The position numbers and the translations under genes were made by a program. Positions 1 through 64,000 of a stretch of 64,000 nucleotides of DNA are shown piece by piece. Position 1 is the stretch's first letter; each line of letters opens with the position of its first letter. The stretch lies in the NCBI GenBank assembly GCA_963977015.1, contig CAXBMO010000005.1:64001-128000 (forward strand), read 5' to 3'. Under the pieces are notes generated by a model that did no database searches, was not told where the DNA came from, and worked only from the letters and a program-made list of their open reading frames with translations. Origin of the DNA: an uncultured bacterium (lineage in GTDB: Bacteria; Verrucomicrobiota; Verrucomicrobiia; Verrucomicrobiales; DEV007).

Positions 1-1860
1 CTCATGAACGCACAGGGCGAAGATGTCGTCGCTGGTGTTCGCACCCCCAAGCAATTGGCCGAGATGGTGGAGGATATGCCCGAAAGCTACAAGCAACTCG
101 GAGAAGTATTCGAGAAGCTGGAAGCCCACTTCAAAGATGTGCAGGACGTCGAGTTCACGGTTGAAGACGGTAAACTCTACATGCTGCAAACCCGGAACGG
201 CAAGCGCACTGGCCTCGCCGCTCTCAATATCGCCTGCGATATGGTCGAAGAAGGCTTGGTTGACGAAGATACCGCTTTCGGCCGCATCCCGGCGGACGAT
301 CTGGAGCAACTGCTCGCCCCCATCTTCAACGCTGATGCGGAAAAGACCGCCCAGACGATCGGAACCGGCCTTCCCGCTGGCCCCGGCGCAGCCACGGGCA
401 AGATCTACTTCAACGCAACTGACGCGGTCGCTGCCGCCGAAAAGGGCGACAACGTGATCCTCGTCCGCATCGAAACTTCTCCGGAAGATTTGCGCGGAAT
501 GATCGCAGCAAAGGGGATTCTCACCTCTCGCGGAGGTTCCTCCTCACACGCAGCACTTGTGGCCCGTCAAATGGGCAAAGTCTGCATCTGCGGAGCAACG
601 GGCATCCAAATCGATTACACGTCCAAGACCGTCACCGCAAATGGTGTCACCTTGAAGGAAGGCGAAGACATCTCCATCAACGGCACCAACGGAAACGTTT
701 ATGCCGGCGCGATTGAAACCGCTCCATCCGAGATCATCCAGGTGCTCGTCGAGAAGACGATGGCTCCCGGCGACTCGGCACTTTACGCGAAGTGGGAAAA
801 ACTGATGGCATGGTGCGACCGGACCCGCAAACTCGGCGTCCGCACCAACTCAGACGATCCTGAACAAGTGAAACGCGCAATCGGGTTCGGTGCGGAAGGC
901 ATCGGCCTGACCCGGACCGAGCACATGTTCTTCGAAGGCGATCGCATTGACGCCGTGCGTGAAATGATTCTCGCAGAAACGCTCGAAGCACGGAAAACCG
1001 CACTCGCGAAGCTTCTCCCTTACCAGCGCGAAGACTTCACTGGCATTTTCGAAGCACTCGACGGCCGTCCCGGAACCATTCGTCTCCTCGACCCACCGTT
1101 GCACGAGTTCCTGCCTCACACCGATGAGCAGAAAAAGGATCTCAGCAGCAAGATCGGCGTCAGCGTTGAGAAGATCAACGAGCGCTGCGACGCCCTCCAC
1201 GAGTTCAACCCAATGCTCGGCCACCGCGGTTGCCGACTTGGCATCGTCTACCCGGAAATCACTGAAATGCAGGCCCGCGCCATCTTTGAAGCGGCTGCCG
1301 ACGTGAAAGCGAAGGGCATCGACGTCTTGCCGGAAGTGATGGTGCCGCTCGTCGGTTACAAGCGCGAATTCGACCTCCAAGCCCAAGTCATCAACCGCGT
1401 CGCGGCAGAAGTGAAGGCTGAAAAAGGCGTCGAGTTCGACTACCTCGTCGGCACGATGATCGAGTTGCCACGCGCAGCCCTCACCGCGAACGAGATCGCC
1501 GAGAGCGCTGACTTCTTCAGCTTCGGAACCAACGACCTGACCCAGACCTGCCTCGGCCTCAGCCGTGACGACAGTGCCGGATTCATGGGCGCCTACCAGG
1601 AAGCCGACGTGTTCGCCAAGAACCCGTTTGCCGCCATTGATCAGGACGGCGTTGGCCAATTGGTTCAACTCGGAGTCGAGCGCGGACGCAGCACCAAGCC
1701 TGATCTCAAGCTCGGCATCTGCGGTGAGCACGGTGGTGAACCAAGCTCGGTGAAGTTCTGCCACCGCGCAGGACTCAACTACGTGAGCTGCTCTCCCTTC
1801 CGCATTCCGATCGCACGGATGGCGGCCGCTCAGGCGGTTTTGGAGGAGAAGAACTCCTAA
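1..1860 (+). CDS. ppdK: Pyruvate, phosphate dikinase (5' end outside window)
   Basis: Motifs [25 protein letters not shown], phospho-His loop [49 protein letters not shown]; frame open from base 1. Confidence 0.97.
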
Positions 1861-1909
1861 GCGCTTCATCGTAACGGAATCCGCAAGGAATTCCGACTCG
1901 CTGAATTTG

Positions 1910-1945
1910 AAGCCCTGTCGACTTCGGTCGGCAGGGCTTTTTTTT
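1910..1945 (+). terminator. Rho-independent terminator of ppdK
   Basis: Stem AAGCCCTGTCGAC / GTCGGCAGGGCTT closing a C(TTCG)G tetraloop, followed by a T run. Confidence 0.9.
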
Positions 1946-2171
1946 GAGGGCGGATTGCCCCCCCCGACGGGACACACGATTCGCTCGAAGATTGTGCCGT
2001 TTTACGCGTTCAACACTGCTCCGTTCCTTTCACGAACCGTTTCCACCATCTCCAGCCAACCGGGTTTGCTTCGTCAAGCAACGTGGTCGTTGCGATCCGG
2101 CAAGCTGCCGGCTTCCCATTCCCGCATCATCCCACCCGAGTCTTGGGTTGGCGCATTCGACTGGTTTTCAA

Positions 2172-2188
2172 GACTGCGGACCGCAGCC
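2172..2188 (-). promoter_or_regulatory. Candidate bacterial SECIS hairpin
   Basis: GGCUGCG-GUC-CGCAGUC begins 12 nt after the in-frame UGA (2203-2201); resembles the E. coli fdhF SECIS upper stem-loop. Confidence 0.5.
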
Positions 2189-2200
2189 ACCAAAGGGATT

Positions 2201-2401
2201 TCAGCCTCCGCCCGGCGGCGGGCTGGGTGCGGCCCCGGAAGGAGAGATGAAGCCGTAGCCGCCGGAGATGACCCGGCGCACCGGGACACCGGTGTCGGGA
2301 TGCCGTTTGAGCGGTGGATCGGTCATGCTCTGACGAACTTCGAACTGAATCGGAGCCTCGTTGCAGCAGTCCGGAATGGTCTCGTAAACGTAGGTCGGCA
2401 T
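2201..2401 (-). CDS. FmdB-family zinc-ribbon-like small protein; may extend to 2168 by UGA recoding
   Basis: MPTYVYE...FEVRQSMTDPPLKRHPDTGVPVRRVISGG pattern; 12 nt downstream of the CxxCH gene, same strand. Confidence 0.85.
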   Translation of the reverse strand: MPTYVYETIPDCCNEAPIQFEVRQSMTDPPLKRHPDTGVPVRRVISGGYGFISPSGAAPSPPPGGG

Positions 2402-2413
2402 GACTCAAACACC

Positions 2414-5400
2414 TTACTTCATGGGATGCTCCTTGAGCAAGTCCGCCGGTTTGTAGAATTGGCCGGGCTGCCGGTCGGAAGTGGCTTTGCGGACTTTTTT
2501 GACCGTTTCCGGCTTCACCACCGAAGCGTTGTTACCAAAGGCGTTGCGAACGTAGGTCAACACACCCGCAATTTCCTCGTCATTGAGAAAGCCTGCAAAT
2601 GGTGTCATGGGAGGCACTCCCTGGCTTGGGTCATACGTTTTGCCGTTAACCTCAATGGGGCCCCATAATCCATGGAGCACGAGTTTGATGAGACGCTCTT
2701 CGCTTCCACTCACCCACGGACTCTTCGTCAGTGGTGGATAAATATTCGGAACCGCCCCTACCCCATCGGCGCCATGGCAAGTCTCGCAGTGTGCATCGCG
2801 GCCATAGACTTCCTCGCCGATCTTCCAAAGCTTTTTCTCAGCATTGGTGAGATGGGAGGGAGCTTTGGGTTTGGGAGCTTCCTTCGTTTTCAGCTCAAGC
2901 TTTCCCTGGGTGAGAAGCTCGGCGTTCTTGTTGTCACCAATATCGAGTCCTTCAGCATCATCTTTCAGGGTCCAGTAGGCAGCCTCGATCGATGGCCCCA
3001 TCCATTTGTCGAACGGTAGGCGAACCGCCTCCATGAGAATCTTGGCCCCGTCCTGATTATCGAGCCAGCTGGCGGCAACGATCGCTTCGAGTCGAACGCG
3101 AGGATGTTCGTCGGTCGCTGCATCAAGGAAGAGTTCGGTGCTGTTGGGCACCTGCCCGTGGGTGAAGCGGAGTACATCGACGGCGGCTGCGCGGACTTGG
3201 TGGCGACTGTCATTGAGCGCCTGTCTGAGAATGTGGTGATCGACTTTGCCTTGCGCCCAAGTCGCCCACAAACCTTCGAGGAGGTGACGCCCGTAATCCG
3301 GATCACTCGGGCTGAGACCGGCTACCCATTTGCGAACTGCCGGAAGCACTTCCGCAGGGGCGTGTTCGCGAAGCTCGCGACGGGTGCGATATCGGGTCCG
3401 GTATTCGTGAGCTTTGAGGTTCTCCAACAGATTGGCGACCGGCTCACCATCGATTTTGGCCGGCTCGACCAAGGGACGGGATGGATAGGTGAGTCGGTAG
3501 ATACGGCCATACTGCGAATTGCGATTGGGGTCGCGCGCGGAATGCTGCATGTGCCCGATGAGGGCGTTGTGCCAATCGACGATGTAGAGAGAGCCATCGG
3601 GCGCGAATTCAAGGTCGGCAGGGCGATAGTTTCCGTCATCGCTGCGCACGAGATCCTGCCGGTGGCGTCCCTGAAAGCCGGATCCATCTTCCAACACCGT
3701 GTGTTGCTTGGTGCCGAGAAAGCCAATCGTGTTGTTGAGCAGGTAGTCGCCCTGAACAGCGTCAGGGAAATGGCGACTGGAAACAAATTCGCCGCCGGAG
3801 GTGGGCCGCACCTTGTGAGTTGTGAATTGCTCGGTCTTTCCAATTTCCATCCCATGCGGAGTCTTGGCGCTTAGGGCTGTCATCCACCAATTCGCTCCTC
3901 CGGAAGCATCGCCAAGGAAGTCCTGGCCAAATTCATCGAAGGAAACGGCCCAGGGATTGGAGTAGTCGGACTGGGAATGGCGGATCAACTTCCACGAACG
4001 CGGATCAAAGCGCCAAACGCCGCCATCAGTCATGCGCTGAGGGCCATACGGAGTCTCAACCTGACTGTGGAGAAATCGCCCTTCGCAAAGATAAAAGGCG
4101 CCGGAAGCGTCCGCGCAGTAGGCTGAAATGGCGTGGTGAGTATCGTGAGAATCGAATCCGTCCACGATACGGGTGCGCTTGTCGGCCACGTCGTCGCCGT
4201 CGGTGTCTTCGAGCAACATCAGGTAAGGTTCCTCGCTAACGTAAACGCCTTCGGGCGCAAGTTCGAAGCCGATGGGAACGTGAAGACCTTCTGCGAAAAT
4301 CGTCCGTTTATCCGCACGGTTGTCGCCGTCGGTATCTTCAAAAATCAGGATCTTGTCATTGGGTCGCTCACCTCCGGGGAGATAATGCGGATAGCTCGGA
4401 ACGGTGGAAACCCAGAGGCGGCCTTTCGCATCGAACGACATTTGGACCGGATTCTGCAGGAGCGGAAACTCTTTCTCGGAAGCAAACAGCTCCAATTTGT
4501 AGCCTTCCGGGAGCTGGAAGCGCGACATGGCGGCGGGAGGATCGAGATATTCGATCTTCCGCGTGTAGTTCGTGATGACCTTGCTCAGCTTACGTGTTTT
4601 AGAGTCATCCACGGCCTTGTCCTTGCCTTGGGCGATGGCCCAGATTTTCTCATCACGGAGGAACCCCATCTGGCGGATTTTCTCGATCTCTTCCGGATAG
4701 TTCACGTTGCCGTATGGCGCCCAGCGACGTCCCCAAACGTGAACACCGTTCAGCATCCGGTAATCATTGTGCCAGAGCCAATTCCGATCAAGAATCGCCT
4801 CGCGAAGCTTGGCCAATTGCTCGGGTTTCGTCTTCAGTCGAATGGGGCCAAAGAGCTTTTCCATCAGCACCGGAGCAAGCAATTCGTAACCGTCGGAGTT
4901 GAGATGACAGCCGTTGAGTGTGAGTTGGGAACCATCGACGGAGAACCAGTCTTTCGTCACCGAAAAGAGATCGATTCCGCCCACGTTCCTGGCTTTGGCA
5001 ACTTCGAGAACCGCTTGGGAATAGGCTTCCAAGCGCTTGTTCTCCGCTTGGCCAGAAGGCAAATCATAGGCATCGCGCCGGTCTTCAAAGGCAATCGGCG
5101 TTACCAAAACCAGCTTTGGCGCAGACTTGCCACCGTTGTAGCTGAGGCTCAGCGTGTGATCGACGAAGGCGCTCAATTCCGCTTTGAAATTGGCCAGCCC
5201 ATCCATCCCATCGAATGACTCATTGTAGCCGAAGAATGCGACAATCGTGTCCGCCTTCAGATCCGCCAGCCACTCATCGGGATAGGGGTAGTGACCATTC
5301 CCGGGTTTCAATCCGGGAATGTGCGTTTGCTTGTCGGGGTGAAACTTCTCGGCACCGGGAAACGCCCAGGGAGTATCGCGTGCCGGATGAGCGCGAAATC

Positions 5401-6661
5401 CCGGTGTGTCGGCCGGGTGACACATGTTCCGGAAAAACAGATTCTTGTCGGCAAAATGCGCAAAGAGCCGGGTTTCAAAGTGCCCCTCATGAAGCATGCG
5501 CTCGCCCAGGCTGTTTCCAATGAAGACAATTCGTTCACCCTGTTGGGGCTTGAGGGGCAGGTTCACCGGCCCCACGGATTTCGGCGCCTTCTTTGGCTGT
5601 TCGTACTTGGGCCGTTCGGCCATTCCCTCTTGAATCGGCTTCTTCGTTCCCTTCGGCTCCTTCATGGTCGTTGCGAGACCGGTTGCGGTGCTCTTGCCCA
5701 ACGCGAAGCTTTGCGCGGTAAGCTTGAGCCCGTCGTAATACTCCTTGGGGTTGCGGGAATAGAACGTCGGTTGATAACGATCGACGGGCTTAACATTGGC
5801 TGCGGGCGGGACCTCCAGCCCCGTCAGATGGAAGACGCCATTTACGACGATTCGACGAAGGCTTTTCGCTTTGAAGTCGACCGATGACCCAATCGTGCTC
5901 ATGAGGGCCATACCCGTCTTGCCGCTTGGCGCGGTGTATTCCTTCAACCAAACAGCCGCCTGGAGAGGATCGTTCTTTGCCTGAACGTAATTGGAATTGG
6001 GGTCGAGCGACTCGATCACCGCACCTCGCACCAAAATCGTGGCATTCGCCTCATCCAGATTTCCCGTTCCATAAACATCACTCGGCGCAAAGAACATATC
6101 ATCGACTCCGCGCAAAACGGGATGCCGCGAATGCTTCTGAACAATGATACCGCGGGTTCCCTCCACCTTGTGTTTTCCGTGATGGCCCGCCCACTTCTCC
6201 CCGAGGAACGTCAGCCCAAAATTGTTCCAATCGATCCCGCCCAGATCGGACTTGGTCTTGAACGCATGCGTTGCGGTTCGCAGTCCGATCACGGGTTTCC
6301 CAGCATTGATGAAATCCAGAATATGTTGCAACTGCGGTTCGGGCAGATCGCGAAACCGGGTCGCCAGAATCATCACATCGGCGGTTTTGAGAGCCGCCAA
6401 GCCAGGAATGTTGGTGTTGAGCTCCGGATTGATGTATCCGGTCTTCGGGTCGATGGCAAAACAGACCGTTGCCTTGAATCCATGATACTGGGAAAGAATC
6501 TTGGCCAACATCGGTCCCGTTTCCTCTGACCGGTATTCCTCATCGCCGGTGACGATGACAACGTGTTTGCCCTTGCCGGGCCCTTCTTCGCCCTCGAGGA
6601 CGAGCGTTTGAGCCGAAGCCAGAAACGGCAAGGCGAGAATCGAAAGAAGCAGTTGACGCAT
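2414..6661 (-). CDS. Secreted PVC-type heme-binding CxxCH protein (ThuA-like + SGNH-like + beta-propeller dehydrogenase + HEAT-like + cytochrome c)
   Basis: Signal peptide; GDEEYRSEE...GLRTATHAF (ThuA-like); IVFIGNSL...FFGYNES (SGNH); LFASEKEFP..NPVQMSFDAKGRLWV, FAPDGSLYIVDW (propeller); CETCH and GVPPMTPF (cyt c). Confidence 0.9.
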   Translation of the reverse strand: MRQLLLSILALPFLASAQTLVLEGEEGPGKGKHVVIVTGDEEYRSEETGPMLAKILSQYHGFKATVCFAIDPKTGYINPELNTNIPGLAALKTADVMILATRFRDLPEPQLQHILDFINAGKPVIGLRTATHAFKTKSDLGGIDWNNFGLTFLGEKWAGHHGKHKVEGTRGIIVQKHSRHPVLRGVDDMFFAPSDVYGTGNLDEANATILVRGAVIESLDPNSNYVQAKNDPLQAAVWLKEYTAPSGKTGMALMSTIGSSVDFKAKSLRRIVVNGVFHLTGLEVPPAANVKPVDRYQPTFYSRNPKEYYDGLKLTAQSFALGKSTATGLATTMKEPKGTKKPIQEGMAERPKYEQPKKAPKSVGPVNLPLKPQQGERIVFIGNSLGERMLHEGHFETRLFAHFADKNLFFRNMCHPADTPGFRAHPARDTPWAFPGAEKFHPDKQTHIPGLKPGNGHYPYPDEWLADLKADTIVAFFGYNESFDGMDGLANFKAELSAFVDHTLSLSYNGGKSAPKLVLVTPIAFEDRRDAYDLPSGQAENKRLEAYSQAVLEVAKARNVGGIDLFSVTKDWFSVDGSQLTLNGCHLNSDGYELLAPVLMEKLFGPIRLKTKPEQLAKLREAILDRNWLWHNDYRMLNGVHVWGRRWAPYGNVNYPEEIEKIRQMGFLRDEKIWAIAQGKDKAVDDSKTRKLSKVITNYTRKIEYLDPPAAMSRFQLPEGYKLELFASEKEFPLLQNPVQMSFDAKGRLWVSTVPSYPHYLPGGERPNDKILIFEDTDGDNRADKRTIFAEGLHVPIGFELAPEGVYVSEEPYLMLLEDTDGDDVADKRTRIVDGFDSHDTHHAISAYCADASGAFYLCEGRFLHSQVETPYGPQRMTDGGVWRFDPRSWKLIRHSQSDYSNPWAVSFDEFGQDFLGDASGGANWWMTALSAKTPHGMEIGKTEQFTTHKVRPTSGGEFVSSRHFPDAVQGDYLLNNTIGFLGTKQHTVLEDGSGFQGRHRQDLVRSDDGNYRPADLEFAPDGSLYIVDWHNALIGHMQHSARDPNRNSQYGRIYRLTYPSRPLVEPAKIDGEPVANLLENLKAHEYRTRYRTRRELREHAPAEVLPAVRKWVAGLSPSDPDYGRHLLEGLWATWAQGKVDHHILRQALNDSRHQVRAAAVDVLRFTHGQVPNSTELFLDAATDEHPRVRLEAIVAASWLDNQDGAKILMEAVRLPFDKWMGPSIEAAYWTLKDDAEGLDIGDNKNAELLTQGKLELKTKEAPKPKAPSHLTNAEKKLWKIGEEVYGRDAHCETCHGADGVGAVPNIYPPLTKSPWVSGSEERLIKLVLHGLWGPIEVNGKTYDPSQGVPPMTPFAGFLNDEEIAGVLTYVRNAFGNNASVVKPETVKKVRKATSDRQPGQFYKPADLLKEHPMK

Positions 6662-6805
6662 GAATCTAGGGATGAGGTTTGGGTTGCCGCAAAAGGCTGA
6701 AAAACCTCAATCTTGCGATTATTGGTAAAGATTCAACCGCTCACCTCAGTTTTGCCGATTCAAAGGGGGAAACTGCTCCGAATTTCCCAGCAGGCCCGTT
6801 TCGGC

Positions 6806-7237
6806 TTACCGGCTCGCCACCAACATCATGGAGCATTCATCTTCTCCGTTGACGCGATCGTCGCCATCCCGATCCAAAACTTGAAAAACCCGGGCGAAGG
6901 TGTGGCTCCACGATGCAGATGCGACAAACTCCGCCAGAGAAACACGCTGATCCTCATCGCAGTCGCGGCTTGCGAATTCTCCCAGGCTATCGCGAGCTTC
7001 CGGCACCGAAGTCCATTCAGCTTCCGTCAGGACTCCGTCTGCGTCTTCATCCAACAGCTGAAACTTCGTTTGCAGAAAAACCATCTCCATTTCCGTTCGG
7101 GTTACTGACCAGTCTCCGTCCAGATCAAAGGCTTTGATGAATTGGCTGATCGGAAACGATTCATCCTCTGCAAAAGCGTTGGCGGAGAACATTGCCAGAG
7201 TCGTTGCCAGGATGGTGAGGGAAGCGGTGATTTTCAT
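6806..7237 (-). CDS. Secreted EF-hand protein
   Basis: Signal peptide ending ANAFA; four DxDxD loops (DLDGDWSVTRTE, DEDADGVLTEAE, DCDEDQRVSLAE, DRDGDDRVNGED). Confidence 0.8.
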   Translation of the reverse strand: MKITASLTILATTLAMFSANAFAEDESFPISQFIKAFDLDGDWSVTRTEMEMVFLQTKFQLLDEDADGVLTEAEWTSVPEARDSLGEFASRDCDEDQRVSLAEFVASASWSHTFARVFQVLDRDGDDRVNGEDECSMMLVASR

Positions 7238-7355
7238 GATGGAGTTGCCCGTTGGAGGTTTTCAATTTGGTTCTTGGTCAGGAGACAACAAACACCCACC
7301 CCGATTGCAAGGTTTCCGGGTCCAAATCGCCGGAAAAATTGTACCGACGCAAGGA

Positions 7356-7721
7356 TCAAGATTCCCCTCTGGCAATTCGCGCCTTCGCGCCACCTTCGTC
7401 GATATTCACCAGCGAAATCCGGGTATCAAAAAGCACCACATCAGCCTCCCCGGGTCGGCGCGTGCCAAAGACGCTGACCTTATAGTGAATCGACGTGTTT
7501 CCGAGCTTTTCCCGCACCACACGGAATCTCAGAATCTCGCCATTCTCAACGCCGTGCCGAAATTCCACGTTGTCGAGCGCGATCGTCACAAAGCAATTGC
7601 CGGGAAACTCCAAGTTCGCCGTGATGTAGGCGAACTCGTCGATCCACTTCAACAGATGCCCACCGAAGAGCTTGCCGTAATGATTGAGGTGCTCGGGAAG
7701 GACAAGTTTGAAATGATCCAT
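7356..7721 (-). CDS. Acyl-CoA thioesterase, HotDog fold (YciA-like)
   Basis: VLPEHLNHYGKLFGGHLLKWIDE, VTIALDNVEF, GNTS; start placed at ATG 7721. Confidence 0.9.
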   Translation of the reverse strand: MDHFKLVLPEHLNHYGKLFGGHLLKWIDEFAYITANLEFPGNCFVTIALDNVEFRHGVENGEILRFRVVREKLGNTSIHYKVSVFGTRRPGEADVVLFDTRISLVNIDEGGAKARIARGES

Positions 7722-7764
7722 GGCTGCAGGTTGCATCGCCACCCGCAATTGTCCAGACTGACGA

Positions 7765-8862
7765 ATGACCGTTGGAGTCCCCAAAGAAATCAAAGAACAG
7801 GAAAATCGAGTGGCAATGGTTCCTTCCGGCGTAATGCAACTCACCCGCCGAGGTCATCGAGTTGTCGTCGAAACCAATGCAGGAACCGGAGCCGACTATT
7901 CCGATGAGGAGTATCGCAACGCAGGTGCCGAGATTCTCGACACGCATGAAGCAGTCTTTGCTGAAGCAGAGATGATTGTGAAAGTGAAAGAGCCACTCGA
8001 AAGCGAGTTGGGACTCCTCACCAAAGACCACATTCTCTTCACCTACCTGCACCTCGCAGCGAGCAAGAAGCTCACGGAAATGGTCTTGAAAAGCGGCTGC
8101 ACCGCGATCGCCTACGAAACGGTCAGTCTGGGCGGACGTCTCCCGCTGTTGGAACCCATGAGCGAGGTGGCTGGGCGGATGTCGGTTCTCGTCGGCGCTT
8201 ACTACCTCGCAAAGCATGCCGGAGGCCGCGGCACGCTCCTTGGCGGTGTGCCCGGCGTTTTACCAGGCCGCGTTCTCGTCCTGGGAGGCGGAACCTGCGG
8301 TGTGAACGCAGCAAAGGTCGCAACAGGTATTGGCGCACAAACGACCATTCTCGAAATCGATCACGGTCGAATGCGCTTTCTCGATGACACCCTGACCGCA
8401 CAAACCATGTATTCGAGCGAGGCTGCCCTGATGGAACTCCTGCCACGCACCGATCTTCTGATTGGCGCGGTTCTCGTTCCCGGCGCCAAGGCCCCCAAGC
8501 TGGTATCGCGCGAAATGCTCAAACTGATGCGGAAAGGCACGGTTCTCGTCGATATCGCGGTCGACCAGGGAGGCTGCATTGAAACGGCTCGCCCCACCAC
8601 CCACGAAAAACCGGTTTTCGTCGAAGAAGGCGTCATCCACTACTGCGTGGCCAACATGCCAGGCGCCTTCGCCCGGACATCGACGCAGGCCCTCACCAGC
8701 GTCACCTTTCCCTATGTGCAACTCCTCGCGTCACAGGGTCTGAAGGACGCATGTGAACAGCGCCCCGAACTGGTCGAAGGGATCAATTGCCAGGGAGGCA
8801 GACTGACCTGCGCCGGGGTTGCCCAGGCTCACGACATGGAGTGGGGCGAACCCAAGTTCTAG
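7765..8862 (+). CDS. ald: Alanine dehydrogenase
   Basis: GVPKEIKEQENRV, KVKEP, FTYLHLA, PLLEPMSEVAGR, DIAVDQGGC, HYCVANMPGA. Confidence 0.97.
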   Translation: MTVGVPKEIKEQENRVAMVPSGVMQLTRRGHRVVVETNAGTGADYSDEEYRNAGAEILDTHEAVFAEAEMIVKVKEPLESELGLLTKDHILFTYLHLAASKKLTEMVLKSGCTAIAYETVSLGGRLPLLEPMSEVAGRMSVLVGAYYLAKHAGGRGTLLGGVPGVLPGRVLVLGGGTCGVNAAKVATGIGAQTTILEIDHGRMRFLDDTLTAQTMYSSEAALMELLPRTDLLIGAVLVPGAKAPKLVSREMLKLMRKGTVLVDIAVDQGGCIETARPTTHEKPVFVEEGVIHYCVANMPGAFARTSTQALTSVTFPYVQLLASQGLKDACEQRPELVEGINCQGGRLTCAGVAQAHDMEWGEPKF

Positions 8863-8863
8863 C

Positions 8864-9298
8864 TTACTCCAAAAAGCTCTTCAGCATCCAAACCGTTTTC
8901 TCGTGAACCTGAATCCGAGCGATCAACAAATCCTCGGTCTCAGAGTCGTTGTCTTCAGCTGCGCAATCACGAGCGGCCTTCAAATCCGTCAGCAGTTTCT
9001 CGTTTGCTTTCACGAGGTGATTGACCATTTCCTGAGCGGAAGAATCCTCAGCAATCTCGTCGATTTCGGCGAGTTTGGCCAGATTCGACAACCCTCCCGG
9101 GGCCAACGCTCCCTTGGCTCGGATGCGTTCCGCAATCTCATCAACCGCCGCAAACAACTCATTGTATTGCTCCTCAAACGCAGTGTGCAGTGAGAAGAAC
9201 GACGGTCCACGGACATTCCAATGACAGAGGTGCGTCTGGCCGATCAGCGCGTAGGTATCGGCAACGACAAGGCGAAGGGCGTTTATTGTGTCTTTCAT
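8864..9298 (-). CDS. dps: Dps family DNA-protection/ferritin-like protein
   Basis: HWNVRGPSFFSLHTAFEEQY, DEIAERI, HEKTVWML. Confidence 0.95.
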   Translation of the reverse strand: MKDTINALRLVVADTYALIGQTHLCHWNVRGPSFFSLHTAFEEQYNELFAAVDEIAERIRAKGALAPGGLSNLAKLAEIDEIAEDSSAQEMVNHLVKANEKLLTDLKAARDCAAEDNDSETEDLLIARIQVHEKTVWMLKSFLE

Positions 9299-9434
9299 TC
9301 GATTGTTTTGGTGAGCAGTTATCTTGATTTTGACGACACCGAAGCCGTCACTTTACAGTGAGGGGAAACGGATGGTGAACAAGTTTGGATTCCGTCCCTT
9401 CCCATTCCGTTCAGCAAAAAAATCGCAGATTGAG

Positions 9435-10265
9435 TCAACGCCGAATCCGCCCTTCTCCTGCGTAGACGTTGAACCCTCGCTCGCGCAAAAAACCAATCAC
9501 GGTCTGACCGGAAGTTTCCGCGAATTCGACGGCGAGGCTGCTGGGAGCCGAGATGCCGGCGATGATGGGAATGCCTGCGGCAAGTGCCTTTTGCATGATC
9601 TCAAACGAGAGCCTGCCGCTCATCAAAACAATGGAGGATTTCAGGGGGAGTTGATTGGCGAGCAGAGCCTGACCAATCACTTTGTCGAGGGCATTGTGCC
9701 GGCCGACGTCCTCGCGGAGGATTTGGAGTTCACCTTCCACGTTAAAAATCGCGCTGGCATGGAGTCCGCCGGTCTGCTCAAAATTTTCCTGGGCTTGTCG
9801 CAGGATTGAGGGTAGCCGCAACAGCGTTTCCGGAGCAACGAGGAGGTCGCTGGTAACGGGGGCAAAATTGCAGAACACGGACTCGATCGTGGCTTTCCCA
9901 CAAATCCCACAACTCGAGGAACTGAAAACGTGACGCGTCAGGCTTTCCAATTTCGCAGCGTCAGGATTTCGCAGCAGCACATCGATCACGTTCCCCTCCC
10001 CCGCCTCGTCCACGGCGGGACAGGCGGAAATTTCGAAAAGGTCGTCGTTGGTGTGAATCATCCCTTCCGTCGCCAGAAATCCGGCGACGAGTTCGTTGTC
10101 ATGGCCTGGCGTACGCATGACGACGGCAACGCTTCTCCCTTCGACCCGAATTTCCAGGGGCTCTTCGACCGCCAACACATCAGGCTCGACCGCGTCAGTG
10201 ATTGCATCACTTTGCCGGCGTTGAAAGCGGCGTTTCTCGACTGAGAGGATTCCAGATGATTCCAT
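9435..10265 (-). CDS. fdhD: Formate dehydrogenase accessory sulfurtransferase
   Basis: AVEEPLEI, MRTPG, SSCGICG, TGGLHA, REDVGRHNALDK, SGRLSFE, SAPSSLAV. Confidence 0.95.
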   Translation of the reverse strand: MESSGILSVEKRRFQRRQSDAITDAVEPDVLAVEEPLEIRVEGRSVAVVMRTPGHDNELVAGFLATEGMIHTNDDLFEISACPAVDEAGEGNVIDVLLRNPDAAKLESLTRHVFSSSSCGICGKATIESVFCNFAPVTSDLLVAPETLLRLPSILRQAQENFEQTGGLHASAIFNVEGELQILREDVGRHNALDKVIGQALLANQLPLKSSIVLMSGRLSFEIMQKALAAGIPIIAGISAPSSLAVEFAETSGQTVIGFLRERGFNVYAGEGRIRR

Positions 10266-10279
10266 AGCGCAACGTAGCC

Positions 10280-12471
10280 TTACTTTTCGACAAAGTCGGA
10301 GATTCCGTTCCAGGTTGGTGGTGGAGGATTCTGCGCAGCATCCTCACACAGTCGCGACAGGCGGAGCGCCGAGGAATCGCCCACGTCTTTGAGCAACAAC
10401 GCGCTCAACCGATCCCTCGCGCCGGTGAAGTCGCGAGCGAGGTAGGCATCGAACGCGGCTTCGTAAAGCCGCGCGTGCTCCACGCGAACTTCCGGAACCT
10501 GGCCGCGTTTCCCGAGTAGTTCGTAGATCAACTCGGGCTCGGAACGTCCCAAAACGCGCACCTTATCGAGCTTTCGCCAAACAAACTGGTCGCCCGCTTC
10601 GGCAACGGAGTTGGCGGCGGCAATGATTCGGGTGCCGTAAAACTTGTTCGCGCCTTCGAGGCGACTTGCGAGATTCACGGCATCACCAAGCGCCGTGTAG
10701 CTGAGTCGATTGACGGCACCAACGTTTCCAACCATGACTTCCCCGGTGGATACCCCGAAGCGGGTGGGCAAACGGGGAAGTCCCTGGGATTCCCATTTCT
10801 CATTCAACCTTTGGAGTTCTTCGTGACAGCGAAGCGCCCCCTGGATCGCGTCTCGCGCATGGTGCTCGTTCATCTTGGGCGCCCCCCAAAACGCAACGAT
10901 GGCATCCCCAATGAGCTTGTCCACGGTACCGTTGTGCTCGGTGATGATTTGGATCATCGCGTCAAAGTAATCGGCCATGTGGGCCGTAAGTTGGTCGGGC
11001 GGCATCTTTTCCGAATCGTGGTGAACCCTTCGATGTCGGTGAACAGGATGCTCATGGAAGTGTGACGCCCGCCAATCACGGCGGCTTCCCCTTTTTCCAG
11101 CAATTCTCGAACGACGTCACTCGGAACGTATTTGGCAAAGGAATCAAGCGCGAGGCGCATGCGCTCCTGCGCGTCGTGCAACTGGGCAATCTCACGGATG
11201 TCCGTGCAGTGGTTGTCAGACTGCTCCGTATTCAACGTTCGCAATCGATCAGCCTGTTGGATCAGGGCCTGGATCGGGTAGCTATAGCGCCGCGCCAACC
11301 GGACCGAGGTAAATCCCGCAGTCACCAGCGCGATCGCAAAGAAACCCAAAGCGTATCTGCGCCCCTCTTTCAATTCGCCCAAAAAGTCGTCTTCGGGAAC
11401 CGCAACGCCGATCCAAAACTGAGGACCTTCCTCCACCACGCAGGGGCGGACGTAACTCCACCAGCCCTTGCCTTCAAAGATCCAACGGAAAGGCTGATTC
11501 TTCTCTCCCATACCTCTCTCGACACTCAATGCCTTCTCGGAATCCATCCCCAACTGCGTCTGAAGTTGCGCGGTCGTTTTCGCAAACAAGGGAATTCCCA
11601 GGTCTGCCGGCTTTCTGAGAAACGCCGCCCTTCGCCGTTCGGGATCCTCAAATTCGGGATGACGCGGCAAGCCGATCGTCCGCATGTCACTGGTCGTCAC
11701 CACGAGGAAACCATTGGGGCTGATCTCAAGCGTTTCGCTAAGCCGTGAAACGTCATCGAGCAGCAGATCGAGAGAAATGACCACCGTTCGCCCGGCATTG
11801 TCCTTTAGCCGGATCGAAGCGGTGATTCCGGGAGCTCCGGTCGAGAAAAAAGGGTAAGGCTCCGTCCAATGAGCAACCGGGTTGGCCGGATCCTCGTCCG
11901 GGTCGTCCACGACGATGCGATACCAAGGGCGGATTCGAGGATCATAGGCATCCTCACGAATTTCCTGTTCACGTGGCCCATCCACGGTTCCCCAGGTGGT
12001 CCAGAGCGAGGTTTTCCCAACCGTTTGCGGCGTCACAATCTGATTGTGAAAAACCTGATCCCGATAGGAATCCAGACCGCGCGCCAGCATGTACCCCGAA
12101 CCATCGGAATACCCGATCGACAGCCCCACCAGCTGGGGGATGGAATTGAGAATCGGCGCGAACAACTCATTCAGTCGATCCGGATCCTTATCATCAAGGA
12201 CGCCGCTTTCCGACCAATCGCGAAAAATATGGAGCACCGGCGGGATCGGAGCAAAGAAACGACGCAGTTCGGTTTCGACGCGATCCGTTCCGCTATCGAC
12301 AAGGTCTCGACACAATGTTCGGACCGCTTTGCGCGCCCCGAGGCTCGAAACGGTCAAAATCGCAAACGCCAGCGCCAGAATCAGCACAATCAGGTTGCGC
12401 AAGAGGCTCGTGCGAAACGTTACCGATCGGTGGCGACCTCTTTCGGGCGCCGAATGAAAGTCTGCGGTCAT
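10280..12471 (-). pseudogene. Membrane sensor (Cache-like/HAMP) class III adenylate/guanylate cyclase split by a 1-nt frameshift near 11014 (real or sequencing error)
   Basis: ORF 12471-10954: two TMs, YDPRIRPWY, WTEPY, FTDIEGFTT. ORF 11005-10280: DKLIGDAIVAFWGAP, YTALGDAVNLASRLE. One extra T restores FTTISEKMPP. Confidence 0.9.
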
Positions 12472-12632
12472 GCAGGCTGCAGAGTAGAAGGAGGAGGAGC
12501 AAGCTTCAAGGAAGCATCACTCGTTTGACGGTTTTCCGCTGAAAACCCCAACGCGGCGTTCGATTTGGACTTCACCGGATCGAAACCAGATGGTGATTGA
12601 CGAACGCGCGGAATCGTCGATTGCTCTTCGCT

Positions 12633-13562
12633 ATGAAAACGGTGAAAACTGGCGTTGTCGGCGTTGGCGCAATTGGCCACAACCATGCTCGCGTCTACGC
12701 AGAGCTCGAAAATGCGGATCTGGTGGCAATTTTCGATGCCGATGAAGGACGAGCCAAGGAATTTGCCGAAAAATACGGTGCGAAGGCGACAACCTCCCTC
12801 GAGGAATTTGCCAGCATGGTCGAGGCTGCATCGATCTCGACTCCGACGGTAACCCACCGCGCGATCGGTGAGCAATTGCTCGGGAACGGCGTCCATTGCC
12901 TTGTCGAGAAACCCATCGCGGACAATCCCGACGACGCCGCGGCCTTGGTCGAAGTGGCTCACAAGAACGATTGCCTGCTCCAGGTTGGGCACATTGAGCG
13001 ATTCAATCCGGTTCTCGAGAAGCTCGAGGAACGATTGACCGAACCCAAGTTCATGGAAGTGCATCGCCTGAGCCCCTTTCCCAATCGGAGCATGGATGTC
13101 GGCGTCGTGCTCGATGTCATGATCCACGATCTCGAAATCGTGCTTCATCTCGTTAAATCACCCATCGCTCACATTGACGCGGTTGGCGTTCCGGTTTTGA
13201 CCCACCGGGAAGACATCGCAAACGCGCGAATTCGCTTTGAAAACGGCTGCGTCGCCAACATCACCGCAAGCCGGATCAGCCCGGAAAAAATGCGCAAGAT
13301 CCGGGTCTTTCAGCACGATACCTACCTCTCGCTCGATTATCAGGAGCAGGACGGAAAGATGTTTCGCAAGATCGATGGTCAGATCGTTCCCGAACCGGTT
13401 CAAGTGGAGAAGGATGAGCCGCTGAAGTTGGAATTGGCCTCGTTCATCGATTGCGTGGCGAATGGCGAGCGGCCGAAAGTGAGCGGAGCCGAAGCCGCTG
13501 CGGCCCTTGAGGTGGCGATCGAAATCACGCGCCTGATTGCCGAAGGAAATCCCCTCGATTAG
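12633..13562 (+). CDS. Gfo/Idh/MocA oxidoreductase (GnnA-like)
   Basis: GVVGVGAIG, LVEKPIA, QVGHIERFNP, DVMIHD. Confidence 0.9.
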   Translation: MKTVKTGVVGVGAIGHNHARVYAELENADLVAIFDADEGRAKEFAEKYGAKATTSLEEFASMVEAASISTPTVTHRAIGEQLLGNGVHCLVEKPIADNPDDAAALVEVAHKNDCLLQVGHIERFNPVLEKLEERLTEPKFMEVHRLSPFPNRSMDVGVVLDVMIHDLEIVLHLVKSPIAHIDAVGVPVLTHREDIANARIRFENGCVANITASRISPEKMRKIRVFQHDTYLSLDYQEQDGKMFRKIDGQIVPEPVQVEKDEPLKLELASFIDCVANGERPKVSGAEAAAALEVAIEITRLIAEGNPLD

Positions 13563-13604
13563 CAGCGCTGGACAAGCTCTGGCATCCAGTTTAAAAATCA
13601 CCCC

Positions 13605-14510
13605 ATGAAAATCCCCTCATTTCTCACCGCAATCTGCCTCGCGGTTGCTGCGACTCTCTTTGTCTGGAAGCTCGATGCGCAAGACGAAGCGAAGAAGCTT
13701 TCCGTCCTGATCATCGACGGTCAGAACAATCACAAGTGGAAGGAAACGACACCAGTCCTGGTCGATGCTCTGGAAAGCTGCGGAAAGTTTTCCGTCGAGG
13801 TTTCCACCAGTCCGGGGAAGAATGCGGAAAGCAGCGCGTGGGATAGCTGGCGTCCGGAATTTGGCAAATACGACGCGGTCTTGACGAACTACAATGGTCA
13901 AATGTGGCCGACGGAAGTTCGCGGTTCCTTCATCGAATACGTGAAGGGCGGGGGCGCTCTCGTCGTGGTTCACGCGGCCAACAATTCATTTGGGATGTGG
14001 CCGGAATACAACGAGATGATCGGTCTGGGAGGCTGGGGCGGCCGAAACGAAAAGCACGGCCCTTATGTTTACGTGAAGGATGGCGAGGTCGTTCGCGATG
14101 AAACGCCAGGAAGAGGAGGAAACCACGGTCCTCAGCATGAATTTGTGATCGAAGTGGTGGATCCGGAACATCCGATTACCAAGGGAATGCCCGATCGTTG
14201 GCTTCACGCCAAGGACGAGCTTTACGACATGCTTCGCGGCCCCGCCAAGAACATGACGGTTTTGGCAACGGCAATGAGCCAGGTCACCAAGCGCCAGGAA
14301 CCCATGATGTTTACAATAGGATACGGCGAAGGCCGGGTTTTCCACACCCCCATGGGTCACGCGGATTACTCCATGCAGTGTGTCGGATTCTACAACACGA
14401 TTCAGCGCGGAACGGAGTGGGCCATTACCGGGGACGTGACCCTTCCACTCTCCGAAAATTTCCCCACAACGGAAGCTGTGTCCTCCGTTGGCGCGAAGGG
14501 CGCGGAGTAA
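13605..14510 (+). CDS. Secreted ThuA-domain protein
   Basis: Signal peptide; IIDGQNNHKW, VVVHAANNSF, HPITKG, DELY, GRVFHTPMGH. Confidence 0.88.
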   Translation: MKIPSFLTAICLAVAATLFVWKLDAQDEAKKLSVLIIDGQNNHKWKETTPVLVDALESCGKFSVEVSTSPGKNAESSAWDSWRPEFGKYDAVLTNYNGQMWPTEVRGSFIEYVKGGGALVVVHAANNSFGMWPEYNEMIGLGGWGGRNEKHGPYVYVKDGEVVRDETPGRGGNHGPQHEFVIEVVDPEHPITKGMPDRWLHAKDELYDMLRGPAKNMTVLATAMSQVTKRQEPMMFTIGYGEGRVFHTPMGHADYSMQCVGFYNTIQRGTEWAITGDVTLPLSENFPTTEAVSSVGAKGAE

Positions 14511-16097
14511 CTACTTTTTCGGAGTCGTCCAAAATTTGGGCGCAGTGGCAAACGCTTTCCATTTTTCGACAATCCCATCGCGGAGCAACGTTCGTTCCCG
14601 GGATTGCCAACCGCGAAACGCAATGGCCACCATGTGAGTCGGTGACGCTTCGTCTTGACCGGCGAGTTCCTCGAGATGCGCCGAGGCATTTGCAACGTCG
14701 TTGAGTTTGCCCAGGTGATCCTGGAGACGTCGTGCGGCTTTGCCGTAAGACTTTGCAGGTTTGCCGGGGAAGCAGGATTGAAAAAAGTCCACGGTGTAGC
14801 GCTGCTTCTTGATTGCCAGCCTGAGTTTGTGCCACTCTTCATCGGTCGCCAAATCCAAACTTCCCGCTTGTTCCATCACTCCCTGGTGGGCTTTTTCAAG
14901 GATGGTTGCGGCCATGGATCGAACAGGCCGATTCAACGCTTTGAGCTCTTTTTTCGACATCTCCCCTCGCCATCCCTGCTTCACGATCCACAAATTCAGC
15001 TCAATGATGGTCGCGCCATATTCGCGGGAAAGAATCGCGTTCCGCAATTTTCGATACGCATACCCCCGTTTGCGGTTGGCCACTTTCTGGAGATCGGAAA
15101 AGAGCTTCTCTTCCGGAAACTCGCTCAGCATCGGGCGAAGCCGTTCCTCAACGAAAACATCCCAGTCACGCGCCACGCCCAGTGGAACACCAATGACGTC
15201 CAATCGTTCTTTAAACGGAGCCGTAATCCGTTTGGGAATAGCGATCGAGAAAACGCTGAAGAGCGATTTGAGCCGTCTCAATCCAATGCGCATCTGATGG
15301 ACGGCATCGATATTGCGACCTTCCAGGATGGCGGCTTCATTCCCGCGAATCAGCTCGAGACAGTTGGTTAGAATGGCGAGGAACGCCTCTTCAACCGGGA
15401 TCTTGGCCCGGAATTTCAACGGTGTGATTTTCTGCGGTTCTGGCTCACGATGATTGAGTAGCCGATACCCCACATCCGCTTTTCGCGGACTGCCCAGCCG
15501 AACTGGAACCTGCTTCGCAAGCTGACTCGCTACCTCGTAAAGTGTCTCCGGACGTCCACGCTTGAGTTCCAGTTCGATCTGACAAAGTGCAGTCACTTTT
15601 CCTCCGGCACTGACCTCTCCTTCATCGACAACCATCTCCACCAGGTCTCCCTGAATCTCGAGATCGTGGAGGGTTCGTGAAATCTTTGTCTCAAACACCG
15701 GCTGCAGCTTTTTCTGGATCTTCGATTTGTGGACCGGCAGTTTGCCATGGCCGTTTTGCGCGGGAAGGAGGTCCAAATTCAATTCGGCATCGTCGACCTC
15801 GGCGTCATACTCCATTCGCTCATACACGCCCAACGCATCGCCCGGCTGTTCGGCGACCTTCATCGTCTGGATCCAACGATCGCCCTCCCTGCGGATTCGC
15901 AGTTCCACGTCCTCTTCGTTCAAGGCGCAATCCGGCGTATCAAAATAGCGCGATGCCAATTCGCAATGCTCGGGCTCATACCGGAGATGCTCAGCAACAT
16001 AAGACAATCCCAGAATCTTGGCGATATCCTCGCTGCGGCAGGTCAATTTCAATTCCGTTTCCTTGCTTCCTTCTGCCTGATTTTTCTTTTGTGTCAC
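14511..16097 (-). CDS. CYTH + CHAD domain protein (inorganic triphosphatase YgiF-like)
   Basis: ETELKL, YFDTPD, LRIRREG, IELELKRG (CYTH); VHQMRIGLRRL, RDWDVF, HKLRLAIKKQRY, LQDHLGKLND (CHAD). Confidence 0.9.
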   Translation of the reverse strand: MTQKKNQAEGSKETELKLTCRSEDIAKILGLSYVAEHLRYEPEHCELASRYFDTPDCALNEEDVELRIRREGDRWIQTMKVAEQPGDALGVYERMEYDAEVDDAELNLDLLPAQNGHGKLPVHKSKIQKKLQPVFETKISRTLHDLEIQGDLVEMVVDEGEVSAGGKVTALCQIELELKRGRPETLYEVASQLAKQVPVRLGSPRKADVGYRLLNHREPEPQKITPLKFRAKIPVEEAFLAILTNCLELIRGNEAAILEGRNIDAVHQMRIGLRRLKSLFSVFSIAIPKRITAPFKERLDVIGVPLGVARDWDVFVEERLRPMLSEFPEEKLFSDLQKVANRKRGYAYRKLRNAILSREYGATIIELNLWIVKQGWRGEMSKKELKALNRPVRSMAATILEKAHQGVMEQAGSLDLATDEEWHKLRLAIKKQRYTVDFFQSCFPGKPAKSYGKAARRLQDHLGKLNDVANASAHLEELAGQDEASPTHMVAIAFRGWQSRERTLLRDGIVEKWKAFATAPKFWTTPKK

Positions 16098-16186
16098 AAT
16101 CCTTGCTTAAACTAAGTTTCCCAGATTATACATTTCAATCCTTGGAGAAAGGATTGCTTTGTGACAAAACCCCACCCGCGCTTTCC

Positions 16187-19129
16187 ATGCATTTTCAGCG
16201 ACTCATTCTGATCGCCTTCTCACTACCCTCTCTGCTGATTGCGGATACCTACACACCTCGGAACACTCAGGCGGAGGGTGAGCATCCACCGACACCCACA
16301 GAGGCTCTCGCTTCCATCACGGTTCCCGACGGATTCGAGGTCACTCTATTTGCAGGCGAACCCGATGTCCATCAGCCCGTCGCGATGGTGACCGATCATC
16401 GGGGGCGCATCTGGGTGGCTGAAAGCTATTCCTACAATGAATGGAAGAAGACCGCCGAAGATCGCATTGTCATTCTCGAAGATACCGACAACGACGGAAT
16501 TCATGACACGCGGAAAGTGTTCTGGACCGGCGGAAACCACGTCAGTGGCATGAATGTGGGTTGGGGCGGCGTTTGGATCTGTAGCGCTCCAAACCTGCTT
16601 TTCATTCCGGATCGAGATGGAGACGATATTCCCGATGGAGATCCCGAAGTCGTGCTCGACGGCTGGACGACCGAGGCCCTACACAACTTCTTCAACGGGC
16701 TGACCTGGGGAATCGATGGTTGGCTCTACGGGCGGCACGGCATCACCCGGCCTTCGCTGGTCGGAAAACCCGGCGCTCCGGATTCAGAGCGGCAGGCGTT
16801 CGATTGCTCAATCTGGCGCTTTCATCCCGTCACCAGGGAGTTTGAAATCGTTTGCCGGGGCACAACCAACCCCTGGGGCATGGACTGGGATGCCAATGGC
16901 GAGCTGTTTTTCACGAACAACGTGAACGGTCACCTGTGGCACGCGGTCCCGGGCGCGCTGTTTCCCAGAATGGGCAACCGTCCGGACGCCAATGTGAAGT
17001 TCGACTACGAGCGAATGCCAATGACCGCAGATCATCTTCATCATGCGGGGACGATCGCGGATTGGACGAAGACCCGGGACGGAGTCGGAGTCCACGGCGA
17101 CCTTGGCGGTGGCCACTCCCATTGCGGTGGAATGATCTATCTCGGAAACAATTGGCCCGATGAATACCGGGGACGCATTTTCATGTGCAACACCCACGGT
17201 CGCCGAATGAACCAGAATATTCTGGAACGCCACGGCTCTGCTTACGTCGGCAAACGGGCTCCCGATCTCTTTTTTGCCAACCAACCCTGGTTTCGCGGGG
17301 TTTCGGTTCTCTACGGACCTGATGGGGGCGTTTTCATCAGTGACTGGACCGATCTGGGTGAGTGCCACGACCGCGATGGGGTTCATCGCAGCAGCGGGCG
17401 CATTTTCAAAATGACCTACGGGAAGCCCGCCCTTTCCCGAGAATCGCTGGCGATGCTCCAAGGTTCGGACGAGATGCTGGTCCAACTGCATTTGCACGAG
17501 AACGAGTGGTTCCCGCGTAAGGCGCGTCGACTGCTTCAAGAGCGGAAATTCCTCGACGGCAAGAATGTCGCTGAAGCGATCGATGCGCTTCGAAAACTCG
17601 CCAACTCCAACCAGCGTTCGCAGATTCGAATTCGGGCATTGCTGACTTTGCATGCACTGGATGCGGTTCCCGATGCCACGATTCGCGCCCTGCTCAAGGA
17701 AGACGACGAGCACCTGAGAAAGTGGGCGGTTCGACTCGTTGTCGATCACGGAGCCCCCCGACCGGAACTGCGAAAGCTGCTCCTTCAGTCCGCGAAAACC
17801 GAGAAATCGAGCCTGGTTCGGCTCTATTTGGCCTCGTCCTTGCAACGGCTGCCTGAAGAGGAACGCTGGGAGCTGGCCCAAGCTCTCGCGGCACACTCGG
17901 AGGATGCGGATGATCGCTACCTCCCGTTGATGGTCTGGTTTGGCGTCAAAGACGCCCTTGCCGCCTCACCATCCGATCATTTGGCCTGGCTGGATTCGTG
18001 CAGCATCCCAAAGCTTCACCAATTCACCGCGCAACTGGCCTGCGAAACCCAGCCTTCCAAACTGATGCTCGCGGCCCTGCTCGATCGAATCCTGAACGAC
18101 GAGCAACACGCGACCGCGCTGGCTCGGGGTATGGTCGCCGGCCTTGATGGCCAACGGAACCTGCCGGCCTTGGAGAGTTGGCCCGCAGTTCGGGATCGCC
18201 TCGCCAGCTCGCCGTCGCCAGGACTGGCGATCGAGCTCGGTTTGACGCTCGCCCCGGTCGAGACCAATCGAGAGCTGATAAAACGCGTGCAAAGCGGCGA
18301 CGCGAAAGCCCTGAAGCGCCTGTTCACGGCGCGAGCGCCGGGAGTTGGCGAGCTTCTGTCGAATTCGCTCGATTCGCCAAAGCTCCGCCAAACGGCATTG
18401 CAGGGGCTGGCTCAGGTCCCCAACGCGAATGCTCCAGATAAAATCATCAAACTTTGGCCGATCCTGGATTCCGCGGAAAAATCCGCGGCCGTAGCCACAT
18501 TGGTCGCCACCAAACGCAGCGCCGCCGAGTTGCTCGACGCCATGGAGGCGGGACGGATCCCGAGATCCGCCCTGACCGCGTTTCAAGCCCGGCAGATCCA
18601 AGCGTTGAAGGACGCGGAATTGACGAAACGCGTCACCCGGATATGGGGGAGACTCAATGCCTCCAACGCCGCCAAAAAAGCGGAGATCAAACGCTATCAG
18701 AATCAACTGACCAGCGACGTCCTCGCTCAGGCCGACCTTGCCCATGGAAAAGAACTCTACAGCCTCCGCTGTGCGGTCTGTCACTCGTTGTTCGGCGAAG
18801 GCGGAACCATCGGCCCCAACCTCACCGGCGCAAATCGCAGTGACGTTTACTACCTGTTGGAGAACATCATCGATCCCAGCGCGTCCCTTCCCCTCGACTA
18901 CCATGTCACCGTCATCAGCATGAAGGACGGACAGGTATTGACGGGAAATCTGACGAAATCGACGGACTACACCGTTACGCTCACATCACCGGCAGGCGAA
19001 GTCGTCATCAACCGCGATGACATTGAGAAACAGTCCACTTCGCAGATTTCCCTGATGCCCGATGGCCTTCTTATCGGATTGGAGGTGAAGGATGTTCGTG
19101 ATCTTCTCGGTTATTTGATGAAGGAATGA
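16187..19129 (+). CDS. PVC-type heme-binding CxxCH protein (membrane-bound dehydrogenase-like)
   Basis: Signal peptide from ATG 16187; VPDGFEVTLFAGEP, WGIDGWLY, NPWGMDW, GPDGGVFISDW; C-terminal CAVCH, IGPNLTG, SLMPDGL. Confidence 0.9.
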   Translation: MHFQRLILIAFSLPSLLIADTYTPRNTQAEGEHPPTPTEALASITVPDGFEVTLFAGEPDVHQPVAMVTDHRGRIWVAESYSYNEWKKTAEDRIVILEDTDNDGIHDTRKVFWTGGNHVSGMNVGWGGVWICSAPNLLFIPDRDGDDIPDGDPEVVLDGWTTEALHNFFNGLTWGIDGWLYGRHGITRPSLVGKPGAPDSERQAFDCSIWRFHPVTREFEIVCRGTTNPWGMDWDANGELFFTNNVNGHLWHAVPGALFPRMGNRPDANVKFDYERMPMTADHLHHAGTIADWTKTRDGVGVHGDLGGGHSHCGGMIYLGNNWPDEYRGRIFMCNTHGRRMNQNILERHGSAYVGKRAPDLFFANQPWFRGVSVLYGPDGGVFISDWTDLGECHDRDGVHRSSGRIFKMTYGKPALSRESLAMLQGSDEMLVQLHLHENEWFPRKARRLLQERKFLDGKNVAEAIDALRKLANSNQRSQIRIRALLTLHALDAVPDATIRALLKEDDEHLRKWAVRLVVDHGAPRPELRKLLLQSAKTEKSSLVRLYLASSLQRLPEEERWELAQALAAHSEDADDRYLPLMVWFGVKDALAASPSDHLAWLDSCSIPKLHQFTAQLACETQPSKLMLAALLDRILNDEQHATALARGMVAGLDGQRNLPALESWPAVRDRLASSPSPGLAIELGLTLAPVETNRELIKRVQSGDAKALKRLFTARAPGVGELLSNSLDSPKLRQTALQGLAQVPNANAPDKIIKLWPILDSAEKSAAVATLVATKRSAAELLDAMEAGRIPRSALTAFQARQIQALKDAELTKRVTRIWGRLNASNAAKKAEIKRYQNQLTSDVLAQADLAHGKELYSLRCAVCHSLFGEGGTIGPNLTGANRSDVYYLLENIIDPSASLPLDYHVTVISMKDGQVLTGNLTKSTDYTVTLTSPAGEVVINRDDIEKQSTSQISLMPDGLLIGLEVKDVRDLLGYLMKE

Positions 19130-19216
19130 ACGGGAATACCCCTGGAATTTGCTGACACAGGAAGCCCAGCAAATTCCCTTGCGAAAGTCCATATCCAGCG
19201 TCCCTTTAGCGGGCTC

Positions 19217-20818
19217 ATGGACACGTATAAAATTCTTGTCGCGGACCCGATCTCGGAGAAGGGAATCGAAGATCTGAAAGCAGATCCACAGCTCGAAGTG
19301 GACGTCAAAATTGGCCTCAGCGAGGACGAATTGGTCGAGATCGCGGGCGAATACTCCGGAATCGTGGTGCGAAGCCAGACCAAGATCACGCCGCGGGTCT
19401 TTGAATCGGCGAAAAAACTGAAAGCTGTGGGACGCGCCGGGGTTGGGGTCGACAATATCGATATTCCGACCGCTTCGCAGAACGGGGTCATTGTGATGAA
19501 CACCCCGGGCGGGAACACGATTTCGACCGCGGAACACGCTTTTGCCCTGATGATGAGCCTTGCCCGCCACATTCCGCACGGCCACGCCGGAGTCGTCGCC
19601 GGCAAGTTCAAGGAGTCGCGCAAGAAGTATCAGGGAGTCGAGTTGAACGGAAAAACGCTCGCCATTCTCGGCATGGGCCGAATCGGTGGCGAATTCGCGA
19701 TGCGAGCCCGCGCCTTCAACATGCACGTCGTAGCCTACGACCCATATCTCGCCGGCAGCAAAGCGGAGTCCATGGGGGTGGAACTGTGCGACTCGATCGA
19801 AGACGCCATCAAAAAGGCGGACTTCATCACACTCCACATGCCGAAAACCGACGAAACGAAGCACATGATCAATGCGAAGCGACTGGCCATGATGAAGCCA
19901 GGCGTTCGCATCATCAACTGCGCACGCGGTGGATTGATCGACGAGAAAGCGCTCTTGGACGCGCTGGAAAACGGCAACGTCGCGGGTTGCGCGCTCGATG
20001 TGTTTGAGGTGGAGCCTCCCGAGCCGGATTATGCGTTGCTCAAGCGTGAGGACGTTGTTTTGACGCCACATTTGGGTGCCTCAACCGCTGAAGCCCAGGA
20101 AAATGTCGGAATTGAGATCGCCAAACAGGTGCGTGATGCAGTTGTTGATGGAACCATCGTGAACTCGGTGAACATGCCAAACATCGACGATCGCACGATC
20201 GCGGAAGTCGGCGGATACCTTGAGCTTGCCGAAGCTCTCGGCGTGATCATCGCGCGGACAGCCCCCAAGCAGGCTGAAGTGCTGAAAATTCACTACAGTG
20301 GCAAAGTCGCGGATCTCGATACCCGACTGATTACCCGTTACGTGATGAAAGGATTCCTTCGCGTTGGCTCGGAAGGGCTCGGCGTGAATCACATCAATGC
20401 ACCGACGTTTGCCGAAAGCCGCGGCATCCAGGTCATCGAATCGAAACTGCCCCGGCCAATCGACTATACCGATTTGATTGAGGTGTATGCCGAGAAGGAA
20501 GACCAAAGTGTCTGCTCTGCGGGAACGCTCTTCGGAAAAGAGCCTAGGATCGTTCGGTTGCATGAGCGAAAAGTGAATGTCGTTCCCCGCGGCCATCTGC
20601 TGTTGCTCGAAAACAGTGATTACCCGGGAATCGTCGGGGGTGTTGGAACGGTTTTGGCGAAAAACAACGTCAACATCGCCAACATGTCGCTGGGCCGAAA
20701 CGAAGCAGGCGGAACTGCTCTCATGGTGCTCAATCTCGATTCGGCCCCGGACTCTTCGCTTCGCTCAGAGTTGATGGAACTGGAAGGCATCCTCGATGCC
20801 CGGCTCATTTCGCTTTGA
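19217..20818 (+). CDS. serA: D-3-phosphoglycerate dehydrogenase with ACT domain
   Basis: GRAGVGVDNID, NTISTAEH, INCARGG, LTPHLGASTAEAQ; ACT NSDYPG..NIANM. Confidence 0.96.
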   Translation: MDTYKILVADPISEKGIEDLKADPQLEVDVKIGLSEDELVEIAGEYSGIVVRSQTKITPRVFESAKKLKAVGRAGVGVDNIDIPTASQNGVIVMNTPGGNTISTAEHAFALMMSLARHIPHGHAGVVAGKFKESRKKYQGVELNGKTLAILGMGRIGGEFAMRARAFNMHVVAYDPYLAGSKAESMGVELCDSIEDAIKKADFITLHMPKTDETKHMINAKRLAMMKPGVRIINCARGGLIDEKALLDALENGNVAGCALDVFEVEPPEPDYALLKREDVVLTPHLGASTAEAQENVGIEIAKQVRDAVVDGTIVNSVNMPNIDDRTIAEVGGYLELAEALGVIIARTAPKQAEVLKIHYSGKVADLDTRLITRYVMKGFLRVGSEGLGVNHINAPTFAESRGIQVIESKLPRPIDYTDLIEVYAEKEDQSVCSAGTLFGKEPRIVRLHERKVNVVPRGHLLLLENSDYPGIVGGVGTVLAKNNVNIANMSLGRNEAGGTALMVLNLDSAPDSSLRSELMELEGILDARLISL

Positions 20819-20954
20819 GAACGGCCGGTCAATCCCCGGTTGAAACGACATCCTATTTCCAAACTTAAGAAGAAAGAGGTTCAACTTTCTACCAAAGATG
20901 TTGTAAAGTTGGCGGAAAATCCCACCTCAGCTCGGGGTTGGCTTTCCTCTCCAG

Positions 20955-22058
20955 ATGACAGTTCACCTTCCCTACGTAGGACTTCGGCCCTACGAAAAAT
21001 CCGAAGGCTCCTACTTTTGTGGGCGCCGTGGGGAGGTGTCGGTGCTTCTCGATGCGTATCTGGAACAAGCCGCCGAAAAAGGGAAGCTCCTCATTATCTA
21101 TGGACCGAGCGCGGTGGGAAAAACCTCGATGGTACAGGCCGGGTTGTGGCCCATTGTTCGCCTTGAAAAGGACGTGGCCAGGTTTGAACGCATTGTTCCG
21201 ACTTTTGAAGATGATCTGGCTTCCTTCTCCCAAAGAGTCCGCGCAATTGTCGGGCGGATGTCGGGAGGTGCGAGCGCGGAACGCACCTTGGTCTTCATTG
21301 ACGAAATCGACCAGGTTTTCGGTTACCCATTGAATGGTGAGTTGGAGGACGAAACCCGGCTTGTTCTGGTCAAGCTGCTCGAGTTTCTGGTCGAAGCCTC
21401 GAAACGTGGCATTGCGAGAATCCTCATTGGAGTCAGCGAACCCTGGTCCCGATTTCTCGAAGACGCCCCCACAAGTCAGCAATTTTTGGCGAATGCGCTC
21501 GATTTTTTCCGGCTCAATCACATGAGCACGTCGGGTATGGAAGAATTTCTTCGGCTCCCGGTCGCTCGTTGGAAAAAAGCTCCGAAAGATGCGGTTGGAG
21601 TCGTTGACCAAACTTTTTTCTACGACTTCTACGGCGAGATTTCGGCCAACCCGGCTTCGCTGCCTTTGGCCAACTACACCTTGGAACGCATTCTCGAAAC
21701 GGGAGACAAGACCAAGGCTTTCGACTATGTCGCCTACCGGGAAATGGGCGGGTTGCTGGGCGCAATGTTACAATATATTGAAGAGGTCTACTACAGTTGG
21801 CCGGAGGAATTGCAGGCTAAATTGCCCATTTTTCTGGAGCTCTTTCGCGCGGCCAGCACCGAAAATTCGGAACATGATGTCCGGTGTGCGCAGGTCAATC
21901 CGCTTGTTGCGGACCCCGATGCTCGGGAGGTATTTGGGAATCTTCTGCATGCCCGGATCCTTTGTTTGAAGGGCGATCGTTGGAACAACGCGGAAGCTCA
22001 GCTCGCCCATGATCGCCTGTTTGAGAAATGGCCGAGATCGACCGTGGGTGCCTACTGA
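20955..22058 (+). CDS. Stand-alone nSTAND1-like P-loop NTPase
   Basis: PYVGLRPY..YFCGR, Walker A GPSAVGKT followed by SMVQAGL, Walker B LVFIDE, SLPL, YREMGG, terminal AHDRLFEKWPR. Confidence 0.8.
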   Translation: MTVHLPYVGLRPYEKSEGSYFCGRRGEVSVLLDAYLEQAAEKGKLLIIYGPSAVGKTSMVQAGLWPIVRLEKDVARFERIVPTFEDDLASFSQRVRAIVGRMSGGASAERTLVFIDEIDQVFGYPLNGELEDETRLVLVKLLEFLVEASKRGIARILIGVSEPWSRFLEDAPTSQQFLANALDFFRLNHMSTSGMEEFLRLPVARWKKAPKDAVGVVDQTFFYDFYGEISANPASLPLANYTLERILETGDKTKAFDYVAYREMGGLLGAMLQYIEEVYYSWPEELQAKLPIFLELFRAASTENSEHDVRCAQVNPLVADPDAREVFGNLLHARILCLKGDRWNNAEAQLAHDRLFEKWPRSTVGAY

Positions 22059-22071
22059 TTCCCGCTCCGTT

Positions 22072-22554
22072 TCAGCTCCCGTGCCTCTCCAGGCCCTCCT
22101 CGAAGGTCGCTCGATCCAGTCCATTCCGAACATGGACCGCAGTTACCCCCAACGCAGCGACCTCAATGATGTTCCTCTCCTCATCATCAAAGAAGATCAT
22201 CTCTTCAAAACTGATATTGGTATCCGCCTGGAGCTTTTCAAAATGCCGGATTTTGCTGCTCGGATAAATTTCCTGATGCGCAAACCACGAATCCAGGTCC
22301 CAGGCTTTCAACAACCAATCCGCCCACTCCGGTCGAGTCGTGCGAGACGCGAGAGCAAGTCGACAATCGGCATCCTGCAGCTCATCCAACAATTCTCTCA
22401 CCTCTGCATATAGCAAAAACTCGTTCCCGCTCTGATCAAAGACTCGATCCTGCTCCTGTCGAAACGGCCAGTCCGTACAATCGATCCATTTCCCGCCGCA
22501 ATCCCAAAGGGTAAAGTCGAGATCGAACACCACCAATTTTGGATACACCTGCAT
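22072..22554 (-). CDS. Magnesium-dependent phosphatase-1 family HAD hydrolase
   Basis: VFDLDFTLW, ASRT, EIYPSSKIRHF, FFDDEERN. Confidence 0.9.
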   Translation of the reverse strand: MQVYPKLVVFDLDFTLWDCGGKWIDCTDWPFRQEQDRVFDQSGNEFLLYAEVRELLDELQDADCRLALASRTTRPEWADWLLKAWDLDSWFAHQEIYPSSKIRHFEKLQADTNISFEEMIFFDDEERNIIEVAALGVTAVHVRNGLDRATFEEGLERHGS

Positions 22555-22560
22555 TCCAGA

Positions 22561-23418
22561 CTAATCGGATCGCGAATGATAGTAGTGGGCCACCAGACGT
22601 TCACGTTCGTGTCCCGCCAGTAGCGTCCCGTCCACAAATGCCCTCGTAGCATCCTCCCGGCCCGACTCAAACAACTGGCGCGGAGTCGCGATTTCCACCA
22701 GTTCGCCCTTCTCCAAAACCGCAATGAGATCAGCAAACTGTTCCGCTCGCCGAACTCGCCCGGTGCCCATCAATACCGACATTCCCCGCTCCAACTTCAA
22801 GTCCTCCAACATATCGACCAGGTGGGCGACCGTATTACTGTCGAATTCGGCGGCTGGCTCATCCATAATCAGCAATCTGGGTTCACAGGCCAACGCCGAT
22901 GCGATCATCACCAATTGCCGGGTCTCGATATCCAGTTCCACCGGAAAACAGCGCTTCTCAATCAATGCCTCCGGATCCAGAATCCCAACTTTGTAGAGAT
23001 AGAAGATCGCGTGTGCGGCGCGATCCTTGATCTTGGGACGATTAAACCTCAGAAGAATGTCAAAATGTTGCCGGATGCTAAGCCGAGCATTAAAATTCTG
23101 GTGGGCGTTCTGTAGAATATAGGCAATTCGCGCGCCACGAATGTTCAGCAGTTTTTGATTTGAAGTGCGCAAGAGATTCTTCCCTTCAAACCAGATTTCT
23201 CCTTCAACCGATCGAACGGGGAGTTCGTGAAAAAAGCGTGTGATCGCGCGGAGAAGAAGGGATTTTCCACTGGCGGTTCTTCCCAGAATCGCAAGCGAAC
23301 TACCTCGAGCCAGGTCAAACGTGACACCATCGAGAATCTGTCGAGGCGGCTGCGAAAGTGAAGGAGGATGCAATTCAAGCCGCAGATCGTTGACGCTAAG
23401 AATGTGTTCCGAAGGCAT
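22561..23418 (-). CDS. OppD/DppD-like ABC ATP-binding protein with degenerate motifs
   Basis: Walker A GRTASGKS, Q-loop YILQN, Walker B LLIMDEP; signature and H-loop altered. Confidence 0.85.
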   Translation of the reverse strand: MPSEHILSVNDLRLELHPPSLSQPPRQILDGVTFDLARGSSLAILGRTASGKSLLLRAITRFFHELPVRSVEGEIWFEGKNLLRTSNQKLLNIRGARIAYILQNAHQNFNARLSIRQHFDILLRFNRPKIKDRAAHAIFYLYKVGILDPEALIEKRCFPVELDIETRQLVMIASALACEPRLLIMDEPAAEFDSNTVAHLVDMLEDLKLERGMSVLMGTGRVRRAEQFADLIAVLEKGELVEIATPRQLFESGREDATRAFVDGTLLAGHERERLVAHYYHSRSD

Positions 23419-23423
23419 GATCT

Positions 23424-24197
23424 TTAATTCGGGCGGGATTTCGGCAGGGACAGCAACCGATCAACAATCGGCACACAGGCATAGGCAATCAGACTTGCCA
23501 ATATAATCGCAAAGCCAGCATAAAACACCTGCCATGGATCATCGAGCATCTGATCTGCCCCCAGATGAATCAGGCTACCCCAGGTATAGCCCATCGGAAG
23601 TGGCATGAGCCCAACGGAGCTCAACATGGACTCCATCAATAAACTGTAGATGAACCCAAGAAAGAAGAACGGAATCGTCAAGGGGAGAAACTTCGGCCAG
23701 GCATATTCGATAAACACGCCAATGGGACTGTGGCCCAGAATCTTCGCCTGCATGAATTGAAACTCTTCCTTCGCTTCAGACACCCGCGTCAGCAACTGTC
23801 TTCCGATCAAGGGATAGATCGACAATGCGAGAACAAAGACGAGAAATACCGGATGGCTTTCTTCCCGGGTTCCGTAAACGACCAGCAATAGAACCAAGGG
23901 CGAAATACAGGCCAAAGTCTGCAACAACTGTCGCAAGACGAACTTGGTCCAAGCCCCAAAGTAAAGAATGCTGAATGCGGTGACGATGGCCAGGAAGTAG
24001 GTGATGAAGGCAGCCACCAAACTGGTGCCAATGGTAGGAGCAATGGCGGTTGTCACCTCATCCCGCGCGGCCTGTTTTGCCGCTGCGACCTGAGCATCCT
24101 GAGGGCTCATTTCAACCTGACCGGAGTCTTGGGCAGATCCCTGAGTCCAGGCCCCCAATACCAAAACCAGCCAAATGATGTAGTAGAATTTCCTCAT
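23424..24197 (-). CDS. ABC permease, OppC-like (divergent)
   Basis: Multiple TMs, QAKILGHS loop, LSSVGL...TWGSLI; start placed at ATG 24197 next to the upstream stop. Confidence 0.75.
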   Translation of the reverse strand: MRKFYYIIWLVLVLGAWTQGSAQDSGQVEMSPQDAQVAAAKQAARDEVTTAIAPTIGTSLVAAFITYFLAIVTAFSILYFGAWTKFVLRQLLQTLACISPLVLLLVVYGTREESHPVFLVFVLALSIYPLIGRQLLTRVSEAKEEFQFMQAKILGHSPIGVFIEYAWPKFLPLTIPFFFLGFIYSLLMESMLSSVGLMPLPMGYTWGSLIHLGADQMLDDPWQVFYAGFAIILASLIAYACVPIVDRLLSLPKSRPN

Positions 24198-24198
24198 T

Positions 24199-25071
24199 CT
24201 AATCCATTTCAGGAGCTGAAGGGTGACGCTCATCGATAAACTCGACAATAATATCGACCAACATGTTGGCCGCCAACAACGCAATGGAAATCCAGAGGCT
24301 GAGAACAGCCAGACGCTGAAGATCACTCTGCTCGGCAGCTTCATAAACCGCGTAGCCGAACCCCGGCACAAAGAAGGCGGTTTCAATCACAATGAGCACA
24401 CTGAGAAACAAGGAGAACAGGAAGGGAAACGATCTGAGCAGGGGCCTCCAAATCACCGTCGTCATTACGGTATCAAAGATCATCCGCTGGGTAATTCCCA
24501 ACGATCGAGCCGATCTCAATGAACCTGGCGAAAAGGCATTGGTCAGCGTCTGCGAAACTTGCCGGGCCACAAAGGCGATTCCCGACAACGAAAGCGGAAT
24601 GGCGAGAAGCAGGCATTTCCCAATGTAGATCGTGTCGATTTTTTCGATCTGCGTCGCTTCGCCACCAATGTAGATGCCCCAGTCGGCAATCGAGTAATAC
24701 AACACTACATAGGCAACCCAGAACGCAGGAATCGCGAGTGTAATACTGATGAGGGAATGCCCCAAGACCTGGGTCCAGAGCATCCGGTAACGTCCTAACA
24801 CGATGCCCAGGGGAACACCCAGCCCATAACTCAGGATCAGCGCTAATGCGAGAATCGTAACACTGTAAACCAGTGCCGGCAGGAGTGGCGTCATCCCGGT
24901 CAAGGCCGGATCACTCATCAAACGCCCACTGAACATCGCTTTGAAAAACCCCAGAAATGAGAGCGACGTGTCATAGGTGGTGTTCCCGCTCAAAATCACG
25001 AAAATCAGCACGCTCAACAGAAGCAGCTTTGCCACGCCAAGCGCGAGATTGCGACCGAAAACCTGGATCAT
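24199..25071 (-). CDS. ABC permease, OppB-like
   Basis: GVPLGI, AIPAFW, ARSLG, IETAFFVPGFG, NMLVDI; ATGA overlap with the SBP stop. Confidence 0.85.
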   Translation of the reverse strand: MIQVFGRNLALGVAKLLLLSVLIFVILSGNTTYDTSLSFLGFFKAMFSGRLMSDPALTGMTPLLPALVYSVTILALALILSYGLGVPLGIVLGRYRMLWTQVLGHSLISITLAIPAFWVAYVVLYYSIADWGIYIGGEATQIEKIDTIYIGKCLLLAIPLSLSGIAFVARQVSQTLTNAFSPGSLRSARSLGITQRMIFDTVMTTVIWRPLLRSFPFLFSLFLSVLIVIETAFFVPGFGYAVYEAAEQSDLQRLAVLSLWISIALLAANMLVDIIVEFIDERHPSAPEMD

Positions 25072-27203
25072 GGCTTGTTCAGTGGTGGAAGAATTGCGGC
25101 AGGCCCAATGGGTTCCTCTTGCGGTATTTTCACCCACCAGGCCAAATCGTGAGTCAACGAGACTCGGTTCTCGCCCACCTCTCTTCGAACGGGGCCTTGT
25201 TTGGTTGACTTGTCGACGACTACCGCTCGGTCACGCTGAAAGACTCGAGCTGAATCGCGCCGGAATAGCGGAGAAATGGGCTGTAGCTGCAACAGTTTGA
25301 CCTGCAATTCCCCGGCAAGCTTTCGCGCTTCGGAGTCGTCATACGTAGCGCGCAAAGCTTCCAGAAGCCGGTCGACTTCTTGATCTTTGACACTCGTAAA
25401 GTTGCCCTTGCCGGGGCCAGCCTCGCTGGAATGCCAGTTCGCATACTGGTCCAAGCTCCAGGTTAGCGGTTCCGTCATCAAAGCGGCATCGAAATCAACA
25501 TTGCCGTGTCGAAGCTTTGAGAGTTCTGCATACGAAGCGATGTGCAACTGAACCTGAGCCCCTACCTTGTCTCCAATTCGGCGCCACTGGCTCAACAACG
25601 ATCTCGCGATGTCACGCTGTAATTCATCTCCTCCAATCACGGCGAGGGTAAATGTCAGCGGAGTCCGATCCTTGTGGCGCGTCCCGTAGCGAATGCTGTT
25701 CCATCCCGCGCTCTCCAACAGCTTGATACTCTCTTCCGGGTCAAACGGCACCGGAGACACTTTGCTGTCAATATTGGCCCCCGGATGAAAGAGCTGATCA
25801 ACCAACTCACCATTCCCATCCAGCAGGTCATCGATCATTCTCTGCCGATCAACCGCCATTGCGAGCGCCTCCCTTACCCTCACATCCGCAAACACCTCTT
25901 TCTGCAGATTCCAAGCGATGTAGGTGTGGAAAACCGGAGGACTTTTCACCAAATCAAAATTCTCCCGATTCTGCAGATTTTCATAGGTTGTTGGTTTTGC
26001 CTCGTAGCTGTCGATCGAGTTGATCTGAAAAAGGATCCGCCGCATCCGTGCTTCCAACACTCGCTCGTAAACGAATCGCTGATTCTCCGGTTTGCCACGA
26101 AAGTAGTCTTCGTTCCGCTCCAGTCGAATCGGTCGTTCCGCTTCCCATTCCGCAATGGTGAAAGGCCCCGTTCCGATGAGAGGCGGAAGTCCGGTCTCGT
26201 TGGGAACGTGAAAATAAACGGCATGGGCAGGCAAAATCGGAAGCTCTTCCCACATTTCCAAGGTGCGGCCAATCGGCTTCTTGTAATACACCGTAAACGA
26301 GAGGGGACGCCTGGGTTCGATTCGCTCGATCGATTCCAACGCAGAGGTTACCACGGGTTGGGACTGGCTGTCCTTGGCCATGCTGAGACTGTGCATCACG
26401 TCATCCACCGTAAATGGCTTACCGTCGTGCCAACGAACCCCGTTGCGGAGATTCATCGTCATTCTGGTTGAGAACAGGTAGGAAACCGGCCCGACTTCCT
26501 TCAAAACCGGCTTAAGCTCGGGTTTGGTGTCGTAGTAAATCGCAACTTCGCGCCGAAAACGCTCCAACTTTCCAAACGTATAAAACTCGGCTTGATTGAC
26601 GCTGTTCGCTTTGATTCGGCGGACCTGCCATCCTTCAACCGCGGATTCGGCAAACGATCTCACGCTCTCGGCTGCCGAATCCTTCATCTGAAGTTCCCAC
26701 TTGATGAGTTCGGCCATATCTTCCTTGGCAAAGAATCCAAGCAACTCATCCTTCGCATTGGTGTGATGAGTGTTGAAGTCGACCAGAATCTCGATTTCGC
26801 CATCCGGCGAAATCCGTTCGATTCCCCACCCGTGCCATCGTGCTTTGGCATTTCCCAATTCCTTCAACCAGTGATCCCGGTGTTCCTGACTGCGGAAAAA
26901 GTAACGCGCCGTTGATCCATAGCTCCAATTTTCCGCGAGTCGCCCCTCCAGTTTCATCTCTGGCGATCGACCGAGCAGCCGGTCAAACAGCAGACTTTCG
27001 ATTTCCTCGGAGATGGGGTCCTGCTGCGTGAGTGGATCAATTCCAATCGGGACGGTGGTAATCGCGAAGGTGATGGCATCCGGGTCCACGGCTTCGCGCT
27101 CCGTTCGTGCCATGCTGGCGACAAAGTAGTAGGCCAGCACAATCAGGAGGAGAGGCAGAAAGTAGAGGCTAATTCGAAGCCATCGCACAAGAGGTTGAAT
27201 CAT
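25068..27203 (-). CDS. ABC substrate-binding protein, family 5, with large internal insertion
   Basis: N-terminal TM; LAENW, LRNGVRWHDGKPFTVDDV, IGTGPF, RNEDYF, DVRVREALAMAVDR. Confidence 0.88.
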   Translation of the reverse strand: MIQPLVRWLRISLYFLPLLLIVLAYYFVASMARTEREAVDPDAITFAITTVPIGIDPLTQQDPISEEIESLLFDRLLGRSPEMKLEGRLAENWSYGSTARYFFRSQEHRDHWLKELGNAKARWHGWGIERISPDGEIEILVDFNTHHTNAKDELLGFFAKEDMAELIKWELQMKDSAAESVRSFAESAVEGWQVRRIKANSVNQAEFYTFGKLERFRREVAIYYDTKPELKPVLKEVGPVSYLFSTRMTMNLRNGVRWHDGKPFTVDDVMHSLSMAKDSQSQPVVTSALESIERIEPRRPLSFTVYYKKPIGRTLEMWEELPILPAHAVYFHVPNETGLPPLIGTGPFTIAEWEAERPIRLERNEDYFRGKPENQRFVYERVLEARMRRILFQINSIDSYEAKPTTYENLQNRENFDLVKSPPVFHTYIAWNLQKEVFADVRVREALAMAVDRQRMIDDLLDGNGELVDQLFHPGANIDSKVSPVPFDPEESIKLLESAGWNSIRYGTRHKDRTPLTFTLAVIGGDELQRDIARSLLSQWRRIGDKVGAQVQLHIASYAELSKLRHGNVDFDAALMTEPLTWSLDQYANWHSSEAGPGKGNFTSVKDQEVDRLLEALRATYDDSEARKLAGELQVKLLQLQPISPLFRRDSARVFQRDRAVVVDKSTKQGPVRREVGENRVSLTHDLAWWVKIPQEEPIGPAAILPPLNKP

Positions 27204-27405
27204 GGTGGCAAATGAACAATTCGCAACCCCTGACATCCCACGAATCGGTGATAGCTGAGACGCCTCTCGTTCCCTTCCCTTCGAGAATCCTCCTTGGAAT
27301 CGGCAAATCGCGATGGTGAATTTTCGTATTTCCTTACGGATTTCCCTTAAGCCGGGATGCGCACTTGACGGGTAACGAATCCACGTCTTCCTATCCCAAC
27401 TTCGC

Positions 27406-28437
27406 ATGAAAGCCACCTCCATTTTACTCTTCGCCCTTCTCACCGTAAGTCCGTTGTTTGGCCAGGATGTGAACCGGGCTCAACTCGCGATCTTCGGGAA
27501 ATTGCCCGAAGTTTTTGAGTCGGAGAAGAATCCGCTCACCCAAGAAAAAATTGATCTGGGCCGGAAGCTCTACTACGAGCCACGACTGTCGAAGGCCCAG
27601 GAAATTTCCTGCAATTCCTGCCATGATCTCGCCTCCTATGGTGTCGACAATCTCGACTTCAGCATCGGTCATCTGGAGCACCGGACCGGCAGAAACTCGC
27701 CTACGGTATTGAATGCCGCCGGTCACCTCACCCAGTTTTGGGACGGACGGGCTCCCGATGTCGAAGAACAGGCCAAGGGCCCGGTTCTGGCTGGTGGAGA
27801 GATGGGAATGCCCAGTGAGGAGTATGTGGTCACCGTTTTGAAGTCGATTCCGGGTTATGTCGAAGAGTTCGCCAAGACGTTCCCCGGCGAGGACGATCCC
27901 GTCACTTACGACAATATGGCCAAAGCGATCGGAGCATTCGAACGGAAATTGGTGACGCCCGCCCCCTTTGACGACTACGTGGAGGGCGATGACGAAGCGC
28001 TCACGGAAGCCCAGAAGCGTGGACTCCAGACCTTCATCTCAACCGGTTGTATCACCTGCCACATGGGCCCCCTGGTCGGCGGCATGACCTACCAAAAGCT
28101 CGGCTTGGTGAAACCCTGGCCCGCGCTCACCGACAAGGGGAGAGGCGCCCTCACCGGCAACGCAGCGGAAGATTATTTCCTCAAAGTGCCCAGCCTTCGA
28201 AATGTCGACAAAACCGGCCCCTACCTGCACGACGGCTCGATCAACAGTCTGCCGCTGACGGTCGGGATGATGGCGGAATATCAGCTGGGGAAAACACTGA
28301 CCAACGGTGAAATTGCCGACATCACGGCCTTTCTTGAGTCGCTGACTGGTGAAATCGATGCTGAATTCGTCAAAAAACCGCAACTTCCACCAAACGGCCC
28401 CAACACCCCAAAACCAGACTTCAGTCCGGCCCTCTGA
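27406..28437 (+). CDS. Di-heme cytochrome c peroxidase (CCP/MauG family)
   Basis: CNSCH and CITCH; RNSPTVLNA, QFWDGRA, KVPSLRNV..TGPYLHDG. Confidence 0.93.
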   Translation: MKATSILLFALLTVSPLFGQDVNRAQLAIFGKLPEVFESEKNPLTQEKIDLGRKLYYEPRLSKAQEISCNSCHDLASYGVDNLDFSIGHLEHRTGRNSPTVLNAAGHLTQFWDGRAPDVEEQAKGPVLAGGEMGMPSEEYVVTVLKSIPGYVEEFAKTFPGEDDPVTYDNMAKAIGAFERKLVTPAPFDDYVEGDDEALTEAQKRGLQTFISTGCITCHMGPLVGGMTYQKLGLVKPWPALTDKGRGALTGNAAEDYFLKVPSLRNVDKTGPYLHDGSINSLPLTVGMMAEYQLGKTLTNGEIADITAFLESLTGEIDAEFVKKPQLPPNGPNTPKPDFSPAL

Positions 28438-28447
28438 AATCCAGCCC

Positions 28448-28828
28448 ATGAACGGGCGCCAATCCATCACGTTTATCTGCGTTACACTCGCGCTAGCAGC
28501 GGGAACGGCGTTTTTCGCCCTGAAAACTCACCGCGAGGCAGAGGAGGTTCGGGCCATGTCCCGGGAGGTTGAGTCCCAAATCGCCGCAAAACTTGATTCT
28601 GCTCAAGCCCAGGTCGCGGCCACTGAAACCGCGATTGGAAAAGAGTCCGAAACACAACGCATTGCGATGCTCGCGCGGTTGAAACGGGCCAGCGGAGAAC
28701 TGGCGTCGCTGCGGGCGAGTGGAGGGAGCGAAACCCGGATTTCCGCGCTCGAGACGGAAATTCGTAACCTTCAGGCGAAAATCGCCGAAATCGACCACCC
28801 GGTCAGTCCGTCAACCTCAGCCAAGTAG
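28448..28828 (+). CDS. Hypothetical membrane-anchored coiled-coil protein
   Basis: Hydrophobic N-terminus then A/E/Q-rich heptads; starts 10 nt after the peroxidase stop. Confidence 0.6.
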   Translation: MNGRQSITFICVTLALAAGTAFFALKTHREAEEVRAMSREVESQIAAKLDSAQAQVAATETAIGKESETQRIAMLARLKRASGELASLRASGGSETRISALETEIRNLQAKIAEIDHPVSPSTSAK

Positions 28829-29182
28829 CTCCCCAATCCGAACTCGAACGGCTTTGGAGTGTCCGGCGAGAACCCTGTCGAACGAGTGCTCGATCAATTC
28901 GAGCACGAACGCATTCCCAAGCGATCCATCGAGCTTGAGGGTATTCCAATGGCGCTTGTTCATGTGATATCCAGGTTCGATCGCCTCATGCTCGTCGCGC
29001 AGTTCCACCGCACGATCGGGATCACACTTGAGATTCATCCGGACCGGAACTTCATCCGGACTCAACGTCGCAAACATTTTTCCCGCGACCTTGTAGACCA
29101 GATGTTCGGGACCAAAGGGCGTTTCCTCGGTCGTCTCAGGGAAGCCCAACAGCTTCTTGCGCAAGAGCTCGATATCGTTCAC
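28817..29182 (-). CDS. MmcQ/YjbR family DNA-binding protein
   Basis: PFGPEHLVYKVAGKMFA, NLKCDP, PGYHMNKRHWN; GTGA overlap with the upstream stop. Confidence 0.9.
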   Translation of the reverse strand: MNDIELLRKKLLGFPETTEETPFGPEHLVYKVAGKMFATLSPDEVPVRMNLKCDPDRAVELRDEHEAIEPGYHMNKRHWNTLKLDGSLGNAFVLELIEHSFDRVLAGHSKAVRVRIGELLG

Positions 29183-31239
29183 ACCTTCAAGCTGCTTTTC
29201 ACCTTCTCCCAAAGTCCGCTGCCAACCATCTTATCGGCTTTGTCGAGCAGGACGCGAACCAGTTCCAAAGCGTCCCCTTCTCCGGCCCAATTTCGCTGCA
29301 CAACTTCAGGCTCAACGTCATTCATCATGCGATTGATGACGAAAGCCGCGAGCGCCAAGTCATCAAGATAACCGATTGGCCCCAGCAAACCTTCCGGAAC
29401 GACATCGAATGGAAGCACAAAGTAGGCGATTGCCCCGCCGAGCGCCGCCTTGTGTTTGGAAGGAACATCCGGATCAGCGAGCAGTCGTGTGAGCAGGTGA
29501 AAGAAGTCCGGGACCATCAGAATGTATTCCAGCCAACGGTGACTGAGTCCGGTTTTGGTCGCAGCCCATTCTGAAACGCGATCCCGGAGCTGCCGATAGA
29601 ATCCCTCGTGCCCACTCACGAATTCTCCGGAAATCGAGGTCGTTCCCGCCCCGGGAACGCTTGTCCGGAGGATTCCCGCAGTTTTGCTGCCGCACGATTC
29701 AAGCGTCAGTTCCCCTGTCGCCGAAGCGGGGATCGCAAAAAAGCGGCCGGGCCCAAAAACGTGCTCCCCACATCGAATTTGCCCCTGAATCACCGTGATG
29801 ATCGCAAATTCGCCCAATCCCCCCGCAATTCGCGACTCACCGGGTTTGAGTTCCCATTTTTCGACATTGAAGTACTCGCATTCGACCAAGGTGTTTCCAC
29901 TGGGAATGGCAACTCCAGGCTCGATGTCTTCAAAATCAATGCTCTGAAGGGACTCCTCCACGTGAAGTTCGCGGGGTTTGCCATCCAACCCGGTTCGGTT
30001 CCAATCGAAGACCCGATAAGTAGTATCGCTGTTCTGCTGAATTTCGTAAATCAGCAAGCCCGCGCCAATTGCATGAATCCGGCCACTTGGAATGAACAGA
30101 CAATCGCCGGTTTTGACCTCGATCTCGTGAACTTTGTCCGCGAGGCTGCCATCTTGAATCGCAGCCTCGACCTCTTCCCGAGTCACACCGCTCTTGAGGC
30201 CCGCGTAGAGTTTCGCACCGGGCATCGCGTGAGCGACATACCACATTTCCGTCTTCGGTTCGCCATTCAGAGCTTTCGCCGCTGACTGCGGAGGATGCAC
30301 CTGGATCGACAAATCCTGGGTTGCGTCCAGAATCTTGAGGAGAAGGGGAAATCGATCCCCCGAGGCTCCAGCACCAAAAATCTCGGCCCGCCGTTGCTCC
30401 CACAACTCGCCCAAGGTAAATCCGGCAAAGGTTCCTGCGCGAATCACGGTTTGAGCTTCCGGCCGATCAACCATCTCCCAGCTTTCGCCAAACGGCTGAT
30501 CACTGGGCAATGAACGGTTGAGCCACTCCTGCAGTTTACGGCCGCCCCAAACCCGTTCCTGGTAAACGGGTTGAAACACCAGCGGTTCATTCAAGGGTGG
30601 TGTTTCTCTCAGAACCTTCTTTTTCTGCGCGTTCCATTCTTCAGCAGTGTCGATATCCGTGGAGATTGGCAGAGATCCAATGTGTAGCTGCAACTCCATT
30701 GCGCGCTCAACGCTCTTGTCGAGCGTCTCTTCGGAACTCCAGGGAATGTCTTGAAACAGCTCCGGTTTGAAGAGACTCAACCCAATCAGGTAATAGCCTC
30801 CATCGGCGGCCGGGCCGAAAACCACGTCTTCCTCGTCCAAACGCTCCCAGGTTTTCGTGAAGGTCTCGGGGGTAATTTCCACACAATCCGTCCCAATCGC
30901 CGCGACTTTTCGAAATCCTTGACCAAAGGCGGTCTGGAACGCGGCACTCATTCTTGCCCCCAAATCACCTTCTGCCTGAGCAACCAGCTCGACGTTGCCG
31001 GGTGCATCAGGCCATTCGCTCGCGAGCCAGGTTTTAATGTCTTGCTCGCGATTCGGAGGGTCGAACAGAATCCGGATTTGTTGCGCATCCGTTTGTCCCA
31101 CGACCGCCAGGACTTCCCGAACCAGGCGGCGATAAACAATAGCCGCAGCCTCGTCACCGATTTCTGAACCAAGGCGCGTTTTCACCTCACCGGGCGTGGG
31201 AAATTTAAGGAAAATTAAAATTAGGGTGTCCTTCACCAT
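29179..31239 (-). CDS. Fusion: DUF2064/TIGR04282 glycosyltransferase-like + type I mannose-6-phosphate isomerase + DUF1232/YkvA
   Basis: aa1-205 KFPTPGEVKTRL, GDLGARM, IGTD, GPAADGGYYLIG, DIDT; aa215-530 VWGG, LSIQVHP, KTEMWY, IHA, EIQQNSDTTYR; aa545-686 YFVLPFDVVPE, GYLDD. Confidence 0.9.
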   Translation of the reverse strand: MVKDTLILIFLKFPTPGEVKTRLGSEIGDEAAAIVYRRLVREVLAVVGQTDAQQIRILFDPPNREQDIKTWLASEWPDAPGNVELVAQAEGDLGARMSAAFQTAFGQGFRKVAAIGTDCVEITPETFTKTWERLDEEDVVFGPAADGGYYLIGLSLFKPELFQDIPWSSEETLDKSVERAMELQLHIGSLPISTDIDTAEEWNAQKKKVLRETPPLNEPLVFQPVYQERVWGGRKLQEWLNRSLPSDQPFGESWEMVDRPEAQTVIRAGTFAGFTLGELWEQRRAEIFGAGASGDRFPLLLKILDATQDLSIQVHPPQSAAKALNGEPKTEMWYVAHAMPGAKLYAGLKSGVTREEVEAAIQDGSLADKVHEIEVKTGDCLFIPSGRIHAIGAGLLIYEIQQNSDTTYRVFDWNRTGLDGKPRELHVEESLQSIDFEDIEPGVAIPSGNTLVECEYFNVEKWELKPGESRIAGGLGEFAIITVIQGQIRCGEHVFGPGRFFAIPASATGELTLESCGSKTAGILRTSVPGAGTTSISGEFVSGHEGFYRQLRDRVSEWAATKTGLSHRWLEYILMVPDFFHLLTRLLADPDVPSKHKAALGGAIAYFVLPFDVVPEGLLGPIGYLDDLALAAFVINRMMNDVEPEVVQRNWAGEGDALELVRVLLDKADKMVGSGLWEKVKSSLKV

Positions 31240-31511
31240 TATCGTAATTTGGTAATTCGTAGCTGTTAGGCTTTGAAATTGCTACAATGGGTGGCACGCT
31301 AATTTGCGGCACCTGGAATCCGTCTAATCAAAGCCACAACGACCGCCGACTCAAAGTCAATTTCCGCGAAATCCTCGCACCATGAAGCCCGTCCGACTGG
31401 AATCCAACTTCCCTCAAAACCGCAAAGGAAGTCGAATCGCCAATCCCCCGAAAAACCACACGAAATTCTGGTCGCCAGAACGAAGGAAGTTGGTTACCAT
31501 TTCCACTGCCA

Positions 31512-32276
31512 ATGTCTGAATCGATCGGCAAACAGCTGAAGCAAGCACGGCTCAAACGCGGGTTGAGTGTGGAGGATATTGCCCACGAAACGCGGATTCA
31601 GGAATCAATGCTGCGAAATCTGGAGGAGGATGATTACTCACAGTTTCCCAGCCCCACTTACGCCCGCAGCTTTCTCTCGATTTACAGTGAAAATCTTGGT
31701 GTCGATGCGAGCGAGGTCATTGACGCAATGTCCGGCCCAGGAGGTGGCGGAATCGGAGCCAGCAAGGAATCCTTGGAACCGATCATCGATTTAACGCCTT
31801 CCGATCAGACGATCCCAATCTTCAAGGACGTTGAAGAGCCTCAGAAAGGTCATCCGATTGTGATGATCCTGCTGTTCGTGGGGTTGATCGTCCTCGTGCC
31901 GAGCGTCTTCCTCATTGGCAAACGCATGGCGCATGAGGAATTGAGCCAACAGGCAGCCTTGGCCAAAGCAGCTCCCGATTCAGAAAATCAGGCCGGCGAA
32001 GGGGAAGCCAAGTCCGGCGAAGACGAGAGCGACTCTGCTGTTGCTCCCGGTAAGCCGAAGCCAAATGGCCCCCGCTCGGAAGCTGATCTCCTCAATGATT
32101 TGATCTGGACTCCGACCTCTGGAGAAAACGACGGAGCACGCATCACACCAACGACGCCCCCACCGACAGGTGGGAGTGGCGACTTGATCGCTCCGGTCGC
32201 AAAGCCGATTCCGATTCCCCAACCTGAAGATCCTACCGCCGAAGACGTCTCATCTTCTAGCGAGGAGACTCAATAG
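31512..32276 (+). CDS. RodZ-like HTH membrane protein
   Basis: IGKQLKQAR..LEEDDY..YARSFLSIYSENLG; single TM; Pro-rich tail. Confidence 0.8.
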   Translation: MSESIGKQLKQARLKRGLSVEDIAHETRIQESMLRNLEEDDYSQFPSPTYARSFLSIYSENLGVDASEVIDAMSGPGGGGIGASKESLEPIIDLTPSDQTIPIFKDVEEPQKGHPIVMILLFVGLIVLVPSVFLIGKRMAHEELSQQAALAKAAPDSENQAGEGEAKSGEDESDSAVAPGKPKPNGPRSEADLLNDLIWTPTSGENDGARITPTTPPPTGGSGDLIAPVAKPIPIPQPEDPTAEDVSSSSEETQ

Positions 32277-32325
32277 AACGTAACGTCCCGAGTTACGGAA
32301 AACACCCCACCCCATCGAAATCCCC

Positions 32326-32517
32326 ATGCCCGAAGAAATCAAAGCCATCGTCTACGAGACGGATGGTTGGTTTATGGCGCTCTGCACCCATTTCCCCGGA
32401 GTAACCGGCGAAGGTCGATCCAGAGACGAATGCATTGCAGATCTTACCCAGAAGATTGAGCAGCATATTGCAGAAACGACCACCGAAGTCGTGACTGCTG
32501 AAGCTGCCAACGGTTAA
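32326..32517 (+). CDS. HicB-like small protein
   Basis: DGWFMALCTHFPGVTGEGRSRDECIADL resembles the HicB N-terminal fold. Confidence 0.7.
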   Translation: MPEEIKAIVYETDGWFMALCTHFPGVTGEGRSRDECIADLTQKIEQHIAETTTEVVTAEAANG

Positions 32518-33116
32518 CACTTCCGGTCTTTGCAGCGCTTGAAGAGCCCCTTGCGCTTCACCTCGGGAATTCCGGGATGGTGAGGCTTAAAGAACTTGGC
32601 TACCAGCTGCGGTTTGGGAAACACGCTTCCCTCCTTCTCCTTTTTGCGCAGGAGAACCGTGAGTGGCTTCCCAACGACCTTGGAAACAGGCGAGCTGAAG
32701 AACTTGATTGCGCGCTTCTGATAACGCTGCCCATGCTTGGAAAGCGTGCCGGGATCAATTTCCTGCAACCCAGCAACGAGCTGATGGTCAGATTCCCTAA
32801 TCACCTTGGCAGACGTTCCCAATGCATAAACCACGTCATGCCGGCGAAAGAGTTCATCCATTTCATCGATGGGCTTTCCTCCTTTGTTTGACAGTCCACC
32901 CCAGTTCCCATAGAACGCGAACTTGTTCACGCATGGGATGGCTCGAATCACAGAACTGAGTGCTCGATAGTGTGGCGCCTCTGGAGTCCGTTCGTAATTC
33001 TTCCAATCGATGGAAAGGGTTGCCTCGTACCTTTTGGAAATCGCCGACCAAGAGATATCTGGGACACCAAGTATGGCGAGAACAGTAATTCCCAGCATTG
33101 TAGAAGAGAACTTCAT
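32514..33116 (-). CDS. Secreted phospholipase A2-like protein
   Basis: Signal peptide; YGNWGG Ca-loop, PIDEMDELFRRHDVVY catalytic helix, downstream SDHQL. Confidence 0.7.
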   Translation of the reverse strand: MKFSSTMLGITVLAILGVPDISWSAISKRYEATLSIDWKNYERTPEAPHYRALSSVIRAIPCVNKFAFYGNWGGLSNKGGKPIDEMDELFRRHDVVYALGTSAKVIRESDHQLVAGLQEIDPGTLSKHGQRYQKRAIKFFSSPVSKVVGKPLTVLLRKKEKEGSVFPKPQLVAKFFKPHHPGIPEVKRKGLFKRCKDRKC

Positions 33117-33236
33117 TCCTAAATTTAACGTTCAATAACCAGAATGCTTGTGAAAATTCCGACAGAATCCGTGTTGGCAGCTTATACCGTTCATGCGAAG
33201 AGTGAATTACCGAAATCTTATCCCCGTCTTGCCCTT

Positions 33237-34052
33237 ATGATGTTACCCCGCGTCGGCTATTTCTCGCTCCTTCTCACCACCATTCTGTTCTCCATTGGCA
33301 CCGGTCACGCAGACAAAGCAACGACTCAGGCCGCCCGGAAAATCTACCAGGCTCATCAGGACTCCCTGGTCGTGATCACGGCCATATCGACGATCTCATT
33401 TACGACCGACAGCGAGAGCCTTCCTGATCAGGAGCGGCGCACGCAAACTCTCGGCACCATCATTGATTCCAAGGGACTCATCATGCTTTCCAACAGCGCC
33501 CTGGACCCGAGTGTCGGCATGGCCGGTCAGAGGGGACGCCCCGTGGGCAGCGAAACGGAATTTGTCACGGTAGTGAATGCGAGCGCACGGTTTCCGGAGA
33601 TACAGGTGAACCTGGCCGATGGAACCGAATATCACGCGGCATTGATCGATAGAGACGAGAAGATCGATCTCGCATTTCTTCGAATCGATCAGAAACAACT
33701 GAAGGAGCGCAAGACCGCGCTTCCCTTTGTAAACATCAATAACCGGATCACGGAAGGCGAGATTAGCATCGCCGATGAAGTGATTGGTCTTTCTCGTTCG
33801 TCACCGGTATACGCCTACATCCCTTCCGTCATTCCTGGATATGTTACCGCCGTTTCAAAACGCGACTATACCTTCTATATTTCAACGGCCGGCACGGCAC
33901 AGGGCATTCCGCTTTTTGCACTGAACGGCAAGTTTATTGGAATTACAGTCCAACGAATCGTTGAAGGGAAGCGCACCAACCTCCTCGGAACTCTGGGAGC
34001 TGGGACGGTTAAGACGATGGCGGATTTGGCGGCCACCCGGCGATCACGGTAA
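33237..34052 (+). CDS. Secreted trypsin-like (S1C) fold protein, catalytic His/Ser apparently missing
   Basis: GTIIDSKGLI, DLAFLRI, GIPLFALNGKFIGIT. Confidence 0.7.
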   Translation: MMLPRVGYFSLLLTTILFSIGTGHADKATTQAARKIYQAHQDSLVVITAISTISFTTDSESLPDQERRTQTLGTIIDSKGLIMLSNSALDPSVGMAGQRGRPVGSETEFVTVVNASARFPEIQVNLADGTEYHAALIDRDEKIDLAFLRIDQKQLKERKTALPFVNINNRITEGEISIADEVIGLSRSSPVYAYIPSVIPGYVTAVSKRDYTFYISTAGTAQGIPLFALNGKFIGITVQRIVEGKRTNLLGTLGAGTVKTMADLAATRRSR

Positions 34053-35381
34053 TACGACCGTGAAAACCTTGGTGAAGATAAATTCCGCACCAAAACCGGT
34101 CAGAAACGCCAATTGAATGAGCGTCAACCGGTAGTCCGTCCGCCAACCAGACATGAGTCCCCCGATCACAAACACGGCGACCGCTGATGTGATCGCAAAG
34201 GGCAACCAGCCAAGCCCCAGAACGGCGACGTAAACCACCAACACGCCAAAACACTGGGCCGCCAACACCGGGCGTTTCACAAAGTTCACCGGCGCCACTT
34301 CCTCGGCTTCTTCTTTTCGAATCAGGACCCAGATCAACAAGCCTCCGACGATCAGCGCCACATAGAGCGGGAAATTGGGAAGCTTGGTCTCCTTCTTCGC
34401 GACAACGGCTTCAAATTTCTTGATCGTTTCCTCCAGTCTTACCAGAAAGGGCTCTCCCTTTGAAAACGTGGGATCAATTCGCAGGCGCCGCAACTCCTCT
34501 TCCACTTTGGCGTTGGACATTGCTTTCTCAAACGTCTCGGCCAGAAAATCGACGACTTCCCGCGGAGTCCCTTTGGCTGTCCACCAATAGTAAGCACTAC
34601 TCAAAAGAACATCGACCCCCTGCTCGATACTGGTCGGAACATCTGGAATCGATTCGTGGCGTTGCGGGCTCAGTACCGCCATTGCCCGGATATTCTCGGA
34701 TGGCGGTGTTCCATCCGGTCGCCGAAAATCCAGATACTCTCCCAAGGTAAAGATCCCGGCATCAAGGTGCCCTCCCAGAATCTTCGAATATCGATCCGCA
34801 CCTCCATCTGCGGAAACAATGCTGAATTCCGCGCCCGGCACCTGGCGCTCCAATTGAAGCGTGGCAAGATAAGCAGGCGAACCTTGGTTGGCGCCGAAGG
34901 TCACGGTCTTTGGGGCGCGCTTCGCTTCTTCCAACATCGAAGGGAGGTCGGGAAATCGGCAATCCTCCCTCACCATCACGATCATCGTGACCTCACCGGT
35001 TAGCGCGATGGGTTCAAAGGCTTCCGGTCCAAAATCGACGACTCCGGAAAGCTTGGTCGCGATGATCGCATTGTGATGACAAAGCAACGTGTAACCATCG
35101 GGCCGGGCATTTTTCGCAGCCCGGCTTCCAATGGTCCCGCTCCCCCCCGGTTGATTGCTGACCACCAGAGGTTGGGGTAACAGATTGTCTTCAACGATTC
35201 CAATCTGAAGCTTCCGGACAAAGGTATCGGATCCCCCGCCTGCGCCATAAGGCACAATGATGGTAATCGGTTTATTGGGATAAATGTCCTTTTGACCGGA
35301 ATTCGAGATCAAGCGTCCCGTCCACCATGCAACCAATGCGGCAACAACGATCCAGGTAGCAATGTTGCGCAGTTTCTTCAT
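34044..35381 (-). CDS. Tripartite tricarboxylate transporter receptor TctC fused to a TctB-like membrane domain
   Basis: YPNKPITIIVPYGAGGGSD, NQPGGSGTIG, PDGYTL, PDVPT; C-terminal ~110 aa with about four TMs ending VFTVVLP; ATGA overlap with tctA. Confidence 0.85.
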   Translation of the reverse strand: MKKLRNIATWIVVAALVAWWTGRLISNSGQKDIYPNKPITIIVPYGAGGGSDTFVRKLQIGIVEDNLLPQPLVVSNQPGGSGTIGSRAAKNARPDGYTLLCHHNAIIATKLSGVVDFGPEAFEPIALTGEVTMIVMVREDCRFPDLPSMLEEAKRAPKTVTFGANQGSPAYLATLQLERQVPGAEFSIVSADGGADRYSKILGGHLDAGIFTLGEYLDFRRPDGTPPSENIRAMAVLSPQRHESIPDVPTSIEQGVDVLLSSAYYWWTAKGTPREVVDFLAETFEKAMSNAKVEEELRRLRIDPTFSKGEPFLVRLEETIKKFEAVVAKKETKLPNFPLYVALIVGGLLIWVLIRKEEAEEVAPVNFVKRPVLAAQCFGVLVVYVAVLGLGWLPFAITSAVAVFVIGGLMSGWRTDYRLTLIQLAFLTGFGAEFIFTKVFTVVLP

Positions 35382-36856
35382 CCTCGTTTCCATTGAATCT
35401 TTCGGAGGAGTGGCAAAAAGAGCATCAGCATGGCGACCAGAAAAAAGACGAGCGAAATTGGCCGGGTAAAGATTGGAGCAAAGCTGCCATTCGAAGCCTG
35501 AAGCCCCAGGCTCAGATTTTTCTCGGCAATGGGACCAAGGACAAAGCCAATCACGAACGGAGCCAGGGGAATTCGCTTGGCCTCAAGGGCAAACCCGAGC
35601 AGCCCAAAGCCCAGCATCACCCAGACATCAAAGAGGCGGCTGCCCAACGCAAATGAGCCAATCACGCAGAAGCAGAGAATGATGGGCAGCAGAAACGATC
35701 TTGGGATTCGCGTTAACCTGGCCAGAAATCGCATCGCTCCAAACATCACCACCGCCATCACCACATTCGCAATCGCCATTGAGCCCATGATGGTGTAAAC
35801 CATGTTCGGGCTCTCTTCGAAAAGCCGCGGTCCCGGCTGGAGACCGTGGACGATCAGGGCTCCAAGCAAGACGGCTTCCACCACGCTTCCGGGTAGTCCC
35901 ATCGCCACGAGCGGAATCAACGCTCCTCCAATCGTGGCATTGTTGGCGGACTCAGCCGCGACGATCCCATCTTCGTGACCGGTTCCAAATTTCTCGGGTT
36001 CTTTCGAAACGCTCTTCGCAACGGAATAAGCGGTCACGGAACCGATGTTGGCTCCAATTCCCGGCAGGATCCCAATCCACGTTCCAATGACCGACGAGCG
36101 AAGCATGTTCATTCCATGCCGAACCACATCAGCCCAGGCCAACAGCACGCTCCGATGGCCGAGTTCAACTGGTTCGCCCTTTTCCTCGATATTGATGATG
36201 TCGCGCAGGATCTGGTTGACCGCAAAGAGCCCAATCAACACGGGCAAGAGCAGGAATCCATCATTCAACGCGGTGATGCCAAAGGTCATGCGCGCCTCGC
36301 CCGTGGCGGCGGAAATGCCGGGCATCGAAAGGAGTATCCCGAGAAATCCGGAAAACAACGCCCGCGGAAGGCTCTTCCCTCCAATCGTCGCAATCAAGAC
36401 CAGCGCCATCATCACAAGGCTGAAGTATTCGAAATAGCCAAACTTTGATGACAGCTTCGCGATCGGTGCCGTGAGAAGCAGGAGAAACGTCCACGAGATC
36501 AGCCCCCCGGCAAACGACGACATCACGCCAAGCCCCAGGGCTCGCCCCGGCTGACCATTTTGCGCCATCGGATAGCCGTCCAAGGTCGTCACGATCGAAG
36601 CCGGCGTTCCCGGCATTCTCAGCAAGGTCGCCGTGATCATTCCTCCACTTACGGCTCCGACATAGATGCTGATCAGAAAAGCCATCGAGTGCAGCGAATC
36701 CTGCCCATAGGTCAGAGGAAGGCATAGCGCGATCAGCATCGTTCCGGTCAGCCCCGGAATTGCTCCAACGAAAACGCCTAACATCGTGCCTGCGATGATC
36801 AGGAAAAGCCCGGTTGGACTAAAAAGGTGGGTAAGGGCTTCGTCGAGTCCTGGCAT
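35378..36856 (-). CDS. tctA: Tripartite tricarboxylate transporter large permease
   Basis: GAIPGL, PGTPAS..TTLDGYPMA, GILPGIG, ESANNA, PGPRLF. Confidence 0.93.
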   Translation of the reverse strand: MPGLDEALTHLFSPTGLFLIIAGTMLGVFVGAIPGLTGTMLIALCLPLTYGQDSLHSMAFLISIYVGAVSGGMITATLLRMPGTPASIVTTLDGYPMAQNGQPGRALGLGVMSSFAGGLISWTFLLLLTAPIAKLSSKFGYFEYFSLVMMALVLIATIGGKSLPRALFSGFLGILLSMPGISAATGEARMTFGITALNDGFLLLPVLIGLFAVNQILRDIINIEEKGEPVELGHRSVLLAWADVVRHGMNMLRSSVIGTWIGILPGIGANIGSVTAYSVAKSVSKEPEKFGTGHEDGIVAAESANNATIGGALIPLVAMGLPGSVVEAVLLGALIVHGLQPGPRLFEESPNMVYTIMGSMAIANVVMAVVMFGAMRFLARLTRIPRSFLLPIILCFCVIGSFALGSRLFDVWVMLGFGLLGFALEAKRIPLAPFVIGFVLGPIAEKNLSLGLQASNGSFAPIFTRPISLVFFLVAMLMLFLPLLRKIQWKRG

Positions 36857-36955
36857 CAGAGTGAGCCGTGATGTTGTGCAGAACCGGACGCGAACACAAG
36901 TATTCTTTCACGAACAAGCGAATCGATGGATCACACCAAACGTTTTTGCCCCCGA

Positions 36956-37915
36956 TCAACTCAGTTCACGACGCCGTGACAAATAGGCGTTGATCGTGTC
37001 GGGAAGCGAACTCTTGGTATTTACCGGAACGTAATCCGCCTTCATCTGCCCACAGGCCTTCTCGACCGTGTCGATAAATCCGCGAACGCGCTCCATGTAT
37101 TGCGCTTTGATCGCCAATGGGTCGACCTTCAGGTTGGAATTGAGGGACTCCAGGTTTCGGAAATTCGTGAATTTCCGAAACGGAAACGTCAGTTCCTCCT
37201 CTGCCATGAGGTGAAAGATGACGATCTCGTGATTGCGATACTGAAAGTGGTGAAGCGCTTCCTTGATCTTATCGCCATCATCAAAGAGATCGCTGATGAT
37301 GATGACCAAGCCTCGCCGTTGAATGCGTTCCGCGATGTCGTGAAACACTTCCGCAGCAGCGGTGTCTTCCCCCGGCTCGGTTTGGTGGAGTTCCTCCAAT
37401 ATCAAACGAACCTGACTTGGCTTGGACGCGGCGCGAATGTAGCGGCGAATTTCGGTATCGAACGTGACCAGTCCGACGGCATCGGACTGTTTGATGAGAA
37501 GATAGGTCAACGCAGCAGCCAGGTAACGGCCGTATTCAAACTTGGAGAGAACGTTCCCATCAAGTTTTGAAGAGTGGTCACCCACGTAATTCATTGATCC
37601 GGAGGCATCCATAATGATGGTTGCCCGCAGATTGGTTTCCTCAATGTATTGCTTGATGTAGAAGCGATCTGCTTTGCCGTAGACCCTCCAATCCAGGTTT
37701 CGGAGGTCGTCTCCCTGGGTGTATTGGCGATGCTCGGCGAATTCGACCGAAAATCCTTTGTGGGGACTCGCGTGGCGCCCGGAAATGCTGCCTTCCTTCT
37801 TGGTTCGTGCCAAGAACTCGTGCTTTCCGATGATGGCGGTCAACTCCGGAGGCAAAAGCCGCAAGTAGGCAGCCTCTGAGTTTCCGTTCTTCGGCGTGGC
37901 GCGTTTGACGGCCAT
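36956..37915 (-). CDS. DUF58 domain protein (MoxR partner)
   Basis: GRHAS..KGFSVEFAEHRQY..GDDLRNLDW, DASGSM, IISDL. Confidence 0.93.
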   Translation of the reverse strand: MAVKRATPKNGNSEAAYLRLLPPELTAIIGKHEFLARTKKEGSISGRHASPHKGFSVEFAEHRQYTQGDDLRNLDWRVYGKADRFYIKQYIEETNLRATIIMDASGSMNYVGDHSSKLDGNVLSKFEYGRYLAAALTYLLIKQSDAVGLVTFDTEIRRYIRAASKPSQVRLILEELHQTEPGEDTAAAEVFHDIAERIQRRGLVIIISDLFDDGDKIKEALHHFQYRNHEIVIFHLMAEEELTFPFRKFTNFRNLESLNSNLKVDPLAIKAQYMERVRGFIDTVEKACGQMKADYVPVNTKSSLPDTINAYLSRRRELS

Positions 37916-37916
37916 C

Positions 37917-39311
37917 CTAGAGTCCCAGGTTTCCGTTTGGACTGAGATGCTCAATCAGCATACGGATCACATCATCACTGGTCACCCCTGCAGCTTCGGC
38001 ATTGAAGGTTGTAATGATCCGGTGCCTGAGAACCGGGAACGCAACGTGGTTGATGTCGGCGGTGGTAACGTGATAGCGGCCGTAGAGAATCGCCCGGGCT
38101 TTCGCCGCAAGAACCAGATAAATTCCAGCTCGCGGCCCAGCTCCCCAGGACATCATCTCGCGAATAAAATCCGGAGCTTCCGGCTCTTTGGGACGAGTGG
38201 CACGGGCCAACGCAGACGCATAGGCAATCACGTGATCAGCAACCGGCACTCGACGCACCACGTCTTGAAGCCGCATGACTTCTTCGGCCCCGAGCTGGCG
38301 GGTTGGCTTGGCCTTGTAGGTTCCGGAAACACGTTTGATAATTGCCTGCTCTTCTTCAGCGCTGGGATATCCCACCCGAATGTTGAACATGAAGCGGTCC
38401 AGTTGGGCTTCCGGCAACGGATAAGTTCCCTCTTGCTCAATCGGGTTCTGGGTGGCCAGCACAAAGAAGGGCTCAGGTAGTTGGTAGGTCTTGTCACCGA
38501 CCGTCACCTGACGCTCCTGCATCGCCTCAAGCAACGCGGCCTGGGTCTTCGGAGGCGTCCGGTTGATCTCATCCGCCAGAAGCAGGTTCGCAAAAATGGG
38601 GCCGTGAACGAACTTGAACACGCGTTTCCCCGTCGTGTGATCCTCCTCCAGAACCTCGGTTCCGGTAATGTCTGCGGGCATCAGGTCGGGGGTGAACTGA
38701 ATTCGCTTGAAGCTCATATCCAGAACTTCGCTCACCGTACTGACCAACAACGTCTTGGCCAATCCCGGCACCCCAACAAGTAGAGCGTGAGAACGGCAGA
38801 AAATCGAGATCAGCACTTCTTCAATCACGTCAGCCTGACCGACGATCACCTGGCCAAGTTCCGCCTGCAGCCGCTCGTAAGCCAGCTTCAGCTCATCAAT
38901 CGTTTGTTTATCAACCCCGCTCAGATCCGAATCCGCCGGCGCTTCGTCGAGTCCGGGATCAAAGGCCGGTTGCGGAATCGCGGTGCCAGCAACCGGAGCA
39001 ACCGGCGCCGCAACTCTTCCCGCGCCATCCAAATGAAAGCGAAACAACGCATTCCCCAAAGCGACCGTGTCTCCATTTCCCAATAACGCCTCGGTCGTCT
39101 CCCGGTTGTTTACGATCGTTCCCGTTTTGCTCTTCAAGTCCCGGATTACCCACTGACCCTGATCGTGGTTGAGTTGCGCGTGTTTCGAGGCAACCCCGCG
39201 ATCTTTAATCTGGAGTTCACAACGGCCACTGGAACCGAATGTTGCCCCCAGTTCATCGACTTCAAATGTTTGCCCTTCAAGGCTTCCTTCAAGAAATTGG
39301 ATTTTCGGCAT
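37917..39311 (-). CDS. FHA domain - MoxR AAA+ ATPase fusion
   Basis: N-terminal FHA-like fold ([27 protein letters not shown]); [54 protein letters not shown]. Confidence 0.92.
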
Positions 39312-39682
39312 AAAAGCGGTTTTCGCGGAGAGTTGGAGTGACGGAAGTTCGGTCTTAGATCCCGAAAGAGAAGGTTCGTTCAAACGAGTTCGAAACTGAA
39401 AACAAGCGTCACAAATTCGCATCTCAAGATTGTAATTTCTATAATAATTGATACAGTTCAAACCTGCACCTCGCCCGATTCGCCTAGAAAGCGAACAAAC
39501 GCCTACGAACTGATCAAATCGCGCAAAAATTAGCGATATTTTTACTAAACGACATTCTTATTCATGATAATCTGACAGGATCGCTGGTTTTTGATCTGAG
39601 GTCATTGCTGATACGCCACTTATGACACGCAGTGGTGTTATCCCCGTCATTAACTAGTCCCCACAACATTCGCGCAGCCAAG

Positions 39683-42600
39683 ATGAAGCCTCTTACCTCC
39701 TTCACAATTCCCTCAAACGCCGACGGTTCCGATATGCTGCTGACCGAAGGTGAAGACTTCAAAACCTACCTCGCATTTTCTCAGGAGTTTCTGAGATTCG
39801 TCGCGCTGAAAGTTTACAGCCCGGAACGCCAGGCAGATACCCGAACCAAGCAACTTTTCGTCGAACGCGCCAACGATCTTCGGGCTCGTTATTCGAACGG
39901 TCTCGCCTTTCCGCTGGATGCGGGCGAACAGGATCAACGTCTTTACCAGGCGATGGAGTTGCTACCGGGACATGCCCTCCAGAAAATGGTGGAAAAGCTG
40001 GGCCCGCTTCCTGCTCCCGCGGTGATGAAACTGGCCAAGGAGATCATTGCGAACCTCGAACTCTCGGTGCTGGATCACAGGGTCAAGCCGTCCCTGGCGC
40101 CCTCTGATGTGTTTGCCTGGGGAACCAATGGGCAGAATTGGAAAGTTGGCTTTGCCGATTACGATTTGCGGCCGCTTCAAGACGGGGAAGAATTCCCCAG
40201 TGAACTTCAAACCGTTCAAGAGCTGAGCCTGCTACTGTATTTCCTCGGAACCGGCGACCTCCAGGCGTGGTTCTACCCAATGCTCAATTCGGATTTGTCG
40301 GAAGATCAGCATCCCACGATCGATCCTGACCTGCTCGCGTTTTACCAACAGCTCTTCGACGGAAGTGCGAGCCAGCGCCCGTTTTCCTTTTCCGACATGC
40401 ATCGTCTGCTCGATCATACGATCACCGGAATTGGGATCAAAGCAGAACTCGTCAGCATTCCCGTCGAGCGGCCGTTTCTCAACTGGATGCCGGTGCGGGG
40501 CAGCTTTCCTGAGCCATACTCCCCCAAAGGCAGACTGGCTGAAATCGACCAGCCCTGCTCCTACGAAGCAGTTGATAAGTTGCGAGACAGCACATCACTC
40601 GTCCACGTCTTGCCGCCGGATTCCATGACGTTGAGTTGTTTTGTCGATGAATACCGGCAGAGCATGCAACTCGCTCAAGGCAAGGTGTCTTCCGCCCTGA
40701 CTCCGGTTGAGACGGTGATGTGTGATCCACGTTGCCGGGTCGTCGCCGAAAAGCCGATTGCGGCGATCTCATTGTCAGCCTTGATCGAACGGGAAGCGAT
40801 TTCTGACCAACACGCCGTTACGATTTTGGAAAAAATCAACGTGGCCTTGAAGCAACTTCAGAAAGAGGAGTTTGAGCATGTTTCTCTGCGTCCCAACGAT
40901 ATTTTCCTGCAGCCGGAAGGTGTGAAGTCGCGCCAAGGGGTGATGAGCCAACGCTCCTTCAGTTGGTTGGACAAGCCGAACAGCTACCAAGTCATCCTTC
41001 GCTCATTCCACGCCAACCTTTTCTATTCAGAGCCGATCAATTTTGGCGCATTGAACGGACCGGCTGGAAAATTTGGCCGCACCAATGCCATCTTGAATCC
41101 TTTCCGACCGGAATTTGAATTCAACACGCTGGCATATGTGCTTCTGGATTCGGCAATGCGGAAGGAGGGCTCCAGTCTTCCAAAAGCAACCGCCGAACTC
41201 TTCCGAACCGCTTTTTCGTCAAAACCTGATACCAAGCGGGAAAAATTTGTGGCCAGTCTGCGCCGGTCACTCGGCAGCAAAACGAAACGCGCCAAAACAT
41301 CACCGGCTCACGTGGTCTCTCCAGGCCCAGCCACAGCCAGGACCGTCGCAATTTCGACCGTCCCTGATCACAGGGCCAAACGCGAAGCGTGGGGCAAGCT
41401 TCCACTTTCGGCGCTTGGCTTGGCGGCACTCTTGGTCGGGGGCATCGTCGTATTTTTCTCCACTCCGATTCAACAGCGCCTGATTGCCGCCAGCAACTCA
41501 AACGCAACCGTTACCGCAGATGGCACGGTGAATTTGATCATGGAGCCCGCCCCCGAAACCGTAACGGAGGAAACCCCAGTTGCACCAGAACCGGCGGTGA
41601 AGACGGAACCCGAGCAAACGGTCGCCATGGATCCCGAACCTGTTGTGAAACAGGCTCCTCCTGAAGTTATCGTGATGGAGGAGGTTCCCGAGACCATTCC
41701 AGTGATCGAAACGCCCGTCGTGGAAATTCCTCAACCAGTTGAAGTCGTCGCGGAGGCCTCTTCGCAATCGCTGGCCCCACCAATGCTCAACGTCATCAAG
41801 CCGGAACCGGAAGCCTCGATGGAGCGAAGCACAGACGAAGCCAGTGAAATGATCGTGGCGACGGAATCGGTTCCATCTCCGCAAAGTTTGGGCGGCAGAA
41901 ATTCCGATCCAACCATTTCAGCGGCGGTTGATACGGTTGGCTCTTCTCGCGAAGTTCGCGCGACTCCAATTATCCAGGCGGATGACTTGGTGGCAGTCCC
42001 CTCTCCCATCGACCAGCAAGAGCGAATTGGCCGGACCAGTGAGGTTTCAATTCCAACGATTGCGGCCACCAGTCCAGCCGGAAATCTGGAGATGCCGCTC
42101 GTTGCTCAACCCGGCCCCACCGATGAGTCAGGCGCAGGAGATTCTTCGTTGATGATCGGGGCAAGCATTGGTGCGGGTGAAAGCATGGACTTCGAAAGTC
42201 TGAACCAAGCAAAAGAAGACAAGGAATTGATGCAGGTCCTGGACCGCATTCGCGAGAAACGACAGTCCGGAGAAATCGGTGCGGCATCCCAACAGCTCAC
42301 TCAAGTTCTCGAAAATTACGCGGACCAACCCATGGTTTCCGTTGAGCTTGATGCGGTGATGTCCAGCATTCGGGAGCGCCAGGATCGGCTCTCTCCCCAG
42401 CAGCGCAATCAGGCGGAGGAATTGGTTCAGATGGCTGCCATCAATCAGCATTATGGAGCGGTTAGCCTCCTTGCCACTTGGTCCGACCAATCAAACAGCC
42501 CGACTGCGGTTCCATGGAACGAGCGAGCTGCTGAACAGGGGGATCCTGACGCCATGGCGCGTCTTGGCCTCTATTACTCGACAGGCAACCATGTTGAGGC

Positions 42601-43129
42601 GGATCCCTCGACCGCCGTGAAGTGGTTCGAACGCGCCTCCAAGCTGGAACAAGTGGATGCCCTCTACTATCTGGGCGAGTGCTACTTCTTCGGGAAAGGT
42701 GTCGAGCGCGATCCGGCGATCGCCGTCGATCTTTTGGATCGGGCCCATGAAAAGGGTGACCCGAAAGCATCAGACATGCTTGCCACTTGTTACGCGAAGG
42801 GCCAAGGCGTTGAGACCAATCATCTGCGAGCCCGAGAGCTCTATGAGGAATCCATCCGTCGTGGCAACAAAACGGCTCTTGGAAACCTCGGTGTCCTCTA
42901 TCTCCAGAATCGCGGAATCGAACGCGATGAAGCGAAAGCCTTCGACCTGTTTCGCCAGGGTGCGGAAGCAGGCGCAACCAACGCCATGGTTCTCTATGCG
43001 CTCAGCCACGAGCGGGGAGTCGGGACCGAACAAAATCTGGAGACGGCCCAAACCTATTACGTCAAGGCCGCGCAAGCAGGTCATCCTGCAGCCATCCAGT
43101 GGTGCAGAAACCGGCAGCTGGACTACTAA
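39683..43129 (+). CDS. Membrane protein: two degenerate Ser/Thr kinase-like domains, TM, Pro/Glu-rich linker, Sel1-like repeats
   Basis: VALKV, YQAMELLPG..L, GPLP; second domain HVSLRPNDIFL; TM LGLAALLVGGIVVFF; about five repeats of the type A...LG..Y..G.GV..D...A. Confidence 0.8.
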   Translation: MKPLTSFTIPSNADGSDMLLTEGEDFKTYLAFSQEFLRFVALKVYSPERQADTRTKQLFVERANDLRARYSNGLAFPLDAGEQDQRLYQAMELLPGHALQKMVEKLGPLPAPAVMKLAKEIIANLELSVLDHRVKPSLAPSDVFAWGTNGQNWKVGFADYDLRPLQDGEEFPSELQTVQELSLLLYFLGTGDLQAWFYPMLNSDLSEDQHPTIDPDLLAFYQQLFDGSASQRPFSFSDMHRLLDHTITGIGIKAELVSIPVERPFLNWMPVRGSFPEPYSPKGRLAEIDQPCSYEAVDKLRDSTSLVHVLPPDSMTLSCFVDEYRQSMQLAQGKVSSALTPVETVMCDPRCRVVAEKPIAAISLSALIEREAISDQHAVTILEKINVALKQLQKEEFEHVSLRPNDIFLQPEGVKSRQGVMSQRSFSWLDKPNSYQVILRSFHANLFYSEPINFGALNGPAGKFGRTNAILNPFRPEFEFNTLAYVLLDSAMRKEGSSLPKATAELFRTAFSSKPDTKREKFVASLRRSLGSKTKRAKTSPAHVVSPGPATARTVAISTVPDHRAKREAWGKLPLSALGLAALLVGGIVVFFSTPIQQRLIAASNSNATVTADGTVNLIMEPAPETVTEETPVAPEPAVKTEPEQTVAMDPEPVVKQAPPEVIVMEEVPETIPVIETPVVEIPQPVEVVAEASSQSLAPPMLNVIKPEPEASMERSTDEASEMIVATESVPSPQSLGGRNSDPTISAAVDTVGSSREVRATPIIQADDLVAVPSPIDQQERIGRTSEVSIPTIAATSPAGNLEMPLVAQPGPTDESGAGDSSLMIGASIGAGESMDFESLNQAKEDKELMQVLDRIREKRQSGEIGAASQQLTQVLENYADQPMVSVELDAVMSSIRERQDRLSPQQRNQAEELVQMAAINQHYGAVSLLATWSDQSNSPTAVPWNERAAEQGDPDAMARLGLYYSTGNHVEADPSTAVKWFERASKLEQVDALYYLGECYFFGKGVERDPAIAVDLLDRAHEKGDPKASDMLATCYAKGQGVETNHLRARELYEESIRRGNKTALGNLGVLYLQNRGIERDEAKAFDLFRQGAEAGATNAMVLYALSHERGVGTEQNLETAQTYYVKAAQAGHPAAIQWCRNRQLDY

Positions 43130-43209
43130 ACTAAAGCAGGATTTCGAGATTCAGTTGTCCGGCATCGCCTCCCAATTCCGGAAGGGAAGCTTCTGCTGTT
43201 GTATTTCGT

Positions 43210-44334
43210 TTATTGGCGACGGTCGAACCTTGCGCAATAGACCGGTGGAAAGTGGCTGCCAAGAATTTCCCACGAATCTCCACCATCCTCACTAATCCAT
43301 ACGGACCCGGTGGTTGATCCCATTACAAGTCGCTCACCCGATTCATCGACTTCCAGAGCATGTCGATAGACCAGATCGTAGGCTTTGCCCTCAGGCAATC
43401 CGTTTGAACAGTTCACAAACGTCTTGCCTCCGTCCCTGGTTCGATTGACCAGAAACTTCCCATCAACTGGATACCGCATCTCATCCTTCCTGGCCGGAAC
43501 AAACCACGCGGTCAGCGGGTCCTTCGGGTGAACTGCCACGGCAAAGCCAAACCCCGCTGGCTGGACATTCTCTACGTATTGCCAGCTGGTGCAGTCATCC
43601 GTTGACCGGAAGATACCGCAGTGATGTTGGGACCACAGTTGATCCGGCGCAGCCTCACAGCGCACCACCCGATGCGGATCCTGGCTATCGGGATCCATTT
43701 CGCGCTCTTCGGGATTGAAGTCGTAGAACATGCCATGGGCGCATTGTTTCCAGGTTTCACCACCGTCCCTTGTCCGCCAGACACCACCACAGGAAATCGC
43801 GACGATCACATCCTTGGAATCATTGGGATGGACGCAAATGGAATGAATTCCCGGAACGTCGTATCCTCCACCGGCCCACTTGGCTCGCTCAGGACGATCC
43901 CAAAGACTCCGAACCATCTCCCAACTTTCCCCCCGATCTTCCGAGCGAAACAAGCCTCCCGGCAACGTTCCGCACCAAAGCGCCCCCGGTTGATCATCGC
44001 CCGCAGACTCCAGGGCCCAAATTTTCTCCAGAGACCAGGGAACGGGAGTGTTGCGGAAAGGGTCGATCGTTTCCGGCACATCATCAGGTTTTGGCGGATA
44101 CACCGGTGGATCCAGTTCCTTCCAATTTGCCCCTTCGTCTTCTGACCGATGGAGCTTGGTACCAAAGTGTCCGTGTTCCAGAACCACGTAAAGGTTTCCG
44201 TCCCGGGCATCGGGGAACAGCATGGGAACGGGATCGCCGAGAAAATGCTCACGCGTTGGGGCCCATTTGCCAGTGCTCGATCGTTCGAAGGTGAAAAGCC
44301 CCTTTCGGGTGCCCAAATGAAATCGATTACTCAT
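43210..44334 (-). CDS. BNR/Asp-box beta-propeller (sialidase-like) protein
   Basis: GTRKGLF and repeated SxDxGxxW boxes (SEDEGANW, SEDRGESW, TRDGGETW, SEDGGDSW); QHHCGIFRS. Confidence 0.88.
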   Translation of the reverse strand: MSNRFHLGTRKGLFTFERSSTGKWAPTREHFLGDPVPMLFPDARDGNLYVVLEHGHFGTKLHRSEDEGANWKELDPPVYPPKPDDVPETIDPFRNTPVPWSLEKIWALESAGDDQPGALWCGTLPGGLFRSEDRGESWEMVRSLWDRPERAKWAGGGYDVPGIHSICVHPNDSKDVIVAISCGGVWRTRDGGETWKQCAHGMFYDFNPEEREMDPDSQDPHRVVRCEAAPDQLWSQHHCGIFRSTDDCTSWQYVENVQPAGFGFAVAVHPKDPLTAWFVPARKDEMRYPVDGKFLVNRTRDGGKTFVNCSNGLPEGKAYDLVYRHALEVDESGERLVMGSTTGSVWISEDGGDSWEILGSHFPPVYCARFDRRQ

Positions 44335-44357
44335 GGTCTCGTTGGTTGAATCATTCT

Positions 44358-44627
44358 TTAACCTCCAGACAACGCCTGCATGACAAATATCTCCGACGTT
44401 GCCGAAATGGGATCCTGGCGTTTCTCCCGATCTTGAATGGAAGTTCCGTCCACGACAATGGCGATGTGCTTTCGAACGGAGCCGCGATCATCCAGCAGAT
44501 AGCTCCTCAGCTTGGGGTGCGCGCCAAAAACCGCCTCCAGTGCCTCCTCAACGGTCTCGGCATTCACTTCGCAACTTTCCACATCGACATGCCGACGGAG
44601 GTTCTGAGTAAAAACGACCTTTGCCAT
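44358..44627 (-). CDS. MoaD/ThiS-family ubiquitin-like protein
   Basis: 89 aa, TVEEAL..HPKL..LD, C-terminal ALSGG. Confidence 0.9.
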   Translation of the reverse strand: MAKVVFTQNLRRHVDVESCEVNAETVEEALEAVFGAHPKLRSYLLDDRGSVRKHIAIVVDGTSIQDREKRQDPISATSEIFVMQALSGG

Positions 44628-44719
44628 TTCCTTTAACCTGACACAAGCATCTCAGGGGTTCGATTACAAATTTCCCCGATCGCCAAAGCTTCCCATTTTT
44701 TTGGGTGGGATCGAACCGA

Positions 44720-45226
44720 TCACCCCTCCATCAAATTGGTAAGGAGAAATTCCTGAATTGCTCCATACACGCGATACTGCACCATCAACAGCCATCGCTT
44801 TTCCCCCAACTCGGTCGGATTCTGCTCGCCAACAAAGAGTTCATACTCGGCATTCGCGATGTTGTGTTCCTCGTTCAAAATCAACCGAGCCTGATTGAGG
44901 ACGCTGTACCACGTTTCGGCATGGTCTACCGGCACCTGAATGCGATGAAGTTGCGCTCCGCCGTGATCGATTTCTTCAGCCTGATCCAAATCCTCTGACA
45001 CGATCCGAAGATTCTCTTTGAACTGCGTTTCAATCTCCGGCTGAACAAACTCCTTCCAATCAGCGACGACTTCCTCATCATCGTCCGTCGGATCCGGCAA
45101 AATCCGCTTTTTCCCCTTCTCAGACTGATTGAAATCGGCGGCCTCAGGCAGTTGCACCAGCATGAACCACTCAACATCGCCGATTTCATCCAGCATCCAA
45201 TGATCTGATTCAAGGGAAACGCGCAT
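44720..45226 (-). CDS. DUF2017-like protein
   Basis: Acidic; RILP, DWKEFVQPE, WYSVLNQARL; directly downstream of clpS. Confidence 0.75.
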   Translation of the reverse strand: MRVSLESDHWMLDEIGDVEWFMLVQLPEAADFNQSEKGKKRILPDPTDDDEEVVADWKEFVQPEIETQFKENLRIVSEDLDQAEEIDHGGAQLHRIQVPVDHAETWYSVLNQARLILNEEHNIANAEYELFVGEQNPTELGEKRWLLMVQYRVYGAIQEFLLTNLMEG

Positions 45227-45238
45227 ATCTATGTCAGC

Positions 45239-45538
45239 CTACGCCGCTTTCTTCATTGCCGCCAGCAGTTGGTAAGACTGCAATTGCTGGACATAGAACT
45301 CTGCCTTCTCCCGAACGCCGGTCCAAACCACCGATTTTCCCTCCTGATGCACCTGCATCATCAAGATTTCCGCTTTCTCATCGGGATAGCCGAAAACTCG
45401 GCGAAAAACGAGCGCGACAAAGCCCATGTAATTAACGGGATCATCGTAAACGATCACATTCCACGGTTGATCGAGACTGGGAGAAGTCTCTGTAACCGTA
45501 ATCGTTTCCGTCCCGGGATCTTCAGTGATCGTCGGCAT
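45239..45538 (-). CDS. clpS: ATP-dependent Clp protease adaptor
   Basis: WNVIVYDDPVNYMGFV, MMQVHQEGKSVV, REKAE. Confidence 0.92.
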   Translation of the reverse strand: MPTITEDPGTETITVTETSPSLDQPWNVIVYDDPVNYMGFVALVFRRVFGYPDEKAEILMMQVHQEGKSVVWTGVREKAEFYVQQLQSYQLLAAMKKAA

Positions 45539-45556
45539 AATTTCAGCACCTTATAG

Positions 45557-46234
45557 TTACTCCACCGCACGTGGTTGAAAAGCGGAATTGCCTCCAGATT
45601 TCAGCCAAACGGGAAGGCGCTCGGCCAAATTCGGAGCCATTTGCTCAAAGGCCTCCTCCGCTCCATTCTCAATTCCCGGCCATCCAGTGATGGCTTGTGC
45701 CGTCCTCCATTCCAGAAAAAGATAAGCGATTAAGGCGGGGGCCGCCGGAACATTAAAAATAGCGCACTGCAGCGCAAAAACCGTCGGTGCATGTCCGGGA
45801 CAAACGCCGTTCTCAATCTTTTCCCCGAATTTGGCGATCTCGCCGAGATGCCGGGCTCCCTCATGTCGAGTCAGCAATGCAAGTCCCGCAGCCAGGCTGC
45901 GTTCGCTGCATTCACGGTCCAACTTTTCGGAGAATGTCTGATCTTCGGCCGCCAACTCCCGAATTCCAGTCGCCGCCACCTGTCGGGAACGAACCAAATG
46001 CGGAGCCACGTACTTGCTAAATCTCCCATCGATCCATTTCACCCATTGCCCGCCCCAACACTTCGTCCCAACGGGCTGAAAGAGAATCGCTTGCGTCGGC
46101 ACTGCCGCCATCAATGCAATCTCCACCGATCTCCACAACTCCTCCGGCAAGGCCGATTCCGTCAGGTAAATCCCAGACGAATCCGGCACCTCTGGCGATG
46201 AATCGGGGAAGGGAAACTGGAGAATCTTTGCCAT
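45557..46234 (-). CDS. Hypothetical protein, UreF-like
   Basis: ELAAED, SLAAG..LL, GHAPTVFA..C...AYL pattern; no urease genes in window. Confidence 0.5.
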   Translation of the reverse strand: MAKILQFPFPDSSPEVPDSSGIYLTESALPEELWRSVEIALMAAVPTQAILFQPVGTKCWGGQWVKWIDGRFSKYVAPHLVRSRQVAATGIRELAAEDQTFSEKLDRECSERSLAAGLALLTRHEGARHLGEIAKFGEKIENGVCPGHAPTVFALQCAIFNVPAAPALIAYLFLEWRTAQAITGWPGIENGAEEAFEQMAPNLAERLPVWLKSGGNSAFQPRAVE

Positions 46235-46366
46235 GTGGTCGTGTTAGACGTCGAATTATGATTCTTCATCGCAAATTGCAACAATTCCTCACAGAGTGAC
46301 CGGAGCATATTCGCCGGAATTCGACGCTCGTCCATCAACTTTCCCCCATCGAACGAAAGGAACGTT

Positions 46367-47854
46367 CTACTTCGCAACTGCCGTCACAGCAGCAGGAACG
46401 GTTGCGGAAAGATTCAGCAGTGGGCGAGGATTGAATCCAAAGATCAAAATGCCAACCACCAACACCAGCATGACGGCGCGTTGCAACGCACCAACCTCTA
46501 ATTTGGGTGTGTCAGCGGGAAGATCCGCGCCATCAAAATACATCGCTTTGACGACCTTGAAGTAGTAGTAAAAGCCGGCTCCTGCAGCCAGGATCGCAAT
46601 TCCCAGCAACAGCCATTGCTCAGCTTGGACCGCGATTCGAAAGACGAAAAACTTACCGAAAAAGCCGGAAGTGAGAGGAATTCCAGCCAAGGCAGCCATC
46701 GCGATGAGCAACGCAAAGGCCAAAAACGGTGAGCGTTTGCTCAATCCCTTGAAGGTCGCCAAATCTTCCCCGCCGAGTTTGGCGCGAACGATTGTCAGAA
46801 CGAAGAAGGCCAGCAAGGTCATCATCGTATAGCTTCCCAGGTTCATCGAAACCGCATTGATCGGATGAATGGTCATCGCTTCGGTTCGTTGCGGAGCACA
46901 GGCCAGGGCCAAGAGCAGGAATCCTGCATGAGAAATGCTGGAATAAGCCATCAACCTCTTGAAATTCGTTTGCAGGATCGCCACCAAGTTCCCAAAAATC
47001 ATGGTGCCACCGGCCAAGACCATCATGATGAGAATCACACTATCGTTGATCGCGGTTGAATTCATGAACGGTTGAATCACCCGGACCAAAACGATGAATC
47101 CCGCAGACTTCGATGCGACTGATAAAAAGGCGGTAATGGGAGTTGGCGCCCCCTGATAAACATCCGGAATCCAGACATTGAATGGAAAAGCTCCGACTTT
47201 GAAACCCAGCGACACCATCAGAAGCGCGAAGCCGAAGAGCGATGCCATCTCATTCACATTCGGCCCGGACAGAGCTTCTTCCAAGAGCGCAAGATTGGTT
47301 TGCCCGGTCGCACCAAAAATCCAGGTAATGCCATAGACCATGAATCCGGTCGATAGTGCACCGAGGATGAGATACTTCACACCAGCTTCGAGCGAACCGA
47401 CGTTTCTCCGCATGAACGCGACGAGAACGTAAAACGAAATGCTGACGAGCTCGATCGCGACGAAAATTGAAATGAGGTCGATGGCTGAAGCCGCCCACAT
47501 CAACCCGGCACAGGTGAAAATCGGGAGAACGTAAAACTCGCCCACACCGTAGCTTTTGGAGGTGTAGTCCTGGATCACACCATGGTAATCCATGCTCATG
47601 AAGATCACGATGATCGTAGCAATCAGGGCGATCCCTTTGAAAAAGCCTGCAAAACTGCCCTCGTCGTAGGTGTAATAGTCCCAGAATCCGCCGTCACCTC
47701 CCTTAACGAAAAAAGTCATGGCGTAAACCACCGCCAAGCCAAGAATTGCAACCCAGCCCAAGCTCCGTTTGTCGGAGCCGGAAATAAACGCCTCCGCCAG
47801 GAGCAAAATGAGCCCGAGCGCAACGACAGCAATTTCCAAGTAGTAGGCAGGCAT
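46367..47854 (-). CDS. nuoN: NADH-quinone oxidoreductase subunit N
   Basis: EAGVKYLILG, FKVGAFPFNVWIPDVYQGAPTP, KRLMAYSSISHAG. Confidence 0.96.
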   Translation of the reverse strand: MPAYYLEIAVVALGLILLLAEAFISGSDKRSLGWVAILGLAVVYAMTFFVKGGDGGFWDYYTYDEGSFAGFFKGIALIATIIVIFMSMDYHGVIQDYTSKSYGVGEFYVLPIFTCAGLMWAASAIDLISIFVAIELVSISFYVLVAFMRRNVGSLEAGVKYLILGALSTGFMVYGITWIFGATGQTNLALLEEALSGPNVNEMASLFGFALLMVSLGFKVGAFPFNVWIPDVYQGAPTPITAFLSVASKSAGFIVLVRVIQPFMNSTAINDSVILIMMVLAGGTMIFGNLVAILQTNFKRLMAYSSISHAGFLLLALACAPQRTEAMTIHPINAVSMNLGSYTMMTLLAFFVLTIVRAKLGGEDLATFKGLSKRSPFLAFALLIAMAALAGIPLTSGFFGKFFVFRIAVQAEQWLLLGIAILAAGAGFYYYFKVVKAMYFDGADLPADTPKLEVGALQRAVMLVLVVGILIFGFNPRPLLNLSATVPAAVTAVAK

Positions 47855-47860
47855 AATCGA

Positions 47861-49339
47861 TTAAAAACTATTCTTGAGCAGATCGAGCAACACAGATGGG
47901 AAAACGCCAACTCCGATCAAAACCGCAATTAAAAAGCAAATGGGAACCCGGACGCTGAGGAGAGTTGGATCCGAAAGTTGTCGAGACTCCAACGACTGGC
48001 CCAAAAAGACATTTCGGAAGCCTCGGAGCATGTATACGGCGGAAATCACAACGCCCCAGATCGCGAGAATCGTGGTCCAATGAATAAGTTTGAACTCCCC
48101 GTCGAATTCTTTGAATCCACCGAAAAACACCATCACCTCAGAAGTAAAACTGGCGAATCCTGGCAGACCAATGGAGGCAAACGCGGCGATGCCGAACGCG
48201 AAGCAATAGAAGGGAGCGTTCTTTCCCAGCCCTCCCAACGTTTCCCAATTGAGCGTGGGCAGTTGCTGTCGCAATTGACCGGTCAATCCAAAGAGAAGTG
48301 CAATCCCAACCCCATGAGCAAACATCAAGAGAATCGCTCCATTGAGCCCGATCACGTTGTTTGCGACAATCCCCAGGAAAACATACCCCATATGCATGAC
48401 ACTTGAGTAGCCCAGCATGCGGTCGATCCGGTTTTGGCTGATTGTCACAAAGCCAATGTAGAGAATGTTTCCCAGCAGCAAAATTAAGATGACGTTGGTC
48501 CACGCCTCCATTCCTTCAGGAAGCATGGGAACGGCCACTCGAAGAAGCCCATACAACCCAAACTTCTTCAACACTCCGGCATGGAGCATCGCAACCGGAG
48601 TCGGAGCAGCGGCATAAGCCGGAGCTGCCCAAGAGTGAAACGGAAACAACGAAATAAGAATGCCAAACCCAATGAGGAGCGTGCCAAAAATCCACTTTTG
48701 CGACTCGGCACCAATAATGCCGCTATCCGCCAGCGTCTGAAGCTCCCGCATGTCAAAGGTCTCGCCCCCCAACCCAATGAGCAAGGCCAGCAGGCCAGCA
48801 AGCAGCACCATGCTGCCAACTCCCAAGTAAATCGTAATACGCCAAGCGACGTTCACGCGATCGCTGCCATGCCCCAGCATTCCAATCATCAGGAAGGTTG
48901 GGATCAGAGCCAGTTCGTGGAACGCATAAAAGAAAAACAGGTCTGTCGAGAGGAACGCGCCAAGCGCTCCGGCAGCAATCAACAGCGGACAAATATAGTA
49001 GAGCTTTTCGTGCTCTCCCAATTCACTTGCCGGCGGGCTGAGCCAAACCGCGCACAAGGTCACGATGACCGAGAGGAGAAGCATGATGACGCTCATTCCA
49101 TCAACCCCAAAGGCGAGAGCCAGCTTTGGGGATTCAAGAAAGACGTGTTCGCTGCTCATCTGAAACGCCGCCGCATCCGCGCTCCGATCGAAGGTCCACC
49201 AAACTGCAAGACCTAGAATTAAGTTTACCGCCGAGGTCAACCACGCGGTTCCTCGACTGGGCATGCCAATGATGATGGCGAAAACACCAAGAATCGGCAC
49301 AAGGATGAGAGCGTGGAGAATGGTCACCTGTTCGTTCAC
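47861..49339 (-). CDS. nuoM: NADH-quinone oxidoreductase subunit M
   Basis: GVDGMS, ELALIP, PFHSW, KFGLYG, YSSVMHMG, GLPG; GTG start. Confidence 0.95.
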   Translation of the reverse strand: MNEQVTILHALILVPILGVFAIIIGMPSRGTAWLTSAVNLILGLAVWWTFDRSADAAAFQMSSEHVFLESPKLALAFGVDGMSVIMLLLSVIVTLCAVWLSPPASELGEHEKLYYICPLLIAAGALGAFLSTDLFFFYAFHELALIPTFLMIGMLGHGSDRVNVAWRITIYLGVGSMVLLAGLLALLIGLGGETFDMRELQTLADSGIIGAESQKWIFGTLLIGFGILISLFPFHSWAAPAYAAAPTPVAMLHAGVLKKFGLYGLLRVAVPMLPEGMEAWTNVILILLLGNILYIGFVTISQNRIDRMLGYSSVMHMGYVFLGIVANNVIGLNGAILLMFAHGVGIALLFGLTGQLRQQLPTLNWETLGGLGKNAPFYCFAFGIAAFASIGLPGFASFTSEVMVFFGGFKEFDGEFKLIHWTTILAIWGVVISAVYMLRGFRNVFLGQSLESRQLSDPTLLSVRVPICFLIAVLIGVGVFPSVLLDLLKNSF

Positions 49340-49354
49340 TTCACGTTAAGAATT

Positions 49355-51175
49355 TTACCGATTCAATATCAAGGCCAGCAGCACGATCATGCCCAAGGCA
49401 ATTACCAACCCATAGGCGGAGATATTTCCTGACTGGATACGTCGCAGGGCTTTCCCAACCCCTTCCGTCAGCTTTGCGCTTCCCGTGACCAGCGCACCGC
49501 CAATCAACAACTGATCGACAGCGTAGAGAATGTTTGCCGTTAGATCCTGGCCAATCCGGACAACGCCCCCATAGATCTCGTCGATCCAGAACTTGTGTTC
49601 GAGAATCGGAATGCGGACCGGATCTTTCGTCTTCCCGCGATAAATGAGAATCGCGAGTCCAACACCAACCACCAACGCAATCATGGAGATGGCAGGAACG
49701 GAGAGGCCATGATGCTCAGTCTCTCCATGCGGTTCAGGGATCGGAACCAACGCGTTCAATGGGCCAGCGACGAAACCGTAAGCCGAAAAGATCGACAGCA
49801 GGGCCAGCATGATCAGCACAACCCGCATCAAAATCGGTGCGTCGTCTGCATGTTGTGCATTCTCGCTTCTTGGTTTCCCCATGAACACGACCATAAAGAG
49901 TCGAGTCATGTAGAAGGCGGTCAACCCAGCCACGCACACGGCAATCCAGAAGAGAGTCATGTTTTCCTCGTGAGCCGCGTGCAGAATCGATTCCTTACTG
50001 AAATACCCGCTCGTGCCAGGGAACGCCATCAGAGCTGCGGTTCCGAAGAAGAAGGTGGCCAATGTCGTTGGCATCCGGACTCCAATTCCGCCCATTTTCC
50101 AAATATCCTGCTCGTGATGAGCCATGTGGATAATCGCTCCTGCTCCCAGGAAGAGCAGCGCCTTGAAAAACGCGTGGGTGTAGAGGTGAAACATTGCCTC
50201 GTCGAACGCATGCAGGCCGACGGCCATGACCATGTATCCAAGCTGAGAAAGCGTCGAATACGCCAGAATCCGTTTAATATCATTCTGCTGGATCGCGCAA
50301 AGGGCCGCAAAGGCCGCCGTCAAACCACCAATCCATGCGATCCACGGCCCCGCATTCGATTCAGAAATAAGCCCACAGTCGAACTGAACTCTCACCAACA
50401 TGTAAACACCCGCAGCAACCATCGTCGCCGCATGGATCAACGCAGATACCGGAGTAGGACCTTCCATCGCATCGGGAAGCCACACGTGGAGTGGAACTTG
50501 AGCCGACTTTCCTACCGCACCAAGAAAGACACACAATGCCGCGACCGTCAGGACCGGCACAGCGACCTTGGAATCCATCACCTGCTGCCCGATTTCGGTG
50601 AAGATCACGGATCCCGTCAGCGCCCAGAGCATCAGAATTCCGATCATGAATCCAAAGTCTCCAATTCGATTGACGAGAAACGCCTTTTTCGCGGCTTCAG
50701 CGGCGCTGTTCTTCGTGAAGTAATGGCCGATGAGGAGGTAAGAGCTAACCCCGACCAATTCCCAAAAGACAAACATCATCACAAAGTTGTCTGCCAGAAC
50801 AATCCCGGTCATGGAAAACATGAAGAGGGCAAGCCCTGAAAAATAGCGACCTTTCCCATCATCCTTCGCCATGTAGCTCAACGAGAAGAGATGCACGAGG
50901 GCCCCGATGAAGGTCACCACAAACATCATTCCGATGCTCAGCGAATCCACCTTGAGGCCGAACTGAACCTGGAAACCGGCAATATCAATCCAGGTAAACG
51001 GAGCCGCCTGTTGCGGTTCTCGAAGCAGAGTGATCGTGACCAGAAGGGTCAAAAGTACCGACAAAACCGATATCACCGCCGCAATCGTTCCCGCCCGGCG
51101 AAAAAACAGCCCTCCGAGAATTGCCGCAGTCAGCGGAGCAATCAGCAGTATCCAGGGCGAGAGGTTAAGATCCAT
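49355..51175 (-). CDS. nuoL: NADH-quinone oxidoreductase subunit L
   Basis: WELVGVSSYLLIG, NRIGD, KSAQVPLHVWLPDAMEGPTPVSALIHAATMV, HAFFKALLFL. Confidence 0.97.
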   Translation of the reverse strand: MDLNLSPWILLIAPLTAAILGGLFFRRAGTIAAVISVLSVLLTLLVTITLLREPQQAAPFTWIDIAGFQVQFGLKVDSLSIGMMFVVTFIGALVHLFSLSYMAKDDGKGRYFSGLALFMFSMTGIVLADNFVMMFVFWELVGVSSYLLIGHYFTKNSAAEAAKKAFLVNRIGDFGFMIGILMLWALTGSVIFTEIGQQVMDSKVAVPVLTVAALCVFLGAVGKSAQVPLHVWLPDAMEGPTPVSALIHAATMVAAGVYMLVRVQFDCGLISESNAGPWIAWIGGLTAAFAALCAIQQNDIKRILAYSTLSQLGYMVMAVGLHAFDEAMFHLYTHAFFKALLFLGAGAIIHMAHHEQDIWKMGGIGVRMPTTLATFFFGTAALMAFPGTSGYFSKESILHAAHEENMTLFWIAVCVAGLTAFYMTRLFMVVFMGKPRSENAQHADDAPILMRVVLIMLALLSIFSAYGFVAGPLNALVPIPEPHGETEHHGLSVPAISMIALVVGVGLAILIYRGKTKDPVRIPILEHKFWIDEIYGGVVRIGQDLTANILYAVDQLLIGGALVTGSAKLTEGVGKALRRIQSGNISAYGLVIALGMIVLLALILNR

Positions 51176-51193
51176 GCGCAGTAAAAATTCGAA

Positions 51194-51511
51194 CTAGTTT
51201 TTCATGCTCACCATGTCGGAGACATCGGTGGTTTGTTTGGCACGGAAGAGTGCAACGATAATCGCCAGTCCGACCGCAACTTCAGCGGCGGCAACGGTGA
51301 TGATGAAGAAAACGAAGACCTGGGCATGGTAAGCCGGCGCGCCATCCACCAGGTGATAGCGCGAGAACGCGACGAGAGAGATGCTGGCAGCGGTGAGCAT
51401 CAATTCCAGACACATAAAGATAACGATGATGTTTCGGCGCACCAAAACCCCACTCAATCCAATGGCGAAGAGTAAAGCGCTGACAATCAAATATTCGCTG
51501 AGTGATACCAT
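51194..51511 (-). CDS. nuoK: NADH-quinone oxidoreductase subunit K
   Basis: [23 protein letters not shown]. Confidence 0.96.
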
Positions 51512-51522
51512 TGGCTTCGAAA

Positions 51523-52023
51523 CTACTTCAGTTCACGCTTGCTGAGCACAACCGTTCCAACGGTTGCCACGAGGAGGAGAACCCCAACCACTTGGAGTGG
51601 AAAATTGAATTCCGTGTAGATAACCCGTCCGACCTCTTTCACGTCGTTGGCCGTCGGGTTTGCCAGTTCCGGCATGGGGATGTCGAATCCGGACTTGGCG
51701 ACAATCATCGCCGTCAGCAAAAGAAAGAGGATGGCCGTTCCGCTCCCTCCCAAAACTGCCGCAAAGCTAAAGTGCTTTCGCTTCTCAGCCTTCAAATCCA
51801 GAAGCATGATAATGAAGAGGAACAACACCATGATCGCCCCCGCGTAGACCAGAATTTGGATGGTTCCGATAAAATAGGCATTCAAACCAATGAACATCGC
51901 GGCCACCCCAATGAAGGAACCAATCATGCAGAACGCACACGTGACCGGGTTGCGGTTGATCACCACTCCCAGCGCTCCTGCGACCGCAACGACCACAAAC
52001 ATATAGAACAGGTAAGCCGGCAT
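51523..52023 (-). CDS. nuoJ: NADH-quinone oxidoreductase subunit J
   Basis: [24 protein letters not shown]. Confidence 0.95.
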
Positions 52024-52556
52024 TACTTCAGATCATTCCACTTGTTGACCAATCCCTCACGTTTCCCGCCGATCTCATAGAGCCGGCCCTTATCGTGCAC
52101 CATCTCTTCCCTCGAAAGTCCCGTAATCGCATAGTCTTTGCGCAGGAAAATGGCCTGTTCCGGACAAACCTCCTCACACAGCCCGCAATAGATGCAGCGA
52201 ATCATATCAATCTCGAACGCCTTGGGCCGCTTCTCGACTTTTGCCCAGGTCTCATCGTTCGGGATCTCTTCCGGCGTAATCGTGATGGCACGCGGCGGAC
52301 AAATAAATTCGCAGAGTTGGCAGGCAACACACCGCTCCCGATCCTGTTCGTCGGTCACCAGAGCTGGTGCACCGCGATAGTATTGCGGCAGATTCTCGTC
52401 CCACTTTTCCTCGGGATACTGCATCGCCACCTTGGTCTTCCCCCGAAACATCCGGAAGAAGTGCCCCGCCGTAATCATCAACCCTTTGAGGATGGTCGGC
52501 AGATACAGCTTGTCACCAAGACTGAGTTTGGGGCGTTGAACAACTTTGGTAGCCAT
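52023..52556 (-). CDS. nuoI: NADH-quinone oxidoreductase subunit I
   Basis: QYPEE, CVACQLCEFICP, CIYCGLCEEVCP. Confidence 0.96.
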   Translation of the reverse strand: MATKVVQRPKLSLGDKLYLPTILKGLMITAGHFFRMFRGKTKVAMQYPEEKWDENLPQYYRGAPALVTDEQDRERCVACQLCEFICPPRAITITPEEIPNDETWAKVEKRPKAFEIDMIRCIYCGLCEEVCPEQAIFLRKDYAITGLSREEMVHDKGRLYEIGGKREGLVNKWNDLK

Positions 52557-52559
52557 GAT

Positions 52560-53714
52560 TCAGGGAGTAGCAATCGTGCTAGAGTTGAGGAAGATCAAAA
52601 TGCCAGCCGTCAGCAACACATTGAAGAGGGCAATTTCAAAAAACCAGACCCAACCAAGTTTCATGAGTTGATCATAGCGAAAACGAGGAATCGACCAACG
52701 CACCCAGATAAAGAAAATGATGAAGGCAACGACCTTGATGAGGAAGGTTCCGAATTGGAGCAGTGCCACGGGAAGGCCGACCGTTTCCACCTGACCTGCA
52801 GAGAGTCCAAACGGCAAACTCCAACCTCCGAGGAACAACGTGACCGCGAATCCTGAGCCAATAATCATCGCGGCGTATTCGCCCAGGAAAAACAGGGCAA
52901 ACTTCATCGACGAATACTCGGTATGGTAGCCCGCGACCAATTCCGTCTCACACTCGGCCAAATCAAACGGCAGACGGTTGGTCTCAGCGAAGATCGAGGT
53001 GGTGAAAACGATGAAAGATATGAAAACCGGGATCAGCAGCAGGAGATGTTTCCCTCCCGCATAAACGAATCCTCCGTCCTGCCATCGGAACACAGCGTTC
53101 TCTCCCCAAAACGGCAACAACGCCCAGCCGTTCTTCGCCTGCTCGGCCACGATGTCTCCCATATTAGGATTGCCGTAAATCATCAGAATCGGAACAATGG
53201 AGAGACCGAGCGCAATTTCGTAGGAAATCATCTGGGCACTGGAGCGAACTCCCCCGAAAAAGGGATACTTGGAATTCGATGCCCAACCAGCCAACACAAT
53301 GCCGTAAACACTCAACGACGTAATCGCGAGGATGAACAATGGCCCGATATTCAAATCGGCGATGACCAGTTTCATGTCCTGCTTGAGGCCCAACCAATCC
53401 AAATCCAAAGTCGATCCAAACGGCAATACCGCGCAACTGACCAACGCGGGAACAAGAACCAGACAAGGAGCCAGCCAATAGTAGAACTTGTTCACATGGG
53501 CCGGGGTGATGTCCTCTTTGAGCAAAAACTTGAGGCCATCCGCGATCGGCTGAGCCAATCCGTTGAACCCGACGCGGTTTGGTCCCAGGCGATCCTGAAT
53601 GAACGCACTAACGCGTCGTTCTGCGTAAACAGAATAAGCCACCATCGGCAGAATCGTTAGAAAAACGAGGCCGATGATTTTCACAAGCGAACTGAGGATG
53701 AGAAACCAGTCCAT
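52560..53714 (-). CDS. nuoH: NADH-quinone oxidoreductase subunit H
   Basis: ERRV..IQDRLGPNRVG, QPIADGLK, AQMISYE, AETNRLPFDL.E.ETELVAGYHTEYS, PRFRYDQ. Confidence 0.97.
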   Translation of the reverse strand: MDWFLILSSLVKIIGLVFLTILPMVAYSVYAERRVSAFIQDRLGPNRVGFNGLAQPIADGLKFLLKEDITPAHVNKFYYWLAPCLVLVPALVSCAVLPFGSTLDLDWLGLKQDMKLVIADLNIGPLFILAITSLSVYGIVLAGWASNSKYPFFGGVRSSAQMISYEIALGLSIVPILMIYGNPNMGDIVAEQAKNGWALLPFWGENAVFRWQDGGFVYAGGKHLLLLIPVFISFIVFTTSIFAETNRLPFDLAECETELVAGYHTEYSSMKFALFFLGEYAAMIIGSGFAVTLFLGGWSLPFGLSAGQVETVGLPVALLQFGTFLIKVVAFIIFFIWVRWSIPRFRYDQLMKLGWVWFFEIALFNVLLTAGILIFLNSSTIATP

Positions 53715-53780
53715 GGCGCGGGCAAGAGCGTGGGCTCTGGCTAGCACGATGCGAAGTGTCTGGATGCGAGCAACCTGATT

Positions 53781-53798
53781 TTGTGAAATTTTTCACAA
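53781..53798. promoter_or_regulatory. Palindromic operator, Rex consensus (also fits CRP-type spacing)
   Basis: TTGTGAA-ATTT-TTCACAA, 67 bp upstream of the nuoH start. Confidence 0.7.
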
Positions 53799-53937
53799 AC
53801 TCCTACGGAATTATGAAATATCATGAATTCTTGAAAATTTAAAGAAGGCCGTACCAGCCAATCCCCACTTCGGCCCAGGTGGTAAGAACTGGATTCCTTC
53901 CTTGAATCATGGAAAATTCCCTCGGCTGCTTTTTCCC

Positions 53938-54663
53938 ATGAACTCCTCGCCCATCCCCTACCTACGGATCGAAGAGATCAACGATGCGGAAAGGCTACGT
54001 CAAATTTACGAAGACTCAGACCATTCTCATTACTGGACCACGGATTGGTCACCACAGACCTATGTCGCGCTCGCCAAAGCCGGGTTCATTTCCACCCATT
54101 TTCATCACCCTGAACTTGGAGGGATACTTCTGCCTGAAATGCAGAGGGAATATGCGGTATTGGATTGGAGGGATCTGAAAATGGGGCGAACGATGCGGCG
54201 CTGGATCAATTCTCCGGCCTGCCGGGATCGGGAGTATCGCCTTTCTCTCGATCACGATCTTCAAGCTGTCATCTCAGGTATCGAAATGGCACACGGAAAT
54301 CGCAACTGGCTGCGGAATGAATACGTTCACTTGTTGATGGAATTGGAAGGGTCAAACGCCCATCCTGACTTTCGCCTCCGGCCCATGGCACTAATCGACA
54401 AGCGGCAAAACGTCGTCGCAGGCGAAATTGGCTACCAAGTTGGAATGGTCTACACCAGCCTGACCGGCTTCATGAATCGAAGCGACAAAACGCTTCGCAA
54501 CGTCGGGAAATACCAACTCTACCTCTTGGCTGAACAACTCCAGAAATCAGAAATCGAGTTTTGGAATCTCGGGCATCCTTACATGGATTACAAACTGGAA
54601 CTCGGTGCCAAGATTCTCGATCGGCAACGCTTTCTCCAGCGCTGGCCGACCTTCGAATCTTGA
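53938..54663 (+). CDS. Atypical leucyl/phenylalanyl-tRNA-protein transferase-like (GNAT fold)
   Basis: GFI, LLPE, NWL, VAGEIGY..G..YTSLTGF, GKYQL, WNLG..MDYK..LGA. Confidence 0.75.
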   Translation: MNSSPIPYLRIEEINDAERLRQIYEDSDHSHYWTTDWSPQTYVALAKAGFISTHFHHPELGGILLPEMQREYAVLDWRDLKMGRTMRRWINSPACRDREYRLSLDHDLQAVISGIEMAHGNRNWLRNEYVHLLMELEGSNAHPDFRLRPMALIDKRQNVVAGEIGYQVGMVYTSLTGFMNRSDKTLRNVGKYQLYLLAEQLQKSEIEFWNLGHPYMDYKLELGAKILDRQRFLQRWPTFES

Positions 54664-54673
54664 AAGGCCTTTC

Positions 54674-57600
54674 CTATTGGAAGAAGCTGTCGAAGCCATC
54701 TGCGCCGCCTTCTTCCATGCCTCCGCCAGCACCAAATGGCTCAGATTCCGGAGGAGCAGGAGCTGGCGTTGGAACGGATGGCGGAGCCGAAGACTGTGCC
54801 CTGCTAGTAGTTTGCTGCAATGCATCTCCCGCGCCGAACGTCTCGACAAGAGCGAGAGATATCATCACCCGTCCGTTCTCAACCCGCGTTTGGAGAGCCA
54901 CCGTGAGCGGAGTCATCACATTGTCGCTGCCAGAGATCGCGGCGCTGGTGAACCCACTTCCGGTGCTGCCAACTGGAATGGAACTATAATCCGCTCCCGA
55001 CTGGTCGTCACCCGCGTTCTGCTCAAACAGTTCAGCGAGAGCGTCGCCAATTTGATCATCAACAACATCGTTGCCATCAAAGCGCTCAACGCCACGTGTA
55101 TCGAGCGTATTGCTGATGCTCGATTGCAACTCTTCGACCGTGCCTCCCACAAAGATAATTGGCGTGCCATCAAATCCAACGGAGACAGTTGGTGTCGGAG
55201 GAATGACAGCGGCTTTCTTTGTCGGAATTGTAATCACGATGGGCTGGGAAATAATCCGGGCCCTGCGAATGAATGGCAAGGGGTCGCCACCACCACCACG
55301 ACCGGCATTGATCGGTGTCAATCCTCCACCGGGAATGTACAAATCGTTCGGGTTCGCCAAGTAGAGTCCATAACGTCCAAAGGAGTTGATCAATGCGTAA
55401 GACTTCGCAGGATCATTTTCAGGAGTAAAGGAACCCACTGGTGGATCTGTGGTGTCAGGATCATGAAGATTAAAGGTAAACTCCGTTGCCTCGTATTCAT
55501 CAGCCCGCTTGTTTCCAGAGGTTGCGGTTCCCTGGTAGGAGCCTGCGTTAAACAGGGTTCCCGTTGCAATATTCATCGCACTCGCCCGGGTTGGGGCATA
55601 AACCCGCAATTCACCAAACAGCCCATTACTGGCGCTGCTGATCGCGACTCCGTTTGCGTTCCCGGGAGACACTCGCGTGGTGATGGATCCTGTGCCTGCA
55701 ATGGTTGGATTGTCGCGGCTCACCGCGATGTAGGTGTTCCCCACCCGACTCACGACGCCATTGTGGTTCGCCCGGTTGTCAGTTGAATCACGATGTCCAA
55801 TCATCACCCGGTTAAAGTCCAGGTCACCAGGATCAAACGTATCCTGCGTCCCATACGCAGTGAACGAGGATGAGCCGTTGGAGAAATTTCGGCCATCGTC
55901 CAAGCCAATGGACACATTGGATTCATCAGCATCTAGAATCAGGTCGTCACCAACTTTGACGGCGATATTACCTTCCCACCGGGTTTCCCGGCCTCTGCCA
56001 TCGATTCCTGTTTCCACGGCGTTCCTCTCATTGATGGTCCGGTAATCACCATGACCGATTTTCACCGAGGCGTTGTCTCCCGACCCCGCATAAACCAACA
56101 TGTCATCGCCGACGGTCACATCAATATCGCCAGAGAGAACCGTTCTGCGGCGGCTGCGGTTTCCACCCCAGGCATCGATATCACCTCCATGACCGATGCC
56201 GGCTCGAGCGTCGCGAAACTCCCCAGCAGCAACAATCAAATCATTTCCGGCCGTCACATTGAGGTTTTGATCAATGACGGTGAGGTTGTTGTGCTGTCCG
56301 CCGTGCCCGATGGCAGCGTGTCCACCTTGTGCGCGTCGGTTAGCATCCGAGGTCAGATCCCCTCCGCCGTAAATATAACCTTGAGAGGTTGTTCCTGCGG
56401 TTGAATCCGTCACCGTTTCGGTCAGCAAATCCCCTTCATACTGGAAATTTCCCGCACCGCCTGAAGCCGCCGAGGTATTATCGACTCCGGCCAACAGGAT
56501 AATATCTCCAGTCGCGGCAACCACATCAATCTGCCCGGTGACCGTTGTGCCATTGTTGTAGGCATCGTTGTTGTCGCCCTGAATATCTGTATCAAATCCA
56601 CCATGACCAATTTGACCAAAGTTGTTTCCTTGGTTGTAAGCCGACTCAGTCCCTCGAATCGAGATATTGTTCTGCGCATAGACATTGATGTCTCCATCCC
56701 AGAACTCAGCCCGTGAATCGCGTCCACCATGACCGATGATGGCCCAGAGTTCCCGATAGCCATGTCCGGCATGAACCTCGACATCTCCGCCACCAGCGCG
56801 AACCGTAATGTCGGAATTGAGGATCGAGCCAGCGCTGCTTCTTCCGCCATGACCAATCTGGCCCCACGAATAGTCTGCGATCTCAATCGCAGCATCCCCA
56901 TTTCCGCCATGAACATAGACGCTGCCCATGGTTGAGATGACCGAAATGTCGCCTTCAGCCATGACTCCCTGCACACCAGCCAGGTTACCATTACCGCCGC
57001 CACTGTCCGCATCATAACCACCGTGACCGATCATGGCCTGACCATGCCGCCCCATACCGGCCTTGAAGGAAATATCATTCTTGGCTGAAACGGTGATGGA
57101 ACCCACTTTGTTTCCACGGACAACGACGCCACCGTGACCGATTTGCGTGAAGTTCTGCTCAGAGCGACGCGAACTGAAGGCATCCGGCGTTGGCTGGGAG
57201 GTGTGATTGGAATAGCCCTGTTGAATGTCCGATCCCACAAAAAGAATCGCTCCATCGTTCGCGGTCACGGTGATATCTCCGCCGATCCCGCCCACATTGA
57301 AGGCGGCACCATCAGTCAGGGTGTGCCCAATCGCCGCATGAGACTTCACCGCTCTCAAGGTAAACAGATCGTCAGCTTCATCGTTAAACCGGCCACCGGT
57401 CACATTCTGTACCATCGCCAAATTCGAGTTGCTCGACTGGGGGGCAATGAACTCGATATCCCCGGTGGTGGTGGTCACAATAATGGAGGAATCACGACTG
57501 GAACCGGCGATCCCGCCAAGTTGCTCTTCCTGTCTTCCTCCGTTGTTGCTCTGATTATTCTCAAAGTCAGGGTTCTTACCGCCATGGCCAATCATGACAA

Positions 57601-60600
57601 AGTTGCCGTCGCCGGTGGCGTCTCCCAGAGAGTAGACATCATCATCCGTCCCCAAAATGGTATCCGCGCCCGCATCCTGCTTCGCGGAATCCCAACCCGC
57701 AACTGCTTCAAAACGAATCCCCGTTCCAGCATTCACCGTGATTTTGCCATAATGGTCTCCCCTGGTGTTGTTTCCGCCATGCCCAATCATCGCATGCTGA
57801 GAGTTGTCCGGAATGAATTCGTCCGGGCGTCCCGACATGAAGTCAATCGAGCCTCCGGCATTCACTGTAATGTCACCATGGTGACCATTGTTGAGGAGAC
57901 GGTTGGGCCCTTCTGAAAGAGCCACCCACCCGAATCCACCATGACCAATCTGTGAATACGCCCGTGCATCGTCATTGGGATTTGGGGAACCTCCACTGCG
58001 GAAATGGATGTTGTTGGCAGCTTTGACATCGATGTCGCCCTGAAGGGTTCCCTGAACCCCTTGCTGATTGGTATTCCAAGTCGCAATCACGCCACCATGA
58101 CCAATTTGAGCGTAGCCCTCGCGAGCTCCAGCCTCGAAGCGAACATCGCTCAAGCGAGCTTCCACCTCAATATCACCGGCAATATTTCCGGGCGACTGGT
58201 ATCCGCCGTGACCAATGCGAACAATGCGTTGATCGTCCGCATCCTCTTTGTTCAGGAACAAAACACTGTTTCCTTTCACCGAAATATTGGCCTTCTCAAT
58301 CACATTCCCGTTCGCGTCAAACATCCCAATATTACCGGCGCGTTCATGACCGCCATGACCAACAATCGCAGCGGAGCGACTTGAAGTTCCTGCTTCAAAA
58401 ATGACGTTTCCGTTGGTCGCGTCCACCGTAATGTCTCCACGATCGCCGACCGGATTGCCATCTGGAGTGAGCAAGTCAGGATCAAATGCCCGTGGCCCCA
58501 ACGTCGTGTCAAAGTTCAGTGCACTATCCCGCACGTTTGCGTTGTTGGTATCAACGCCTTCCGTTTGGTCATACGTCCGGCCATTTCGATAACCACCGTT
58601 TCCGATCTGGGCAAACCCGGCCCAACCATTTCCCTCGTTTCCCTGGGCCACAATGTCACCCGTCCCATGGTTGACCACTGAAATATCTCCCATGAATGCC
58701 CCGGCACCACGGGCGTCATCTGCATTGTCAGGGTTGGCCATCCCTCCGTTTCCAATCCGGGAGTAGCCCCCTTCCCGACCTGCCTGAAGCAGGATCGCGC
58801 TGGGTGCACTACCCAATCCGGCATTCACCGTGATATCGCCGGAGCTGTCCGCGTTGATCAGATCAAAGCCAATTCCATTCCCTCCGGCATCGTTGACCCC
58901 GTTTCCTCCATGTCCGATCTGGGTATACTTATAGCTGTCACCATTTCCCTGCTCACCCAACATGTGAAGGGAGCCCTGCAATTCGACGTTGATGTCACCT
59001 GTCGAATCGGAGGCAAGAACTGCGGCACCAAGATCAGTCGCCGTAAGATCAATCGACCCGGTTGCGGCGCCATTTGCACCTTCCCGGTGAGTGGATGAAT
59101 TGATTAAGCCGTATACCCCGGCTCCACCAGACTCGACGTTCGTCGTTGGACGATACCCCAGGTGCGCAAAGCGATGGCTTCCACCGAGCGGAACTTCGAG
59201 AATAAGATCACGGGCCACCACATTGGTCTCACCGAACCGGCTGCCAACCTGGACCGCTTGATCATTCACCGAGGTATTCAATCTTACGGTTCCCCGTGTC
59301 AATTCGGAGGATGGAGTTCCAAAACTCAGCAACTGAGAAAGACCAATGTTTCCGCCAATCCCTTCATTGTCGGTATTGGCAATTCCAGCCGGATCCGTCG
59401 GCGTCGATGGAATGCCAGTCGTTCCATTCCAACCGGCAAACAGGTTCACGTTGCCCATGCCATTACTGATGATGTGGCCTTCCACCGTAATGTTACCGGT
59501 CGCGAGGAGCGTGAATGAATGGAAGTTCTCGGCGTAACGAGCGCCCCCGATCATGGAGTTTGAATTCGGCGCGCCCCATTCGATTCGGACGTCATTATCG
59601 ACGAGAATGTTCCCGATATCGGTTCCAGCACCTGCGGTATGGATGATCAAATTGTTCGCAGCCAATGCCGCATTGACATCATCATCGGTCAATGTTGCTC
59701 CAGACGAATTTGTTGCGGCGCCATCCACAATCGTGACATCCGTCGGGTCGAGCAGCAGGGTGCCAACCGCGCCATTTTGCGAAAGCGTGGAAACATTTCC
59801 GCGGAACGTCAGTTGATCCGCTCCCGACACTTCCACAAACCCGCCGTTCCCGATTCCGGCACCTTCGGCTTCAATCCGACCGTGGAACTGGGTCTCGCCA
59901 TCCGACCAGATCACCACATTTCCACCGTCTCCATCCGATCCATTGGCCCGGACCAGCGCTCCGGCAGCCACGGTGGTTTTGGAAGAGTTCCGCAACGCGC
60001 CGTTCCCCTGAAAACCGCCTCCGATATTGATATCGCCACCGGACACTCCAGAAGCATCAACCAGAGCCTGTGGACCAACTTCCACTTCGTCTCCCGTGGC
60101 ATTGATTGTTCCACCGGAATTTTCAGACCCAACCGCGCTGACACTTCCAAGAATACTCAACCCATCGGCGGCTTGAAGATTGATGGTTCCTCCCGAGGCA
60201 CCATTTGCATTGACTGAGCCAACGACGCCAACTTCAACGTCCGTCCCGACGACGAGAATGGATCCACCATCACCAGTTTCTCCATTCGAGTTCACCTGAC
60301 CGGCAATGGTCGCAGTATCGACCGCACTGACGTTGATCAATCCACCGTTGTTCCCACCGTCTGCGACCACGTTTCCGGTTTGACCGATCATCACATTTTC
60401 TCCGGAAATCGCAATGCGACCACCATTGCCAACTCGTCCATTGGCCGAGGCAACACCATCAACGGAAACCAGGCCGCTTCCGGTCAAACTCAGAACACCA
60501 CCCTCCGTTTCGCCATCGGCCCCCAGAGTGCTGTTGCCGTAAATCACGATGTCACCAGCCCGCAAATCAACCATTCCACCGATACCGGTATTACCGTCCG

Positions 60601-61666
60601 CCCGCACAATGGCGCCCGCCTGAACTTCAATCCGACCGGATTCAGCATTCCCCCCGATCTGGACGGTTCCGCCCTCCGGCCCCGACGCACTAACGTTCGC
60701 ATCAGCCAGAAGGTTGACACTCTGTCCTGAAATATTCACTGAACCTCCCCGATCCCGACTGGAGTTGGCATTGAGAATTCCGCCGATCTGAATCTCCCCC
60801 ATACCCGAGGTAATTTCGATAGCACCGGAGTTGGCGACTGAAATCTCGCCGGTGGTCGAAACATTCCCCTGCACGGCGCTGAGCACGACACGACCACCTT
60901 CATTGTTGACGCCTCCGGCGCGAATGGCCCCCGTGTTATTGACGGCAAGGGCACCGACATTTCCGTGAGCTTTCAATTCCGCCATGGCGGAAACAATTTC
61001 GCCCGTGTTCGTTACACTTCCTTCTCCCGCACTGACGAAGAGCCGTTCACTTCCATTGGACTTGAACAAGACGTTGTTCCCAGCAGCAAGACCAACGGTT
61101 CCATCAACCGCACCAATCACCCCGTGGTTGGCAACCGTCCGACCGACGAGAAAGACATCGCCGCCAGCGGCATTGATGGTTCCAAAGTTGACGGTATCCC
61201 CAATTCCACCGTTGAAGTTCATGTCTCCTCCGGCCATGAAAGCCTCATTACTGACATCCAGTGACGAAGCCAAAAATCCAAAAACATCAACCGTTCCGGT
61301 CGGGCCGATCACGACGCCATTCTGGTTGATCAACCAGACGTTTCCATTTCCCCGCAGGGCTCCGTTGATCGCGGACGGACTCCCGCCGACAACCCGGTTC
61401 AAGACCGCGGATGACGCACCGGGCTGAAAGAACTGAGTCAATTGACCGCTATCGATCGAGAAGTTTTCCCATTCAATCACGGCTCGATCAGAAAATTGCT
61501 CAATCGAGAGCGTGTTTCCGGATGGGTCGTGAATCTGCGCATCACCCAAGATAATGCTTCCCCCACTCGGGTTGGACCAAACATTGACAGGCAGCCAAAT
61601 CATGGACGGAGTCAGAATCAACAAGACCAGCGCCTGGAAGAAAGTTTTTTGGCGAAGGTTTTTCAT
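54674..61666 (-). CDS. Giant filamentous-haemagglutinin-like (TPS domain) exoprotein, ~2330 aa
   Basis: Signal peptide; AVIEWENFSI, AVLNRVVG, INQNG TPS domain; GGFVEVSG, GTLLLDP; about 20 IG(H/N)GG-type repeats. Confidence 0.9.
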   Translation of the reverse strand: MKNLRQKTFFQALVLLILTPSMIWLPVNVWSNPSGGSIILGDAQIHDPSGNTLSIEQFSDRAVIEWENFSIDSGQLTQFFQPGASSAVLNRVVGGSPSAINGALRGNGNVWLINQNGVVIGPTGTVDVFGFLASSLDVSNEAFMAGGDMNFNGGIGDTVNFGTINAAGGDVFLVGRTVANHGVIGAVDGTVGLAAGNNVLFKSNGSERLFVSAGEGSVTNTGEIVSAMAELKAHGNVGALAVNNTGAIRAGGVNNEGGRVVLSAVQGNVSTTGEISVANSGAIEITSGMGEIQIGGILNANSSRDRGGSVNISGQSVNLLADANVSASGPEGGTVQIGGNAESGRIEVQAGAIVRADGNTGIGGMVDLRAGDIVIYGNSTLGADGETEGGVLSLTGSGLVSVDGVASANGRVGNGGRIAISGENVMIGQTGNVVADGGNNGGLINVSAVDTATIAGQVNSNGETGDGGSILVVGTDVEVGVVGSVNANGASGGTINLQAADGLSILGSVSAVGSENSGGTINATGDEVEVGPQALVDASGVSGGDINIGGGFQGNGALRNSSKTTVAAGALVRANGSDGDGGNVVIWSDGETQFHGRIEAEGAGIGNGGFVEVSGADQLTFRGNVSTLSQNGAVGTLLLDPTDVTIVDGAATNSSGATLTDDDVNAALAANNLIIHTAGAGTDIGNILVDNDVRIEWGAPNSNSMIGGARYAENFHSFTLLATGNITVEGHIISNGMGNVNLFAGWNGTTGIPSTPTDPAGIANTDNEGIGGNIGLSQLLSFGTPSSELTRGTVRLNTSVNDQAVQVGSRFGETNVVARDLILEVPLGGSHRFAHLGYRPTTNVESGGAGVYGLINSSTHREGANGAATGSIDLTATDLGAAVLASDSTGDINVELQGSLHMLGEQGNGDSYKYTQIGHGGNGVNDAGGNGIGFDLINADSSGDITVNAGLGSAPSAILLQAGREGGYSRIGNGGMANPDNADDARGAGAFMGDISVVNHGTGDIVAQGNEGNGWAGFAQIGNGGYRNGRTYDQTEGVDTNNANVRDSALNFDTTLGPRAFDPDLLTPDGNPVGDRGDITVDATNGNVIFEAGTSSRSAAIVGHGGHERAGNIGMFDANGNVIEKANISVKGNSVLFLNKEDADDQRIVRIGHGGYQSPGNIAGDIEVEARLSDVRFEAGAREGYAQIGHGGVIATWNTNQQGVQGTLQGDIDVKAANNIHFRSGGSPNPNDDARAYSQIGHGGFGWVALSEGPNRLLNNGHHGDITVNAGGSIDFMSGRPDEFIPDNSQHAMIGHGGNNTRGDHYGKITVNAGTGIRFEAVAGWDSAKQDAGADTILGTDDDVYSLGDATGDGNFVMIGHGGKNPDFENNQSNNGGRQEEQLGGIAGSSRDSSIIVTTTTGDIEFIAPQSSNSNLAMVQNVTGGRFNDEADDLFTLRAVKSHAAIGHTLTDGAAFNVGGIGGDITVTANDGAILFVGSDIQQGYSNHTSQPTPDAFSSRRSEQNFTQIGHGGVVVRGNKVGSITVSAKNDISFKAGMGRHGQAMIGHGGYDADSGGGNGNLAGVQGVMAEGDISVISTMGSVYVHGGNGDAAIEIADYSWGQIGHGGRSSAGSILNSDITVRAGGGDVEVHAGHGYRELWAIIGHGGRDSRAEFWDGDINVYAQNNISIRGTESAYNQGNNFGQIGHGGFDTDIQGDNNDAYNNGTTVTGQIDVVAATGDIILLAGVDNTSAASGGAGNFQYEGDLLTETVTDSTAGTTSQGYIYGGGDLTSDANRRAQGGHAAIGHGGQHNNLTVIDQNLNVTAGNDLIVAAGEFRDARAGIGHGGDIDAWGGNRSRRRTVLSGDIDVTVGDDMLVYAGSGDNASVKIGHGDYRTINERNAVETGIDGRGRETRWEGNIAVKVGDDLILDADESNVSIGLDDGRNFSNGSSSFTAYGTQDTFDPGDLDFNRVMIGHRDSTDNRANHNGVVSRVGNTYIAVSRDNPTIAGTGSITTRVSPGNANGVAISSASNGLFGELRVYAPTRASAMNIATGTLFNAGSYQGTATSGNKRADEYEATEFTFNLHDPDTTDPPVGSFTPENDPAKSYALINSFGRYGLYLANPNDLYIPGGGLTPINAGRGGGGDPLPFIRRARIISQPIVITIPTKKAAVIPPTPTVSVGFDGTPIIFVGGTVEELQSSISNTLDTRGVERFDGNDVVDDQIGDALAELFEQNAGDDQSGADYSSIPVGSTGSGFTSAAISGSDNVMTPLTVALQTRVENGRVMISLALVETFGAGDALQQTTSRAQSSAPPSVPTPAPAPPESEPFGAGGGMEEGGADGFDSFFQ

Positions 61667-62387
61667 AAGCGGGGGGGTGTTGGGGGATCTGTCCTGGTTC
61701 CTTCCAGGGGGGCAATTGCAGGGGCTTAGTATAATTTGTCGTCGAGCCAAAATTTGTGACAAATTCGCTCGCTGGAGGCATTGAATCAGAAAGTAGCTAA
61801 ATAGAACAACCCTAAAGTTGTGTTTCAGGGTCGGCCTGAAGGTTGGGACGTGTCACAACGGGTCATTTCCCTTTCGGACAGGGCTTGTCTCCCGGCATTC
61901 GACTTGCCTTATTTGGATAAAAACTTCGCCCCAGAATTGTTGGAGAGGGCTGTCAATTTCATTCAAATTTACAGCCTGTTAGGCCATTACGGCCAATCAG
62001 CATCCCTTCACAAGTTCTGCACCAAGTGCGCCAGTGTATCGAGGGGAAGATATCAGCAGTCCATTCGCCCAAGCGTTCTCCCCCTGACTGACAATGCACC
62101 GTTTGTGGTCGATGACATCCCCTGAACTTGGCTTCCTACTGCATTCGTGCTTTTCAAAGTTAAAGAGCTCGCTCCGCTCGCTAGGCAAAGCCCTTACCGA
62201 AGCCCTTACGGTAGCCGAGGAAACGCTTCACTTTATCGCATGCCTCCTTACCGCCCATGCGGTCCCTCCTTTACGTCAAATTGCGAAGGAGGAGTCTGGA
62301 AGCCTTTGGAACAGATCCCTACTCCAAACAACCACCAGTCATCACTCCGCAACTTGTCGTCGATTCGTCGATTACTCTAACGGACCC

Positions 62388-64000
62388 CTAAAAGGAAAAG
62401 GGGTCATCCTCCATGGCCGGCGTGTCAGCATCCATGGAGAACGGATCCTCCGCCGCCGGGGCACCATCCCCCTCACGGCGTCTTAGTTCCTCGTCGTCCT
62501 GGGTGGCTGGTTGGGTCGGAATCGCAAAGGGATCACTGACCACTGGCGCGGCGTCTACCGTTCCGGTCGATCCGCTTGGCTGGCGCCCCTGCTGCATGGA
62601 GTAAAGTTCATTCATACTGTAGATTCTAAACCCTTGTGAAGCGGATTGAGTTTGAACGGTTCCTGCAAGCCTACTGCGGCGCGGCACTCTGACGATTGTG
62701 TATTCGCCTTCGAGCACCATATCCCCGCTACCTTCAACGGCACTTTCACCTTCCACTTCTCCGGCCGTTGCGGTGGAGTTTGTATCTTCAGGATTCACGA
62801 TCCGGTTCCATTCATCGCTGGTCCGGTAGATTTCCGTATTCGGATCCAGATAGGCATCAACCGCAGCCTGCTGAGTTGGGCTCAACCCAACGAGCGTCTG
62901 AGTGCCGGAGTCATTTGACACCACCTTAACGTTCGGAGGCAAGGTAATGAGGACTGCGTTCTTGCCGCGACCAATCACGATCGCCAGGCCGCCATCGCCA
63001 CCTCTTCCACCACCGCCCCCAACACCGGGGGTGCCGGGGAGAAGTGCTCCGGGAGGTGCGTAGTAAACCGTGTAACCACGACCACCACGATAGCCGACCA
63101 ACAATCCGTTGATGTCTTCCCCAGCCGCAGGCGTGAAGCCGCCCGTGGGAAGCCCTCCCGTCGGCGTCCCACCGCCCACGACCGTGCCGTTTCCACCTTG
63201 TGGTGAAACATAAGGATCTCCGGACACGCTATCCGTGAACTGGAATTCTGCGGCATAGAGTTCGTCGCTGGTCCGCAACTTCGCCACTGAGCTGACCGGG
63301 TTCAAAATCGTATTATCCGAGAATGAACTCTGGAAGGCCTCTCCCGAAGGGTTTGTGTAGGAGGTTCCGTTGAGGCGGGTTCCATTCGCAATGCGGTTGC
63401 TGTTCAACTCCGATCCCAGATCCGGACCGATCGGCAAGTCTCGTCCGGTATCGTTTGGAGTCCGGTTTGGAAGGTAGATTCTCAACTCACTGATCAAGCC
63501 GGATGAGAAAGTCGGCAATACGGTTCGAGTCGTAGGCGAGTCAACCGGCCCAGACTGCACGTCAACCGTTCTGGTGGTCAACGTGCCTGCGCCTTCGATA
63601 AACGGATTGTTCCGGCCAACGGCAATAAAGGTATCCCCCTCAATCGCAAGAGCAGAAGAGATTGAAGAGTCCGCGTGACCGATCTGGCCGCCATTGATGG
63701 TCGCATCCTCGCCAACGGCAACGTTGATATTGCCTTCCCGGAATCCCGTTCCGGATTCATTGTTGTTGGAGAACATGTAGTCGCCATGACCAATCTTGAC
63801 GTAGGCGTTTTGGCCTGCGCCTCCGGCGGTTCCGGCGGTATCCCCTCCCAGGCCATCAGGAGTCGTGATCCCACCGTCGCCCGTATTCATGATGAGGTCG
63901 TTGCCGACCACCACGTTGATATCTCCGCTCATTCCAACCACGGAACCAATGGTTCCCGGGCCACCATTCCCGATTTGCGCGACGGCGAAACCGCCACCAG
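62388..64000 (-). CDS. C-terminal part of a paralogous haemagglutinin-like exoprotein (start outside window)
   Basis: Frame open to the window edge (AQIGNGG at ~63960-63980); VKIGHGD, TFIAVGRNNP, ELRIY and DELYAAEFQF match motifs in the downstream paralog. Confidence 0.88.
   Translation of the reverse strand, partial: GGGFAVAQIGNGGPGTIGSVVGMSGDINVVVGNDLIMNTGDGGITTPDGLGGDTAGTAGGAGQNAYVKIGHGDYMFSNNNESGTGFREGNINVAVGEDATINGGQIGHADSSISSALAIEGDTFIAVGRNNPFIEGAGTLTTRTVDVQSGPVDSPTTRTVLPTFSSGLISELRIYLPNRTPNDTGRDLPIGPDLGSELNSNRIANGTRLNGTSYTNPSGEAFQSSFSDNTILNPVSSVAKLRTSDELYAAEFQFTDSVSGDPYVSPQGGNGTVVGGGTPTGGLPTGGFTPAAGEDINGLLVGYRGGRGYTVYYAPPGALLPGTPGVGGGGGRGGDGGLAIVIGRGKNAVLITLPPNVKVVSNDSGTQTLVGLSPTQQAAVDAYLDPNTEIYRTSDEWNRIVNPEDTNSTATAGEVEGESAVEGSGDMVLEGEYTIVRVPRRSRLAGTVQTQSASQGFRIYSMNELYSMQQGRQPSGSTGTVDAAPVVSDPFAIPTQPATQDDEELRRREGDGAPAAEDPFSMDADTPAMEDDPFSF

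Follow-up and report, generated by a model that had tools for sequence, protein, structure and literature searches.

Selenocysteine (Sec)-containing members of the FmdB family have been predicted from Global Ocean Sampling (GOS) reads (Zhang & Gladyshev 2008, PMC2398784), and the available parts of two reviews (PMC9312934, 2022; PMC13188914, 2026) list them without an accession. The two published reads begin with MPIYEYSUQEUG... and MPIYDYKCSNUG... and carry Sec within the first zinc knuckle, as UxxU and CxxU, respectively. The protein studied here belongs to the same superfamily: it is small, starts with the MP.Y.Y pattern, is of the TIGR02605/COG2331 type, possesses a Sec/Cys pair and would use the standard bacterial SECIS mechanism. 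What separates it from the GOS proteins is the position of Sec. While their Sec resides in the knuckle, the knuckle cysteines have disappeared here and Sec occupies position 67 of the 77 residues, with 10 residues behind it. The literature, as far as its text was available, contains no description of Sec in the tail of FmdB-like proteins and no tie of these proteins to ars or COG0523 genes. Given the very probable reading of the UGA as Sec, this would be an uncatalogued form of bacterial selenoprotein. A comparison with the FmdB zinc ribbons themselves (TIGR02605, CxxC_CxxC_SSSS; PF09723, Zn_ribbon_8) reveals that 45 to 52 N-terminal residues align over the full models, that both start at the initiator methionine and end in a low-complexity tail, and that homologues in the database bear FmdB family or zinc ribbon names. 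Members of the family typically carry two CxxC pairs spaced by about 17 residues; in the protein described here, a longer loop stands in place of the first pair and the motif H-P-[DE]-T in place of the second.

The gene is located on the minus strand of the window, i.e. the complete stretch of 64,000 nucleotides analyzed. Its features are:

2168..2401, minus strand: full gene read with Sec; ATG at 2401-2399, 77 codons, true stop TGA at 2170-2168
2410..2415, minus strand: AAGGTG, 8 nt ahead of the ATG, a possible ribosome-binding site (read from the sequence, function presumed)
2264..2401, minus strand: N-terminal domain, residues 1-46, predicted three-stranded beta ribbon (Pfam/NCBIfam matches and AlphaFold2)
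2201..2203, minus strand: in-frame UGA, Sec as residue 67, aligned with an invariant Cys column (alignments A1 and A3)
2171..2200, minus strand: ten codons past the UGA, NPFGGCGPQS, including Cys73 (read from the sequence)
2172..2188, minus strand: putative SECIS upper hairpin GGCUGCG-GUC-CGCAGUC, starting 12 nt after the UGA, with the loop G 20 nt after the UGA
2162..2192, minus strand: possible lower stem UGGU (2192-2189)/ACCA (2165-2162) around the upper hairpin and the true stop, part of the minimum free energy (MFE) fold

Translation of the minus strand of the window with Sec yields the product MPTYVYETIP...PPPGGG-U-NPFGGCGPQS. The uninterrupted open reading frame (2401..2201) comprises only 66 amino acids and ends with PPPGGG-TGA. 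A preceding inspection of the DNA, hereafter the sequence-only reading, had recognized this end and the continuation of the frame through NPFGGCGPQS to a second UGA (2170-2168), all of which are present, and had anticipated that gene callers would truncate the protein. This is the case in the public database, whose entry for the gene (P0002) has 66 amino acids and ends at the first UGA. The TGA is genuine and not an assembly error, because contigs from the runs of another study (X3 and X4) span both the TGA and the tail and show 0 differences. A third contig (X1) revealed three differences within the gene, every one at a third codon position and synonymous. The second UGA was considered as a further Sec codon and rejected, as G003 stops earlier (TAG) and no conservation was detected downstream.

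The upstream gene on this strand encodes a PVC-type CxxCH protein of 1415 amino acids; its stop is 12 nt from the start of the FmdB-like gene, and AAGGTG overlaps this TAA (2416-2414). This neighborhood had also been pointed out by the sequence-only reading, and the position directly upstream on the same strand is correct. A tblastn comparison of the C-terminal 450 amino acids of the CxxCH protein with 41 oriented loci gave matches in G000 and G003 only, one being the genome of the window and the other belonging to the same genus. Since the two genes are neighbors in just these two genomes, a functional link to the CxxCH gene is not supported and was rejected.

The product consists of an FmdB-like domain beginning at the initiator methionine (MPTYVYE...), a Gly/Pro/Ser linker and the Cys/Sec tail. 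It lacks all four zinc-ligand cysteines; this genus has Cys12 and Cys13. CxxC is absent from the whole protein, as claimed beforehand on the basis of DCC and HPDT in place of the usual pairs, and the aligned sites read I-P-x6 and H-P-[DE]-T-G. The assignment to FmdB stands insofar as the PF09723 and TIGR02605 models are matched (the Pfam and NCBIfam matches span residues 1-45 and 1-52), while the scores are below the curated cut-offs, with 29.6 bits versus 34.4 for PF09723 and about 24.3-24.9 bits versus 31.3 for TIGR02605, the latter comparison applying to the window's member only of the 16 members scanned. At E<=1, TIGR02605 was matched by 15 of the 16 members (best E 1.2e-6). AlphaFold2 predicted strands at residues 3-8, 19-23 and 40-44 with pLDDT values of 81-88 in the N-terminal domain, and modelled the tail (pLDDT <50) as disordered. 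A Foldseek search of the PDB gave no match at E<=0.001, and the weak, non-significant top rows included zinc-ribbon-bearing domains, e.g. the aRF1 C-domain, the MCM N-domain and Sir2. A profile search of PDB sequences returned just two de novo designs (E 0.16 and 0.87). According to the model matches and the predicted structure, the N-terminal ribbon appears to be derived from the FmdB zinc ribbon by loss of all four zinc ligands.

To see what relatives have at the UGA site, 134 genomes of the same bacterial family were searched. An in-frame TGA occurred in 15 matches, and 14 of them continue with CxC, CC or C and then stop. UGA at the tail site followed by 7-12 codons with the conserved Cys motif is thus present in 14 of the 134 genomes, which belong to seven genera (loci G000, G003, G008, G016, G018, G024, G026, G080, G122, G135-138 and G153). 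One further candidate, G070, reads CCPTCH-TGA; it was rejected as a Sec form and counted as a Cys form with an ordinary stop. In two MAFFT alignments (A1, 16 sequences; A3, 52 sequences), U67 falls into an invariant Cys column. The non-UGA homologues comprise 53 genome loci and 80 metagenome loci, the latter being the best 80 of at least 482. Among these 133 sequences, 126 contain three or more Cys within the last 22 residues and 123 fit the pattern C-x(2-5)-C-x(0-1)-C, usually as C-x3-C-x-C. The best 80 of the at least 482 metagenome loci were all non-UGA and provided no additional Sec forms; 79 have Cys tails or cut ends, one has a His tail. Endings with TAA or TAG at the UGA site were not encountered in the homologues, which show Cys or UGA there, and the proposed tail GGG-U-NPFGG-C-GPQS is borne out in this respect and by the conserved downstream frame.

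When close UGA forms were compared in seven pairs, covering 56 codons, there were 15 synonymous versus nine non-synonymous codon differences past the UGA, no frameshift and preservation of all Cys codons, switches between TGT and TGC included. Because of the excess of synonymous differences and the TGT/TGC switches, the frame 3' of the UGA is under selection. Of the 14 tails, that in the genome of the window is the most degenerate: a single Cys instead of CxC or CC follows its U. The 14 UGA forms do not represent 14 independent events, because they are related and the UGA label needs only two changes on the tree, on which a single origin is possible.

The hairpin GGCUGCG-GUC-CGCAGUC, which the sequence-only reading had proposed twelve nt past the UGA, was found at 2188-2172 and, like the suggested lower UGGU/ACCA pairing, is part of the MFE fold. 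The loop of a bacterial SECIS typically lies roughly 16-37 nt from the UGA. All 14 UGA forms possess a hairpin with six or more base pairs in its stem and an invariant GU in its loop of 3-5 nt, which begins 19-24 nt past the UGA, whereas by the same criteria, which were fixed after inspection of the 14 sequences, 0 of 27 Cys forms (three tail Cys codons tested per form) and 97 of 7036 TGA codons (1.4%) terminating frames of at least 150 codons in the genome of the window are followed by such a structure. The pattern thus exceeds chance expectation. The 3' arm is situated entirely beyond the true stop in G024, G080, G122 and G137, and, except for its first one or two bases, also in G008, G026, G135, G136 and G138, so that coding cannot account for the stem pairing in these nine loci. 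An RNAalifold analysis of the MAFFT alignment of the 14 post-UGA stretches, in which three rows were shifted, predicted no pairs; thereafter the alignment was anchored on the hairpins. In the resulting alignment A4, 97.2% of the cells pair, which is partly by construction because its rows are hand-picked hairpins; both unpaired cells stem from the misaligned row G137. Changes on both sides were seen at five of the six pairs, and loop positions G8 and T9 are invariant. This conservation with compensatory changes agrees with the proposed role as SECIS. The Rfam scan of positions 2050-2450 (E<=10) detected no bacterial SECIS family; the sole matches, dauA and ST7-OT3_2, were at chance level.

The genome of the window encodes the complete set of Sec genes that had been named for a check, selA (403 bits), selB (293 bits), selD (376 bits) and the tRNA-Sec (61.8 bits), all above their curated cut-offs. 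Its selD itself contains an in-frame TGA (SSCAGU), followed by a GU-loop hairpin. A selA gene was detected in 14 of the 14 genomes with UGA forms, compared to 84 of the 134 genomes overall. In nine genomes the tail gene is present without a selA match; all of these are Cys forms.

From these observations we infer that Sec is inserted at UGA 2203-2201, and we assign a probability of roughly 0.85 to the gene encoding a selenoprotein of 77 residues instead of the 66-residue product of the database. A ribosome reaching this UGA would encounter the hairpin 12 nt downstream acting as a bacterial SECIS. SelB charged with Sec-tRNA(Sec) would bind the hairpin, whose apical-loop GU is 20 nt past the UGA, and Sec would be inserted. 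Translation would then proceed for ten further codons through the hairpin and terminate at UGA 2170-2168. By this, the flexible tail would place Sec67 and Cys73 where relatives have a C-x3-C-x-C cluster.

As to the function of the tail, for which the sequence-only reading had suggested a redox or metal site, the neighborhoods of the relatives lean towards metal or metalloid binding. In a survey of 125 flanking ORFs at 67 loci, arsA was found directly upstream on the same strand at six loci from three families; downstream of the gene itself lie acr3 (two loci) or an LMW-phosphatase/ArsC-type gene (one locus). COG0523 GTPase genes adjoin nine of the 67 loci, eight on the same strand, and merC is divergent to the gene at four loci. 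On metagenome contig L146, a COG0523 neighbor was recognized by a P-loop in the read-through. For the 14 UGA forms, no ars or mer context was seen, G080 is the only one with a COG0523 neighbor (convergent), and the gene in the window has unrelated neighbors. A paralogue in the genome of the window ends with HGHGHDHEH, its neighborhood there containing no metal-related gene. Cys tails, too, frequently have His at their end (29 of 131 complete forms). Canonical FmdB members with CxxC pairs are encoded elsewhere in this genome. Metal or metalloid handling is suggested by the Sec/Cys pair together with the His-tail paralogue and the neighboring arsA, acr3, COG0523 and merC genes. The tail may bind soft metals or metalloids of the As(III), Zn or Hg type, one thiolate ligand being substituted by Sec. 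It is conceivable, albeit tentative, that the Cys-less FmdB-like proteins of this phylum are small carriers of soft metals or metalloids, whose zinc-free ribbon docks ArsA, COG0523 GTPases or MerC-type transporters, while the C-x3-C-x-C tail, or the His-rich tail of the sister paralogue, holds the ion and a selenolate has taken the place of one thiolate in one marine lineage. If so, the protein would be a genetically encoded selenium-containing metallochaperone, and selenium would switch the product between a 66-residue form lacking the tail and a 77-residue form possessing it.

Another possibility, which we consider doubtful, is a real selenoprotein whose tail serves as a redox centre. Sec67 would then be joined to a tail Cys in a selenenylsulfide, and the flexible arm would trade electrons with a partner, in analogy to mammalian thioredoxin reductase with its C-terminal Gly-Cys-Sec-Gly arm. 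The vicinal Cys-Sec pair of the four UGA forms G135-138 (GGCU-NPGG-CGC), the predicted flexibility and OsmC-family genes adjacent at five loci point in this direction, as does the statement, in the available text of a 2022 review (PMC9312934), that most catalogued bacterial selenoproteins are thought to be redox-active. On the other hand, a conserved thioredoxin, reductase or peroxidase neighbor is missing, the recurrent neighbors being arsA, acr3, COG0523 and merC, and the His-rich paralogue tail as well as the His at the ends of Cys tails fit metal binding better.

It is very unlikely that the UGA is an ordinary stop of a 66-residue protein, in which case the hairpin would be an unrelated RNA element (terminator or stabilizer) and the Cys codons the decaying remnant of a lost tail. 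The public gene call indeed ends at this UGA, among the complete non-UGA forms of the family TGA is used as stop more often than any other codon (80 of 131), and a single origin of the UGA forms would imply that shared features could be partly inherited. Moreover, a second group of paralogues (including L033, L034, L035 and L039) ends with ...GSRGR-TGA and has nothing conserved behind; these were rejected as Sec forms, the TGA being an ordinary stop. A remnant, however, should gather frameshifts and non-synonymous changes, while the frame, the Cys codons and the nearby stop have been kept over seven genera. Nor do the survival of the pairing despite changes on both sides, the invariant GU of the loop, the lack of the hairpin in the Cys forms and the confinement of UGA forms to selA-positive genomes fit this explanation. 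A T-run after the hairpin is absent, and no terminator-like site was found on the minus strand.

The description of TIGR02605 reportedly likens the tails of FmdB proteins to precursors of heterocycle-containing bacteriocins. An N-terminal leader followed by a Gly/Cys/Sec core peptide of the RiPP type, for which a weak match of one of 16 members to a patellamide-type RiPP model (E 0.058) and a 'selenobacteriocin' class in the available part of a 2026 review table (PMC13188914) might speak, is nevertheless very improbable, as YcaO, radical SAM, lanthipeptide and other RiPP-maturation families were found in 0 of 125 flanking ORFs at E<=1e-6 and the N-terminal 46 residues, which AlphaFold2 predicts to fold as a domain, are far more conserved than usual RiPP leaders (16 invariant columns in A1, 14 in A3).

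A selenoprotein with Sec in its tail would mean that annotation cuts such proteins short, in the gene's own entry at 66 amino acids and, among the best 120 matches, in four further database entries that stop exactly at the Sec position and lack the tail Cys. It would be the second Sec site in the FmdB superfamily, in a lineage without the classic zinc ligands. Because these ligands are gone in the lineage, the tail appears to be the functional part of very common, unstudied small proteins, of which the protein search gave 869 at E<=1e-5 and the metagenomes at least 482 confirmed stretches. The suggested metal or metalloid handling would give a testable function to a family known by name alone so far.

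Among other selenoproteins, the UXX-star and KCU-star families and the Cys-Cys-COOH selenoprotein SaoC have Sec near the C-terminus, as listed in the available part of a 2026 review table (PMC13188914). There, too, Sec is only a few residues from the end, so that the SECIS extends over the true stop or comes after it, and several are proposed to act as ligands of metals or metalloids; they show no sequence relationship to the FmdB-like tail protein. None of the NCBIfam selenoprotein models was matched by the 16 members scanned. ArsD, the arsenic metallochaperone of ArsA, is a small, soluble protein which uses about three Cys thiolates and whose gene adjoins arsA. Similarly, a subclade of the FmdB-like genes sits between arsA and acr3 or arsC. 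Fold and sequence of ArsD are unrelated to those of the FmdB-like protein, though, whose gene follows arsA instead of preceding it, and the UGA forms occur outside ars operons. COG0523 GTPases are accompanied by zinc-independent 'C-minus' paralogues of zinc-ribbon proteins. The FmdB-like protein shares with these paralogues a zinc-ribbon fold without Cys ligands and the adjacency to COG0523 genes (nine of 67 loci and L146), and differs from them by the Cys/Sec cluster in its tail.

The FmdB-like small gene ends, as conventionally read, at an in-frame TGA past which its frame continues.

Window 2401 (ATG) to 2203-2201 (TGA), minus strand: small-gene ORF up to the first TGA, 66 aa, MPTYVYETIPDCCNEAPIQFEVRQSMTDPPLKRHPDTGVPVRRVISGGYGFISPSGAAPSPPPGGG
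Past the first TGA to the stop TGA at 2170-2168, minus strand: read-through translation U-NPFGGCGPQS
Window 2188-2172, minus strand: hairpin GGCUGCG-GUC-CGCAGUC, 12 nt past the first TGA
Window 2414-6661, minus strand: 1415-aa multi-domain protein with ThuA-like, GDSL-like, DUF7133/PVC-type CxxCH, HEAT and cytochrome c parts
Window 1909-1940, plus strand: 14-bp GC-rich hairpin with a T-run, between the dikinase gene and the small gene

The protein matched Zn_ribbon_8 (PF09723; residues 1-45) with 29.6 bits against a cut-off of 34.4 and the FmdB model TIGR02605 (residues 1-52) with 24.9 bits against 31.3, and neither CxxC pair of the FmdB zinc ribbon was found in it. The sequence-only reading had described the ORF, the in-frame UGA, the read-through tail, the hairpin, the missing CxxC pairs and an upstream CxxCH gene, each of which is present in the sequence. 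The last detail carries over to few genomes: the small gene does start 12 nt past the stop of the 1415-aa protein on the same strand, but this adjacency is common only to G003, a genome of the same genus. On its other side, the gene is flanked by a convergent pyruvate phosphate dikinase-type gene.

The TGA at 2203-2201 is real. Contigs of two sequencing runs (X3 and X4) showed no differences in 2168-2203. A contig from X1, a run of another study, deviated within the gene at 2315, 2330 and 2363 (third-position, synonymous changes at Pro29, Gln24 and Cys13) and in the intergenic region at 2407, indicating that a close strain variant of the organism exists. The public entry P0002 is the truncated 66-aa form. 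Homologues in the database are named FmdB family, zinc ribbon domain or predicted nucleic-acid-binding Zn ribbon proteins (Verrucomicrobia-type organisms), none of them selenoprotein, and among the 120 matches listed four more entries of 64-68 aa without tail Cys end exactly at the U position.

A selenoprotein presupposes selA, selB, selC and selD, and all were found in G000, the genome holding the window (6.9 Mb, 95% complete), with scores above the curated cut-offs. The organism thus uses selenocysteine.

selA: 403 bits
selB: 293 bits
tRNA-Sec: 61.8 bits (gathering score 47)
selD: 376 bits, one in-frame TGA; G000:C5:255715-256644, minus strand (locus L010, outside the window), UGA-containing, motif SSCAGU

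Approximately 33 nt downstream of the selD UGA, a GU-loop hairpin is located.

Homologues were collected in two steps, first from 60 relatives with the extended peptide as query, then from the full set of 134 genomes of the family with a profile of alignment A1 (16 sequences). An in-frame TGA occurred in 15 matches of the family-wide search, 14 of which share the same tail architecture; the fifteenth (G070) reads ...CCPTCH-TGA and was scored as a Cys form. The tails of these 14 UGA forms are as follows.

G000: ...GGG-U-NPFGG-C-GPQS
G003: U-NPFGG-C-SS
G008, G026: U-MP[ST]G-CGC-SS
G135, G136, G138: C-U-NPGG-CGC-S
G137: C-U-QSGG-CGC
G016, G153: U-[AT]RPGG-CGC-[TA]
G024, G122: U-[AS]P[GA]GG-CC
G080: U-APGP-CC-S
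G018: U-GPASGRS-CAC-AE

All 14 reach a stop codon (TAG, TAA or TGA) after 7-12 codons. Cys or TGA had been predicted at this position together with a conserved downstream frame, and apart from the 14 UGA forms the homologues indeed carry Cys there (e.g. ...GGS-C-GTG-C-G-C-H or ...S-CC-SGGS-CC-S); U67 falls in an invariant Cys column of the MAFFT alignments A1 and A3 (52 sequences). Of 133 non-UGA forms (53 genome loci and the best 80 metagenome loci), 126 possess at least three Cys within the last 22 residues and 123 fit the pattern C-x(2-5)-C-x(0-1)-C; one has two tail Cys, four have fewer, including a His-tail paralogue, and two run off the contig. Behind the UGA, close pairs of UGA forms differ by 15 synonymous versus 9 non-synonymous changes (56 codons compared), with TGT/TGC switches and no frameshifts. 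Judged by sequence comparison, a Sec/Cys pair whose downstream segment is translated classically shows just this UGA/Cys alternation and codon pattern.

The hairpin is the second line of evidence. In each of the 14 UGA forms, a stem of 6 bp or more begins 10-15 nt past the UGA and carries a loop of 3-5 nt that starts 19-24 nt past the same codon and contains GU (GUC, AGUUC, AGUUA, AGUU, GGUU or CGUGA). In the window, the lower UGGU/ACCA stem belongs to the MFE fold of the region. The 3' arm lies beyond the true stop codon entirely in G024, G080, G122 and G137, and save for its first one or two bases in G008, G026, G135, G136 and G138; therefore its pairing with the Cys-coding 5' arm cannot be a by-product of coding. 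A single definition was applied to all sets: at least 6 bp of stem and, 17-26 nt past the codon, the start of a 3-5 nt loop containing GU. It fitted 14/14 UGA forms and 0/27 Cys forms, each of the latter tested at three of its tail Cys codons. This definition was set after viewing the 14 sequences; what is informative is how far they differ from the Cys forms and from the background. The background amounted to 97 of 7036 for TGA codons at the end of frames of at least 150 codons in G000, and to 70 of 4635 for other, sampled TGA codons. Some of those 97 frames may be further truncated selenoprotein genes. In A4, which aligns the 17-nt hairpins, G8 and T9 of the loop never vary and both sides change in five of six pairs; 97.2% of the cells are paired compared to 74.1% in shuffles and 21-60% in slid controls, a percentage that is partly due to construction because the hairpins were selected. 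Such selection does not account for the different pair types seen at homologous positions. The two sole unpaired cells stem from G137, whose row was misaligned by one column by MAFFT. The hairpin is not followed by a T-run, and the small gene's strand showed no terminator-like site; the only one in the region, at 1909-1940 between the convergent genes, is likely a terminator and perhaps serves both. An Rfam search of the region gave no match.

The distribution of UGA forms was also analyzed. selA was detected in all 14 UGA-form genomes versus 84/134 genomes of the family, and the nine genomes with the gene and no selA match, among them G061 at only 53% completeness, hold Cys forms throughout (G019, G020, G021, G023, G061, G073, G146, G149 and G154). 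When 401 genomes were sampled evenly across the phylum, the full-length matches outside the family were Cys forms without exception, and the best 80 metagenome loci included no UGA form. In a tree of 40 sequences (G126 was omitted for ambiguous residues), UGA forms group with a minimum of two changes, a value as low as which was reached in 0/500 shuffles; the 14 UGA forms therefore go back to one or few events, and the tree may be compatible with one origin. They have been maintained over seven genera at 50-84% identity. The hidden-selenoprotein reading is thus supported by the UGA/Cys alignment, the downstream frame, the hairpin and the Sec machinery; we put the probability that the gene encodes a true selenoprotein at about 0.9, and the statement as a whole, including the standard SelB mechanism, is highly probable too, if slightly less so.

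AlphaFold2 (52 sequences) predicted a three-stranded ribbon for residues 1-46 (pLDDT 81-88) and a disordered tail (pLDDT <50); no significant structural match to the protein was found. Cys and Sec of the clade are confined to the tail save in the window genus, where one tail Cys is gone and the first loop has acquired Cys12-Cys13. G000 holds two more, canonical CxxC-bearing FmdB genes and a second Cys-less paralogue adjoining fatty-acid and amino-acid metabolism genes.

G000:C1:561772-561936, plus strand (locus L114, about 4273-4500): Cys-less FmdB-like paralogue, tail HGHGHDHEH, ...DDYSHGHGHDHEH-stop

Similar His-rich tails occur in G002 (L043) and metagenome locus L161. At G000:C10:127267-127407 (plus strand, L112), a CxxC-bearing FmdB-type gene (CRVC...CPLC) ends ...VYEKL-TGA and its frame goes on with P-G-C; this TGA may be a stop or a further Sec site.

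Among 125 ORFs flanking 67 loci (1.5-kb flanks), the following neighbours were recorded.

arsA: six loci (G020, G061, G073, G372, G438, G381; three families), directly upstream, same strand
acr3-type SBF gene: two loci, downstream of the small gene within arsA loci
LMW-phosphatase/ArsC-type gene: one arsA locus, downstream of the small gene
COG0523 (CobW/HypB/UreG-type) GTPase gene: nine loci, eight on the same strand, convergent in UGA form G080
merC: four loci, divergent

The arsA-linked subclade (L037, L058, L067, L095, L107, L108) shares TYLYETIP...RYEI.QSIHD...GGWGL and has tails such as GCGCGPAGCC; lying right after arsA and ahead of acr3 or the ArsC-type phosphatase gene, it has the appearance of a small ars-operon component not yet described. 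The COG0523-adjacent loci are L059, L060, L061, L066, L069, L070, L074, L075 and L078, besides metagenome locus L146; the divergent MerC-family gene is found at L074, L075 and L078 and also at L080. Neighbours of the UGA forms other than G080 are unrelated to one another. Composition and the context of the Cys-form relatives suggest, with moderate confidence, that the flexible tail may bind soft metals or metalloids, Sec then replacing one thiolate. The main rival is that the tail serves as a redox (selenenylsulfide) arm. A RiPP precursor is unlikely because a maturation enzyme is absent among the 125 flanking ORFs.

The FmdB family is already among the predicted bacterial selenoprotein families, based on two Global Ocean Sampling reads (Zhang & Gladyshev 2008, PMC2398784) with Sec in UxxU and CxxU motifs (supplementary file 2). 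Reviews of 2022 and 2026 give it, in the sections consulted, with a zinc-knuckle motif and without accession (PMC9312934, PMC13188914); the phrase 'zinc ribbon' is absent from the latter. For 16 members, no model of NCBIfam release-20 beyond TIGR02605 matched more than one member, two unrelated models giving a single weak match each (E 0.058 and 0.25), and the literature searched contained no account of FmdB-like proteins with Sec in the tail. The recoding mechanism itself is textbook. What separates the window protein from the Global Ocean Sampling FmdB selenoproteins is that their Sec lies in the first zinc knuckle, its own in the tail; the compared parts of the selenoprotein catalogues contain neither this Sec site nor the Cys-less subfamily nor its possible metal role.
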